Shown here: piece after piece, positions 1 to 64,000 of the stretch | Numbering within the stretch: the first letter of the stretch is position 1 | Layout of the letters: the number at the start of each line of letters is the position of its first letter | Source of the DNA: Chiloscyllium plagiosum | Taxonomy: Eukaryota | Length of the DNA: 64,000 nt | NCBI RefSeq assembly: GCF_004010195.1 | Contig: NC_057718.1 | Span: 8,414,494-8,478,493 of the forward strand | Reading direction: 5' to 3' | Position numbers and translations under genes: made by a program | Notes under the pieces: model-generated | Databases searched by the model: none | The model's input: only the letters and a program-made list of their open reading frames with translations | What the model was told of the DNA's origin: nothing

Positions 1-665
1 GTGGGAGTGGCAGAGTCAGAATCATTGGCGACCTTTAAGCGGCAATTGGATAGGTACATGGATGGGTGCTTAAGCTAGGACAAATGTTCGGCACAACATC
101 GTGGGCCGAAGGGCCTGTTCTGTGCTGTATTGTTCTATGTTCTATGTTCTTTATTGGTCAGAGCATGGAGTATAGGAGATGGGAGGTCATATTGCAGCTG
201 TACAGGACATTGGTTAGGCCACTTTTGGAATATTGCGTGCAATTCTGGTCTCCTTCCTATTGGAAGGATGTTGTGAAATGTAAAAGGGTTCAGAAAAGAT
301 TTACAAGCATGTTGCCAGGGGCATGGATAGGATAAATAGAGAAAAATTTTTCCCTGGAGTGGGGGAGTCCGGAACTAGAGGGTGTAGGTTTAAGTTGAGG
401 GGGTAAGATATAAAAGGGACTTAAGGGGCAACTTTTTCACACTGAGGGTGGTGCGTGTATGGAATGAGCCACCAGAGGAAGTGGTGGAGTCTGGTAGGGT
501 TACAACATTTAAAAGGCATCTGGTTGGGTACATGAATAGGAAGGATTTAGAGGGATTATGGACCAGTTACTGGCAAATAGGGCTAAATTAGTTTAGGATA
601 TCTGGTAGGCATGGACGAGTTGGACTGAAGGGCCTGCTTCCGTGCTGTACATCTCTATGACTCTA
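1..665 (+). mobile_element. CR1 (HER1-like) LINE 3' fragments
   Basis: LYRTLVRPLLEYCVQFWSP..ERVQKRFT CR1 ORF2 tail and (CTATGACT)-type 3' end. Confidence 0.85.
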
Positions 666-1251
666 TTAATCTCAATCTTGAATATAGTCAATAACTGAAC
701 ATCCATGACTCAATGGAATGGGGAATCCCAATGATGTACATCACCCAAGTGAAAAGGTTTCTCCTCATCTCACTCTCAACTAGACAACCATTTTTAAGGT
801 GAGAGGAGAGAGATTTAAAAAAGACATGGGGGCAATTTTTTCACTCAGAAATGAACTTCCTGAGGAAGTGGTGAATGTGAGTGCAGGTACAACATTTAAA
901 AGACTTTTGGATAAGTACATGAATAGGAAAGGTTTGCAGGGATAAGGGCCAGGAGCAGGCAGGTGGGACTAGTTTAGTTTGGGATTATGTTTGGTCTGGA
1001 CTGGTTGGACTGTGGGTCTGTTTCTGTGCTGTAAACTCTGTGACTCTTTTTGTCCTTGAGACTGTGGTCTCTATACAGAGGATTATTATAAACACTCAAG
1101 ATAAAAATTTGCATCTAAAATTGAATTTCAACCTGAATATTGCTGTCACTGCTTGCTTGCGTTTAAGAGAGTGGTGAGCTGCGGAATTCTCTACAACAGA
1201 AAGTGGTTGAGGCAAAAACACGAAGTGTCTTCAGGAAGGAAATACATTGGA

Positions 1252-1443
1252 CAGGCAGTCCCCAAGTTGCAAACAATTCTGTTTTGGAGTCTGTTCACAA
1301 GTTGATTTGCACAAGTCAAAACACAATGCAGGACAATATAAAATAACTGTTCATAAATACAAGAACTAGTTACATGTCAGATCTTTAAAATTACACTCCC
1401 CTATGGGTTCAAATTCATAACAACAAGCCTTTGTAAATTGGGG
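1252..1443. mobile_element. Possible truncated Tigger-like MITE
   Basis: CAGGCAGTCCCCAAGTTGCAAAC left end; only a partial inverted match (TTTGTAAATTGGGGG) on the right. Confidence 0.4.
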
Positions 1444-2214
1444 GCTTAGAGCTAAAGGGATCAAAGAGTATGGGGAGAAAGCAGGGTGCTGAGTTAGATC
1501 ATCAACCATGACCATATTGCATGGCGGAGCAGACTCGGAGGGCTGAATGAAGATTAGACTGATGCTGGAAAAGCATAACAGGTCAGGCAGCATCCAAGGA
1601 ACAGGAAAATCGATGTTTCAGGCAAACGCCCTTCATCAGGAAGGAGGAATGGCAGAGGAGATGAAATGGGGGTTGCAGTGAGAGAGAGACCCACTGAGAT
1701 CGTTGTAGAGAGAGGAGGAGAACTTCCTCAAGGTAGGCATCCTTGCAAGAGGATTCACAGTATCAAAATCAACTAGGCGAAAGTGGGGACTGCAGATGCT
1801 GGAGATCAGAGTCAAAATTAGAGTGGTGCTGGAAAAGCATAACAGGTCAGGCAGCATCCAAGAAGCAGGAAAATTGATGTTTCGGGCAGGAGCCCTTTCG
1901 ATTTTCCTGCTTCTCGGATGCTGCCTGACCTGCTGTGCTTTTCCAGCACCACTCTAATGTTGACTCTGATCTCCAGCATTTGCAGTGCCCACTTTTGCCT
2001 CAAAGGGCTGAATGGCCTTACCCTGCTCCTATTTTCGATGTTTCTCAGTAAGTTTTGTTTCATACTGAAAAAAAAGGCTGTGGATGCTGGAAATCAGAAA
2101 CAAAGGCAAAACTTACTGGAGAAGCTCAACAGGTCTAGCAGCATCTGTGGAGAGAAAGCAGAGTTAATGTTTCAGGCCTAAGGGACCCTTTACCCATTGA
2201 TGCTTTGTTTCATA

Positions 2215-2580
2215 GAGTCATAGAGCACTGAAACATACGCTTCAGTCCAACCAGTCCATGCCAAACATAATCCCAAACTAAACTAGTCCCACCTGCCTGC
2301 TCCTGGTCCATATCCCTCCAAACCTTTCTTGTTCATGTACTTATCCAAATGTCTTTTAAAGGTTGTAAATGAGCCCACATTCACCACTCCCTCAGGAAGT
2401 TCATTTCACACACAAACTACCATTTCTATAAAAATTTACCCCTCGTGTCTTTATTAAATTTCTCTCCTCTCACCTTAGAAATGTGCCCCTGAGTCTTGAA
2501 ACCCTAGGGAAAAGACGACCACCATTATTCCTATCCATACCCTTCATTATATTATAAACTTCTGTAAGGTTGCCTCCTAC
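2215..2580 (-). mobile_element. CR1 LINE 3' fragment
   Basis: Reverse complement of the CR1 3' end seen at 795-1050 and 42460-42700. Confidence 0.75.
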
Positions 2581-3816
2581 ATTCCTGTGAAATGTTTATG
2601 TTCATTAGGGCTAGGTTTGGGAAATGGAATTTGATCCAGTTTTGTTACAGCCCAGAATTTACAGATCAAATAATGCTGCGCGTACTGCTATTGTATCATA
2701 AAAAAAACAATTTCACAGCGAGAAACAGCATGAGTTGCAAACTGCTACAAATTGCGGGACAATTTGTACCACCATGCCATTAGCCCAACAAGAAATGAAG
2801 CTCATTCTTAACCTCTCCACCAGGTTTGGGCAATTACTGCATTTGTCCTGTGGATATCCATTAACTTTATGGCTGGTATTCAATGGCACAAAGATCTTTT
2901 AACAATGAATTACTTATCCCTGCAAATGTCACTCAACCTCTCTGATGCAGAAAGTAACCATTTGAAATTGTACCACCTCATTCAGGTGTAAATTAATCTG
3001 AGAAATTTTGTACATTTGTAATTTACTATATTTTTCTTATTTTTATCACTTGCTTCAATCATTTATTCCCCTTGCTTTATTGCTCTTTCTGTAATTAGCT
3101 TGAATGTAATTAACTTTCCTTCTCCATTATTCCTGTTCTTACTTACTCTTTAAATCTTAATGGGTGAACAAGCTGGAATATTAGTCAGAGTGTGGTGCTG
3201 GAAAAGCACAGCAGGTCAGGCAGCATCCGAGGAGCAGGAAAATCGGCGTTTTCAGAATAAGCTCGTCATCATCCTGATGAAGGCTTGCACTCAAAACATC
3301 GATTCTCCTGTTCCTCAGATGCTACCTGACTGGCTGTGCTTTTCCAGCACTACACTCCCGACTCTGATCTCCAGCATCTGCAGCCCTCACTTTCTCCAAG
3401 AATAAGAGCCTACTCAATCACCAAGTGCCCTGATGCCTCATTGTCCCCATTATCAGTTCATACTTCCAGCAGTGGATGGTGCAAAAAAATCAAGGTTTTT
3501 GAGGTGAAAGATATGGGTAAATTCTAGAAAAGCAGAATGTCAGGAGATGTCTCAGATTCTTGGGGTCCATGTGTCATGAACATGGTAACTTACTCATGTG
3601 GGCACTTACTGAATTCAATATTCCTTTGCTTTGAAGTGAATACTCTTTCAGGAATGCCAGAGGAATCACAATCACAAGCAAAAATAGAGAAATAAATTAC
3701 AATGTCATAAAACAGGACTCTCAGAGGGATTCTTAATCCAAATATGCCCCCATTATCTCTCCATCTCAGAAGAGCATCCGCCATTACATTAGTATTACAA
3801 TGTTCCAGCCCCAGTT

Positions 3817-4120
3817 GGGCGGCACGGTGGCTCAGTGGTCAGCACTGCTGCCTCACAGCACCAGGGTCCCAGATTCAATTCCAGCCATGGGCAACTGTCT
3901 GTGTGGAGTTTGCACCTTCTCCCCGTGTCTGCGTGGGTTTCCTCCCACAGTCCAAAAATGTGCAGGTTAGGTGAATTGGCCATGCTGAAAAATTGCCCAT
4001 AGTGTCAGGTGCATTAGTCAGAGGGAAATGGGTCTGGGTGGGTTACTCTTCAGGGGGTCGGTGTGGACTGGTTGGGCCGAAGAGCCTGTTTCCACACTGT
4101 AGGGAATCTAATAATCTAAA
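3817..4120 (+). mobile_element. HE1-like tRNA-derived SINE
   Basis: GGGCGGCACGGTGGCTCAGTGG (A box) ..GATTCAATTCC (B box), conserved core, CR1-like tail AATCTAAT. Confidence 0.88.
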
Positions 4121-4713
4121 AAAAAGTACCAGCCATTGCATGGCCTCTTTGAGTGCGATTGCCAACATAATGCCACATTGTTCTTCTTTAAAGGGAGCTT
4201 TAACTTATTTATGTGGAAATTCTACCTATTAACAGCAGCATTTATTTTGAAATCAAACAAGGGTAACCTCTGACTGATGCCTGGGAATAGATTACTGGCC
4301 TCAGCATACTGAATGAGTCAAACCGGTTAAGTTAGTAAAGTGTCTTCAAGTTGCTTGTGGCTCATCATGATCCCATGGTTAACTTGAGCTATCTTTTTCA
4401 TTGTGTGGTTGGGGTGAGGGAGGAGTTGTATTAATTCTATTTGTTTTTTCTTCCCTCTTGTACTCCAGAACTCCAAGGAGATATTGCTTAACGAATAGCA
4501 ACTTTGTGCACAGGAGATTCTGTCCAGCCAATGGGTGTTTGAACATGGAGACAGCATCACCTTGACTGAGCCAGACTTTTACTACAGGCTGCCTCTGGGC
4601 TGGAAGGTTCCAACTGGGTGAATGTGAGGACTGCAGATGCTGGAGATCAGACTCAAGATCAGAGTGGTGCTGGAAAAGCACAGCAGGTCAGGCAGCATCC
4701 GAGGAGCAGGAAA

Positions 4714-4748
4714 ATCGACGTTTCGAGCAAAAGCCCTTCATCAGGAAT
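4714..4748 (-). ncRNA. Minimal hammerhead ribozyme motif (Penelope family A)
   Basis: ttc-CTGATGA-a-gggc-tttt-gctc-GAAAC-GTC-ga. Confidence 0.65.
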
Positions 4749-5074
4749 GAGGGCTCCTGCCCGATGAAGGGCATTCGTGATGAAGGGCTTCTGCCTGAAA
4801 CGTCAATTTTCCTGCTCCTTGGATGCTGCCTGACCTGCTGTGCTTTTCCAGCATCACTCTAATCTTGACTCTGGAAGGTTCCAATCCCACAGCCTTTGAA
4901 CACAAACTGGAGTTCCATATGTGAAATGTTTCACAAACACTTTTAAAATATTGTCGCAAGCCTTTTCTTTGGATCACAGAGTAACAGAAAGAATCCTCTG
5001 AGGTCCTTACAAACACTGTCTGATGCTGATACTGCTGCCTTATTCCCAGTCACTAGTCCACATATGGAACTTTT

Positions 5075-5408
5075 TTTTATTCATTCATGGGATGTGGTCA
5101 TCTCTGGTGAGGCCAGCATTTATTGCCCATCCCTAATTGCCCAGAGGGCAGTTAAGAGTCAACCACGTTGCTGTGGGTCTGGAGTCACATTTGAACCAGA
5201 CCAGGTAAGGATGGTAGTTTCCTTCCCTAAAGGAAATTAGTGACCTAGAGGGGTTTTTCCTAACAATCGATGTGGATTCATAGTCATTAAAGACACTTAA
5301 CTCAAGATATTTATTAAATCCTAATTCCACTGTCTACCATGGTGGTATTCAAACCCAGGTCCCAGAGCGTTACCTGGGTCTCAGCAATAATACCACTAGG
5401 CCATCACG
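5075..5408 (-). mobile_element. Second tRNA-derived SINE family with an L2-like tail (also ~7130-7500, ~47870-48210, 55697-55945 plus 58695-58770)
   Basis: Shared GTGACTCCAGACCCA..GGGCAATAAATGCTGGC tail and GGTTCAAATCCC B box across copies. Confidence 0.7.
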
Positions 5409-6051
5409 TCTCTTTAATATTATGCACACACATGATCTGACTTCATTTTGTTAAGAGAATTTTATCAGTACTAATCCCAAACTCTACCCGGGTTGACACT
5501 CTTCGAACTATTTTCCTGACTGCTTATTGTAAATTGATGATTTTTAAAAATGTTGTAGCTTTTCAAAAGTGAAAAATGACTGGCAGTCTGAAACTTGAGT
5601 ATTTCACTCATCAGGACATAATTGCAAGAATGCCAAATGCCAAACAGAGCAACAGTGTCCACTGCATGAGAAAAAGGATACTAATTGGTTGGAAAGTCAA
5701 CTCTGACTGGTCACGGGCATTGCATGGATAATGTACCAGGGGAACTACAAATTATCATCTTCTGACAATAGATGTCTATTTGAAGGGGAAAGGAGATTGC
5801 TAATGTTCCCAATTCCTGATGAAAATTATAGAGTCATGCAACATAAAAAGAGGCTGGACAGCCCACTTAATCTGTGCTGTGCTATCCAAACAGTCACACC
5901 CCTTCCCAGCCTTTTTCACATCGTCCTGAAAATGTTTCCTTTTCAAGTACATGAAGGTGTTTTCAATTGCATCTCTTCAGTTAATTGCCACATAGGAGGC
6001 TTGTTGATGCTGGTGAGACCGTGGCATGGATGTGGACTGGTAGTGGGCTCA

Positions 6052-6422
6052 TCACGGGCTGGTCAAGTTACCCAGTCTCCTGCAAAGGAGCTCAAAGACG
6101 TTTGCAGTACACAGCAGAAAAATGATAGCAATGAAGCTGTATATGGCACTGAGGGGTATGGTCTTCTCAAAGTGCTCAGAGACCATACACTTGGTGACGT
6201 TAAAATGCTTGTCAAGGGATGAGGCATTGCACCGGAAGTTCCACCTGAACTGGAACCCAAAAAGATGACTGAAGCCGGTGCCTTGAAGATCATCCTAGAC
6301 AGGACAGATGCAGGAGATGGTAGAGGCTGGCCTCTGGAGGATCAGTGATGTGGCAAGCAGCGTGGAGATGCAAAACTACTCTGAGGAATAGAACAGAGAC
6401 CAGCCATAAAGCCCAAAAACAC
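6052..6422 (-). pseudogene. GJE1: Connexin 23 (GJE1) pseudogene, coding exon 3
   Basis: After the ttttgcccag acceptor: ..FWALWLVSVLFLRVVLHLHAAC / frameshift / ILQRP..TAG.. SHLFGFQFRWNFRCNASSLDKHFNVTKCMVSEHFEKTIPLSAIYSFIAIIFLLCTANVFELLCRRLGNLTSP*. Matches GJE1 motifs VFWALQLV, HLYAAC, ILQKP, HLFGFQ and KCMVPEHFEKTI. Confidence 0.92.
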
Positions 6423-6739
6423 CTGGGCAAAAGATTTTAAAGAATCATTTGGGTTTTTTTTTAACCAAAAACTTGTGGAGTTTTCCAGCTCCACTACACA
6501 TACAAAAACTGAGCAAAGAGAATTCAATCGATGGATATTCACAAAACTAAGTAATGACAGACATTGACACTGGCATGGGTAAGGGGAGAAAGTCAGGAAC
6601 TGAGGACTGAGTTATCTGATCAGCTTTGATCATACCGAATGTGATGGTAGGCTTGAAGGGCTAACTCCAGCTTTATTTGTGTTTAATAGAACTTCAGGAA
6701 TGAAGAAGGGCTTATGCCCGAAACGTCGATTCTCCTGTT

Positions 6740-7015
6740 CCATTCAGCCCACTGAGTCCACACCAACCTTCCGAAGGCAATCCTACCCAGAGTCACCCTA
6801 TACCTTTGACCACTAACCCACCTAGCCTGCACATCCCTGAACACTATGGACAATTTTAGCATGCCTAATCCACCAGGATGCACATCTTTCGATTGAGAGA
6901 GGAAACACGCGGGCATGTGCAAACTCCACACAGGCAGTCCCCTGAGGCCGGTATTGAACCCAGGCCCCTGGTGCTGGGAGGCAGAAGTGCTAACCACTGA
7001 ATCACTCTGCCACCT
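6740..7015 (-). mobile_element. HE1-like SINE
   Basis: Reverse complement of the 3817 family. Confidence 0.8.
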
Positions 7016-7614
7016 CTTCTATTAGCGCAATTCAAGTACTTTGAGCCATTCGTAATTACTCTAAACCAGTAAAATCCACATAAATGTAATCCTGCTTAGA
7101 ACTTTTCTTTTAATTGGGATTACTGTAAGCTTATGTTACTGGACCAGCAATCCAGAGAGCTGGACAAATGATCTAGAGACATGAGTTCAAATTGCACCAC
7201 AGCTGCTGGGGACTTTCAATGCAATTGGTTAAATAAACCTGGACTAAAAGGCTAATGTTGGGAAATAGAGACCATGAAAGAAGCAGATGCCATAAAAGAC
7301 TAGTTCCCAAAACCCTCTGTCCTTCCCCAGTCAAGTTTATATGTGGCCCCATACCTACAATGATAAGAGTCACTTCTAACTGCTCTCTGTAACAGTTGAG
7401 TAAAGCCTTCAGTTCAGTGACTGATTCACCTCTAACTCCTCAAGAGTAATTAGAGATGGCCAATAAACAAGGGCCTGGTCAACAATGCATGCTTCCCACA
7501 AGTGACCAGACCAACTGTTTTGAGAAGCAATATAAGTTGAAATGACAACTTAGCTCCAATCTGTGGAGACTTCCTGAGGTTGTACAGGGAAAAGAAAGAC
7601 TCACATTTACATGG

Positions 7615-8400
7615 CCAGAGTCAGATGACACCTGGTTATAGTCCAACAGGTTTATTTGAAATCACAAGTTTTCGGAGTGCGGCTCCTTCATCAGGTAAAG
7701 TGAAGAGAAACATACTGGCACAGAATTTGTAGGCAGAGACAATAAAATATCATGTACGTGGTGTGAATGGAGTGTCGCCAGGCTGAATAACAAGAACATG
7801 TAGGTGTCAGATGATGTGAGCTGAAAATGTGTTGCTGGAAAAGCGCAGCAGGTCAGGCAGCATCCAGGGAACAGGAGAATCGACGTTTCGGGCATAAGCC
7901 CTTCTTCAGATGATGTGAGTAAAATGTCATCAGCTGAAGGGATTAGTAGCAAGTGAATGGGTGACCTATGATCTGAATAATTGAGGCAGAGAGATAATTA
8001 GAAAAAATGTAAAACAAGGTGGTGCTGGAGACAAACCAAATGGCTGAAATAACATAGTAGGTGTAAGAGTCACAGGCTGAGGGTCTAACCAAAATAACAG
8101 GTAACCCAAGACTGTACAAACTAATTACGGTATAGAGATCATAACAAGTTATCAAGGTGATGGTGTCACTTATTATTCAGCCTTTTGACATTCCAATCAC
8201 ACCATTTGTACCATCTTTTGAGCTCTCTGTTTATGAATTCTGTCCAAGTATACTTCTCTTCACTTCACCTGACGAAGACACAACACTCCGAAAACTTGTG
8301 ATTACAAATAAACCTGTTGGACTATAACCTGGTGCCGTGTGACCTCTGACCTTGTCCACCCAAGTCCAACATTGGTACCTCCACATCATCACATCTTCCA
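7615..8400. mobile_element. Penelope family C fold-back element (similar ones at ~33935-34380, ~35450-36480, ~52376-52750, ~61545-61685)
   Basis: Inverted termini GGTTATAGTCCAACAGGTTTATTT / AAATAAACCTGTTGGACTATAACC; body homologous to 24160-24600. Confidence 0.78.
7878..7910 (-). ncRNA. Minimal hammerhead ribozyme core (family A)
   Basis: CTGAAGA-a-gggc-ttat-gccc-GAAAC-GTC. Confidence 0.6.
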
Positions 8401-8637
8401 TGATCTCAGGGAATTCCAAAGTGCTTACAGCCAATAATATAACATTTCACATGCTGTTGTGGTGGAAACTTATGGAAATGAAAATGTCAATTTGTGCACA
8501 GCATGCTCCAAAATATGTTTAAAAAAACGCACATCTCTAAGAAGTATCGCTTTATGGATGCACCTACTATGACTCTTCAGCAGTGCGCTCAGATCTTTTA
8601 CATTTGCCTGAGAGTGTAGATGGGGACTTGGTTAATC

Positions 8638-8950
8638 ACAGAATCCCTATAATATGGAAGCAGGCCATTCAGCCCATGCTGACCCTCCAAAGAACATGCT
8701 ACCCAGACCCACCCAATCCTTATAACCCTGCATTTCCCATGGTTAATCCACACCTCCCTGGACAGAATGGGCAATTTAGCATGGTCAATCCACCTAACCT
8801 GCACATCTTGGACTCTGAAGGAAACTGGAGGAAACCCACGCAGACACGGGGAGAATGTGCAAGCTCTGCACAGACAGCCACCCAAGGCTGGGATTGAACC
8901 TGGGTCCCTGGCGCTGTGAGGCAGCAGTGCTAACCACTGAGTGTCCGTGC
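8638..8950 (-). mobile_element. HE1-like SINE
   Basis: Reverse complement of the 3817 family. Confidence 0.82.
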
Positions 8951-10081
8951 CATTTCTTTTTCACTCTGAGGTCTTTAAAGGTCTGCTACATAAAGTGGCA
9001 TCTCCCACAATGCAGCATTCCAACAGCTAATATATACCGGTGTGTTAATTCAGATCACTTATAAACCCCAACTACAACAAGATGTTACTTAGACACTGAG
9101 TGAAGCTGCCGGCCTAATAAATCAGTGGGCATGAACTCCTAAACCAGGGGTACAAGTTCAGACTTGTTCCCTTCACTGTCATGGAGTCTAAATCCTGGAG
9201 CTCCCTCCCTAACAGCAATGAGGGTGTCTCAGCACCAAATGGACCGGAACGTTCAAGGTGGCTATTCAAGGGCAACTGGGGATGGGCACTAACTGCAGGT
9301 TCAGTCAGCGATGCTGACATGCCTTGAATGAATTTTTTAAAAGATACTGGTAGTTGATTTAAAAACGACAATGAAACTGTTGAATTCACAAAGGAATTTG
9401 TAAACAAATATTTTGTAAAGAAGAAACAAATATCCTTCAGGAAAGGCATATAATGTAATTTTGTCTGACCACTATGTGGCTCCAATCTCCACATTGATCC
9501 TGTTGACTCTTAACTGTGGTTGAGCAATCTATACAATATTGAAATAAAGTCAGAGAATGCTGGAGAGACTCAGCAACATCCTGTAGGGAGAGAGATGGAT
9601 TTAACATTTTGACTTCAATGTAAGTCAAACATTGAGTGCCCAGTTCTGAAGAAGGGTCATATCAGACTTAACATGTTGACTCTGTTTCTCTCTCCATAGA
9701 TGTTGACTGACCTGCTGAGTTTCTCCAGCATTCTCTGTGCTTGCTTCAGATATTGCCTTTATTTAAAAGAGAGAAAATAAGAAGTGGAAGCAGTAGACCA
9801 TTCAGCCCCTCAAGTCTGTTCCATCATTTAATACAATCATGACTGATCTCACCTTAGTATCAACTCCACTTTCCTGCCCATTCCCATCAACCCATTATTA
9901 ACTAAACATCTACTCCTTCCTTAAAATTAATCAGTGAATAGGATTAAAAGAGGATTAAGTGCCCACATCTTAAACGTGGAAAACAAACAGGTTATAAAAT
10001 TCATAGAGGGAGCAAACCACCACACAAGGTATATTTAGTCTTTAATAACACACATTGTAAATCTGATTCATCGCCTTTAAC

Positions 10082-10266
10082 CGGGGGAAGGTGATAGGCT
10101 GGAAATGATTGTAACAGAAGAGGTTTAACTGTTTCCTGTCTGGATCACAGTTGAAATAGAGAGCTTCAATCCTGTACACAGCAAACCTCAGCACCCCCAG
10201 GAAGAACATCAGAACTGAGCCACCAAACAGGGTACAGAACTGGCCAATCGCTGTTAGAGGCCTGAG
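10082..10266 (-). pseudogene. GJE1: Connexin 23 (GJE1) pseudogene, coding exon 2
   Basis: After the ttgtttag acceptor it translates as LRPLTAIGQFCTLFGGSVLMFFLGVLRFAVYRIEALYFNCDPDRKQLNLFCYNHFQPITFP, colinear with GJE1 (..PPTVIGQFHTLFFGSVRMFFLGVLGFAVYGNEALHFSCDPDKREINLFCYNQFRPITPQ). The donor (GTTAAA) is weak and 2 nt past the expected boundary. Confidence 0.92.
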
Positions 10267-10319
10267 CTAAACAAGGAGATGGAAACAGCTACGTTACAGA
10301 ATTTACTTTCACAAAACTA

Positions 10320-11062
10320 TGTTACAACATGGGGTAAACCCTTTTGCTAATTTAAACCAGCAAAACTGAAAAGATTTGACCCAGTGCGGCCATCTGTTAA
10401 AATTCGAGAGGCAAGAACTATCCCAGCGGCAAATATTTAAAGTAAAAATTAACAACTTTATTCTGTAAGTTTAACAGAGAATATTAACTAACAACTATCT
10501 ACAACTCCTTTCTCTTAAACCTATCTTTTACCTCCCACTCTACAATACTAGTCCAATAAAAAATCCCAATTACAATTTACGAAAAATAATCACTTTTCAA
10601 AACTAATCAGAATTTATGTGCAAGGTTACTGAATGAAACACAAACAAATGAAAAACAGAATACAGAATAACTTAATGTATCCAAAAACCTAACAGATTTT
10701 CCCAACCTAATGATGCTATTCCAAATACTTATGATAATCCCCATAAACCCTCGGCAAAAAAAGGAAAAATCCAACATAGGGTCTTGCAAGAGAGATATCG
10801 GAGAGAGGGAGGACCAGCGTGGGCTGGCTTCTTTGGTTCCAGCAGCTTCAGAACTGACTGTTTGCTAATGCCAAACCAAACCAGAGAAAGGCTGAGCTGG
10901 GAGGACTGGCCATTCACCTTTCATTGTACAATGCCTTTTTTAAAACTTAAGAGCCTTTTCAAGTGGATCAAACCCAGACATTTTGGAACCTGTGTCTTTG
11001 CAACCTCCTTAAAAAAGAAACCAAGGACAACATAACCTTGGTAAAGGAGCATCATCATCACA
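10320..11062 (-). mobile_element. Solo LTR related to the Gmr1-like LTRs, in GJE1 intron 1
   Basis: Starts TGTTACAACATGGGGTAAACCC and shares blocks (AAAGTAAAAATTAACAA..ACAGAGAAT..TAACTAAC) with 15737 and 18405; ends ..CATCACA; no internal genes. Confidence 0.75.
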
Positions 11063-11212
11063 ATTGTGATCATCATTGAGAGAGGAGACAGGTCGGACTG
11101 TGGAAACTCCAGAGGAATTTCCCATCATCCACCACGGGTATGGTCATCGTGAGCATCCTGTTCAACCATCTCCTCCCAGGAGCTGAAAAGCTTCTCCCCG
11201 AGTATCAACGTA

Positions 11213-11800
11213 ATTCTTTGAAGGTTGCATCGCATGTAGACAGGATAGTTGAGAAGGTATTTAGCATGCTTGCCTTCATTGCTCAGACCTTTGAGTAAAG
11301 GAGTTGGGACGGTACATTGAAGTGGTGCAGGACACCATGGTGAGGTCTCTTCTGGAGTACTGTGTACAGTTCCGGTTGCCCTACTATAGGAAGGTTATTA
11401 TTAAATTGGAGGGGGCTCAGAAAAGATTTACCAGGATGTTGCCGGGAATGAAGTGTTTAAATTATAAGGATAGGCTCGATGGGCCGGGATGTTTTTCATT
11501 GGAGCGTCGTAGTTTGAGGGGTGACCTTATGAAGGTTGATAAAATCATGAGTTTTAAAAGGGGCCTGAGGGGCAACCTTTTCACACAAATGATGGTTCAC
11601 ATGTGGAATGAACTGCCAGAGGAAGCGGTAGATTCAGGAACAGTTAAAACATTGGAAACAAATTTGGATAGGTACATGAATAGGAAAGGTTTGAGGAGAT
11701 ATGAGCCAAACACAGGAAAGTGAGGCTAGTTTGGGAAACTCAGTCAGCATGTACGAATTGGACCGAATGGCCTGTTTCCACACTGTGAGACTCTCTAAAG
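11213..11800 (+). mobile_element. CR1 LINE 3' fragment in GJE1 intron 1
   Basis: ORF 11304-11723 (LEYCVQF..QKRFTRMLPG..RGDL..WNELPEE). Confidence 0.85.
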
Positions 11801-11867
11801 AGGAACAATGGACATGAACTAATGGGTATTGAAGGCATTTGATATGCCAGTTGTTTTTCATACTTAC

Positions 11868-11906
11868 ACATCCTTCATAGAAATTTCAGATTTATTTCAA
11901 GAGCAT
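11868..11906 (-). pseudogene. GJE1: Connexin 23 (GJE1) pseudogene, coding exon 1
   Basis: Minus strand reads ATG CTC TTG AAA TAA ATC TGA AAT TTC TAT GAA GGA TGT|gtaagta = MLLK*I*NFYEGC, matching the GJE1 N-terminus MSLNYIKNFYEGC (recalled from the mammalian protein). Canonical donor, two in-frame stops. Confidence 0.9.
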
Positions 11907-13454
11907 ATTGTCACAGCATAAATATAATGGAGCAGATCCAGATACCAGTTCTGGCTGGTGGACTGGCCACAGAAAAAGCTGAACACTTTCTCTACAGCTG
12001 TAGCAGGAAGCTCCTGACCTAATATTTCTCTCTGCCTGGAAAGGGAGAGAGAGGACAGGTAGTGAGCAAGAGTTCTAAGCCCAGCCATATCCTCTCAGGA
12101 GAGAAAAAGAATCAAGAACAAAACATAGCCCAACAGAGGGATGGAAACAAAGGGTAGAGGACTATGTGGTCTCTCCCCTAATTCATTCTGTTCCAACAGT
12201 CAGCACAGGTCCACAGTGGAAGAGGGAGAGATGGCATTGAGCATTAGGGACTCTTACTGACTTGAGATCAAAATGAAGCAAAATGTTAATGAAATGGCTT
12301 GCACCCCAGAGTCTTTCAAGCTCCAGTAAAGTGATTATTCCCTTCATAATTTGAATATTTGCCTGCCCCTCGCCACCGGTAAAACTCACCACAAACCAAA
12401 AAAAAAATACAACAAACTCTCAGTAAACCTGTGCTCACATTCTTCTCACTGGGCATCATTCCCGAAAGGGGAGTTATTGGGAAGACCGAGAGTTCAGAAC
12501 ACTGCTTTACTACATGTTGTGTCACCGCCAGGCAGATTGACATTGGACATGAGAGAAAGAATGGTCTCAGGCCTTTCACTTCTCAACAAGAGCTTCTTGA
12601 ATACTTTGCAACTCATGAAATACTTGTATCAACCGTTCATTCATAACAGCTACGCCACCCTTAGCATTAACTTCAGTGCAAATGCAGACAGTTCAGTTCC
12701 ATCATATACTAACATAGCTAGGGTTCTTGTGGAACAGTGTGATAGTGCCCCTACTCCCTGAGTGAGGAAACTTGGGTTCAAGTCCCACCTGCTCCAGAGG
12801 TGTGAAATAACATCACTGAACAAATATACCTACAATCACAGTCAGGCTCTCTGCTTTCATGTGAAAGTATATGGTTGCAAGTCACAGCTGACCTAGAGAA
12901 TGTAATAGCAGGTCCAAAACGGCTGATTTAAAATGTAATAAAATACATTCACTGGCCTGAGTTATAGTCTGAATTTAAAACTCAGCTAAGAAAGATCATG
13001 TGCAATGAAAACCACAATCTGATAAATAACAGATCACAGCCTGCGTCTGGAGCACTCCCCAGGATCTTGGACAGAAATTCTTTGTTAATTCTTTGTTATC
13101 TTAGTACTATTGATATCAGTCCAGCTCCCACCCAAAACAGTTTTAGAATCAATCACCATGGACTGGGGTAACATCACTAGTGCAGGGAGTAAAATGCACA
13201 CACCAACCTGAGTCCAAGCGAGGAGCTGATGCCTTCCAATGTAACTCCCACACCCCTCCTCATTGCCCATTCTCAGAGCAACATGGATAAAGCACTTGAT
13301 CATCTGGCATTCACTATTGTCTCTCTCGCTCTCTCTCTGCCCAAAATGGAGATTGTTAAGTATCATATACAGACTGATCTGACACTGCTTCCATACGGAA
13401 CACAATCCCACCCCAACAACACCTACTTTACAAGTCAATAATTGTTCGTGTCAC

Positions 13455-13950
13455 AGAGTCATAGAGCATGGAAACACACTCTTTGGTCCAACCAGTCCAT
13501 GCCGAACATAACCCCAAACTAAACTAGTCCCATTGCCTGCATTTGGCCCATATTCCTCCAAACCTTTCTTCATGTACTAATCCAAATGTACCTGCATCCA
13601 TCAGTTCCTCTGGAAGTTTAATCCACACACAAACCACTCTCTGTGTAAAAAAATTGCCTCTCTTGTCTTTTTTAAATCTTTCTCCTCTCAACTTAAAAAT
13701 ACACCCCCTCTTGAAATCCACCCCGCCCCCACCCCTGTACGGGGGAAAAAAACCTGCCATTCATCTTATCTATACCCCACATAATTTCATAAATCTCTAT
13801 AAGGTCACCCATCAACCTCTATGCTCCAGTGAAAAATGTTCCAGCCTGTCCAACTTCTCCTTATTATTTTAAGCCCTTGATTCCTGGTAACGTTCCGGTA
13901 ACTCTTTTCTGAACCCTTTCCAGCTTCCTATAACAGGGCGACCAGAAATA
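13455..13950 (-). mobile_element. CR1 LINE 3' fragment
   Basis: RGNFFTQRVVCVW motif on the minus strand. Confidence 0.8.
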
Positions 13951-15736
13951 AACCTCCACATTCAACCTCAATGTGCCAAGTTGCAAGTGCCACTTCCTCC
14001 AGTACTGAATTGGGCTTGTCACCGGCGGGATCCTCAAGATGTTAGGGCACCCAACACCCCTAACAGTGCAAATCAAACAAACCAGAAACTGTCTGCTCTC
14101 AGTTCCATGTGCTTTCTCCTCTACAGCATTCAAAAAATCCCACCAATTGCCAATTCCAAAGAAGGTTTACTGGATCTGAACCATTAACTGTTTCTCTCTC
14201 CACAGATGCTGCCAGACCTGCTGAGTTTCTCCAGCGATTCCCCATTTCCATTTCAGGAGTTCTCAGTTTTCCGGTCTCCCAACCTTTGTCAGGAGATCTA
14301 TCTACACACAAAATCCAGAAGGATCAGAAGCAGCAACATCCAATGTTTACAGGAAGGTAGTGATGTAAGACCAAAGTCAACAACCTATGATCAGAGAAAG
14401 TCCAGAGTGGAGAGTTTAATCTGAGAGTCACCACAGCTCAGGCAAGAGATAAGGTTGAGAAGCTGGGACCTTCATGGTGACCTCAGCTGGTGCAAGAATT
14501 GAACCCCCACTGTTAGTATCATTAACAAGCCATCCAGCCAACTAAGCTAACCAACCAGTGGTCTAGTCACGGGCCACATGTTCCAGAAGCCCAGGCTAGA
14601 ATGCTTTCGGGATATGGGTTCAAACCCCACTCAGATAGCTGCTGGAATATAAGCGCAACACAATCTGGAATTAAAATATGGCCGCATTAATGATGTGCCT
14701 GAAATGCTTGCCCTAACAACCCACCTGCTTCACGAGGTTAGAAAAGGCAATCAAATCATCCCTGATCTGGTTAGACCAATACGTAACTCAAGGCACACAG
14801 CAATGTGGTTGTCTCTTGTTGTTCAGATACCACTTATCCTAGCTCAGAGATGCTAATGCACTACCCTCCTACAAGTGGACTGCAGCGGTTCAAAAAGGCA
14901 GCTCATCACCACCTTCTCAAAGGCAACTACAGTCGGCCAATAAATACTTGCCCAGCCAGCGACACCCACATCCTTCGAGCAATTAAAACAAAACCCTACC
15001 CACCTGATAGCTCTACAGAAATACTGACAATCCATAAGACATTGGAGCAAAGGTCGACCGTTCAGCCCACCATTCGACAAGATCATGGCTGATCTGATAA
15101 TCCTCAACTTCAGTTTTCTGCTGTTTCTCCATTGACTCCCCTACTGACTACAAAATGTATCTCACCCTTGAGTATAGTTAATGACCCACCAGTCATTTTA
15201 ATACGCTGCCCTCTCCAAGTCTGACATCCCACACTGTGCTAACTAGGATCAATATAAAATTAATGAGCAGAATCTCATCTTTCCAGACTCAATACTAAAT
15301 TGAATTTGTTTATTTCCTTTTTTCTTTGCTGGTTTGTTTCTCCTCCCCCCCCACTTGTTTTCCTCTCCTTTCAGACAGTAACTATTCACAACTTGCTATT
15401 TGCGGTCCTTGAGACGCATGTCCTTTTAACTTATCGCAGTCACATTCTCCTAGATCTTGCATCAAACGCTTTATCAGTTAGTCCTTTCCATTTGTTCTTC
15501 TTTTCAGCTTGGAATATTGCCTGCAATTCTGGTCGCCCTGCTACAGGAAAGATGTTGTGAAAGGATCTCGAGAAAAGATTCTCAAGGATGTTGCCAGCAT
15601 TGGAGCATTTGAGCTATAGGGAGAGGCTGAATAGGCTGGTGCTGTTTTCCCTGGAGGGTTGGAGGCTGAGGGGTGACCTTATAAAATCATCAGGGGCATG
15701 GACAGGTTGAATAGACAAGGTCTTTTTTCCCCCAGG

Positions 15737-16405
15737 TGTAATGACACGGGGTAAGCCCACCTACTTAATTTACAATCAGCCACACAGAAAAGATTTATCC
15801 CATGCAGTAGTCTATAAAAATTGAATGTCCAATATTTAACGTAAAAATTAACAATTTTATTTCTTAAAATACAACAGAGAATAATTAACTAACCATTATC
15901 TACAATTTCTTTCTCTAACCCATCTTTTAGCTTCCCTTCTATAATACGAGTCTGAAAAAACTCCCAATTAAAATTTACAAAACAACACTTCTAATCTCAA
16001 AACCAGGCAACTGTAGGTTCTGGTCTACAGATCTTCCTGTGTCTTCTTTTCTCCTTGTTAGGAATTTCTGCATTACAGGTTACTGATCGAAAGGGGACTT
16101 TTAAGAGAGATAGTGTTTCAAGCAGTCTCTTTCATGCTCGGACACGGCAGATCTCCTCTCAACTGTTCAACCCCCCCCCCCCCCCCCCCCCCCCCCGGTC
16201 TTATACTCCAGATTGTGTCATTGGCTTTCAAGACTGTTAATACACTCAATTTAAACTTGATTGGAGTTTGATATGTTTCGGGTATAATTTAATGTGATTG
16301 GCCAAATTCAAATTTGTTTTTGAACAATGCACTAATCAAGTAGTTTGACCTAGAGTTACATTGTTACCATTTTTGAGGATACTTGGTGATGGGTCCAGTT
16401 GTTCT
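15737..16405 (-). repeat. 3' LTR of the Gypsy element, inner end deleted
   Basis: Homologous to 18405-19070; joins directly to RT-derived sequence near 16410; contains an expanded poly-C run (16170-16196). Confidence 0.82.
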
Positions 16406-16797
16406 GCATTGTTCTGTCCACTGAAACTTTGTGTTCTTCTTCAGCAAATTGGTTAACAGTGCTACTACACTGCTGAAGTTTGGAACAAACTTCCAATAGA
16501 ATACGGAGAGTCCTAAGAATCGAAGCACCTCTTTCTTCGAGGTTGGTCATGGAAATTCCTCAATGGCCTTCGCCTTTGCATTCCATGGGGTCGGCGATGA
16601 CCAATGTTATGTCCCAAGAAAGTCACCTCTGCTTTTGTGAATTCAGTTTTATTTAAGTTTATCACCAATTTTGCTTCTCGCAGTTGTTCAAAGAGCCCTG
16701 CCAACTGTACCAAGTGATCTTTCCAGGATTTACTAAAGATCACTACATCATCAAAATAGACTGCATGGTTTGTTAACCCAGCCACAACTCTGTTCAT

Positions 16798-17117
16798 GAA
16801 TTTTTTTAGATTAGATTACTTACAGTGTGGAAACAGGCCCTTCGGCCCAACAAGTCCACACAGACCCGCCGAAGCGTAACCCACCCATTCCCCTACATTT
16901 ACCCCTTTACCTAACACTACGGGCAATTTAGCATGGCCAATTCACCTGACCTGCACATCTATGGACTGTGGGAAGAAACCGGAGCACCCGGAGGAAACCC
17001 ACGCAGACATGGGGAGAATGCGCAAACTCCACACAGTCAGTCGCCTGAGTTGGGAATTGAACCTGGGTCTCTGGCGCTGTGAGGCAGCAGTGCTAACCAC
17101 TGTGCCCCGTGCCGCCC
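16798..17117 (-). mobile_element. HE1-like SINE interrupting the Gypsy RT
   Basis: Splits the RT sequence TFHR|LMNRVV; full SINE head and tail present. Confidence 0.88.
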
Positions 17118-18382
17118 GTCTATGGAATGTGGTGGGTGCGTTCTTCATTCCAAAGGGCATCACTTTAAACTGATATAGTCCATTTGAGGTCACAAACACA
17201 GACATTTCTTTCACCGTCTCTGATAAATATACTTGCCAGTAACCCTGAATTAAGTCCAATTTGCTGATGTAACTGGCTTGTCCAACTTTCTCGATACAGT
17301 ACTCTAATCTAGGAATTGGATATGAGTCGGATTTTGCAATGGTGTTGACCTTCCGATAATCCACTCAGAATCGTTGAGTCCTGTCCGGTTTGAGAACTAA
17401 GACAGTTGGCAAACTCCACTCACTCTGGCTTGGTTTGATGATGTCCTCATCAAGCATGGCCTCCACCTCCATCTGGACCTCTCTGGCTTTGCGAGGATTA
17501 AGTCAATAGGGGTGTTATTTTATCGGAACAGTATTCCCTACGTCTACTTTATGTACAATAGCATTAGTCCTCCCCATATGATCCTTACATATGTCCTTGT
17601 ACTGCAGTCACAAATATTTCAACTCTGTTCTCTGCTCCTGAGACAGATAGCTTACTAATCTATCCTCAAGCACTTTTTTATTTTTTAATCTATTTTTGAG
17701 GCACTTCAAAATCCATACCATCTGGATTTGATTCCTCATTCTGCGGGCAGTAACTAACACCTGTTTCTCCAGTTCTTTCTCTCTGGTATAATACAGTTTC
17801 AACATGTTCACATAATATACCTGATACCTTTTTTTTCCCTATCTGGCACCTTTCCTAAATAGTTCACCTGATTCAACATTTTCTCTCTCTCTTTGCTCAG
17901 GCAAGAACTTTCTCTCTCCCTCCTTTTCTTCTCACTCTATCTTTCTCTTTCTCTCTCCCTTTGTTTACCTTCTAACTCCATTTTCCTCAAGTGTAATCTA
18001 AGCTTTTCTACCTCTACTGTACTTGTCTGTGTCTCTGACAGACCTAAGTGTTTGAGTAACTCCCTTACCATTTCAACTTTACTTTTGTCCTTGGTTAAAC
18101 CCAAATCTAACTTCTTTGCGAATTCTAAAAGTATGGCCTTTTTCTTTCCTTCTAAACTTGCTTGGCAAATTTGAGAATCATCTTCAAATCCCAGAACCTC
18201 TTTAGCAATCTTAAGAGTCATTTCTCTCACTTTTCATTTAGTCAGCCACAAGTCACTGCAATTAAACAAATTGTCTCACCTACATTTTATTTAAAGATCT
18301 AGGACACTAACCTGCAAGTGTTTAAATCTGTTGTGATTTTTCATACCCCCAAATCTATTCAAATCTGTCAAAACCAGTTCAG

Positions 18383-18402
18383 ATCACAGACCCGAGCCCA
18401 CA
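18383..18402 (-). promoter_or_regulatory. Degenerate tRNA-Pro primer binding site
   Basis: Minus strand TGTGGGCTCGGGTCTGTGAT immediately after the 5' LTR, similar to the tRNA-Pro PBS TGGGGGCTCGTCCGGGAT. Confidence 0.55.
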
Positions 18403-18404
18403 AA

Positions 18405-19116
18405 TGATTACAGCATGGGTTAAACCCTCCTGCTTAATTTACAATCAGTCACACAGAAAAGATTTATACTGTGCAGTAATCTGTAAAGATCGAGTGGCCA
18501 AGAACTATTTAAAGTAAAAATTAACAATTTTATTTCTTAAAGTATAACAGAGAATAATTAACTAACCACTATTTACAATTTCTTTCTCTAACCTATCTTT
18601 TAGCTTCCCTTCTATAGTACTATTCCGATAAAACTCCCAATTAAAATTTACAAAACAACACTTCTTATCTCAAAACCAGGCAGCTGTATGTTCTGGTCTA
18701 CAGATCTTCCTGTGTCTTCTTTTCTCCTTGTTAGGAATTTATGCGTTACAGGTTACTGATCGAAAAGGGACTTTTAAGAGGGATTTTTTTCAAGCAGTCT
18801 CTTTCATGTTCGGGTGTGGCAGATCTCCTCTCAATGTTCAATTTTCCCCCGGTCTTATACTCCAGAGATCGGATTGTGTCATTGGCCTTTAAGATTGTCA
18901 ATATCCTCAATTCAAACTTAATTGGAGTTTGTTATGTTTCAGGTATAATTTAAATGGATGGGCCAAATTCAAACTTGCTTTAGTCTGCAAGCAACAAGCT
19001 AATTGAGTGGTTTGACCCAGTATTACTTTGCTACCATTTTTGAGTGCACTTGATGCTGGGTCTGGTAGTTCTACTGCTTTTAACTCTCTTAAAGGTAAAC
19101 CCACATCTTCATAACA
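18405..19116 (-). repeat. 5' LTR of the Gypsy element (~710 bp)
   Basis: Long direct repeat of 15737-~16405; followed on the minus strand by a PBS-like sequence and gag. Confidence 0.85.
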
Positions 19117-20886
19117 TAGGGTTAGGGAGTCCAAAATGAGAGGGCATATGCTTATGGTGAGAGGGGAAGGATTTAAAAGGGACATAAGGGCAACGTTTTC
19201 ACACAGAGGGTGGTGTGTGTGTGGAATGGGCTGTCAGAGGAAGTAGTGGGGTCTTGTACAATTACAACATTTAAAAGGCATCTGGATGGTTATATGACTA
19301 GGAAGGATTTAGAGGGATATAGACAATCGACAATAGGTGCAGGTGCAGGAGTAGGCCATTCAGCCCTTCGAGCCTGCACCGCCAAATAATATAGGCCAAA
19401 TAATGGTAATTAGGACTAGATCAGTTTAGGATATCTGGTTGGCATGGACAAGTTGGGTTGAAGGGTTTGTTTCCATGCTGTAAATCTCTATGACTCTATG
19501 ATTTCCCTCTTTTCACTGCTCCAGGATCTCATACATTTCCAAATTTTCCCCATTCAGATGAAAGGTCATAGATCTGAAGCATTAACACTGTTCATCTCAC
19601 CATCGCTGCTCATCACATAGCTGAGTATTTTGAGCACTTTTTCAGTTTATTTCATTTTTTTTTAAGATTCCTCTTTCATGGGATGTACATCTAAGGAAGG
19701 CCAGCATTTGTTCTTCATTTCCATCATCCGTTTATTTTGGTATTCAGTTGAAATGTTGGTTTTCTGGGAAAACGGTCAGTTTCTGGTATCATCACTAGGT
19801 GGCTCTGTCTTGATTTACACAAACAGCACTTGGAAAGAGCAGGAGTCGATTAAGTAGCAGAGAAATAATAGCATTTACAGTGACTGAATGCCATCTCAGA
19901 TAATTGAAGGACTTTGCACTTCTCTCACATCTCTTAACGGATCCCTGAACACAACTCGGACTTGCAATAAAATAATGCATCCTTCAGGAGAAAAACTGTC
20001 TTCACACTTTCTCAACTAAAGATCTTCGCTCAGTATGAGTTTGACAAATTGTGCAAAATCCTGAAAAGCAAATTGTACAAATTTGCAAATTTCAGCACCA
20101 AATCCAGGCTGATATCCCAGTGTCATCCCAGGGAGATGTTGGAGGAGTTGTCTTTTGGATGCAGTGCAAATCAAACATTGGAACATCTGGAAGCTCAGTC
20201 CTATGTAGGTATAAATCCAGGCCTCTTCTGTCCTGTCAGGTGAAAGTAAAGATCTTCTGATGCTATTTCAAAGGGAGCAGGAGAGCTCTCTGCAAAGAAG
20301 GGGTTTTACTGAATACATAAATGAGCCACCAAAGTAAATTGTGATGTAATGATGGCCTCGATAGTTATACACGTCTCTGCTCGGAGGTTGGAAACTGTAC
20401 AACTCAGTGCATGCTGTTCTGCAGCTTTACCATCATGTACAGTTAACAAACATTATCTGAAAACAACTCAGGTGTCTGACCAGAGCTTGTATGAAAATCC
20501 AAAGACCCTGTGCTAGAGCACTTTCCCCATGTTTCCTGTGTAACATTTGTCTCACAACCAGGTTTTCCAGTCAAAATCAGATGGCTGATTGGGAAAGTTT
20601 GTTAAGTGTCCCATGTCTCCTGCATTTCAATTTCAGTAGCTATATGCTAGGACTCTGCTAGAAGGTTTGAATCTCTACAGTTCAATCCTGTTAGTCATCT
20701 CTCCCTCCATCCAGGCATATCTGCATAATTAATAACTTTAAATTATCAAATTATATTGTACATAAGCTTAATGATGAAAGGCTTTAATTTATATGTATTT
20801 TATTATATATATGTATAAAATCTGTGAGTCTTGAGCAATTTGTTAAGAAAATCTTAAAGTTGGCATCTTTTTAAGTGCTAAATTGT

Positions 20887-21177
20887 GGGCGGCACGGTGG
20901 CACACTGCTTAGCACTGCTGCCTCACAGGTTCAATTCCCGCCTCAGGCGACTCTCTGTGTGGAGTTTGCATGTTCTCCCCGTGTCTGCGTGGGTTTCCTC
21001 TGTGTGCTCCAGATTCCTCCCGCAGTCCAAAAAACTGTGCAGGTTAGGTGAATTGGCTAAGTTAAATTGCCCGTAGTGTTAGGTGAAGGGATAAATGTAG
21101 GGAAATGGGTCTGGGTGGGTTGCGCTTCGGCGGGTCGGTGTGGACTTGTTGGGCCGCTGTAAGTAATCTGATCTAAA
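20887..21177 (+). mobile_element. HE1-like SINE
   Basis: GGGCGGCACGGTGGCAC.. core ..AATCTGATCTAA. Confidence 0.85.
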
Positions 21178-21592
21178 TACTGTGATGTAGCTTTAATATA
21201 GAACACGTGGAGGTGGAACAAGGACACACATAAGCATCAGCAGGTCAAGCTCATCAGTCTTCCATTAGCTGGAAGAATTGCCTGTGCAATTTGATTAAGG
21301 GTACAAATTAAAGTTAGATTATTGTGGGGAAGCTAGGAGCACTTTTCAGGCTTGTCAAATGTTGCAACTATTGGGTTAGGAACTGCTAATTGTGTTGATT
21401 CATGGGCTTGGATTAAGCGTAGCAAAGTTATCGGCAAACAAAGTGCACCACTAGAGACTTTGCACTGGCCAAGGGCTGCCATTCATTACAGGACAATTGT
21501 TAAGGGCCATTTGTTGGAGGGGGGAGAGAAAGAGAGCAAGAGAGTTAGGAATTAGTAAAAGAACAGTGGCTAGGATACTAGCATTTGTGTAG

Positions 21593-21667
21593 GACAGTAC
21601 CCATTAATGTATATAATGACAGTACCCATTAATGTATATAATGACAGTACCCATTAATGTATATAAT
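21593..21667 (+). repeat. Perfect 3 x 25 bp tandem repeat
   Basis: GACAGTACCCATTAATGTATATAAT x3. Confidence 0.95.
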
Positions 21668-21834
21668 CGCAGGGTTAAGGAATTGCCAAAAAATCAAGGA
21701 ATTGGTTTCATTTATGAATAAAGTAATTGCTACACATTGAGGAGTTGTCATAAGAACCCAATATTATGCTTAGCTGGGATCTAACGTAACTTTTACTGAA
21801 CTGCAGAATGCCATAAAAATCCAGTGTTATGGAT

Positions 21835-23145
21835 TGCTAGGGCTAAAGTCCCTGGGACCTGATGGTCTGCATCCCAGGGTACCGAAGGAGGAGGCTGTAG
21901 AAATCGTGGATGCACTGGTGATCATTTTCCAATGTTCTATAGATTCAGGATCAGTTCCTGCAGATTGGAGGGTGACTAATGTTGTCCCACTTTTTAAGAA
22001 AGGAAGGAGAGAGAAAATAGAGAATTATAGGCCAGTTAGTCTCACCTCGGGGTGGGAAATGTGCTGGAGCCAAGTATAAAAGACGAAATTACGACAAATC
22101 GGGATAGCATAACAGGATAGGTCAGAGACAGCATGGAGTTATGAAGGGGAAATCATGCTTGACTAATCTTCTGGAATTTTTTGAGGATGTAACTCTGAAG
22201 ATGGACAAGGGAGATCCAGTGAATGTAGTATACCTGGACTTTCAGAAAGCCTTTGATAAAGTCCCACATAGGAGGTTAGTGAGCAAAATTAGGGCGCATG
22301 GTATTAGGGGCAAAATACTGACATGGATTGAAAATTGGTTGGCTGACAGGCAACAAAGAATAGTGATAAATGGCTTCCCTTTTGGAATGGCAGGCAGTGA
22401 CAAGTGGTGTGCCACAGGGATCAATGCTGGGACCGCAGCTTTTTACAATGTACATTAATGATATAGCTGAAGGTATTAAAAGTAATACTAGCAAATTTGC
22501 TGATGACACAAAGCTGGGTGGCAGGGTGAAATGTGAGGAGGGTGTTAGGAGAATACAGGGTGACCTGGACAGGCTAGGTGAGTGGACGGATGCATGGCAG
22601 ATGCAGTTTAATGTGGATAAATGTGTGGCTATCCACTTTGGTGGCAAGAACAGGAAGGCAGATTACTACCTAAATGGAGTCAAGTTAGGTAAAGGGGCAG
22701 TACAACAAAATCTAAGTGCTCTTGTACATTAGTCAATGAAAGCAAGCATGCAGGTACAACAGGCAGTGAAGAATGCTAATAGCATGCTGGCCTTCATAAC
22801 AAGAGGAATTGAGTATAGAAGCAGAGGTCCTTCTGCAGCTGTACAGGGCCCTGAAATAAGGGGTAGGCCACTTAGAACAGAGCTGAGGAGAAACTTCTTC
22901 ACCCAGAGAGTGGTGGGTGTATGGAATGCTCTGTCCCAGAAGGCTGTGGAGGCCAAGTCTCTGGATACTTTCAAGAAAGAGATAGATAGAGCTCTTAGAG
23001 ATAATGGAATCAAGGGTTATGGGGAAAAGGCAGGAACAGGATACTGATTGTGGATGATCAGCCATGATCATAATGAATGGTGGTGCTGACTCGAAGGGCA
23101 GAATGACCTACTCCTGTACCTATTGTCTATTGTTTATTGTCTACT
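21835..23145 (+). mobile_element. CR1 LINE, RT region to 3' end, degraded
   Basis: GPDGLHPRV, NYRPVSLTS, YLDFQKAFDKVPH, GVPQGS, KFADDTKL; (TATTGTC)n tail. Confidence 0.93.
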
Positions 23146-24159
23146 GACTTATGAGGTACTGGGAAAAACATGTAATATCAGCATCTGAGATCTGTGCAGC
23201 TTCAGCACTTCATTTAGACTGGGGAGCTGTGAGTTAATTAAAAAACAGATCTGCAAGAGTTCAAATCTTAAAGTTGCAAACAGATCTGAATGCACATTAG
23301 AGTTGAGTTGACTGAGCCAAAATCTCAAGGGATGTTGTGCATCAAGAGACCAGGTCTCAAGCACCAACAAGAGAAGGCTCCCAGATTTCCCAGCATCTAA
23401 GGGAAAGTTGGATTGATCCATGTTTAGATCAGCCATGGTCATGTTAAATAGCAGAGCAGGTTCGAAGGGCTGAATTGACTGCTCCCATTCCTAATCCCTA
23501 TGTTCCTATGTTCAACTTGTCTATCCTGACAAGCCTTAATGAATGAAGCATTAATATTAAACCTCATTGTCCAATAAATCAGGTTAGTTTGCATTTTAAA
23601 TTAGTGACTGTCATTTTTACAATTAGGGTTACTTCTCAACAAGACTTTCCCTACTCCTGGATTTAGTGTAGAGTCCAAATCAATTAATTACAGTTCAAAA
23701 GTACTGCATTGACTCCAAGGCACTTCAGGGATTTTGCTAAGTTTGTGAAAGGTGCTACATAAATGGGAATCTTTCTTCCTTATTTTAGCCTTATGTTATC
23801 TGTAAGCAAACCAGACCTTCTACTGCTCCATTAGCTCAGCAGAAACATTTCTGACTCTGGCCTCAAGAATTGGCTTTCCCACTTATCCAGATGTATGGTG
23901 GATCAACTACAGTGGGGACGGGAAGAGGAAATTTACCCCAAAACCTATGGTGATATCTCAGTACGTACTGAGAATATTGCATTGCTGTAGCTGTGACCAT
24001 TCAGAGCAGATGTGTCATTAACTGAGTGTGTACTTGATTTTCAGTCAAATTCCTACACCAGCTGAGGTTACCATAAAGGACGTTTCTTCTCAACATCTCC
24101 CCTTGCCTGAGCTCTGGTGACCCTCAGGCCAAATCACCTCAGTTGATTATCTGTGATGA

Positions 24160-25030
24160 TGTCAGAAGTCACACGACACCAGGTTATAGTCCAAAAGGTT
24201 TATTTGAGATCACAAGCTTTCGGAGCATTGCCCCTTCATCGGGTGAAGTGAGAAAGAAGCATACAGGCACAGAGTTTATTGGCAGAGAGATCCAAAGATC
24301 ATGTAAATGGTGTGAAAGGAGTGTCTATAGACTGAATAATAAGTCTCTGCAGGTGATCGAGAGTGTCAGACAGTGTGAGTAAAGTGTCAACAGCTGAGTA
24401 ACAAGTGAAGGAATGACCTATAATCCGATTAAATGAGGCAGTGTGATAATTAGGAAAACTTAAAAATAAGGTGCTGCTGGAGACAAACCAAATGGCTGGA
24501 ATAACGTGATAGGTATAAGCGTTGCATCCGAGAGTCTAACTAAAATAACAAGTAATCCAAAACTGTAAAAATGAATTAAAATTGAGAGGTGATGGTGTCA
24601 AACCAGGACAGTAAGGAAGATTTTACAGATACAGAACAGTGTGGTGGGGTCACATGTAGTGCGACATGAACCCAAGATCACGGTTGAGGCCATCTTCATG
24701 GGTATGGAACTTGGCTGTCAATTTCTGCTTAGCAATTCTGCATTGGAGGATACTGACTTGAAGATCAGAGGCTGAATGTCCTTGTTTGCTAAAGTGTACC
24801 TGACTGGAAGTGAACATCCCTGTCTGGGCGATTATTGTGCCACGTCCTTTCATCTGTTGTAATAGTATCTGCATGGTCTTGCCAATGTACCTTGGCTTGG
24901 GGCATCCTTGCCTGAAACATATGAGGTAGACAACATTGGCTGAGTCACATGAATACCTGTCATGTACGTGTGATGGTAGCATCCATGTCGATGATCTGGC
25001 AAGTCTTGCACAGGTTGCTGTGACAGGGTA
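24160..25030 (-). mobile_element. Penelope-like element fragment (GIY-YIG endonuclease plus terminal repeat, family C)
   Basis: ORF 24650-24982 (NVVYLIC..C..RYIGKT..HF...HSASDLQVSIL..GLNRD) is GIY-YIG-like; the terminus carries a hammerhead-like motif. Confidence 0.82.
24209..24247 (-). ncRNA. Degenerate hammerhead motif (family C)
   Basis: tcac-CCGATGA-a-ggggc-aat-gctcc-GAAAG-CTT-gtga; stem I tcac/gtga; one core substitution. Confidence 0.5.
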
Positions 25031-26019
25031 AGGGAATCAAGCATTATGGAGATAAGGCAGTTGAGAATTAGCAGATCAGCCATGATCTCATTAAAAGGTG
25101 GAATAAAGTCAATGGGCCAAATAGCCTACTTCTGCAGCTACATCTTATGGTCCTGTGGAAAGTATTTGCCATCATGAAGATGTCAACATGCCTGTTAATT
25201 AACTCACACGCAGGGCAGTAAATTTTGAAAATTGGTTTTCCTCTTCTGTTAGGGGTGAGGATGGCCTTTGTTTGCTTCCGGGAAGATTGGGCCTGAGGTG
25301 ACAACACTCCAGCCTCTGACAGACCTACCTCCCAATGTTGCTTGCAAGCTAGCTCCTGTGCACATTCCAATATCCAGCAATCCTTATAAGACAGATTGTG
25401 ACTGATGGGTTGGTCAATGGCAAACTAATATTGTTATATTCTGGAACAAGTTAGCAAGTGGAAACTGGCTTTTTCTCTGGGAGTTTGAGTTAAGTATGCA
25501 GTCTACTTGTGAGGCATGCTGTCTGCACTTCCAGCAGTAAGACTAATGGGTTTTCATCATCTGCGGTTTAATTTTCTGGCAGTAATCTTCTTGACATTAA
25601 AGTGACAGCAAATTTAATAGTGAATAAACCATCCTCCTGGTCTAACACCTAACCAAAATTTCATTCACTTAATTATGTCATTACAACAATTGTTACCACA
25701 CATGGTTGGACATTAAAATGATGTAATGCATCCTTTAAACCCTCTCACCATGCAGTTTATGTCACAGGCAGAAAACGCAGCTCACGATTTTATGAAAAAC
25801 ACTTACGTCAACTCCTTTCTTTGAAGAGGATGTTTTCCTCTGTTAAGGGCCAATATATTTTAACAAATTGCCATCTAAAGGTAGGTGTCATCTTAGGTCT
25901 TTCACTCGACTGCAAACATAGAGAATGGAAGCAGTTACATTGGATCCAGAAGTCATCTTCAATGGAATAAAGTGACTCTATCCTGTCACTTGTGTGTAAA
26001 AACGCAGGCCGGGTACTCC

Positions 26020-26165
26020 ACCACAGTCCTGAATGAGTGCCACACTGTTGCAGGTGCCACTGTTCAGAGGAGATGTTAGATGTCTGACCTCTCAGTAAAG
26101 AGCAAGTGAGGAACTCCCAATGTCCTGATTAATGTTTATCTCTCAATCAACTTCATAAAAAAACC
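26020..26165 (+). mobile_element. Degraded DeuSINE-like (SacSINE1/AmnSINE-type) fragment; similar pieces near 20110-20270 and 30610-31250
   Basis: Resembles the Deu domain as recalled (..GAGGTGCCGTCTTTCGGATGAGACGTTAAAC..GTCCTGGCCAATATTTATCCCTCAA). Confidence 0.5.
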
Positions 26166-26419
26166 CAGCAGTCATTGTAAAAGAACAAAGCACAGTACAG
26201 AACAGGAAGAGGCAAAGACAGCACAGTACTTTCTGAACTAAAAACCTGTTGCCTCTATGCGGTCCACCTTCCTCTATTCCCTTTTGAAGACTCAAAATGT
26301 TAGCTTACTCTCTCTCCATTGCTACTGCCTGACCCACTGTGCTCTCTAAGATATTTTGTTTTCAGTACAGATTCCAGCATTTGCAGAAATTTACTCTCTC
26401 TATATCCTGTCTATTCATA

Positions 26420-27690
26420 AACACAAAGAACAAAGAACAAATAAAATATACAGCCCAGGAACAGGCTTTTCCGCCATCGAAGCCTGTGCTAATCTAAATC
26501 TACTGTCTAAACTTGTTGCCCAATTCCTAAGCATCTGTATCCCTCTGCTCCCCACCTACTCATGCATCTATCTAGACACACCTTAAATGCATCTACCGTA
26601 CCTGCATCTACCACCTCTGCTAGCAATGCATTCCAGGCACCTACTGCCCTCTGTGTGAAGTACTTTCCATGTGTATCCCCCTTAACCTTTTATCCTCTCA
26701 CCTTGAACATGTGACCTCTCGTTATTGAATCCCTCACCTTGGGAAAAAGCTTATCTCTATCTACCCTGTCTATACCCTTCATGACTTTGTAGACCTGAAT
26801 CAGATCCCCCCTCAATCTCCTACTCAAACTCTCTTTGTAGCTAGCACCTTCCATACCAGGGAACATCCTCTTAAACCTTCTCTGCACCCTTTCCAAAGCG
26901 TCCACATCCTTTTGATAATGCGGTGACCAGAACTGTATACAATATTCTAAATGCAGCCGAACCAATGTCTTGTACAATTTTAACATGACCTGCAAGCTCT
27001 TATACTCAATACCCCGTCCGATGAAGGCAAGCATACCATATGCCTTCTTGACCACTCTATCAACTTGTGCAGCCACCTTCAGGGTACAATGGACCTGAAC
27101 TCCCAGATCTCTCTGCCCATCAACTTTTCCCAAGGCTCTTCTGTTTACAGTATAGTTCGCTCTAGAATTAGACTTCCCAAAATGCATCACCTCACATTTG
27201 CCCGCATCGAACGCCATTTGCCACTTCTCTGCCCAACTTTCCAGTCTTTTCATAATCTCTTGTATTCTTTGACAGTCCTCTATGCTTTCTGTTATTCCAC
27301 CAATCTTTGTGTCATCTACAAACTTACTGATCAGACCACCAATGCCCTCTTCCAGATTTTTTATGTATATCACAAACAGCAGTGACCACAGAACTGATCC
27401 CTGTGGAACACCATTGGTTGCCTTTCTCCATTTTGAGAAACTCTCTTCAACTACTACTCTCTGTCTCCTGTTGCTCAACCAGTTCTTTATCCTCCTAGCT
27501 AGAAATCATGTGACTTCACTTTCTCCATTAGTTTACCATGGGGAACCTTATCAAATATCTTGCTAAAGTCCATGTATATGACATCTACAGCCCTTCCTTC
27601 ATTTAACAACTTGGTCACTTCCTCAAAGAACTCTATTCAGTTGGTAAGGCACGATCTCCCCCTGCACAAAATCATGTTGCCTATCACTGA
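26420..27690 (-). mobile_element. CR1 LINE RT fragment
   Basis: 262-aa ORF with GVPQGSVL, KFVDDTKI and LVRLHLEYCIQFWSP. Confidence 0.93.
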
Positions 27691-27787
27691 TATCTGGGAG
27701 AAAATGAGTTCTGCAGTTGCTGAAGATCAGAGTTGAGAGTGTTGCTGGAGAAACACAGCAGGTCAGGCAGCGTCCGAGGTGCAGGAG

Positions 27788-27822
27788 AATCGACGTTTCA
27801 GGCCAGAGCCTTTCATCAGGAA
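27788..27822 (-). ncRNA. Minimal hammerhead ribozyme motif (family A)
   Basis: ttc-CTGATGA-a-aggc-tctg-gcct-GAAAC-GTC-ga; stem II shows a compensatory change. Confidence 0.65.
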
Positions 27823-30800
27823 TTTCTATTCTCTTGCTCTTTCGATGCTGCCTGATCTGCTGTGCTTTCCCAGCAACACACACTCGACACTTATCACTGA
27901 TATCTGTCAAGATGTCTTTTAAATGTTGTTATTGCAGCCACCTCCACTGGCAGAGCATTCCAGGAACTTACTAACCTCTGTGTAAAAAAAGTGCCTTTCA
28001 CATCTCTCTTAAACTCACCCCTTTTACTATGAACTGATGTCTTCTGGTAATTGACATCTCTACTTTGGAAAAAAGACTCCCTGCCCTGATCTACTGCAGG
28101 CCTTTTGTAATGTTTGTCTTTTTAATTTTATTTCTCATTTTTCTAGCTTATGCTATGAATAATGTTAAGGTAATGTTACTTTTCTCTTTATTTCTCTGAT
28201 ATTTATCTCAAATTTGTACCTCAGTTCTTTGAACCTAAGATGGTTCCATGTTGCGTGACATTATAAACATTTCCCTCTGCTGCTGTACTTGAGTACTCGT
28301 GACAATAACGGATATTCTATTCTGTTCAAAGTATTTCAACTTGATCATTGCAATATTTGTTAGAAAATTCAACTTAACATCATGTTCCTTTTGATACAAT
28401 TGTAATAGATTCAATATGTATGCAATACATTCCACGTTAGGTATACAGCCCACAGGCAAAACTGTTTCCAATTTGAAATAACAGAAAGTGTCACACTCTG
28501 ATGTGCCAAAATATATTTGCAATTCTGTTGATTTGTAATGTACATTTTTTTGTAAGGCACACAGCCCAAGGAAGTTATTGATAGAATCGTCGGCCAGGTC
28601 TTATTTGTGGACCTGTCTCAGGACAAACGACAACAAGGTGGTCAGTGCAAATGATTGTTGGATGCTCTAAATAAGAAGCTTCCTAACATCTTTGTCACAG
28701 ACCACCTCTGTCCTGGGAGAACCCTGCAGTTTTCTGTCCAACTGGAGGCAAACCCTGAAGCATGGTTCATAGATCATCTCCAAACCAAACCTCTCTAATG
28801 TACCCAAGGGAAGGCCAGAGGTAGTTCAGCTGCTGAAACCTTCCAACACATCAACAAGAAGAATGAGAACAGTATGTCCTTGATGATCCAGCGTCAGATT
28901 CTTCATTCACAAGAGGACTCATAAAAGACATCGATATCATTCACATCTTGAACTCAGATGAAAAGTGTGGTGCTGGAAAAGCACAGCAGGTCAGGCAGCA
29001 TCCGAGGAGCAAGAGAGTTGACATTTCAGGCATAAGCCCACCATCAGGAATGACATTTTGACACTTTTTAACTCTGACCTCCAGCATCTGCAGTCCTCAC
29101 CTTCTCCTACAGCTTGAGCTCACTCAAACAGTAAGAAATCCATTGAAGTGCTCCTGCGGGGTCCTGTATTTAGCATGAGGTTGTACAGCATCGAATTGGA
29201 TACAGGCGTAATCCCGGCTGCAAGTGGGAGTGTTATATACGGTTGGCATATGGACACATGTCCATTATTCTCTTACAATAGTCGATACCTTACATTGGTG
29301 GAACTGTTTACAATTTGAAGATTGGAAGATTGAACACTTTGGGTCCCTTTGCATCCTGAAGAAAGAAGACTGAGGGGTTATGGAGGATTTTAACATGATG
29401 AAAGGTTTTTATGGAGTGGTTATAGAGAGAACATTTCATTTCATGGGAAAACATGAGACCATTGATATAAGATTTTCACTGAGAAATTCAGGAGGCAAAT
29501 TCAGAAGAGTCAATGTTATTTAAAGAGAGCTGAAACTATGAAGCTGACTATTACAGGAAGTGCGTGAACCAAACAATATGGTTACAGTTTTTGGGAAGGT
29601 AGACGGATATATGAGGGGGAAAAGAAATAGAGACTTAGAATAGTTTAAATGAGGAATGATGGAAGATTACTAAATGGATTATAACATGGATGACTTGGAC
29701 TGACTGGCCCATATTGTGCTGCACTCCTCTGTAATCATCTTTGTGCATGAGACTAATATCCGTGCAACACTTAGGAGCTTGGATAAGAAAAGGTGACATT
29801 GTTAGCTCTAACACAATGGAGAGAAAGAACAGCCATCTAGTAGATGACATCAGTGTTAGATAAATTCAGGGAAATACATGTGGATGGGGACTAATGCTAA
29901 GCAGGTATACCAAGTCTCAAGGGACTAAGTGGCCTCTCCAGTTCTTACATTCCCCATTCCAAACTTGTATTCCTTTTCTCTAGCATTACATACTCTTCAA
30001 TAATTAAAAAAAACTTTGATTCATAAAAGTTATCAAGTGTGGACAGAAAGCTGTATCCTCTTGAGCTATTGATTTTACTTTTCTCTAGCTTATTCAGCAA
30101 ACTTTCAACATCAATTTCGCTATTTCAAGCTCCTATTTATAAGCTTTCAACTCCTCAGGTTTTTACTGTCTGTCCTTTGCAGTGAGTGTACTGACTTTTG
30201 CAATTTTCTCATGCTGCGGGGCAGGTATGGTGTGTGATACACAGGCTAAAGGAACTGACTTGAGCTTTGTTGAATCATGCTATAGAATTGTAAAATGATG
30301 TGGAATCAAATGAGACCATGCAGCCCCTCTTGCCTATGCTAGCCCTTTTATACAGCTGTCCAGATAGCTGAAGCCAGGTCAGGCTTTCACATGTCGAGAG
30401 TGTGGTGCTAGAAAAGCAGAGCAGGTCAGGCAGCATCGGAGGAGCAGGCAAATCAACATTTCAGGCATAAGCCCTTCATCAGTAATCATGCCCAAAACAT
30501 GGAATCTCATGCTCCTCGGATGCTGCCTGACCTACTGTGCTTTTCCAGCACCACACTCTCGAATCTGATCTCCAGAGTCTGCAGTCCTGACTTTCTCCCA
30601 GGTTTTCCTATGTGTATGTGAAAGCTCCCATGATGATATTTCGAGGAAGACCAAGTGAATTATGTCTGGTGTAAAAAACTTTGCTTTTTGGAAACAGTGA
30701 GTGGAGCATTTGATTAGTCATGCAGCTTTAGTGTTTCAATTCTTTCACCACATCTGATGTTTGAAGTTCTGATGAAAGGCCAGCATCTGAAATGTTCATT

Positions 30801-33334
30801 CTGTTTGTCTCTCCATCAGATCTGCTGAATATTCCCAATATTTTTGATTTTATTGTAGGTTTCCAGAATCCACTGTTTTTCCTTTGTTGCCTTTTGTGTT
30901 TGAATTTCTCTTGCTGTCCCAGTCAACATTTATCCCTCAGCTGACATCTCTCAAACCGACTGCCCGATCATTAACAGAAGTTGCTGGAAAAGCTCAGCAG
31001 GTCTCGCAGAAGTTAGAGAAGTGAAGAGAGACCAGAGTTAATGCTCCGGTTACTCCTCCTCCAGACCCGAAACGTTAACTCTGATTTCTCTCTACAGGTG
31101 CTGCCAGACATGCTGAGGTTTCCCAGCTATTTCTGTTTTCGTTCTGATTTACAGCATCTGCAATTCTTTGAGTTTTTTATCCAATCATTATCACATTTCT
31201 GTTGATGGGAGTTTGCTATGCACAAACTAACTGGTTTGTTTTCTAGATTTCAAGATGGCTGGAATGCAAGAGCTGAGATGTACTGCTGAGGCTGTATAAG
31301 TTCTGATCAGACCACATTTGAAATATTGCGAGTAGTTTTGGGCCTCATATCTAAAGAAGTAAGCTTTGGGTCCAGAGGAGGTTTACAAGACTGATCCCAG
31401 GGATGAAGGGCTTGTTGTATGAGGAGCAGTTGAAGACGCTGAGCCTGTACTTGATGCAATTTAAAAGGATGAGATGGGAACTCATTGAAACTTACAGAAT
31501 ACTGAATCCGCTACGGAATTGGAAAGAGCTTCCATCACTCTCCAGTAACTATGTAAAATATAAAAGATCTTTTGCTTGTTTTCAGTTCTACTCTAATAGC
31601 GATATTGACTGAGATACAATGCCAATTAATAACTGCTCCATTTACTTTCCGTATCTACTTGTTAGACTTCAGCAGGTTGTGTCACTAATAAGGCTTAAGT
31701 CATGAATTGTACTGCATATAAAATGAATGCTGAAAAGCCTTAATTAATATCAAGTCATAGACATCTATAGCACATAAAAAGGCCCTTCAGCCCATCAAAT
31801 CCATACCAGTCAAAAATAACCACCTGAATATTGAAATCCTATTTTCCAGCATTACCAGTATGATGTTAAGAAGTCTCTAAGTTGCCTATTTTTAAAGTAT
31901 CAAATACAACTTTAGGAAAAAAACAGAGGAGCGAACTGAGATTGTAGTTGGGATATATATCTTGAATCTGGCCTTTGGTGAGATTAGCATTCATAGTAAA
32001 ACAAGTCAAAGCTGCGATATGGATTGGCTAAGGGAACTGCCTCATGCTAGAATTGCAAACATAACACTGAAATAAATCAGTTCAAAAGTAGAGTTACTGG
32101 ACTCAGAGTGTTAACTTGGATTTCTCTCCACAGATGCTGTCAGAACCTGCTGAGTTTTTCTAGCAAGTTCTGTAGTTGTTTTGAGGTTGAAATTAATGTT
32201 CGGTTGGTGAAAAGGTGCATTGTGTGTTGTTCTGATTGGACAAGATATAAATATAGAGGATGGGTGAATGTTAGGATGTTATAGGGAAGCTGTGTGAACT
32301 TTTTTTCCTATTGGCAAACTATTGAAAATATTTGGGTGAATATCCTTAGTTTTTTTTTGATGCAGGTGCTTTGAGCTGGATTAGAAACTGTAATATTTGC
32401 CCACAGAAAGGGTATATGATACACTCACCACAAAGTTGGGAGTTCCAAGTACTTTCCAGATAGTTGGCATTTGTGAGGGCATGTTTTAAGGAACTCTTTG
32501 AATGAGTCTTAGAATCCAGCATTTTAGCTGAAGATAATTGCTTTAAGGGAAAGTGAGCAATCTTTGTGAGAAAGCTTCTTCTAGCAGAGAGCACTCACTA
32601 AGCAACAGTGAAGTGTATTGCTGAAGAATGAAAGAAGTACTCAGCAAGTCACTTTGAAGTGTGCAAATCATGCCCACAGACATGAAGAGGTGTACAGATT
32701 GTTCTAAAACCTATACTTTATTTTTGTTTTAAAAATGGACTTTGTTGGACTTTACGATGGCTGCAGATCTCATGAATGCCAAGCTGACGAAAAGCTTCGC
32801 TAGTACATTCACAGCAGGTTAATCTCACAGGTGGAACTTTGCACTCATCATTGTTTCAATACATTCCAAAATAGCAAGACAATGAATTCACAGATCCACT
32901 GACTCTGAGCCTGGATCAATCACAAATAGACACGTTGAAACTCATTACACTGGCAGTGGTCCGAAAAGTCACTATCCATCTCCTAAAGTCTCAATGGATT
33001 ACGACCAGAGGGATGGATATTCACTTGCTGGACTAAATGATTCATCAATGGGCAAGGATCCGAAAAGCCTTGGTATTTTAATAGTGTACTTCTAAACCCT
33101 TGAGTCAGTCTGTAATAAAACCAGCAGCAGTAGGCAGGACTCTAGGTTAACAGCTAGACCAGACTAGAATCTTAAGCCTTGCATTTAACTGAAAAATCAG
33201 ACTTATTCCCTATCTCCAAATAAAACATTGCTGCAACATTTCCAACTTTAAGGGAGTTCTGCATTTTCAGTTTGCAGCCATCTGGACTGGCCTGAATTTT
33301 AGCTAGTGTGCGAAGAAACCTGGAGAGATTACAA

Positions 33335-33558
33335 TGAAATCAGCCAGCTGAACATCAGAGAATAAGAGTCCCTTGATCGGAGCTTGCTAATCTGTTCCAA
33401 TCAGGGAGCCCTGGCTGACAGACAAAAAGGTTGAGTGTCAGGGATACTGACACTCGGGTAGCTGACTCTGTGCGAGGCAGTAACTAGAGTGAAGACTGTT
33501 CATTAATAAATAAAGGGTGATTTGATGACAAGAAACCAGCTTCTGTAGAGTAATTCCA
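33335..33558 (+). mobile_element. Probable short solo LTR
   Basis: TGAAAT..ATTCCA termini, internal AATAAA near the 3' end, no matching target duplication. Confidence 0.45.
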
Positions 33559-34499
33559 GAAACCTCAAATAGGGCCCTAATATTCATATGACCTAATATT
33601 TGCACTTTTTGTTATTATATTAATTGACGGGAAACTCTGTTATTTCCAACAGCTTTGCTGCATCTTTGCTCTGCATTGGTGTGAGCAGGGCAGAGTTAGA
33701 GTCATAGGATTTTGAGGTAGAGGAGACTATTCAACTCATCATGTCTGTACTAGCTCCCAAAGAGCTACCCAGCTAGTCCCACCCTCTAGCCTTGTCTCTG
33801 TAGTCCTCTAATTTACGTATTCACCCTTTCTAATATACATCCAGCCCTCTTATGAAATCTCCTATGGAATCTGCCTCTCCCACTCTACCAGACAGCACAT
33901 TCCAAATCCTAACAACTTCTCTGAGTAAAGACTTGGAGGTGCTGGTGTTGGACAAAATTAAAAATAACACACCACCAGGCTATAGTCCAACAGGTTTATT
34001 TGGAAACACTAGCTTTCGAAGCGCTGCTGCTTCTAACTTAATATTGGGACACAGGCAGACCTCATTCTTTAGAGCATTGTCTATGCTGAGATGGCACCTA
34101 TTGTTAGAAAATTCTTGAAACTGTATTTTAAAAGAAGTTCTGAGATTTACTTATCAAAGAACAGAAACCAACACATCCCATTCTAAAAGATGAAAGACTT
34201 GATCTAAAATTGTTTAATGTATTATCATATCTCCATGACACTGTACTCATTTGGCTATACATTCTGTGTTTTATGATCCTATTCTCCACAACCACCAGAG
34301 GAAGAAGCAGTTCTTCAAAAGATAAAGTTTCTAAATAAACCTGCAGGACTATAACCAGGTGTTGTGTGATTTTTTAACTCTGAATAAAAGAAGTTTCTCC
34401 TCATCTCACGCTGAGCTTTGTTTCTAACGATCTTGAAGTTGTGACTGCTGGTTCCTGACATACCAACTAGTGGAATTAGATATTCTTCTTTATCCTAAA

Positions 34500-35085
34500 T
34501 CAGAAAAAGCAAGAGTCCCGACACTGATCCCTGGGGAAGAACACTTTTAGTGCATCTCCGATCCGAGAAATGCCCATTTATACCTACTCTCTGTTTCTAT
34601 CTTTTAGCTGACTTCTAAACCATGCTACCAAGGACCCATTCATCCCAAACATTTACAATTTGCTAAGCAACCTACCAACTGGCATCATATCAAACGATTT
34701 CTGAAAGTCCAACTATACAACATCCATAGCTCCACCCTCATTGACTGCCTATGTCACCTCATCGAAGAACTCAAACATGGCCTGCCCTTGACAAAGACAG
34801 GTCAACTGCCTTGTATTAACTCTTTTCTCTCTAAGCATATGTTTACCTTATCCTGTATTGTGGCCTCCATTAGATTTCCCATGACTGATGTTAAGCTGAC
34901 AGTCCTGTAGTTTCCTGGATTATCCTTTGCCCATTTCTTAAATAATGGGTCACATTTGCAATCCCGCCCCCTCCCCCCCCTCCCACCCCACCCCCCACCC
35001 CGTCCCCCTGGGACTAATGCTGTGTTCAGAGTAACCTGGAAAATTTTTGCCAATGCCTCTGTGATTTGTTCCCTTCTCTTCCTCA
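34500..35085 (-). mobile_element. Old CR1 RT fragment
   Basis: DNPGNYRTVSLTSVMG motif in ORF 34802-35212. Confidence 0.7.
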
Positions 35086-35503
35086 GTAATCTAGGGTTCT
35101 GAGGAAGGGCCTCTGGACCTGCAATGTAAACTCTGATTTCTCTCCTCATATGCTGCCGGATCTGCTGAGCTTTTCCAGCAACTTCTGGTTTGGTTAATCT
35201 TGATTCTCTCACTGATTAAAATCTATCTCTCTCAGCTTTGAATATAGTTAATGACTCAGCCTCGACATCCCTCTGTGGTAAAGCATTGAACAGATTCACA
35301 ACCTCCTGCAATTCTTCCTCATCTCTATCTTAATTGTGTGATCCCTTATTCTGAGATTATGCTCTCTGGTTCTAGACTCTCCCTCAGGGAGAAACAATCT
35401 CTCTGTATCTGCCCTGTTATATCCCCAAATATTCTTTCATGTTTAAATAAAGTCAAAAATCACACAACACCACGTTATAGTCCAACAGTTTTATTTGGAA
35501 ATA

Positions 35504-35804
35504 CAGGCAGAAGACTCTTTATCCGAACATCCAAAAACCGAAAAGCTCCGAAATCTTAAGGTTTATTTTGTGAATTGTTTTCTCATTAACAAGGTTGTTT
35601 GGCATACAAACAGTTAACACAAGTCGTAACTCAGATGTACTGTGGCCAAGCACCGACCATCCTGTTCTTCCTTAGAAGTCTGCTCCTCCGGTAAGAGTTT
35701 TAAAAATTTCACAATTAAACTGTCACTTATTCCGTAAACCGAAAAATTCTGAATTCCGAGAAACAGCTGGTCCTGAGCTTTTCGGATAAAGGATCGTCTA
35801 CCTG
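35504..35804. mobile_element. Tigger/pogo-like MITE
   Basis: TA-flanked, with imperfect TIRs CAGGCAGAAGACTCTTTATCCGAA / TTCGGATAAAGGATCGTCTACCTG; inserted in a Penelope terminus. Confidence 0.8.
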
Positions 35805-35949
35805 TACTAGCTTTTGGAACGCTGCTCCTTCATCAGGTAGCTGTGGAGCATGATCATAACGCACAGAATTTATAGCAATAGATCAGTGTCGTGCAAAGCG
35901 CCTGAGATGATAAATTGAGCATCCCATTTTAAAAGGTTGAAGACTTAAC

Positions 35950-36263
35950 AGCACGGGAAAGCATAGTGGCACAGTGGTCAGCACTGCTGCCTCACAGCGC
36001 CAGGGACCGGGGTTCAATTCCAACCTCAGGCAACTGTCTGTGTGGAGTTTTCACATTCTCCCCGTATCTGCATGGGTTTGCTCCAGTTTCCTCCCACAGT
36101 CCAAAGATGTGCAGGTTAGGTGAATTGGCCATGAGAAGTTGCCTGTAGTGTTAGGTGAAGGGGTAAATGTAGGGGAATGAGTCTGGGTGGGTTGTTCTTC
36201 AGAGGGTCGGTGTGGACTTGTTAGGCCGAAGGGCCTGTTTCCACACTGTAGGGAATCTAATCT
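35950..36263 (+). mobile_element. HE1-like SINE nested in a Penelope fold-back element
   Basis: A/B boxes and family core. Confidence 0.82.
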
Positions 36264-38214
36264 ACTCTAGATTTTTTCAATCTATCATATTGGTTTCATG
36301 CATGACATTGCGATGCTTTGCTATAACTTCTGTGTCTTATGATCTTGCTCCACAGCTACCTAATGAAGGGGCAGCGCTTTGAAAGCTCGTGCTTCCAAAT
36401 AAACCTGTTGGACTATAACCTGGTATTGCGAGATTTAAACTTTGTCCACCCAAGTCCAACGCTGGCACCTCCATGTCATGTTTAAATAAGGTCACCGCTC
36501 ATTCTTCTAAACTCCAATGTGTGCAGGTCCAACCTACTCAACCTCTCCTATAAGACTGTCCCTTCATACCTAATATTAGCTGTGTGAACCTTCTCTGGGC
36601 AGCCTCCAATATGCCTTTCCTTAGATGATGGACCCAAAACTGCTCACAAAAGTAAGAAGAGCCCAGAAATCCTAGAATCCATGAGAAGACAAACTAAACT
36701 ACAGTGAAATTGTACATCTGTATCTTCTTTTATTACCTTGATTACTGGAATATTAAATTTGAACTTTTGTTGTCCAATGAATCTTGTCAGCACTGAATTA
36801 GTGGATGTCCTCTTTGCAAATAAGGGTAACCCTTGGCAACAATATTCTCATTTTAGTTTAGGGTTTGGTACAGCATTCAAATTCCAGGACACAGATACAG
36901 ATTAACCTTCACCTTGCACACAACAAACATGGGAAAGAAAAGAATGCATCCAACTATCAGGCAGATTACCCATCGCTGCGAACGTTCTATGATTCAGACA
37001 ATTGTTTCAGAAAAGGCTTCCTTGTCAGAGCTTAGCTGCTCCAGTCATCATTGATTCCACAAATGGTGCCCATTAATGTTGAAACAAGTCTAGTGTATTT
37101 GAAGTGAAGAGCAATATTTTTGATTCAGCTCTGGAAATGCTTACGCACGTTGGATGTTGGTGATTTTAAAGTGCGAGGGTATCTGTTTTAAACTTGAACC
37201 CATTCAGTTCAGAAGATTTTTTTGAAAGGTTAGGTTCCAAACTGAAATGGACATTGAATCATTTCCTATGCCTGTCTTGTGCTTTAACACTAGTATCGCT
37301 CAAATAGCCATGCTGCTGGTCTTGTTATATTCCTTGCAGTTTCAGTTGTCTGCAGAGATGAGCTTTATTTCTCCCTCTTCCTCACTCCCTCCATCTTGAC
37401 TTTTGTTCCTCTTGATCTGTTCAATATCAGTTTCATTTCTATTTTGTTGATTGAAGTCTCTCTCTCTGTCTCTTCTGAATTCAATCTTCCTTTCACTTTC
37501 CATAACAATTAACCTTTCATATTTCCTTTTCTTTTATTTCCTAAAAGGTTCACAGAGCACAGAAAATTGTGTAACCAAGAAAATCTCACTTTCTCATTCT
37601 CTCTCACATGCAGAAGCAAAAACGCACATTCCCTCTGTGAAAGAAAATGTTGACATCAGCTACGTGACAATGAAATAATGCAAGCTGTTGACAGAAACTA
37701 CAAGGAGAAAAATAAAACTATTCCTCAGGATTGCTAACTGAGTGGTACAGAAGTATCCTGGAGTCAGACTGCACAGTCATAACTCATCTCACTGCTTCAA
37801 GAAAACATTTCAACTCCAACTCCAGCTTTTAGAAGTAACTGAGGCCTTCAAGTAAAGACGATAAATGAGGCACTAAATGGGACACAGAAAAACAAACTCA
37901 TGAAATACATGTGATTATATTATTATGAGATATTTTATGTTTGAAAATTTTGGTGGACTTTTTTGGTCATTAGAAATTTCAGTGACTAAGAGAAATATTA
38001 TTTATTGTTAGTGTTGAGAGAATTATGCAGAACCAGTAGATGGATTACTGTGTGACAATTTACTTTAGTTGACATTTGACAATGGAAGAATCTAAAACTG
38101 ACAAAAATAGTGATGACAAACACATTCTTGTTATGTCAGAGGTAGGTCTAGTACATTTACAGATTTTGAAAATATTTGGATATGTGGCCACGGTTGGTCA
38201 ACAAATGGACAGGT

Positions 38215-39155
38215 GTCAACCAAAAGGTTAGAATGCAAAATAATTAAGGCCCAGGGAGCAGGGGTAGTTTGTCAGCATAGCTGGAGAAATTGTTAATTAA
38301 TAGAAAGCAAGTACAAGTGAAAATCGAGCTATTTTTTAAGTTGACAAGTTGTGATCAACGCAGTGCTGCAATTTATCAGTGCTGTTTACAATCTATATTA
38401 ATGATTTTGGGAACGATTGCATTCAATTTTAGACTCCACATTACAGGACAGATGCAGAGGCTTTGAAGAGGGTGCAGAAGAGCTTTACCAGGATGCTGCC
38501 TAGATTAGGGGGTATGAGCTATAAGGAGAGGCTGGACAGACTTGGGTTTCTCTGGAGTGGTGGAGGCTGATAGCAGTTTATAACTTTATAAAAGATATAG
38601 ATAGGGTTGACAAAGAAAGAACAAAGAAAATTTACAGCCCAGGAACAGGCCCTTCGGCCCTCCAAGCTTGAGCCGATCCAAATCTACTATCTAAATCTGT
38701 TGTCTAATTCCTAAGCATCTGTATCCCTCTGCTCCCCATCTACTCATGCATCTGTCCAGATGCATCTTAAATGCATCTACCGTGTCTGCCTCTACCACCT
38801 CTGCTGGCAACGCATTCAAGACACCCTCCGCAGTCAGAACTTTTTTCCTAGAGTTGAAATGTCAAAAACCAGGGGCATGAATTTAAGGTGAAGGTGGGGG
38901 GTGGGGGGTGGAGGTTCAAAGGAGATGTGAGGGGCAAGGTTTTTACACAGAGAATGGTAGGTACCTGGAACACTCTGCTAGGGGTTGTGGTGGAGGCAGA
39001 TATGTTAGGGGCATTCAAGGGGCTTTGAGATAAGCACATAAATAAGCAAGGAATGAAGTGATATGAACCACGGATCAGTTTAACATGGCATCATGTTTGA
39101 CACAGCATCATGGGCCAAAGGGTTTGTTCCTGTGCTGTACTGTTCTTTGTTCTAT
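38215..39155 (+). mobile_element. Degraded CR1 with a nested antisense CR1 3' end (38613-38830)
   Basis: CR1 tail motifs; the nested piece is near-identical to 26425-26645. Confidence 0.75.
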
Positions 39156-39745
39156 AAGGTTGAGAGTAATGTCTCTAATTTGCTAAAGATGCGAGGGCTG
39201 TTATGGTGGAATGGTAGGGTTCCTACCATGGTAAGCCTGCATTCAAATACCACCAATTCCAAAAGAGATTAAAACCTCTCTGCAGAGTTGATTAGGAAAA
39301 TGTCAACAAGGCTAAATGGGAATGCAAGCTGTGAAGAGGATACAACGAGTCTGTAAAATGCACAGGCTGGCTATGTGAAATGCTAATGAGGTGGCAGTAG
39401 ATGGAGGATAATGTGGAAAACTGTAAGATTGCTGATGAATCGGAAAGCAGAATGCATTTTTAAAAGTTACAAAACTTTGAAATGCTGATATCAGAAAGAT
39501 CTCACACTCAAAGATCCACAACCCTCTCAGGCAGACAATTCCAATTGTTCAAAAATGTCTGACGGCAAATATTTTGCCTCATGTCTCTCTTAAATGTCCT
39601 AAAACTGTGCTCTGTGTTCTGTATTTTACAGCCAATGAAACCAATGTTTCAGTATCCATTGTGTTAGGTCCCTTCAGAAACTTAATGAAAACAAAAAGAA
39701 CTGCAAATGCTGTAAATCAGAAACAAAAACAGAAAATCTCAGCAG

Positions 39746-40218
39746 CTGAAAATGTGTTGCTGGAAAAGCGCAGCAGGTCAGGCAGCATCCAAGGAACAGG
39801 AGAATCGACGTTTCGGGCATAAGCCCTTCTTCAGGAATGAGGAAAGTGTGTCCAGCAGGCTAAGATAAAAGGTAGGGAGGAGGGACTTGGGGGAGGGGCG
39901 TTGGAAATGCAATAGGTGGAAGGAGGTCAAGGTGAGGGTGATAGGCCGGAGTGGGGGTGGGGGCGGAGAGGTCAGGAAGAAGATTGCAGGTTAGGAAGGC
40001 GGTGCTGAGTTCGAGGGATTTGACTGAGACAAGGTGGGGGGAGGGGAAATGAGGAAACTGGAGAAATCTGAGTTCATCCCTTGTGGTTGGAAGGTTCCTA
40101 GGCGGAAGATGAGGCGCTCTTCCTCCAACCGTCGTGTTGCTATGGTCTGGCGATGGAGGAGTCCAAGGACCTGCATGTCCTTGGTGGAGTGGGAGGGGGA
40201 GTTAAAGTGTTGAGCCAC
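39746..40218 (-). mobile_element. Penelope-like element 3' fragment (family A)
   Basis: AQHFNSPSH..QVLGL..RRLEEERLIFRLGT.QPQGMN is a GIY-YIG C-terminus; terminal repeat has a hammerhead motif; CTCAGCAG flanks both sides. Confidence 0.85.
39803..39838 (-). ncRNA. Minimal hammerhead ribozyme motif (family A)
   Basis: attc-CTGAAGA-a-gggc-ttat-gccc-GAAAC-GTC-ga, directly downstream of the GIY-YIG remnant. Confidence 0.7.
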
Positions 40219-40294
40219 CTCAGCAGGCCTGGCAGCATCTGTGGAGAGAAATCAATTATTGTTTAAGGTCCATGAGACCATCAGACTATAATAA

Positions 40295-40975
40295 AACATA
40301 GAAGCAGAAATTAATCATTTAGCCCATCGATCATTCAGCCCTACTCCACCACTCAATCATGGCTGATAAGTTTCTCAACCCCATTCTCCTGCTTTCTCCC
40401 GATAACCCCTTGAGACTCAAGAACCTATCTATCTCAGTCTTAAATATACTCAATAATCTGGCCTCCAAAGCCTTCTGTAGCAATGAATTCCATAGATTCA
40501 CTACTCTCTGGCTGAAGAATGTTTTCCTTATCTCTGTTCTAAAAGGTCTTCTCTTCACTGTAAAGCTGTGCCCTCAGGTTCAAGTCTCTCTTACTAATGG
40601 AAACAGCTTCGCAACACTTACTTTGTCCAGGTCATTCAGTATTCTGTACATTTCAATTAAATACCCCCGCATCCTTCTAAACTCCATTGAGTATAAATCC
40701 TGAGTCCTCAAACATTTATCATATGTTAAGCTTTTTATTCCTGGGACCATTCTCATGAACCTCCTCTGAATAAGCTCCAGGGCCAGTACATCCTTCCTGA
40801 GATATAGGTCACAAAATTGCACACATTACTCCATATGTGGTCTAAACAGAGCATTATAGAGCCTCAGAAGTATATCCCTGATTTTATATTCAAGTCCTCT
40901 CAAAATAAATATCATCATTGCGTTTGTCTTCCTAAATATTGACTCAACCTTCCAATTTACCTTGAAAGAATCCTG
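40295..40975 (-). mobile_element. CR1 LINE 3' fragment
   Basis: ORFs 40580-40822 and 40331-40558 (FFSQRVVNLWNSL). Confidence 0.85.
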
Positions 40976-42009
40976 GGCTCAAACCGATCCAGTGACCCTT
41001 CCTCAGAACAGAGAGAGAAGGACAATTGGACAGTCAAAGGAATTGATAATGATCAGCCGAGGGGAATGAATGGCTTCCAATGGGACTATTATTGGCTAAC
41101 AATGGATAATCTTCAGAAGGGTCACTCGATCTGAAGCGTTAATTCTGATTTCTCTCCACAGATGTTGCCAGATCCGCTGAGCTTTTCCAGCAATTTCTGC
41201 TTTTGCTCCACTCAGAAACTGTATGTCTCCATGAAATCACATCTCTTCCTCCTAAACTTCAGAGATTATGGATCCAATTTAGTCATAGGACAATGCTTTC
41301 ATCCCAGGTTCCAATTTAGTTAACCTTTAACATACTGCATTCAGGCAAGTACATCATTCCTTAGATATAGATAGCAGTATTTCAGGTGTGACATCAAATG
41401 GATATGAGGGGAAGCAGAGGAAGTAAATGCTGAGGCAAAAGATCAGCCATGATCTTATTGAAAGCTGGAGTAGACACAAGAAACTCTGGCTCCTATTTCG
41501 TATACTCTTAACTTTTCATGACCTTGGAATGATTAATGATTGAGTTTTTTTTCCCCAGAACAGCAACACTTTATAAAAATCAGGATCTATCATGCATCTC
41601 TTACATCAGTCTGCTCCAGCAGAAACTAATGATTTGCCTCAACTCCATTATACTGTTATAAAGTACACATGCTTAGGGGTATAAATATAATCTTATTTTT
41701 CTCTCTCAAACATACACACAATCACTCGATGCAAATGTACACACATAGATGCTCACGCACATTTACATTCATGCTCACATATGCTTTTTTTACATAAACT
41801 GTCTCAATGCTAGTTTTGGGGTTTTACGGCAGATATTTCCTTCAATTCAACATCAATCGTAAGAGGACCTTATAACTCTGATGATGTGGATAATATTTTA
41901 GTTTACAAGTATCCAGTTAAGCAACATGAGGCAAGTGTAACACTGACTACTTATTTTGTATAAAAATATTATTGCTGTGATTGTGGGTATGTGGGTATCC
42001 AACAAATAT

Positions 42010-42700
42010 TATTGGGTAGTGTTGTAGAACAGAGAGACCTAAGGGTTCAGACACATAATTCTATGAAGTTTGTGTCACATGTCGACAGGATGGCTAAGAA
42101 GGCTTTTAACATGCTCACCTGCGTTACTCAGACTTTTCAGGAAAAGGCGTTAGGGCATCATGTTGAGATTGTATAGGATATTGCTGAGGCCTCTTCTGCA
42201 GTACTGTGTCCAGTTCTGGTTGCCCAGTTATAGGAAGGTAGCATTAAGCTGGAGAGGGCTCACAAAAGATTTACCAGGGTGTTGCTGGGAATGGAGAGTT
42301 TGAGTTATTGGGAGAGGCAGGAGAGACTAAGACATTTTTCACTGGAACATAGAAGCTTGAGGGGTGAGCTTATAAAGGTTTTAAAATCAATGAAGGGCAT
42401 AGCTAAGGCATCTTTTCCCTAGGGTGGGGGATTTCATGACTTGGGGCATATTTTTAAGGTGAGAGGAGAATGATGGGCAACTCTTTTACACAGAGTGAGG
42501 TCTGTGTGTGGAATGAACTTCTAGAGGACGTGTTGGATGCAGGTATAGTTACAATGTTTAAAAGATATTTGGATAAGTACATGAACAGGAAAGGTTTGGA
42601 GGGATATGGGCCAAGTGCAGGCAGGTGGGACTAGTTTAGTTGGGATTATGGTTGGCATGGACTGGTCGGATTGAAGAGTCCATGCTATATGACTCTATTA
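42010..42700 (+). mobile_element. CR1 LINE 3' fragment
   Basis: EQRDLRV.. and CR1 3' UTR ending CTATATGACTCTAT. Confidence 0.82.
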
Positions 42701-43834
42701 GAATGTATGATTTTCCAAACCATAAAATGAAGATGCATTCATTTTCATTCTAAACCTCAATTTTAAAATATAGACTTCTTGCATGTCTGAGAAATTTATC
42801 ATTACCTCAAAATGTAGGTCCACCATCCCAACACAGCCAGGTCTGAAGCTGGTAATCCTGAGGCATGTACCTCACCCCAGGACTCCTCAAAGTCAAACAT
42901 CTACAACATACAAAAACAGAAATTACTGCTGAATCTCAATGGGTCTGGCAGCAGCTGTGAGAGGAAAGCAGAGTTAATGTTTCAAGTCTGGTGACTCTTC
43001 AGAACGGACTCAAATGTTAATTTTGCTTTCTCCCCACCATGATTGGGAGACATACTGAGTTTCACCAGCAATTATTGCTTTTCTTTCAGATCTCCAGTAT
43101 CTGCTGTTCTTTGTTTTGAAACAAAGGTATAAGTCAGGAGAGTGATAGACTACTTGTCACTTGCCTGGATGCGTGAGTTCGACCAGCACTCAAGCATTTG
43201 ACACCATGAAGACAATGACACTATCTTGATTAGCACTCATACCCATTCGCTTAAAACACTCATCTTCTTCTCTACCTGTGCCCAGTGTCAGAAAATGCAC
43301 TCATCAAAGTGCCTTCAAAAGTATTTTCTGTAAGATTTGAGCTGGTTGAAATTACAAGTGCTTTGAAAGCAGTTGATTAAGAAGCAACAGTTTAGATGTG
43401 GTGTGCAAGGTAAATCTGCTGAAAAGACCTCAGAAATTTACCGGTTCAGAAAAGTTGCTGATCTCTGGAGTTGGTGGTCTCCTGAGACTACTACTACGTG
43501 GTGGTTTCAGGTCAGAAAAAAAGTGGGTGAAGCTAATGTTTGTGGCTGATGATTTCTCTGTTGGCTTGAGCTACATTGTTAGGCTGAAATCACCGTAAGA
43601 TGTTATTTTCTGTCCAAAATGATTTCTTGTCTTCAAGTAGCCATTTATATACCTTATTTCTAAGGTTTGATTGTTATCTCATCTCAGTCACCTATTCAAC
43701 TGTCAATTAGCAAAGGACAGTTCTCCAAAACATTTTATTTCTAATCAAAACCCATGAAAACCATTTCCAACCTTAACAGATTCCTGATGTCTTTCCTTAT
43801 TGAATCGAGGCTTGTCCGAGGGTCTGTTTCTTTT

Positions 43835-44460
43835 TAGAACAAAGAACAATACAGCACAGGAATGACCCTTCAGCCCTCCTCGCCTGCATTGACACATTTT
43901 GCCCTTCCATACCAGAACTGTCTTCACTTACAGGATCTGTATCCCTCTATTGCCTTCCTTCACACATCTCTTTTAATCATCCCCAGCCAACATCTTGAAC
44001 CTATGTCCCTGGTAATTGATCCCTCCAGCCTGTGAAAAAGCCTCATACTTCCCACTCTATCCATGCCATTCACAATCTTATAAACTTCTATCAGGTTGCC
44101 CCTCAACCTCTTGTGTTCCAGTGAAAATAAATCCAGTCTATCCAAACTTTCTTTATAGCTAAAATTCTCCATACTAGGCAACATCCTGTTAAAACCTTTT
44201 CTGTACCTTTTCCAAAGCATCCACCCACTTCTGGTAGTGTGGTGACCAGAACTGTAGGCAATATCCCAGATTATAGTCTATAAAAGCTTTCTCACCACCA
44301 ATGTTAAACTCATTGGCCTGTATTTGCTTGGTTTATTCTCAAAGTCATTTTTTTAAACAATGGTCTGACATTTTTAATCCTTTAATGATTTGGTAACACC
44401 CCTGCATCCAAAGAAAAGCAGAAAACCATGGCTATTGCCTCTACAATTCCTGTCCTCATT
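43835..44460 (-). mobile_element. CR1 LINE fragments
   Basis: ORF 43960-44220 (RLRGNLIEVYKI). Confidence 0.78.
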
Positions 44461-46059
44461 TACTCCATTTAATTCGGCAGCTGGTTTCTGATACAAAGAA
44501 ATATCAATAGCTTGTGTTCAATTCCTACATCAGCTGAGGTTACTATACAGGTTCTGCCTGTTTAAACTCTCTCCTGACCTGAGGTGTGGTGACCCTTAGG
44601 TTAAGCTCACTGCCAGTCATCTCTCTCTAATGAGAGTAAGATGACTTCACCTTAATTCATCCTATGTGCGCTAATGCATCCCATCAGGTCCTGGTGATTT
44701 ATTAACTTTACGTAAAGTTAATATTTCTAATACTCCCTCTTTGCCTATTTTAGCCTGCAATCATCTCCTTTCACCATCATTTCAGCAGCATCTCTTGGTA
44801 CAGATGAAGGATAATCATTTAGAATTTCAGCCTTCTTCATCCGTGCTTAAATCTCCATTTCTTTTATCGCTAATCCTCCATACTCCTTTTAGCACTGTTT
44901 TTCTACTTAAATGCCTTTGGATTCCCTTGTATTAAAGCTGTCATTCTCTTCTCATACTTACTATTTGCTTCTGAGTCCATTTTCACTTTGCCTCTAATCC
45001 TTATATATTCAGTCTAGTTCACACGTTTATTATCAATTTAACATGTGTCATATGCATTTCAATCTCCATTTCTTTGTCACATAATAGATTAGATTTTCAG
45101 CACTATTTAAGTAGCAAAACTGAATACCTCTTTTTATATATTAATGCACTACCAATCATTTGCCCACATCAAGGTCAGTTCTGAAATCACTTGATAAACT
45201 GTTTCAATTAAGCATAATTATCCATGAATATAGATAATGTCTGTCAATGTAATATCGCATTTGTCTTGTGTACAACTCGGAAGATCCTGATGGATACGTT
45301 AGTTGCAAACTGTTATTGGGCAAGTTCCGAGTAAGTCACTAACTTATCAAAGGTGCATTGTTGTCTTTGAGTGACTTTATAATAGGAGTCTCATTCCGTG
45401 GAACATAGTGAGATTGAAAAGGTGAGGACTGTGTTCAGGGAATTAAAGTTGAACATTTATATTACACATTTACTGACACCAGGGCAACTTTTAATGGTTT
45501 ACACCTACTTTTTAAGTGTAGTCACTAGTGTAATTTAGAAGATGCTGCAGTCAATTTTCAAACAGCAAGATACCACAACAGAAACATCGTAATGCCTGAA
45601 TAAAATGCTTCGGTAGTGTTGAGAGTGCAATATTTGTACCTTAATTCTTGATGTGGCCCAGCTGGAAAAATATGGGTTGTTACCATTCGAAGTTCCGAAT
45701 CTTAGCCTCACTAAAAGAAATGAATCACCTCATAGAGGATAAGGGATAAGTTCTTTATCAAACAATGGCATTAAACAATTCAGGAGTGGCAAAAGATGCA
45801 GGAGGAGCACAGCAATCTCAGACAGAGAAGGAAGGTTCATTTACAGAAAGGGCAGTAATTCTGTCAAAAATTGAATAGTGCAGCAAGTGAATGATCAAGT
45901 CTGAAACTATGTCAGAATGACTGAGGGTCAATCTCTTTTCACTAGCCAGGAAGGAATTTGCTGACACAATGTTGGAACCGTTTAAATCCTGCTGTGAGTG
46001 AGGATAAGATCACTGATTCAAAATTTCATATTTTCCCATCAGCGGATAACCAAAGGAAA

Positions 46060-47790
46060 ACGATGCATTTTGTCCTTGAGTCTTAAAAGAGAAGACTAAT
46101 GATCTAGTAGATGCATTGGTGTTGACTTTCCAAAATTCCCCAGATCCATGACAAAATCCCTCAGACTGCAAGTAGCAAATATATCAAGTAGGGAAGGAGG
46201 CAGAAAGCAAGTTAGTTAGCTCGTGGGCATGGTTTAAATTGATCACTGGTATTCATTTCAAGAGGGCTAGAATACAAGAGCAGGGATGCACTACTGAAAC
46301 TGTACAAGGCTCCTGTCTGACTGCATTTGGAATATTGTGAACAGTTTTGGACCCCGCATCTGAGGAAAGATGTGCTATCATTGAAGGGGGTCCAGAGGAG
46401 GTGGACAAGAATGATCCTGGGGATGAAGGACTTGTCATAAGAGGGGTGGTTGAGGACTCTGGGTCTGTGCTCAATTAATGTTTAGAAGGATGAGGAGGGG
46501 ATCTGATTGAAACTTGTCGGATACTGAGAGGCCTGGATACGGTGGATGTGGAGAAGATGTTTTCACTTGTAGTAGAGACTAAGACCTAAGGCCACAGCCT
46601 CAGAGTGAAGGCACGACCCTTTAGAACTGAGATGAGGAGGAATTTCTTCAGCCAGAAGACAGTGATTCAGTGGAACTCATTGCTGCAGAGAGCTGTGGAG
46701 GCCAAGTCATTGAGTGTACTTAAGACATAGATAAGTTATTGATTAATGAGGGGATCAAAGGTTATGGGAAGAAGGCAGGGGAACGGGGTTGAGAAGAATA
46801 TCTATTTTGATTTGAATGACAGATTTCTTCTCCTATATCATATTGTCTACAGAGATTGCAGCTGTGCACTTCGAAAAACTAAGATTATTCGGGAAAATTC
46901 AGTGTGATTTCAAGATAGGGAAGAGAGAAAGTTGTGAAGAAGACACAATGAAGTTGTATATGGATAGAGGTAGGTTGTGTGGGTGGGCAGAAAATCTGGC
47001 AAATGCTATATAATGTTGGAAAATGTCAAGATGTTTATTTTGACATTAAGAATAAAACAGCAGAGTATTCTTAAATGGAGAATAACTACAGAATTCCAAG
47101 GCTTAATGGGATCTAGGTGTTTTCATCCATTAGCCGCAAAACAAATTAGTGTACAGAATCATGAAAGTTAATGGGATGCCATCTTTTATTATGAAAGGAA
47201 TTGAACATAATAGTAAAGATGCTTCAGTTATATGGGGTATTGGTGGGACCACATCTCGAATACTGTGCACAATTTTCATTTCCTTAAGGAAGGATGTAAA
47301 GGCTTAGATGCAGTCCACAGGAGTTTTGCTAGATTGATATCTGGAACGAGCAGGTTGTTTCATGGGGCTAGATTGAAGAGGATGGGCTTGTTTCTATTGT
47401 AGAGTAGTCGGGGGAGGGGTGGTTTGATCCTGAAGTGTGTAGGATCCTGAATGGTTTAATAATGTTGGTGCAAAAAGGATGTCTATTCTTGTGGGTCAGT
47501 CCAGAATTGGGAGGCACCATTTTCAAATTATTGGCTGCTTTTTCAGAACAGACATAAGGATTTCTTTTTCTCTCAAAGGCTTGTATGATTTTGGAGCTTC
47601 TGCCTCAAAAGGTGGGAGAGCTGGAATTATTGATATTTTTAAGATAAACATGCATTAGTTCTTAATAGTGAATTAAGAGCTATAGTGGATAGATGGGAAT
47701 ATAGAAATTGAATCATAAATGGATCAGGCATAATCTTATTGACTGGTAGAACTAACTCCAGAGGCTGAATAGTCTAATTCAGCTCTTCTT
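46060..47790 (+). mobile_element. Two successive degraded CR1 fragments
   Basis: CR1 ORF2 C-terminal motifs (LEYC..FW; FFSQ..WNSL) occur twice. Confidence 0.75.
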
Positions 47791-50160
47791 CCACAGAATT
47801 GTATGTTTACATGATCCTAGATTTTCCAATTATAATTTGAAAGCAGACTGAATGATGGAGGAAAGATGATGGTGTATTGGTGCTGTCACTGGGTTAGCAA
47901 TCTAGTCAACCCTAGGCTAATGTTCTGGGGATATGGGTTCAAATCCCACCCATAACAGAGGGTGAGCTGTAAATTCATCATTTCTTAATGGTCTGAAACC
48001 ATTTTTTAAAAACCTGTTCATCAAATCTCTTTAAGGAATGAAAATCTACCCTCTTTCTCTGGTCTGGCCTACATGTGACTCCAGACCCAAAGCAATGTGG
48101 TTGACATATAACTGCCTTTTGAAATGATAGGGCAAATCACTCAATGGAAGTGCAGTTATGGATGGGAAACAAGTAATGGCCTTGTCAATGATGCCCACAT
48201 TCTATCAAAAGATAAAGTGAGCATGGATATTAGCTTCCTGGATAACTCGTGTACTGCAATGGCAATGCATCACAAGTATTCAAGTTCCACCTTCTCCAAA
48301 GGTGTGTAAGAACATCCCTGAGCAAGTTGATTAGAAAATGTCTGTAACTACACCATCCCATTGAGAAGTGATTCCACAAGATTGATACCAACATTAACAT
48401 CAACAAAGTGGCTGAAATGTCCAAACTTCCCTTTCAGAATTGGAAACTGTGAAGAAGCCCAGCTCCAACTGGTAGCTCCATTAATTCACATTCTTCCATT
48501 CTATTTTTGTTTGCTGTTTGCAATGTGAAAGTATCAATGAGACTTGCTTCACTGCCAGGTATAACAGTCTCATATTTCAGATAATCCTCCTTTCTCTGAA
48601 TTTGGGTCTGCCTTTGAAATCCTAGCACCCTTAACTTGTTCTAAATGATCACAAGATGTAGATTCCAGAAGCAGCTGTGAATACCCAATTGGACGAATTC
48701 CCCATTAGCTTTGAAGAAAAGTGATTTATAAGAATACTTACATTAGCAAAGAACAACTTTTCAGTTTGAGATTGCTTGCTGCTGGTCTTAAAGTGGTGGC
48801 TGTGAAAGTCGAACATCCTGAGGGGCTATCCATGGTATGACTGGTTGGGTTCTCACATGTGTTGCCATCCCTATCCTTTAAGAGCTAGAGATATGAGAAT
48901 CTGCAGGATGAAAACAGCTCAGTGCCTGTGCAATTTAGCATGCTTCCATTTTGAATACCTTGGTACTGGCATGGAGTCTCTGATCTCCAACTTTACACTG
49001 CCCTCTATCCAATCCACCAGTGCTGTTCTAATACCAAAGATTTTTTTAAAAAAAGAACAGCCCCAAAGATCCCACTTTCTAATGTCCATATTGTCTTTAA
49101 TGTGGATCCATTTCTTTGAGGGGTTCAAGATTAGTGTTGGTTGGTGCACAGAACCAGGAGCAATTAAAACATTGAATGTTTTTGCTATTTGGGTATTTGT
49201 GTGGAACATACCAACACATTGTGAAAACCTTTACTTGTTGCACATGTTAGTTTCCAGAGTTAGTGTGTGCTTAACATTGAGGGGTTCACACTCATTACCT
49301 GGGGAAAGGTAGTCCTCACAGGAACCTTTAGAAAAGGATATTGGGACTTCGGTTTTAGAAAATTGAATTGCAGACAATTTGCAATCTAATCAGAACCAAC
49401 CCTCTATCCAAGAATAGAACAGGATTACAGCTGCTGAAGGCATTGGATAGTCAAGCATTCCTGGGAACGAAAAGAATGACAACATTGGGATTGTAGCAAT
49501 GGATTCTGGCTGGTTTGGGTTATTTGATATGTCAATGCAGAGTTGTTATTGTACAGGGAGAGGTGTTCCCTGAATGATCTTCTCTTTGGATTCAGTAATA
49601 ACTTTCATCATTTTTCATCTGAGCCCAGTGACTTTTTCTAATAAAATATAATTTCTTTTTTTGATAACATGATTACTCTGTTATGGGAGAAACAAGTATA
49701 ACTGCCAGCTCTGAGAACTGATCAATGACGATTGTTTAAAGACAGAGAGAGGGAATAAAAAAAGAAAAAAAAACCTAGGGCTCAATCTGAAATCGAGAAA
49801 TTAAGAGTGGGCGAGAAGTGATAAAAACAGTGTCTGAAAGACGGATGCAAAGGTAGAGAGAAAGAGGAGAGGAGTGAGTGAGGAGGAAGAATCTGAATAA
49901 ATGTGAAGTGAAAAATAAAGCAAAGGAGTATGAAAGAATTCAACACAGTGAGATAAAAGGTCGGTGGAAAGTGGAGATTTGAAGTGGAAGAGAAAGCTAG
50001 CAGAAGGGGATACAGGAACACACAGTAAGAAGAACAGCAGAAAGTCAGATACGGAAGAAGTAACGAGTTGAAACAAAAGGAGTCAGAAAATTATTATTAA
50101 ACAGAGAAATCGGTCAGAGGAAAGGAAAATCGCGGCGCTGAAGGCAAGAGGGAAGGTTTA

Positions 50161-50720
50161 CAGTTTCAGCACCGCACCTCAGAGACAGCTCTTTTCACGG
50201 TTGCTGAGACTGGACAACAGCGCACAGCCAGCTCTCCCGACTATGTCAGCACCACGCATCAGGGACAGCTCCTTCCACAGACGCTGAGACTTGATAGCAG
50301 CGGACAGTCAGCTCGCTCCTCAGTTTCAGCACCACGCATCGGGGTCAGCTCCTTCCACAGACGCCAAGACTGGATAGCTGCGGACAGTCAGCTCGCTCCT
50401 CAGTTTCAGCACCACGCATCGAGGACAGCTCCTTCCACAGACGCTAAGACTGGGTAGCAGCGGACAGTCAGCTCACTCCACAGTTTCAGCACCACGCATC
50501 GGGGACAGCTCCTTCCACAGACGCTGAGACTTGATAGCAGCGGACAGTCAGCTCGCTCCACAGTTTCAGCATCACGCATCGAGGACAGCTCCTTCCACAG
50601 ACGCCAAGACTGGGTAGCAGCGGACAGTCAGTTCACTCCACAGTTTCAGCACCACGCATCGGGGTCAGCTCCTTCCACAGACGCTGAGACTGGATAGCAG
50701 CGGGCAACCGGCTCTCTCTT
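50161..50720 (+). repeat. Tandem array, 7 x 80 bp, upstream of NMBR
   Basis: Units start at 50161, 50241, 50321, 50401, 50481, 50561 and 50641. Typical unit: CAGTTTCAGCACCACGCATCGGGGACAGCTCCTTCCACAGACGCTGAGACTTGATAGCAGCGGACAGTCAGCTCGCTCCA. Confidence 0.97.
50164..50672 (+). promoter_or_regulatory. Seven candidate non-canonical RE1/NRSE (REST) sites, one per repeat unit
   Basis: TTCAGCACC + 9-nt spacer + GGACAGCTCC, compared with canonical TTCAGCACC-NN-GGACAGCGCC. Lies next to the start of a neuronal/neuroendocrine GPCR gene. Confidence 0.6.
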
Positions 50721-51074
50721 GCAGTCTCAGGTAATCTCCAAGCCCTGCGGCACTTATTTTTAACTTTTGTTTGTAGATGATTTGGGAATATTTAGAGAAT
50801 GAAATGTGAACGTCTGGTGGTTGATATTCTTGTGAACGTGTTCCCAGAATTTCGGTTGACTTCTCTTCTTCTTCTTTCTTTCAGGGAACTTGTTGCGAAA
50901 GAACAGTGACGCAACTTGCTGATTATCCAGATAATTGACTGTCTGGAAAGGAGCTGACCTCACGAGGTTGAGGTAGTAGGTGGGGGTGGAGTTGAGACCA
51001 TTGTAGCGAAAGCATAAGGCATCCTTGTCCAGCATTTATTTTCCCCTTGGGACAGGAGCCAACGCTTCAGGAGG

Positions 51075-51478
51075 ATGGATGGTGAACTGTTCGACAACGG
51101 TACTTTTCTTTCACTCAACGGAGCAACTTGGAACAACTTTACAGAGGAGATAGTCTACCTTGACACCGCGTTCTTTGTGATCCGATGCATCATCCCCCCC
51201 ATCTACCTCCTCCTCATCACAGTGGGCTTGCTGGGGAACATCACTTTGGTCAGGGTCTTTGTAGCTAACAGCGCTATGAGAAGTGTGCCTAACATTTTCA
51301 TTTCCAGTTTAGCAGCTGGTGACCTGCTGCTCCTGGTCACTTGTGTCCCAGTGGACGCTGCCAGGTATTTCTTTGAGGATTGGATCTTCGGCTCACTGGC
51401 TTGTAAGCTCATCCCCATGATCCAACTCACCTCAGTGGGAGTGTCAGTGTTCACCCTGACGGCTCTCAGTGCAGACAG
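51075..51478 (+). CDS. NMBR: Neuromedin B receptor (bombesin receptor family GPCR), first coding exon (TM1-TM3); downstream exons not found in the window
   Basis: The ORF contains [96 protein letters not shown] and RYFF favour NMBR over GRPR/BRS3. Phase-2 donor AG|GTAAGT at 51479 splits the R of DRY. GJE1 as neighbour supports the assignment. Confidence 0.93.
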
Positions 51479-54049
51479 GTAAGTGGGACATCTAGTCAGT
51501 TCCATCTGCAATTGTCTAGTGTTGACTTTATCAGACACTTTCTGTTTGTTTTGTATATATGTATCTACCTGTCTTCTGGTCTATCAATCTATTAACTTAC
51601 CAAATTCCCCTTCTATCTGTTGGTGTATTCTTCTAGATATTCATCCCAGTTATAATAAAATGAAGATAATTGAATGCAGTAATCCATTTTTAGTAAATAG
51701 TAGCTCTAAGCACTCAAAATTTGAAAAGAAATGGAATTTGTAAGAAAGCAGACAAATTACATCCTTTCAGAGAGATTGAGGCACTTCAGTTTCTTTACCA
51801 GGGTGAAGGGATTTTTTTTTCTAATAGACAACCCTCAAATGTATGGAATGATCTTTACATTCATCACATTGGGAGCTTCAATGATGAAAGAAATAATGTT
51901 CTCATATTCCTTGCTATCACTCCCCTCCCCCCCCCCCCCCAAACCTCTCAAGCTGTCTGTATGATACAATTAGAACAAAGATAGTGGACATGGAATGACA
52001 GTACAATCTAAAATCCCATGCAGTACAGCAGTGCAAAGTTTGAATAATTGACCTTTCTCATAGGATGTGCATTCATTGGTTGAAAAATATATGAATACTA
52101 GCTATTATAATTGTTAAAAGATAAATACATTGTGGCATGGCAATTGCCTCACTCAGTTAGTATGAAAAAGGGCTTATGCCCGAAACGTCAATTCTCCTGT
52201 TCCCTGGATGCTGCCTGACCTGCTGCGCTTCTCCAGCAACACATTTTCAGCTCTGATCTCCAGCATCTGCAGACCTCACTTTCTCCTCACTCAGTTAGTA
52301 GAACCTCTAAAGAACTCAGAAAGAAGTTCTGAAGAATGGTTACTGGTCTTGAAATATTAATTCCATTTTCTCTCAATGTGGAGGTGCCAGTGTTAGACTG
52401 GAGTTGACAAAGTCAGAAGTCACATGACACCAGTTTAAAGTCCATCAGGTTGATTTAACATCACACGCTTTAGTTGCTATTCCGCTATTGACACCTCACT
52501 CACACTGTTTGACACTTTTGATCACCTCCAAAGACTTGTTATCCAGCCTGTTGACACTCCCCTCACACCATTTGTACTATCATTTGATGCTCTTAATGAC
52601 CTGGAATTACTTTGCAATGATCTCTCAGCCTGTAAATCCTCTGACTATGCCCTTCCATCCACTTCACCTGATGAAGGAGCACCATTTCAAAAGCTTTCGA
52701 TTTCAAATAAAATCTATTGGACTATAACTTGGTGTCATGTGACCTCTGACTGTTTTCTCTCAACAGATGCTGCCAGACCTGCAGAGTTTCTCCAGCCCTT
52801 TCTGTTTTCATTTTGGGAAAAAAAGGCAGTTTCATTATGTACCCTCTGCAGGAGTATATGGGTGGGGGGAGGGGGTCATTGCAACATGAAATGTTAACCC
52901 TGCAATTTTGCAGATGCTGTCTGACCTGATGAGCATTTCCAGCTTTTTCTATTTTTATTGTCAACTTTCTGTTCCAAAGCCTTTTCAAATCCTACTCCTG
53001 TAACTATGCTTTTGGTCACCTCTAAACATATTTTTATTAATAAGAAGCTTTACTGCTGCCTATTAAAGATCTGGGGACATTTAATTGCAATCGCAGCATG
53101 ATATAAATGCAAGTTGCATATCTTCACATGTGCAATAAATATTCAGTAGATGCCCCACTGGGACACCAGGTGTATTTGTGCCAGTATGTTGTTCTGTCAT
53201 ATCTCTAACAGCACTTTGTAATATACTCATCACATTGTTAAGATAAATTCCCCATTTTTGCGTTCTTCCTCCATTCTTTGAGATGTTGATTCATCTGTCA
53301 GCTCCTCTCGTGCAATTATTCTGCATAAGCATCACCTCCAAAAGCCCTAGGCTATTTGAATATAGGAAGCTCCTTGCAAACAAACCTAATTCAAACCATC
53401 AAACACTGGAAGGGAATCTACTATCCTTACCCATTCTGAAATAAAGTGTCTTCAAGCTTCTAGCAATGTGATAGAAACTTAAGTGACTTGTGAAATCGTC
53501 TGGAACTCATTCAGCTCTATTGAAAATAAAAGATATCTTATCACTATCTTGTCAAGGGAAATTAGGAATGGCACAATAAGTGCTGATTTTTCTGTGATGC
53601 CCAAATGTGACATTTAAACTTAAAAAAGTGCATGTATTCATTGAACTGGGTGGGGTGAGGGGAGGGGGTGCTTTGTGGGTTGTGGTGCTTTGCTGACACC
53701 ATTGTTCCATGCAGTACAATTGACAGCTAGGTCTAGAGGACACCATCTTTATACATTGCAACGATACTCTTTTCAAAGCTTAGCCAGTAGCTTTGTGGAT
53801 TAGATATCCCTATCAACCAAAACAGTGAACAAATCCTTTGTGCATTTATGTGACATTCCTCTGGTGCATTTAAGGGCAAATGAAGTAAGCACACATGGAA
53901 GGATGGAAAGATGGAAATTCTGATCGGGTTAAATGGAGAAGAGGTGGGTGTAAGTTGTGGGAAGCATAAACACATGAATGTATTGAACTGAATGGCTTTT
54001 TTGTGATCAGTTCATTGATTTTACATAATATCAAGTGAGATCTTTGATT

Positions 54050-54590
54050 TGTTTTGATTTATTGTTGTCACATGTACCAACATACAGTAGAAAATGTTTG
54101 TGTGCTGTACAGGCAGACTGTATCATACAAAGTGCATCAGAATAGCAGAACAGAGTGCAGAATACAATGTCACAGCCACAGAGAAGGTGCAGGGAGAGGT
54201 CAACATGAACATTTGAGAGATCTGTTCAGAAGTCTGATAATGGGGGAACAAAGCTGTTCTTGACTCATAAGAGAGTATAACTGGGGTGGGAGGGGTCTTT
54301 AATTATGTTGATTGCTTTCCTAAAGCAACAGGAAGTATAGATGGGGTGAATGGGTGGGAGGCTGGTTTATGTAATTGACTGGGCTGTGTTCGCGGTTCTC
54401 TGTAGTTTCCTGCAGTCTTGGGAAGGGCAGTTGGCATACTATGCTGTTATGCATCCAGATAGAATGCTTTCTATGGTGCACCTATAAAAGTTGGTAAGGG
54501 TGTTGGTTGATCAGCTGAATTTCCTTAGCCTCCTGTGCAATAGAGATGCTGTTGGGCTTTCTTGACCATCATGTTAACGTGAGTGGACCA
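54050..54590 (-). mobile_element. Rex1/Babar-like LINE 3' fragment (continues at 55066-55085)
   Basis: Minus strand ITNNLSWS|THVNMMVKKAQQHLY..RRLRKF, split by the Penelope insertion. Confidence 0.65.
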
Positions 54591-54591
54591 G

Positions 54592-55066
54592 GCAAAAGTG
54601 GGTACTGCAGATGCTGGAAATCTGAGTCTAGATTAGAGTGGTGCTGGAAAAACACAGCAGGTCAGGCAGCATCCGAGGAGCAGGAAAATTGACTTTTCGG
54701 GCAAATGGGCTTTCTTGACCATCATGCTAATGTGAGTGGACCAGGCAAAAGTGGGTACTGCAGATGCTGGAAATCAGAGTCTAGATTAGAGTGGTGCTGG
54801 AAAGACACAGCAGGTCGGGCAGCATCTGAGGAGCAGGAAAATTGACTTTTCGGGCAAAATGGAGTGGATGGGTGGGAAGGAAGATTGACAGGTGGGACAA
54901 GTCATGGGGCGGTGCTGAGCTGCAAGGTTGGAACTGGAGTAAAGTGGGGGAGGGGAAATGAGGAAACTGGTGAAGTCCACATTGATGCCCTGGGGTTGAA
55001 CTTCCGAAGTCCACATTGATGCCCTGGGGTTGAAGTGTTCCGGGGTGGAAGGTGAGGGGACCAAGA
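54592..55066 (-). mobile_element. Penelope-like family A fragment with a duplicated terminus
   Basis: QPQGINVDFTSF tail plus two copies of the terminal repeat. Confidence 0.75.
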
Positions 55067-55949
55067 CAGATTGTTGGTGATCAAGAGGACAGAAACATCA
55101 GGCTAGCACTCTGAGGCTGTTGTGCAATATCATAGTTACAATTTCCAACTGTTTATGCTTAAAGTACCCTCCTGCTTTGAGGAATGAATGAATCTGTGAT
55201 GAAAGTGCATATTATTTATTTGCTTGCAGCTTGGTTTTCTCATTACATTCCCTCTGCCTTTAATACACAAACAGCAACATATTCACTCTGTTGCTTCCTT
55301 TTGCACTTTTCTCAATTGTAATATGGAGTGTTTGCTTATCTTTCTAACAAACTTGTCCTTATTACATGACTTTGTTACCTCAAGAATTAATTATTCCAAC
55401 ACATTCTTGAATGAACTTCCACATTTTAGCTTCCATAAATTTGAAGGTATCCATAAACCTACTCAAATCCTAACTCACACCAATTCACATTCACCTACAC
55501 CCTGACACTTGCTAATCTATATTGGCTAGGTGAAAGTGAGTACTGCAGATGCTGGCAATAAGAGTCGAGAGTGTGATACTGGAAAAGCACAGCAGGTCAG
55601 GCAGCATCCAAGGAGCAGGAAAAATGACATTTCGTGCAAAAGCCCTTCATCAGGAATCTATATTGGCTGTTAGCTCACTAGTGTCCCTTCAGTGGGGAGG
55701 TGATGACCTTGTGGTGTTACCTCTGGAGTGTTAATCCTGAGACCCAGGTAACATCGTGAGGACCTGGATTCAAATCCCATGATGGTAGAATTTGAATTCA
55801 TTTTTTTTTAAGAAATGGAATTAAGAGTTTAATGATCACCACAAAATGAATATTGGAGAGAAAAGACCATTTAGTTCACTAATGTCCTTTAGAGAGGGAA
55901 ACTGCCTTCCTTACCAGGTCTGGCCTTCATGTGACTCCAGACCCATGTC

Positions 55950-58690
55950 AAAAATTGCAAAAATGATTCTAGATAGGAGCAAAAGTAACAGGGTAGTTAT
56001 GGGGGACTTTTAACTTTCCAAATATTGACTGGAAATGCTATAGTTTGAGTATTTCAGATAGGTCAGTTTTTGTCCAATATGTGCAAGAGAGTTTCCTGAC
56101 CCAATATGTAGATAGGCCAACATGAGGCAAAATCATATTGGATTTGGTACTGGATAATCAACCAGGCCAGGTGTTAGATTTGGAAGTAGGTAAGCACTTT
56201 GGTGATAATGACCACAATTCAGTTATGTTTACTTTAGCGATGGCAAGGATTAGGTGTACAGCAGGGCAAGAGTTACAGCTGGGGGAAAGGCAATTATGAG
56301 GCAATTAGGCAAGATTTAGGATGCATAAGATGGGGAAGGAAACTACAGGGAATGGGCACAATTGAAATGTGGAGCTTGTTCAAGGAACAGCTACTGCATG
56401 TTTTTCTCTCCACGCTTCAGGCTCACTGCCTTTATTCCTGATGAAGGGCTTTTGCCTGAAACGTCGATTTCAAAGCTCCTTGGATGCTGCCTGAACTGCT
56501 GTGCTCTTCCAGCACCACTAATCCAGATACTGCATGTCTTTGATAAGTATGTACCTGTCAGGTAGGGAGGAAGTGGTCGAGCAAGGGAACTGTGGTTTAC
56601 TAAGGAAGTTGACTCTCTTGTCAAGAGGAAGTAGGAGACTTATGTTAAGATGAGACGTGAAGGCTCAGTTAGGGTGCTTGAGAGATACAAGTTAGCCAGG
56701 AAAGACCTAAAGTGAGAGCTAAGAAGAGCCAGGAAAGGACATGAGAAGTCTTTGGCAGGTAGGATCAAGGAAAACCCTGAAGCTTTCTATAAAAATGTCA
56801 GGAATAAAAGAATGACGAGAGTAAGATTAGGGCCAGTCAAGGACAGTAGTGGGAAGTTGTGTGTGGAGTCCAAAGAGATAGGAGAGAGGCTAAATAAATA
56901 TTTTTCGTCAGAATTCACATTGGAAAAAGACAATGTTGTCGAGGAGAATACTGAGACACAGGCTACGAGACGAGTCGGGATTGAGGTTCACAATTTTGGA
57001 ACTTGTCAAAATAGATAAATGCCTGGACTGGATGGGATTTATCCTAGGATTTTCTGGGAAGCTAGGGACAAGATTGCAGAGTCTTTGACTTTGATCTTTA
57101 CGTTGTCATTGTCCACAGGAATAGTGCCAAAAGACTTGAGGATAGCAAAGGTTGTTTCCTTGTTCAAGAAGGGGAGTAGAGACAACCCTGGTAATTATAG
57201 ACCAGTGAGCCTTACTTCGTTGTGGGTAAAGTGTTGGAATGGATTATAAGAGGTAGGATTTATAATCATCTAGAAAGGAATAATTTGATCAGTGATAGTC
57301 AACATGGTTTTGTGAAGGGTAGGTCGTGCCTCACACACCTTGTTGAGTTCTTTAAGAAGATGACCAAACAGTTGGCAAGGGCAAAGTGTTGATGTGGTGG
57401 ATTTGGATTTCAGTAAAGCATTTGATAAAGTTCCCCATGGTGAGCTATTGCAGAAAATACGGAAGCATAGGATTAAGGGTGATTTAACGGTTTGGATCAG
57501 AAATTGGTTAGCTGTAAGAAGACAGAGGGTGGTTGTTGATGGAAAATGTTTATCCTGGAGTTCAGTTACTATTGGTGCACTGTAAGGATCTGTTTTGGGG
57601 CCACTGCTGTTTGTCATTTTTATAAATGACCTGGACGAAGGTGCAGAAGGTTGGGTTAGTAAATTTGCGGATGACACTTAAGTCAGTGGAGTTATAGATA
57701 GTGCTGAAGGATGCTGCAGGTTACCGAGGAACATAAATAAGCTACAGAGCTGGCCTGAGAGGTGGCAAATGGAGCTTATTGTGGAAAAGTGTGAGGTGAT
57801 TCACTTTGGAAGGAGTAACAAGAATGTAGAGTACTGGGCTAATGGTAAGATCTTTGGTAGTGTGGATGAGCAGAGAGATCTCAGTGTCCATGTGCATAGA
57901 TCCCTGAAAGTTGCCATCCAAGTTGATAGAGCTGTTAAGAAGGCATACAGAGTATTCGGTTTTATTGAAAAGGAATTGAGTTTTGGAGCCATGAGATCAT
58001 GTTGCAGCTGTACAAAATACTGGTGCAGCTGCATTTGGAGTATTGTACAGTTCTGGTCGCAGCATTATAGGAAGGATGGGGAAGCATTGGAAAGAGTGCA
58101 GAGGAGATTTACCAGAATGTTGCCTGGTATGGAGAGATGGTCTTATGAGGAAAGGCTGAGGGCTTTGAGGCTGTTTTCATTGGAGAGAAGAAGGTTGAGA
58201 GGTTATTTAATCGAGACATACAAGATGATCAGAGGATTAGATAAGGTGGACTGTGAGAGCCTTTTTCTTCAGATGGTGATGAAAATGTGTTGCTGGAAAA
58301 GCGCAGCAGGTCAGACAGCATCCAAGGAGCAGGAGAATCGATATTTCAGGCATATTTTCAGCTCTGATCTCCAGCATCTGCAGTCCTCACTTTCTTCAGA
58401 TAGTGATGGCTAGCACGAGGGGACATAGCTTTAAATTGAGGGGTGATGGACATAGGACAGATATCAGAGGAAGTTCTTTACTCAAAGAGTAGTAGGGGTA
58501 TGGAACGCGCTGCCTACAACGTAGTAGACTCACCAATTTTAAGGGCATTTAAATGATCATTGGATAAACATGTGGACGATAATGGAATAGTGTAAGTTCA
58601 ATGAGCTTTAGATTTGTTTCACAGGTAGGTGCAACTTTGGGGGCCGAATGACCTGTACTGCACTGAAATGTTCCATGGTCTATGTTTTAT
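55950..58690 (+). mobile_element. 5'-truncated CR1 LINE (~2.7 kb, endonuclease tail plus RT) inserted into a SINE
   Basis: GDFNFPNIDW, PGLDGIYPR, NYRPVSLTS, DFSKAFDKVPH, KFADDT. ATGTCA is duplicated at 55945 and 58689, with SINE halves on either side. Confidence 0.92.
56434..56470 (+). ncRNA. Minimal hammerhead ribozyme motif (family A), sense strand of NMBR intron 1
   Basis: attc-CTGATGA-a-gggc-tttt-gcct-GAAAC-GTC-ga. Confidence 0.65.
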
Positions 58691-59743
58691 GTCAGTGATT
58701 GATTCATAACTCTCCTATGGGCAATAAATGCTGGCTCAGCCAGTGATGCCCACACCCCATGAATGAATTAAAATGCTCATCATGATTTTCACATTCCTCC
58801 ATGACCTGACCTGCGTTATCTCTGTAATCTTCTCCAATCACGCAATCTTCTAGAATCTAAGACTGGCATTTTGAGTATCTCCAATTTTAATGACTGGACA
58901 ACTTGCAACTATGCCTCAGCTTCCCTAACTCACCCGACATCCCCTCCCAAACACACCCAAACCTCTGCACCTCCCTTATTTCACTCTTCTTATTGTAGAA
59001 ACTCTGAGCTCTAAAACCTATCTATTTAACCAGTCCCTCCCAACTTCGTATTATGTAGTTTGGCATTAAATTTCCCATTGCAACATTCTTGTGTGATTTT
59101 TCATTGATGGCATTCTAAAGTCAGTTGTTATTGTAGAAACTGTGATCATTAGTGTTTACGCATTCTTACTGTTGAAGATGTTGTAAATGTGATCTGCTGA
59201 TTTTGTTTTAGCCCTAATGTCTCATGTTTTGCACCCTATTGTTATAATACTTTGTGGATTCTCTGTTTGTTGACATGCAGTGGCAACTAGCATTGACACA
59301 GGGTTAGTTTCTGCACACATTCAGTGATAACACTCAGCTTTACCCCTCCATCACTGCTCAGGATTATAAAGCCACTTCCACCAATACTGACAACTTGTTG
59401 TGTTAGGAAACTAGAAGAATCTTATCTTGCCTGTTTCAAGCCTCTACACCACAATACCAGTGCAAACTTCATTTATCAGCATAAACTGTTGAAAATTTCC
59501 TCTGCATGGGGTTCCCTGTACAAATACATCTTTTGTTTTAAAAGATAGATTGTTGAAAATAGGTGGAAGCCAGGAACCTGTTTAGCTATGTTTGTGCTGT
59601 AATTGCGGCACATGTCATTGTGTCTAGATATCATAGAATCCCTACCATGTGGATACAGGCCATTTGGCCCAACCATTCCACACTGACCCTCCGGAGAGTA
59701 TTCCACCCCCAGACCCATTTCTCTACCCTAATACTCTACATTT

Positions 59744-60128
59744 TGCATGCAATTCTGGTCTCCTTCCTATTGGAAAGATGTTGTGAAACTTGAAAGGGTT
59801 CAGAAAAGATTTACAAGGATGTTGCCAGGGTTGGAGGGTTTGAGCTGTATGGAGAGGCTAAATAGGCTGGGGCTGTTGTCTCTGGAGCATTGGAGGCTAA
59901 GGGGTGACCTTATAGAGGTTTATAAAATCATGAGGGGCATGGATAGACAAGATATTTTCCCTTGGGTGAGTGAGTCCAGAACTAGAGGGCATAGGTTTAG
60001 GGTGAGAGGGGAAAGATATAAAAGAGACCTAAGGGGCAACTTTTTCACACAGAGAGTGATGCATGTATGGAATGAGCTGCCAGAGGAAGTGGTGGAGGCT
60101 GGTACAATTACAACATTTAAGAGGCATT
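59744..60128 (+). mobile_element. CR1 fragment nested in an antisense HE1-like SINE
   Basis: ORF 59747: QFWSPSYWKDVVKLERVQKRFTRMLPGL; SINE tail at 59634-59740 and SINE head at 60129-60305. Confidence 0.85.
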
Positions 60129-60286
60129 TACCTGACCTGCACATCTTTAGACTGTGGGAGGGAACCATGGCAACCGGAGGAAACCCACACAGACACGGGG
60201 AGAATGTGCAAACTCCACACAGACAGTCACCTGAGGCTGGAATTGAACCCGGGTGTCTGGCAATGTGAGGCAGCATGGCTAACCAC

Positions 60287-60420
60287 TGAGCCACCATGCA
60301 CGCCCATGAGCCACCGTGCTGTCCCCTGAGCCACCATCCCGTCTCCTGAACCACTGTCCCACCCAAATGAACCACTGTGATACCCCCTGAGTCATCGTGC
60401 CACCCCCTGAGCCACTGTAC
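60287..60420 (+). repeat. ~6.5 x 20 bp minisatellite derived from a SINE head
   Basis: TGAGCCACCGTGCTGTCCCC-like units start at 60287, 60307, 60327, 60347, 60368, 60388 and 60408. Confidence 0.85.
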
Positions 60421-62134
60421 AACCTCTTATGTCATCTTGTTCATTCTTCAAGATGAAAGTGACCATTCTCAGCATGGGTGGCTTTGGTAAGGGCCTGGGG
60501 ATGCATTGGTGACTGATAGGGCTGGTCAATTCTTGGATGTTTCTCTGGCAAATAGTACAGGCTGTCACAGAGTTTAGGAGAAGATGTGGATTGGCTCCTG
60601 TTGTCTTCTCTCTCTGCGTGTGGCATGCATTTCCTTTTGCAGGAGGCTGCACTGTATTTTTATTTCAGTCACATTAAGTGCAGCAAGTGTGCATGAGTTT
60701 CTCTCAGGATTTGCGATCAATATCAATTCTCTTTCATGAAGCATAGAGAGTTCCCCTGTAATTTTTTTTTTCCTTCGATAGCCATGACAACACACCCCTG
60801 ACTTCAATCTCCCCACTGAAGATACACTTTGGTCAGCATCCTAGCTATGTTGCGATTGCGGGTGCTTGGTGTGCTAGCTCACCTGAACACCTCAGTGCCT
60901 AGCAGTATCTGTGGAGAAAAAGTAGAGATGACATTTTGATTCAAGTGACCCTTCTTCAGAACTGCAATCTGGACTCAAAACATTGACTCTACCTTTTCTC
61001 CAAAGGTGCTGCCAGACCTGATGAGTTTCTCCAGCAATTTCTGTTCCTGTTTCAGATATCCAGCACCTACAGCTTTTTGTTGTATTTATTTCAGTGTCTG
61101 GTGTTTGTCCTGTGAAAGATGCCAGAGGAGGAGAGAGTTTCACACCAGTTCCATTTCCATCAAACATGTTTGCTCTTGCTTTCAAACTAATGCATTGTTA
61201 CTGAATCAAGTGAGGGTTTTCGAGGGATACTGTAGCAGTGAATAGACTAGACTGGAGTTTTGTTCTTACCTGCCCCTGCCATTATGTTTCTTAGAAGTAA
61301 ATTTGTTGTGCAAAAAATTCATTAACTGCTGAGTTCAGGGATCTTCCTGTCTAACTGATAAAGCTTTAATTTTTGTGGAATACAGAATATGGACTGCAGC
61401 TGTGAGTATCTGCTGCTTTCCTGGAAACTGATAAACTGATTTATTTTGCCAGATGTCATGTCATGTTGTTTATTCATTCTGATGTGTGTGTGTGTCAGGG
61501 AGAGAGAGGGAGAAATAATCAAGGTGTATTTCAATCCTCCATGATTTGGGAGATGCCGGTGTTGGACTGGGGTGTACAAAGTTAAAAATCACACAACACC
61601 AGGTTGTAGTCCAACAGGTTTATTCGGTAGTACTTTCAAATAAATCTGTTGGACTGTAATCTGAAATTGTGTGATTTTTAACTCAATGATCCATAAGAGG
61701 GAAGGCAGAACAAACCAAGGGACCCGTTTCTCATCATTGTGGAGTTGAGTTAACCTGAAGTGAGACTTTACAATGAAGCTTGTCTGCGGAGGTAGATGAA
61801 GATCCCAGATATGATCAATACCTCAACATTTCTACCCTCACCCAATCGGCCTATACTTTCAACAGGACTCAGACATTAACTAATCTGTCCCTTGGTGCAA
61901 TTTTAATTTTTAACAAGTTTCAGGCTGGTATTTCTGCAGTCTTCTCATCAACTGCCTTCTGCATTCAGGGATGTGGAATATATTGTACTGATGATTTGAC
62001 ATTATGTTTCTGTCATTAACGTTTATTATACAGTTCATATAAACAGAGAAATGTGAAAAGTGCAGGGGGCTGCTTACTTCCTCTCATCTATACTCACTCT
62101 TCAGATTTATTGATTGGAGTCATACTTAGCACAG

Positions 62135-63010
62135 ATGTTGTGGTTGTTGGAGGCTAATCACTTCTACTCCAGGACATCTCTGTCAGAGTTTCTCAGAGTT
62201 CTGTCCTAAGTCCAACCACCTTCAGTTTATTCACCAAGGACCTTTTACCCTGTCATATGGTCAGATATGGGGATGTTTATCAATGACCGCACGGTGATCA
62301 GAATTTGTGACTCCTCAGATACTGAAGAAATTCAGCTCCAAATACAGAAATACCTGGGAAACATCCAGGCTTGGGCTTACAGTTGACTTATAACATTTCT
62401 ACTATACAAGTGCTGGGCGATGACCACCTCCAACAAAAAAGATTCCAACCATCACCCCTTGACATTCAATGATATTATCATCGCTGAACTATCAACATCC
62501 TGGAGTTGCTATTGAATTGAAACTGAATTGGTATATCATATAACTACAGATATTATAAGGGGAGGTCAGAGGCTAGGAATCCTGCAGTGAGTAGCTCACC
62601 TCCTGACTCCCTAAACCTTGCCCACCATCTACAAGGCACAAGTCAGGAGTATGATGGAATACTCCCCACTTGACTGGATGGGTGCAGCTCCAATGACACT
62701 CGAGAAACGAGACACCATCCGGGAAAAAATAGCCCATTTTCATGACACCCCATCCACCAACCTAAGTATTCACATCCTCTACCACCGATGCACAATAACA
62801 ACACTGTGTACTAAATATGATGTGGGCTGCAGGAACTCATCAAGGGTCTTCAAGAGCACTTCTCAAACCCACAACCTCTACCCTCTAGGAGAACAAAAGA
62901 ATAATTACACCAGATGGATTGCATTGGTTCAAGAATTAGTTCACCATCTTCCCAAGGAACTTCTGAATGCTGATTAAGGATGAGCAATAGCTGGCCATCC
63001 CAGCAATATC
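62135..63010 (+). mobile_element. Degraded L2/CR1-clade LINE, RT to 3' end
   Basis: TIYKAQVRSMMEYSPLDWMGAAP and a decayed VPQGSVLGP-like region; tail shared with the second SINE family. Confidence 0.7.
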
Positions 63011-64000
63011 TACAGTACAGACAGACCATTAAACATCTAATTAGTACCATTCACTGTTTATAATTACCATAGCTTTGACTTCCTTCTTTATGAATTTCTA
63101 GCTCCAAATATCAATATGACAGGTCATTCATAAATGACCGTAATGTGTGGACAAGTGCAGAAACTGGTTACATCAGTTACAGTCTGTCGTCATTTTAATC
63201 ACTGGGGCATGACCATTTTCAGACCAAATCTGCATTGCCAGAGACATAGATTCCATAGAAAAAACTGCAAAAGGTAAGGACAGAATATATCAAGGAATGT
63301 GTCTATAACCCGGTCCATTTTTGCAAACATGCAACTTGAGAAGATGGAAACACACGCACGCACAGAAATAGTTGCTCACTAGAGATAACTACAGCAAAAT
63401 AAGAACACTCTTCCATCTTCACTTTAGAATATTAAGAAATTTGAGAACACTCCTAGAATCCCATTTGGAATACGGATGCAACTTTTCTCCCAGTGGATCA
63501 TCTCAGAGTATGAACTATACCTCCACCTCCTGTTTCCCAGCAACACCGCCTATTGTCATGTCAATCCTCACCTTAGCTCCGATTCCACATCAAACAAGTG
63601 AATTAAATCCCAATTACGTTTTATACATTTCTGTGTCTGATCCTCTGTAACAGTCTTTTCAAATTATGCAGGTTAATGGAACGGAGAAGTACATTGAGCC
63701 CTCTGATTTATTTGCCTCTTATTTTAATGTCTGTCTTGTGCAAAATCTAAACTGCTTTTAATAAAACCAGAGAGCGCAGGAATTGCACAGTAAGTCCATT
63801 AGTGCTGGGTTAGGTACAGAACCAATTCTGATAAAGGGGCTTATATGTTGATATAATTGAAACATTAATCTGTTGTTCCCCATTTTGATGCTGGCATGCT
63901 GAGTACATTCAGCATTTTCTCTCTGGATTTTAGATACCCAGAATCTGTGGTTTATTAAAATTAAATCAGTCTCATTTGTGATTTAGTCTAATAGAATATG

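What the first reader, a model, noticed from the sequence alone, without database searches (positions are those of the whole stretch)
6052..11906. Hidden unitary pseudogene of lens connexin 23 (GJE1): apparent independent gene loss in a shark
Seen: three minus-strand exons with splice signals that together span the whole GJE1 protein. Exon 1 has TAA and TGA at codons 5 and 7, exon 2 has a weak, shifted donor, and exon 3 has indels and an internal TAG. Only two cysteines per extracellular loop are present (NCDP, FCYN; RCNA, KCMV). Established: GJE1/Cx23 is the atypical four-cysteine, multi-exon, lens-expressed connexin, lies beside NMBR in mammals and is reported to be non-functional in humans. 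Inference: this is the orthologous locus (introns retained, syntenic), inactivated independently in this lineage, which could relate to lens biology or visual ecology.
Basis: partly seen in the sequence, partly recalled or inferred. Interest (0 to 1): 0.85.

Follow-up and report, generated by a model that had tools for sequence, protein, structure and literature searches.

The report
Broken lens connexin gene in shark
This shark carries only a decayed, non-coding remnant of the lens gap-junction gene GJE1 (connexin 23) at its normal chromosomal position, a lineage-specific gene loss shared with the epaulette shark but not with other shark orders or rays.

Summary
Three minus-strand exons (11906-11868, 10266-10082, 6422-6052) match the whole of shark and ray GJE1/Cx23. 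They lie between NMBR exon 1 (51018-51479, +) and VTA1 (about 115 kb to the left), as in mammals.

The copy is dead:
- TAA and TGA at codons 5 and 7.
- +2 nt at the end of exon 2, with a weak GTTAAA donor, and +1 nt at the start of exon 3.
- A net 11-nt frameshifting deletion.
- An internal TAG.
- Two in-frame deletions in TM3.
- Changes at 43 of 145 positions that are invariant in 10 intact chondrichthyan GJE1 proteins.

The 3.56-Gb assembly holds no other GJE1 copy.

The loss is not private to this species. The Hemiscyllium ocellatum "GJE1" protein model is a patched model that shares both TM3 deletions and 30 derived residues. Lamniform, carcharhiniform, heterodontiform and hexanchiform sharks and batoids keep intact, 85-99% identical proteins.

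Verdict: a real unitary pseudogene, at least family-wide and possibly order-wide. It is a new member of a known kind and of moderate interest.

The parts
11868..11906 (-). GJE1 pseudo-exon 1 (39 nt, codons 1-13). Carries TAA at 11894-11892 (codon 5) and TGA at 11888-11886 (codon 7).
11862..11867 (-). Donor site of intron 1, GTAAGT, which is consensus.
10082..10266 (-). GJE1 pseudo-exon 2 (185 nt, against 183 nt in intact orthologues). It encodes TM1 and extracellular loop 1 with two Cys. The frame is open, with 2 extra nt near the 3' end (PITFP against PITPQ). The acceptor is ...CTCCTTGTTTAG.
10076..10081 (-). Weakened donor site of intron 2, GTTAAA.
6052..6422 (-). GJE1 pseudo-exon 3 (371 nt including the TGA stop, against 396 nt expected). 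It has one extra base at 6422 and a net 11-nt loss around 6346-6352 (codons 98 and 101-103 lost, one stray base), which shifts the frame. It also has TAG at 6297-6295 (codon 120) and in-frame losses of codons 123-124 (junction 6289|6288) and 131-133 (junction 6271|6270) in TM3.
51018..51479 (+). Open frame holding exon 1 of the neighbouring NMBR gene, head-to-head with GJE1. This is a synteny anchor.
   Evidence: 7tm_1, 3e-20. (best PDB match Neuromedin-B receptor at 2.4e-50, against GRPR at 8e-39 and BRS3 at 1.5e-33).
16945..17472 (-). Retroelement fragment (reverse transcriptase). Its 5' part (17472-17386) is the counterpart of the non-connexin first 17 or so residues of the Hemiscyllium GJE1 model.
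   Evidence: P0001 residues 1-27, E 0.006. (RVT_1, 4e-12).

Best explanation
This is the orthologous GJE1 (connexin 23) locus of a hemiscylliid shark, decayed into a unitary pseudogene. The gene kept its three-exon layout and its place between NMBR and VTA1. It can no longer make a connexin. Translation from the ancestral ATG stops at codon 5. Even if that were bypassed, the exon-3 frameshift ends the frame after TM2, and the downstream frame has a TAG and lacks five TM3 codons.

Selective constraint was lost long before this shark and Hemiscyllium diverged. Most substitutions and both TM3 deletions are shared, so the loss is at least family-wide (Hemiscylliidae).

Shown here: homology, exon structure, lesions, synteny, absence of a second copy, accelerated protein divergence, and lesions shared with the Hemiscyllium model.

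Inferred: that the exon-2 insertion and the frameshift are also shared with Hemiscyllium, the old age of the loss, and that the remnant has no function.
For: 1. Homology. tblastn of skate, ray and shark GJE1 finds all three exons, with E 4e-30 for exon 3 and 2e-24 for exon 2. Exon 1 matches 10 of 15 residues and ends exactly at a GTAAGT donor. The closest database proteins are all named gap junction epsilon-1.

2. Lesions, mapped codon by codon against intact horn-shark GJE1 (P0127): two nonsense codons, +2 and +1 insertions, a net -11 frameshift, a TAG, and -6 and -9 deletions.

3. Relaxed constraint.
- The window copy differs from each of 10 intact chondrichthyan proteins at 53-70 of 163-193 aligned positions (63.2-68.9% identity).
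- All 45 pairs of the intact proteins are 85.0-99.0% identical.
- 43 of 145 positions invariant in those 10 are changed.
- 17 of 75 positions at least 98% conserved across 64 vertebrate GJE1 proteins are changed.

4. Unitary status. Genome searches with P0001 found 2 matches, both here. The search with intact P0127 found 46 matches at E<=1. Three are pieces of this locus, at 55-71% identity. The other 43 are at most 36% identical. The one I inspected, and the best of them, is an ordinary six-cysteine single-exon connexin.

5. Synteny. NMBR exon 1 lies 39 kb away on the opposite strand. A VTA1 domain exon lies on the same strand at G000:C9:8299433-8299570. Cattle gene order is NMBR, GJE1, VTA1, ADGRG6 (table passage in PMC11927911).

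6. Sharing with an independent assembly. The Hemiscyllium ocellatum model P0001 starts with non-connexin residues, reads through the exon-2 donor (LKAMNQIYN, identical to the window's intron translation), skips TM2, and has the same degenerate TM3. At 141 compared positions, 30 are shared derived, 7 are derived in both but different, 5 are derived in the window only and 7 in Hemiscyllium only. Five codons are deleted in both.

7. The gene is intact elsewhere: Carcharodon, Cetorhinus, Heterodontus, Scyliorhinus, Heptranchias and six batoids.
Against: - There is no read-level confirmation of any lesion.
- No nucleotide sequence of any relative was available. Sharing with Hemiscyllium is therefore read from a predicted protein, and no dN/dS could be computed.
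- The exon 1 match is short (E 0.29 on its own in the window).
- The Hemiscyllium locus is annotated as protein-coding by its source. Taken at face value, that would argue for some retained product.
- The single exon pieces fall below Pfam's Connexin gathering score (15.6 and 22.4 bits against a cut-off of 31.3).
- There are no expression data.
Confidence: 0.9

Rival explanations
1. The lesions are assembly or sequencing errors, and the gene is intact in the animal.
For: The assembly is fragmented (101,977 contigs). Single-base indels in T or C runs (the +1 at 6422, the +2 in exon 2) are typical error types.
Against: - There are seven separate lesions of different kinds, including two substitution-type stops, a TAG and multi-codon deletions.
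- 43 of 145 otherwise invariant residues are replaced, which errors do not produce.
- The same TM3 deletions and 30 of the substitutions recur in an independently assembled genus.
Confidence: 0.02
2. The locus still makes a product. One option is a truncated or re-framed connexin-like protein, as in the 188-aa Hemiscyllium model. Another is a regulatory RNA driven from a retroelement-derived first exon.
For: The Hemiscyllium source annotates a coding model whose first residues match a retroelement fragment upstream of the gene. Exon 2 is still open, and the donor-1, acceptor-2 and acceptor-3 signals are good.
Against: - In this window the frame used by the Hemiscyllium model is cut by TAG at 6297-6295.
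- That model lacks TM2 and five TM3 codons, so it cannot fold as a four-helix connexin.
- The two species differ at 19 of 141 positions in the shared parts (7 derived differently, 5 window only, 7 Hemiscyllium only), including a Cys-to-Arg and a Tyr/stop difference. This fits drift.
Confidence: 0.06
3. This is a decayed duplicate, and the true orthologue is intact elsewhere.
For: The assembly may be incomplete.
Against: The remnant sits at the ancestral position between NMBR and VTA1 with its introns retained. No other GJE1-like sequence exists in 3.56 Gb.
Confidence: 0.02

Closest known systems
Intact GJE1/Cx23 of other sharks and rays (Heterodontus P0127, Carcharodon P0125, Cetorhinus P0122, Scyliorhinus P0128, Heptranchias P0004, Amblyraja P0002 and others)
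   Same: Same orthogroup. Three coding exons are split after codons 13 and 74. There are two Cys per extracellular loop, and the C-terminus and stop position are the same.
   Different: Those proteins are open and 85-99% identical to each other. This copy is 63-69% identical and carries stops, frameshifts and deletions.
Hemiscyllium ocellatum 'gap junction epsilon-1 protein' model (P0001, 188 aa)
   Same: 90% identical to the window across exon 2. It has the same TM3 deletions, 30 shared derived residues and the same PITFP insertion signature.
   Different: Its source annotates it as coding. It has Tyr where the window has TAG. Its exon 1 state is unknown. The model borrows a retroelement-like start and reads intron sequence.
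Suggested inactivation of Cx23 in primates, and the possible pseudogene state of one sturgeon gje1 ohnologue
   Same: Lineage-specific erosion of the same gene. Primates: passages in PMC5267330 and PMC10598745. Sturgeon A ohnologue 'might be a pseudogene': passage in PMC7914757.
   Different: The primate case rests on a splice and stop ambiguity and is disputed, since 21 'potentially functional' human connexins are counted. The sturgeon keeps a second copy. Here the only copy is heavily decayed.

Membership tests
GJE1 / connexin 23 orthogroup | Best sequence similarity is to GJE1 and not to other connexins. | tested here: met
   the hits that carry a descriptive name are named gap junction epsilon-1, CXE1 or connexin 23; this locus is 55-71% identical to horn-shark GJE1, while every other connexin locus in the genome is at most 36% identical.
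GJE1 / connexin 23 orthogroup | Three coding exons, where most connexins have one, with introns after codon 13 and codon 74. | tested here: met
   the exon borders carry GT/AG signals at the homologous codons. Exon sizes of 39 and 183 nt in other fishes come from PMC7914757 Tables S5 and S6. The three-exon structure is stated in a passage of PMC10598745.
GJE1 / connexin 23 orthogroup | Four rather than six extracellular-loop cysteines. | tested here: met
   FNCDP...FCYN and RCNA...KCMV align with the two-Cys loops of intact GJE1. The paralogue in L006 shows the usual CX6CX3C and CX4CX5C patterns.
GJE1 / connexin 23 orthogroup | Position between NMBR and VTA1. | tested here: met
   The mammalian gene order comes from a table passage in PMC11927911.
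GJE1 / connexin 23 orthogroup | An open reading frame encoding four transmembrane helices. | tested here: not met
   three stop codons, a frameshift and five TM3 codons deleted.
Unitary pseudogene | Disabling lesions at the orthologous locus, with no functional copy elsewhere in the genome. | tested here: met
   This is limited to what is assembled.
Unitary pseudogene | Loss of purifying selection. | tested here: met
   at protein level only: 43 of 145 chondrichthyan-invariant positions are changed. No nucleotide dN/dS was possible.
Unitary pseudogene | Lesions verified in independent reads or individuals. | not testable with these tools
The only indirect support is sharing with the Hemiscyllium model.
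Unitary pseudogene | Not expressed as a functional mRNA. | not tested
   No RNA data could be laid on the locus.

The most novel reading that the evidence does not exclude
GJE1 was inactivated early in the carpet-shark lineage (Orectolobiformes), well over 100 million years ago. A whole shark order, the whale shark included, would then build its lens without connexin 23, while every other sampled shark order, the rays and a chimaera keep a nearly invariant protein.

Supporting hints:
- Decay before the Hemiscyllium split is roughly 3-8 times the decay after it.
- There is no whale-shark gje1 entry in the connexin catalogue of PMC7914757 (0 hits for 'Rt-gje1').
- No orectolobiform GJE1 protein other than the patched Hemiscyllium model turned up.
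Probability: 0.4. Interest if true: 0.45.

Novelty: new member of a known kind. Interest (0 to 1): 0.35.

Why it matters
GJE1/Cx23 is among the most conserved connexins. Shark and ray proteins are about 86-94% identical. It is abundant in mouse lens fibres, yet knockout mice have clear lenses, and its status in primates is disputed.

A clean, old, natural knockout in a shark family, with intact orthologues in sister orders, gives a comparative system for asking what Cx23 does in the lens and what compensates for it.

It also flags a public gene model (Hemiscyllium GJE1) that is probably a mis-annotated pseudogene. A published connexin catalogue entry for this locus also needs the qualifier 'pseudogene'.

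Tried and rejected
- Read check. The look-up of sequencing runs listed 24 runs. Eight runs of organism A hold 0.41-0.68 of the sampled words, and twelve runs of organisms B and C hold 0.14-0.16.
- Pfam on single exon pieces gave only sub-threshold Connexin hits. The two 5' exon-3 frames gave none.
- The search of protein representatives with P0001 returned 44 hits. Apart from P0001 itself, none exceeded 72% identity. No further eroded copy from another species surfaced.
- The search of earlier findings returned nothing in three look-ups.
- The search for NMBR exons 2 and 3 covered 42 open frames from the + strand between 51480 and 64000. None had a 7tm_1 hit, and two had only RVT_1 fragments. 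The rest of NMBR lies outside the window.
- Sonntag et al. 2009 (PMC2719720) is not held. Its claims are cited second-hand from passages in PMC5267330 and PMC10598745.
- dN/dS and lesion dating with orthologous nucleotides were left out. The only orthologous DNA seen was printed in a paper's supplement, and that may not be typed into tools.
- Searches for prior print: 'GJE1'+'shark' gave 3 papers. 'Cx23'+'pseudogene' gave 14 papers, seen as listing only, none on sharks by title or abstract. 'connexin'+'gene loss'+'Chiloscyllium' gave 1 paper, whose connexin passage is unrelated. None describes a shark GJE1 pseudogene.
Full report
OBSERVATION

The minus strand of window 6052-11906 holds three pieces that together cover the whole GJE1 (connexin 23) protein. 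I ran tblastn with thorny-skate (P0002), electric-ray (P0003) and sevengill-shark (P0004) GJE1. The results were:
- Exon 2 at 10266-10090: 74.6% identity to skate, E 2e-24, no stop.
- Exon 3 in two frames: 6433-6341 in frame -1 and 6345-6058 in frame -2, with a joint E of 4e-30.
- Exon 1 at 11906-11865: MLLK*I*NFYEGC against MSLNYIKNFYEGC.

On its own the exon 1 match is weak (E 0.29). But the back-translated NFYEGC+GT motif occurs once in the window and in none of 100 shuffles. It also ends exactly at a GTAAGT donor.

ANATOMY (codon numbers follow horn-shark GJE1, P0127)

Exon 1 is 39 nt (11906-11868).
- TAA lies at codon 5 and TGA at codon 7.

Exon 2 is 185 nt (10266-10082).
- It follows a good acceptor (CTCCTTGTTTAG).
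- The skate, sawfish and sturgeon entries in the tables of PMC7914757 give 183 nt. The two extra bases sit just before the donor (PITFP against PITPQ).
- The donor has decayed to GTTAAA.

Exon 3 is 371 nt including the retained TGA stop (6422-6052), against 396 nt expected.
- It begins with one extra base. Together with the +2 of exon 2 this would add one codon.
- It has a net 11-nt loss between codons 97 and 104, which shifts the frame.
- It has TAG at 6297-6295 (codon 120).
- It has in-frame losses of codons 123-124 and 131-133 in the third transmembrane helix.

The two-cysteine loops typical of Cx23 are recognisable: FNCDP and FCYN in the first loop, RCNA and KCMV in the second. Four cysteines and three exons are stated for Cx23 in a passage of PMC10598745.

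CONTEXT

- An open frame at 51018-51479 (+) is a rhodopsin-type receptor first exon (7tm_1, 3e-20). Its best solved relative is the neuromedin-B receptor (2.4e-50), against GRPR at 8e-39 and BRS3 at 1.5e-33.
- A Vta1-domain exon lies on the minus strand at G000:C9:8299433-8299570, about 115 kb to the left of the window.
- The arrangement is therefore NMBR head-to-head with GJE1, followed by VTA1. This matches the cattle gene list NMBR, GJE1, VTA1, ADGRG6 (table passage in PMC11927911).
- The introns hold SINE-like and LINE-like repeats. Reverse-transcriptase fragments lie upstream.

IS IT THE ONLY COPY?

- The 3.56-Gb assembly was searched with the Hemiscyllium model. It gave 2 matches, both here.
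- It was also searched with intact horn-shark GJE1. That gave 46 matches at E<=1. Three are pieces of this locus, at 55-71% identity. The other 43 are at most 36% identical.
- The best of those others, on unplaced contig C91282, is an ordinary single-exon six-cysteine connexin.

RELAXED CONSTRAINT

I aligned the conceptual read-through, with X at the stops, to two sets of proteins. One was 10 intact chondrichthyan GJE1 proteins. The other was 54 other vertebrate GJE1 proteins of 200-212 aa. The 54 are the non-chondrichthyan part of the 61 (of 128 stored proteins) that fall in that length range. The other stored proteins were left out as partial or extended models.

| Comparison | Result |
|---|---|
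| All 45 pairs of intact chondrichthyans | 85.0-99.0% identical |
| The four galeomorph sharks among themselves | 95.1-99.0% identical |
| Window copy against each of the ten | 63.2-68.9% identical |
| Window against the chondrichthyan consensus | differs at 61 of 193 aligned positions |
| Positions invariant in all ten | 43 of 145 changed |
| Positions at least 98% conserved across the 64 intact proteins | 17 of 75 changed |

HOW OLD, HOW WIDE?

The closest database protein is the Hemiscyllium ocellatum 'gap junction epsilon-1 protein' (P0001, 188 aa, 90% identical over exon 2). It is not a normal Cx23:
- Its first residues match a retroelement fragment whose counterpart lies at window 17472-17386.
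- It reads through the exon-2 donor into LKAMNQIYN, which is identical to the window's intron translation.
- It omits TM2.
- It has the same degenerate, shortened TM3.

I compared 141 positions. These are exon 2 plus the 3' part of exon 3, at columns invariant in four intact galeomorph sharks. Eleven variable columns were dropped. The counts were:
- 92 ancestral in both.
- 30 shared derived.
- 7 derived in both but different.
- 5 derived only in the window.
- 7 derived only in Hemiscyllium.
- 5 codons deleted in both.

Most of the decay therefore predates the split of the two genera. The stop at codon 120 is Tyr in Hemiscyllium, so that particular lesion is younger or was reverted.

My inference is that the gene died several times longer ago than the split of the two genera, so at least in the hemiscylliid ancestor.

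An order-wide loss is possible, but it rests only on absences:
- The connexin catalogue of PMC7914757 has no whale-shark gje1 entry (0 hits for 'Rt-gje1' in the supplement).
- No orectolobiform GJE1 protein other than P0001 appeared in three protein searches or in the member list of the four clusters looked up.

Intact GJE1 is present in the following groups:
- Lamniformes: Carcharodon and Cetorhinus.
- Carcharhiniformes: Scyliorhinus, and Heterodontiformes: Heterodontus.
- Hexanchiformes: Heptranchias.
- Six batoids.
- A chimaera entry is listed in the paper's Figure S70.

The lineages were checked.

PRIOR KNOWLEDGE

Supplementary Table S6 of PMC7914757 lists a gje1 BLAST match for one shark assembly. 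It is on chromosome 9, at 8424759-8424583 and 8420712-8420553, with '?' for exon 1. These numbers equal the G000:C9 coordinates of exon 2 and of the last 160 nt of exon 3.
- The matched exon-3 stretch is 160 nt, against 389 nt in the skate and sawfish columns. That is the footprint of the decay.
- Neither the table nor the main-text passages I saw call it a pseudogene.

My three searches found no paper describing a shark GJE1 pseudogene.

Background from passages:
- Cx23 transcripts occur in zebrafish and mouse lens.
- Cx23 protein is abundant in mouse lens fibres.
- Inactivation in primates has been suggested (PMC5267330).
- One sturgeon ohnologue may be a pseudogene (PMC7914757).

LIMITS

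- No orthologous DNA could be used, so there is no dN/dS and no nucleotide-level mapping of shared indels.
- There are no expression data.
- Of the paper's supplements I read only one part (part 82) and term hits.

VERDICT

This is a real, syntenic, unitary GJE1 pseudogene, and its decay is shared with Hemiscyllium.
- It is a new example of a known kind of event: lineage-specific loss of a gene already known to be dispensable in mouse.
- It has some value as a natural knockout and as a correction to annotation.
- Confidence in the pseudogene reading is 0.9.
- Probability of an order-wide loss is about 0.4.

Noticed in passing
P0001 (Hemiscyllium ocellatum XP_060686684); counterpart pieces at window 17472-17386, 10266-10055 and 6333-6055: The public 'gap junction epsilon-1 protein' model of the epaulette shark looks like a pseudogene forced into a coding model. 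It has a retroelement-like start, reads intron sequence, lacks TM2 and has a shortened TM3.
   Followed up: partly
One search hit list (P0063, P0067, P0083, P0087, P0095, P0098, P0099, P0102): Eight of the 120 listed GJE1 proteins carry the source label 'LOW QUALITY PROTEIN': a rhinoceros, the dugong, two bats and four birds. This may mean recurrent erosion of GJE1 in tetrapods, or assembly errors.
   Followed up: no
P0077 (human GJE1), residues around the exon 2/3 junction: Human reads PITPQVSFSALQ where all other listed species read PITPQVFWALQ. This fits the splice-site ambiguity described for human Cx23 in PMC10598745.
   Followed up: no
window 51018-51479 (+): NMBR exon 1 is open and strongly conserved (173.5 bits to human NMBR). 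No further NMBR exon lies in the window up to 64000, so intron 1 is longer than 12.5 kb.
   Followed up: partly
L006 1414-2130 (-), which is G000:C91282: An intact 238-aa six-cysteine, single-exon connexin lies on a small unplaced contig. It does not correspond to any placed position in the shark column of Table S6 of PMC7914757.
   Followed up: no
window 6915-7018 and 8855-8958; 7620-7794 / 8169-8343; 6701-6741 / 7868-7908; 11295-11720 (+): Intron 2 holds two SINE-like copies (78% identity), a 175-nt inverted pair and a perfect 41-nt inverted pair. Intron 1 holds a 142-aa LINE-like open frame on the opposite strand, which has no Pfam hit.
   Followed up: no
window 16945-17364 (-), 26693-27505 (-), 57201-57582 (+): Reverse-transcriptase (RVT_1) fragments of retroelements lie in the GJE1-NMBR intergenic region and in NMBR intron 1.
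   Followed up: no

Follow-up and report, generated by a model that had tools for sequence, protein, structure and literature searches.

The window, that is, the whole 64,000-base stretch of Chiloscyllium plagiosum DNA analysed here, contains the first coding exon of an NMBR orthologue (51075..51478, plus strand), which encodes 135 residues and ends at an AG/GT junction. Among human receptors with solved structures, this exon scores highest against NMBR (174 bits), followed by GRPR (136 bits) and BRS3 (119.5 bits), a ranking made on the first exon only and without a tree; the gene named in a preliminary description of this DNA is thus borne out. No further receptor exon was seen by eye among plus-strand frames of at least 70 residues between 51480 and 64000, and NMBR intron 1 probably runs past the window end. 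At 51411-51485, contigs of a paralogous receptor gene, from three DNA runs, share the same loose end. Far upstream, a connexin C-terminal remnant (6052-6291, minus strand) was found with a Pfam E of 1.1e-4, below the curated cut-off; it fits GJE1, a neighbour of NMBR. Elsewhere, the window holds broken reverse-transcriptase-like frames at 56716-58413, 59732-60268 and 11295-11723, by eye presumably LINE remnants, and Tandem Repeats Finder reports three perfect copies of a 25-bp unit at 21593-21667 and two copies (96%) of a 153-bp unit at 54553-54858.

Upstream of the NMBR exon lies a minisatellite of seven 80-bp units in exact 80-bp register (50160..50719, plus strand). Tandem Repeats Finder places it at 50160-50703 (period 80, 6.8 copies, 87% matches, score 801) and, together with the unit alignment, confirms the seven-unit tandem array of the preliminary description. 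Minisatellites are head-to-tail units of 10-100 bp at one locus, and the array fits this definition, the single locus having been checked within the window, where no second copy of the 80-bp unit occurs. Units 2-7 are homogenised, differing from one another at 4-13 of 80 positions, while unit 1, which differs from them at 18-23 of 80, and the tail of unit 7 are diverged. At both ends the array merges into the locus sequence, and a degenerate start of an eighth unit (8/10 letters) follows at 50721..50730 on the plus strand. The direct-repeat ends and the diverged terminal units fit local duplication. The plus strand directly 5' of the array (49750-50100) is strongly purine-rich, with 74-79 purines per 100 bases. 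A search of metagenomes with a 20-base piece of the unit returned one match of 21 bases with no further similarity, which we judged to be due to chance.

Of 24 sequencing runs listed, 20 contain this stretch in whole or in part, and they come from three organisms. Variation was read from short contigs of four runs, one of which (X9) had almost no cover, representing the window's own organism (A) and two others (B and C). A contig of organism C (X17) extends over 49362-50291 with 44 differing letters in 929; it includes unit 1 and some of unit 2 and breaks off at the end of the window's first repeated 31-mer (50292). Another contig of this organism spans a unit junction, a 42-base array piece has depth 26 against 7-9 in the flanks, and a downstream contig carries 193 further letters before 50674. 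Because these contigs hold unit 1, a unit junction and a deep array piece, the multi-unit array is common to organism C at about 5% flank divergence. Organism B (X20, a run guessed to be RNA) contributes contigs over 50423-50531, 50662-50991 and 51167-51351. In another sample of organism A (X5), two array contigs have half the usual depth and a single variant letter apiece, which hints at alleles with different unit sequences. The array pieces listed for this sample have a depth of up to 48 against 18-21 in the flanks, or 2.0-2.7 times single-copy, where the window predicts 1.7-2.0; over two DNA runs, array pieces reach about 2-4 times single-copy depth, which is a rough ratio and not a copy number. 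Also in X5, depth falls at 50704-50780 and 102 letters before 50781 are unplaced among the matches listed, which may be an indel or an effect of the listing.

These observations bear on whether the unit is a dispersed satellite or a transposon fragment that landed at NMBR. We regard this as very improbable, given the absence of a second copy in 64 kb and the way in which the array passes into the locus at both ends. The modest depth of the array contigs in organisms A and C also argues against it.

In each of the seven units, an RE1 left half is followed after 9 bp by a right half; this layout, and the mismatch counts, are as the preliminary description gave them. For scoring, half-sites were defined as in the methods of PMC9903721. 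The degenerate consensus of PMC4430910 was split into a left half TYAGMRCC and a right half RGMSAG, with gaps of 0-12 on both strands, and a stricter right half, GGMSAG, was used after PMC2926608. The loose consensus has only four bipartite matches in all 64,000 bases, all with a gap of 9 and all within the array, and a canonical RE1 with a 2-bp gap has no match in the window. The left half is matched in six of the seven units (unit 6 fails) and the loose right half in five (units 3 and 7 fail).

All seven sites lie on the plus strand. The core is intact in unit 2 (50245..50272), unit 4 (50405..50432) and unit 5 (50485..50512), the three units that match the stricter consensus, and units 4 and 5 agree with 18 of 19 consensus letters. 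Unit 1 (50165..50192), in which the right half starts AG rather than GG, matches the loose consensus but not the strict one. The other three sites are predicted to be weak, with single mismatches that sit in core positions: the right core reads GGTCAG in both unit 3 (50325..50352) and unit 7 (50645..50672), which share this change, and the left core of unit 6 (50565..50592) reads CAGCAT for CAGCAC. The silencer had been called seven-fold; seven units are indeed present, but the term is overstated because four of seven match the published consensus and three of seven the stricter one, leaving a fully intact core in only 3-4. Where a tandem RE1 cluster is taken as at least two sites within 100 bp, head to tail, units 4 and 5, 80 bp apart, form such a cluster, as do units 1 and 2 under the loose consensus. 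A lone left half without a right half (50134..50142, minus strand) directly precedes the array. A 10-bp inverted repeat encloses the RE1 (50161-50212, in the same columns of each unit); it is best kept in units 1 and 7, carries 2-4 mismatches in five of the seven units and is broken in the middle ones.

A second GGACAG had also been proposed as a further half-site in each unit. It follows the first at a distance of 39 bp. Five of the seven units (2-6) keep it intact, but it agrees with the 10-letter right half in just 6 positions, and no left half precedes it at gaps of 2, 8 or 9. As a partner half-site it is a weak candidate, and single or flipped half-sites did not silence in the screen of PMC9903721. 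It is explained more simply as the trace of an older 37+43 internal duplication of the unit: Tandem Repeats Finder also detects a period of 43, and 4 of 2000 shuffles score as well as this duplication, whose boundaries were set by eye.

The gap length is what connects these sites with known REST biology. In a human genome-wide reporter screen, non-canonical arrangements silenced only with gaps of 8 or 9 bp, and flipped, convergent and divergent arrangements, like single half-sites, did not (PMC9903721). The 9-bp gap therefore falls in a class shown to silence in human cells, and the assignment to an expanded-spacer RE1 stands. ChIP-nexus sites have gaps of 2 or 7-9 bp and never 3-6, simulations have REST zinc finger 6 bridging the gap, and CAGCAC is the main binding determinant of the left half (PMC8096226); the GG dinucleotide of the right half has been called essential (PMC2926608). 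Expanded spacing was also found by mouse ChIP-PET (PMC2573930). According to PMC2926608, fugu REST binds a site with an 8-bp gap, and five NRSEs are predicted in the protocadherin cluster of the elephant shark. As reported in PMC9903721, the spacer sequence also affects silencing.

The array begins 915 bp and ends 356 bp before the NMBR ATG, within a CpG-enriched zone (49751..51250; observed/expected CpG of about 0.5-0.7 in 250-bp segments, compared with 0.24 over the whole window) that likely marks the promoter region. TATA, CCAAT and GC boxes are common promoter motifs, and none occurs within 600 bp before the array. Special methylation control of CpG-rich units, as first suggested, is not supported: observed/expected CpG is 0.67 within the array, below its flanks (0.86 before, 0.74 after; 0.19-0.24 in the rest of the window). 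Without an excess over its flanks, the array simply sits in the CpG-rich zone of the promoter. Comparison of CpG columns (4/10 varying among units) with other columns (29/70) gives no signal of CpG decay in the array.

Directly after the array lies a candidate 154-bp intron (50731..50884, plus strand), with a GT, a pyrimidine tract, an AG and 42% T. Its donor arises where the degenerate eighth-unit start ends, and it contains all three ATGs between the array and the start codon. From these features it is likely a 5'UTR intron. One contig of the run guessed as RNA crosses it unspliced. Should the X20 contigs derive from RNA, the 5' leader includes the 3' units, and the crossing contig retains the candidate intron. 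The placement "just upstream of NMBR" may thus be inexact, with some of the array possibly falling within the 5' leader.

This arrangement raises the alternative that the array acts mainly in RNA, through a structured 5' leader, a short upstream frame or other factors. The position of the candidate intron, the guessed-RNA contigs of organism B on 50423-50531 and 50662-50991, the inverted repeat of each unit and a 14-codon frame opened in unit 2 (50243-50287, plus strand) would all be compatible with such a role. However, this ATG is the only one within the array, present in one of seven units, and the inverted repeat is disrupted in most of them. Predicted folds have z -1.54 for two units and z from -2.58 to 0.85 for single units, hairpin arms are not conserved, and 49300-51100 has no Rfam match at E up to 1. 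We consider a main role in RNA quite improbable.

Human data point to REST at the same gene. Table S2 of PMC4055426, which covers REST ChIP-seq in 16 cell types, has 14 rows named NMBR, and a peak at the human NMBR promoter (chr6:142,409,911-142,410,501) scores 3554 and 2983 in two of them. By comparison, the VTA1 row in the same table scores 55, and the two CELSR3 rows listed score 53 and 232. The same promoter peak is found in human ES cells with a score of 4042, where it is labelled as non-conserved in mouse (PMC4499139 Table S2). Mouse Nmbr has no entry in the stem-cell REST tables of PMC2573930, in which the positive controls Celsr3 and Snap25 are found, and NMBR has no entry in the supplements of PMC11025195, a search without a positive control. 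In a canonical-only RE1 screen of Xenopus, nmbr is absent and brs3 present. Since the mouse and Xenopus lists are without NMBR, REST control is not a constant feature of this gene, and the shark site is not necessarily an orthologue of the human one. The absence of the human NMBR site from two canonical-motif tables of PMC9903721 was rejected as a sign of a non-canonical site, because that library omits loci within 5 kb upstream of start sites.

Whether the RE1 match could be a chance or dead look-alike in a neutral minisatellite that does not bind REST depends on how readily such a match arises and how well it is kept. Over 13 gap lengths, an 18/19-letter match is expected by chance in a unit with a probability of about 1e-6 (base composition) to 1e-5 (first-order model). 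The loose consensus appears more readily: 584 of 100,000 dinucleotide shuffles of unit 5 (0.6%) match it at any gap of 0-12, and 136 of 100,000 at gaps of 2, 8 or 9. When the seven units are compared, variation affects 3 of 14 columns in the core and 30 of 66 outside it (p 0.085), or 5 of 19 columns in the full motif and 28 of 61 outside it (p 0.10); with the tail of unit 7 excluded, the p values are 0.14 and 0.19. Conservation of the motif columns thus does not significantly exceed that of the remaining unit (p 0.08-0.19), and their variation shows a trend in the direction of constraint. In the diverged unit 1, the left half has 0/9 changes against 17/71 elsewhere (p 0.10), while 4 of 9 spacer letters differ.

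The frequency of loose matches in shuffles, the lack of significant constraint and the absence of a mouse peak from the tables searched speak for a look-alike. Against it stand the 18/19 match, the functional gap length, the location at the 5' end of NMBR, whose human promoter bears a very strong REST peak, and the retention of the left half by the most diverged unit. We consider a look-alike improbable. A real REST site is likely, because the 9-bp gap belongs to the silencing class and because the human NMBR promoter has a strong peak, and we predict that the array is likely a functional REST cluster. Taken alone, REST binding in the shark appears very probable.

From the array, motif, gap length, gene identity and sharing with related organisms observed here, and from the published gap rule, binding mode and human NMBR peak, we infer REST binding and repression in the shark, a duplication mechanism and a near-neutral copy number. 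Slippage or unequal crossover would have copied, head to tail, 80 bp of the NMBR promoter or 5' leader that included one wide-spaced RE1, and the middle units would have been homogenised afterwards. REST may occupy the intact units as it does other sites with 7-9-bp gaps, with zinc fingers 7-8 on the left half, fingers 3-5 on the right half and finger 6 bridging. Bound REST would recruit corepressors and keep NMBR off in non-neuronal cells. Probably 3-4 units are good sites and three are weakened. The cluster would provide redundancy, and REST might occupy it more strongly than it would a single weak non-canonical site. The copy number itself is probably tolerated rather than tuned; the core changes in three of seven units and the lack of significant motif conservation fit relaxed constraint on extra copies. 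To this reading as a whole, in which REST-binding intact units repress NMBR outside neurons and extra copies are tolerated, we assign a probability of roughly 0.6. The persistence of the array over about 5% divergence, together with the fewer changes in core columns, could mean more constraint than this reading allows.

An alternative is that the array works as a copy-number dial, in which unit number, or the count of intact sites, would be polymorphic, under selection and decisive for the tightness of REST silencing of NMBR. The array is common to organisms B and C, and the half-depth variant contigs of X5 and its array depth, somewhat above that predicted, point weakly the same way, depth being distinct from copy number. 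Published work supplies a possible mechanism: REST recruitment is more effective at tandem RE1s (PMC1557810), one REST molecule binds per tandem site (PMC8096226), and genes with several REST peaks show lower expression (PMC4055426). As wide-spaced RE1s silence more weakly than canonical ones (PMC9903721), additional copies could compensate. However, no joint or contig with a different unit number was found (0 joints in four runs, whose short contigs cannot span the array), the core is broken in three of seven units, and motif conservation falls short of significance. We therefore regard a selected dial as doubtful and retain the reading in which copies are tolerated.

The elements of this array have precedents. 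Expanded-spacer RE1/NRSE sites, such as the one with an 8-bp gap at PCDH HS5-1 (PMC8096226, PMC9903721, PMC2926608), have the same halves, order and orientation, with gaps of 7-9 bp; the shark sites, with predicted REST binding, differ in being repeated seven times at a fixed 80-bp spacing. Human tandem RE1 clusters, such as those at SNAP25 and L1CAM and groups of up to five head-to-tail motifs, show the same layout near the 5' end of a neuronal gene, and tandem duplication was proposed as the origin of such groups (PMC1557810). Compared with those canonical groups, the shark array is a regular 80-bp minisatellite of 9-bp-gap sites, with 3-4 of seven intact. The first exon of CELSR3 contains two tandem non-canonical sites, with an 11-bp gap where the shark array has 9 bp (PMC8096226).

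Promoter repeats offer a second set of parallels. The 68-bp promoter VNTR of PDYN resembles the shark array in unit size, in having a factor site within the repeat and in belonging to a neuropeptide-system gene; its repeat carries an AP-1-like activator site and is polymorphic at 1-5 copies, with the REST sites of PDYN outside the repeat (PMC8201134). In contrast to PDYN, the repeated site in the shark is predicted to be of the silencer type. The internal promoter VNTR of MIR137 (PMC4393679) likewise combines a repeat and REST regulation at one promoter. The closest match by gene is the human NMBR promoter peak (PMC4055426, PMC4499139 Table S2), with the same gene, region and factor and no peak at the aligned mouse position. 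Our literature search, which covered the main text of openly available papers, found neither a REST-NMBR link nor an RE1-bearing minisatellite. As tandem RE1 clusters and promoter repeats with factor sites are already known, the array is a variant of these, in which the unit of a regular minisatellite in the 5' region of shark NMBR carries a 9-bp-gap RE1.

A more far-reaching proposal is that sharks of this group swapped one weak wide-spaced RE1 for an expandable array, a naturally variable silencer rheostat in which the number of intact units differs between alleles or species and sets the neuronal confinement of NMBR, and that REST has been linked to NMBR since sharks and bony vertebrates diverged. 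We consider this proposal unlikely. If true, the repeat unit itself would be the REST site, providing an allelic series in nature with which to study REST dose-response and how sites with a 9-bp gap function.

The array presents, within a single context, seven naturally occurring variants of a site with a 9-bp gap, with 3-4 intact and three carrying single core changes, which form a test set for non-canonical RE1s and are suited to asking whether tandem copies add up. If copy number is variable and effective, the array would parallel, for a silencer, promoter repeats like that of PDYN, which carry activator sites; if not, it would clearly illustrate how a minisatellite can carry a real site with it. 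REST control of NMBR predicted in a cartilaginous fish, matching the human peak while mouse apparently lacks one, would imply either deep conservation or repeated gain.
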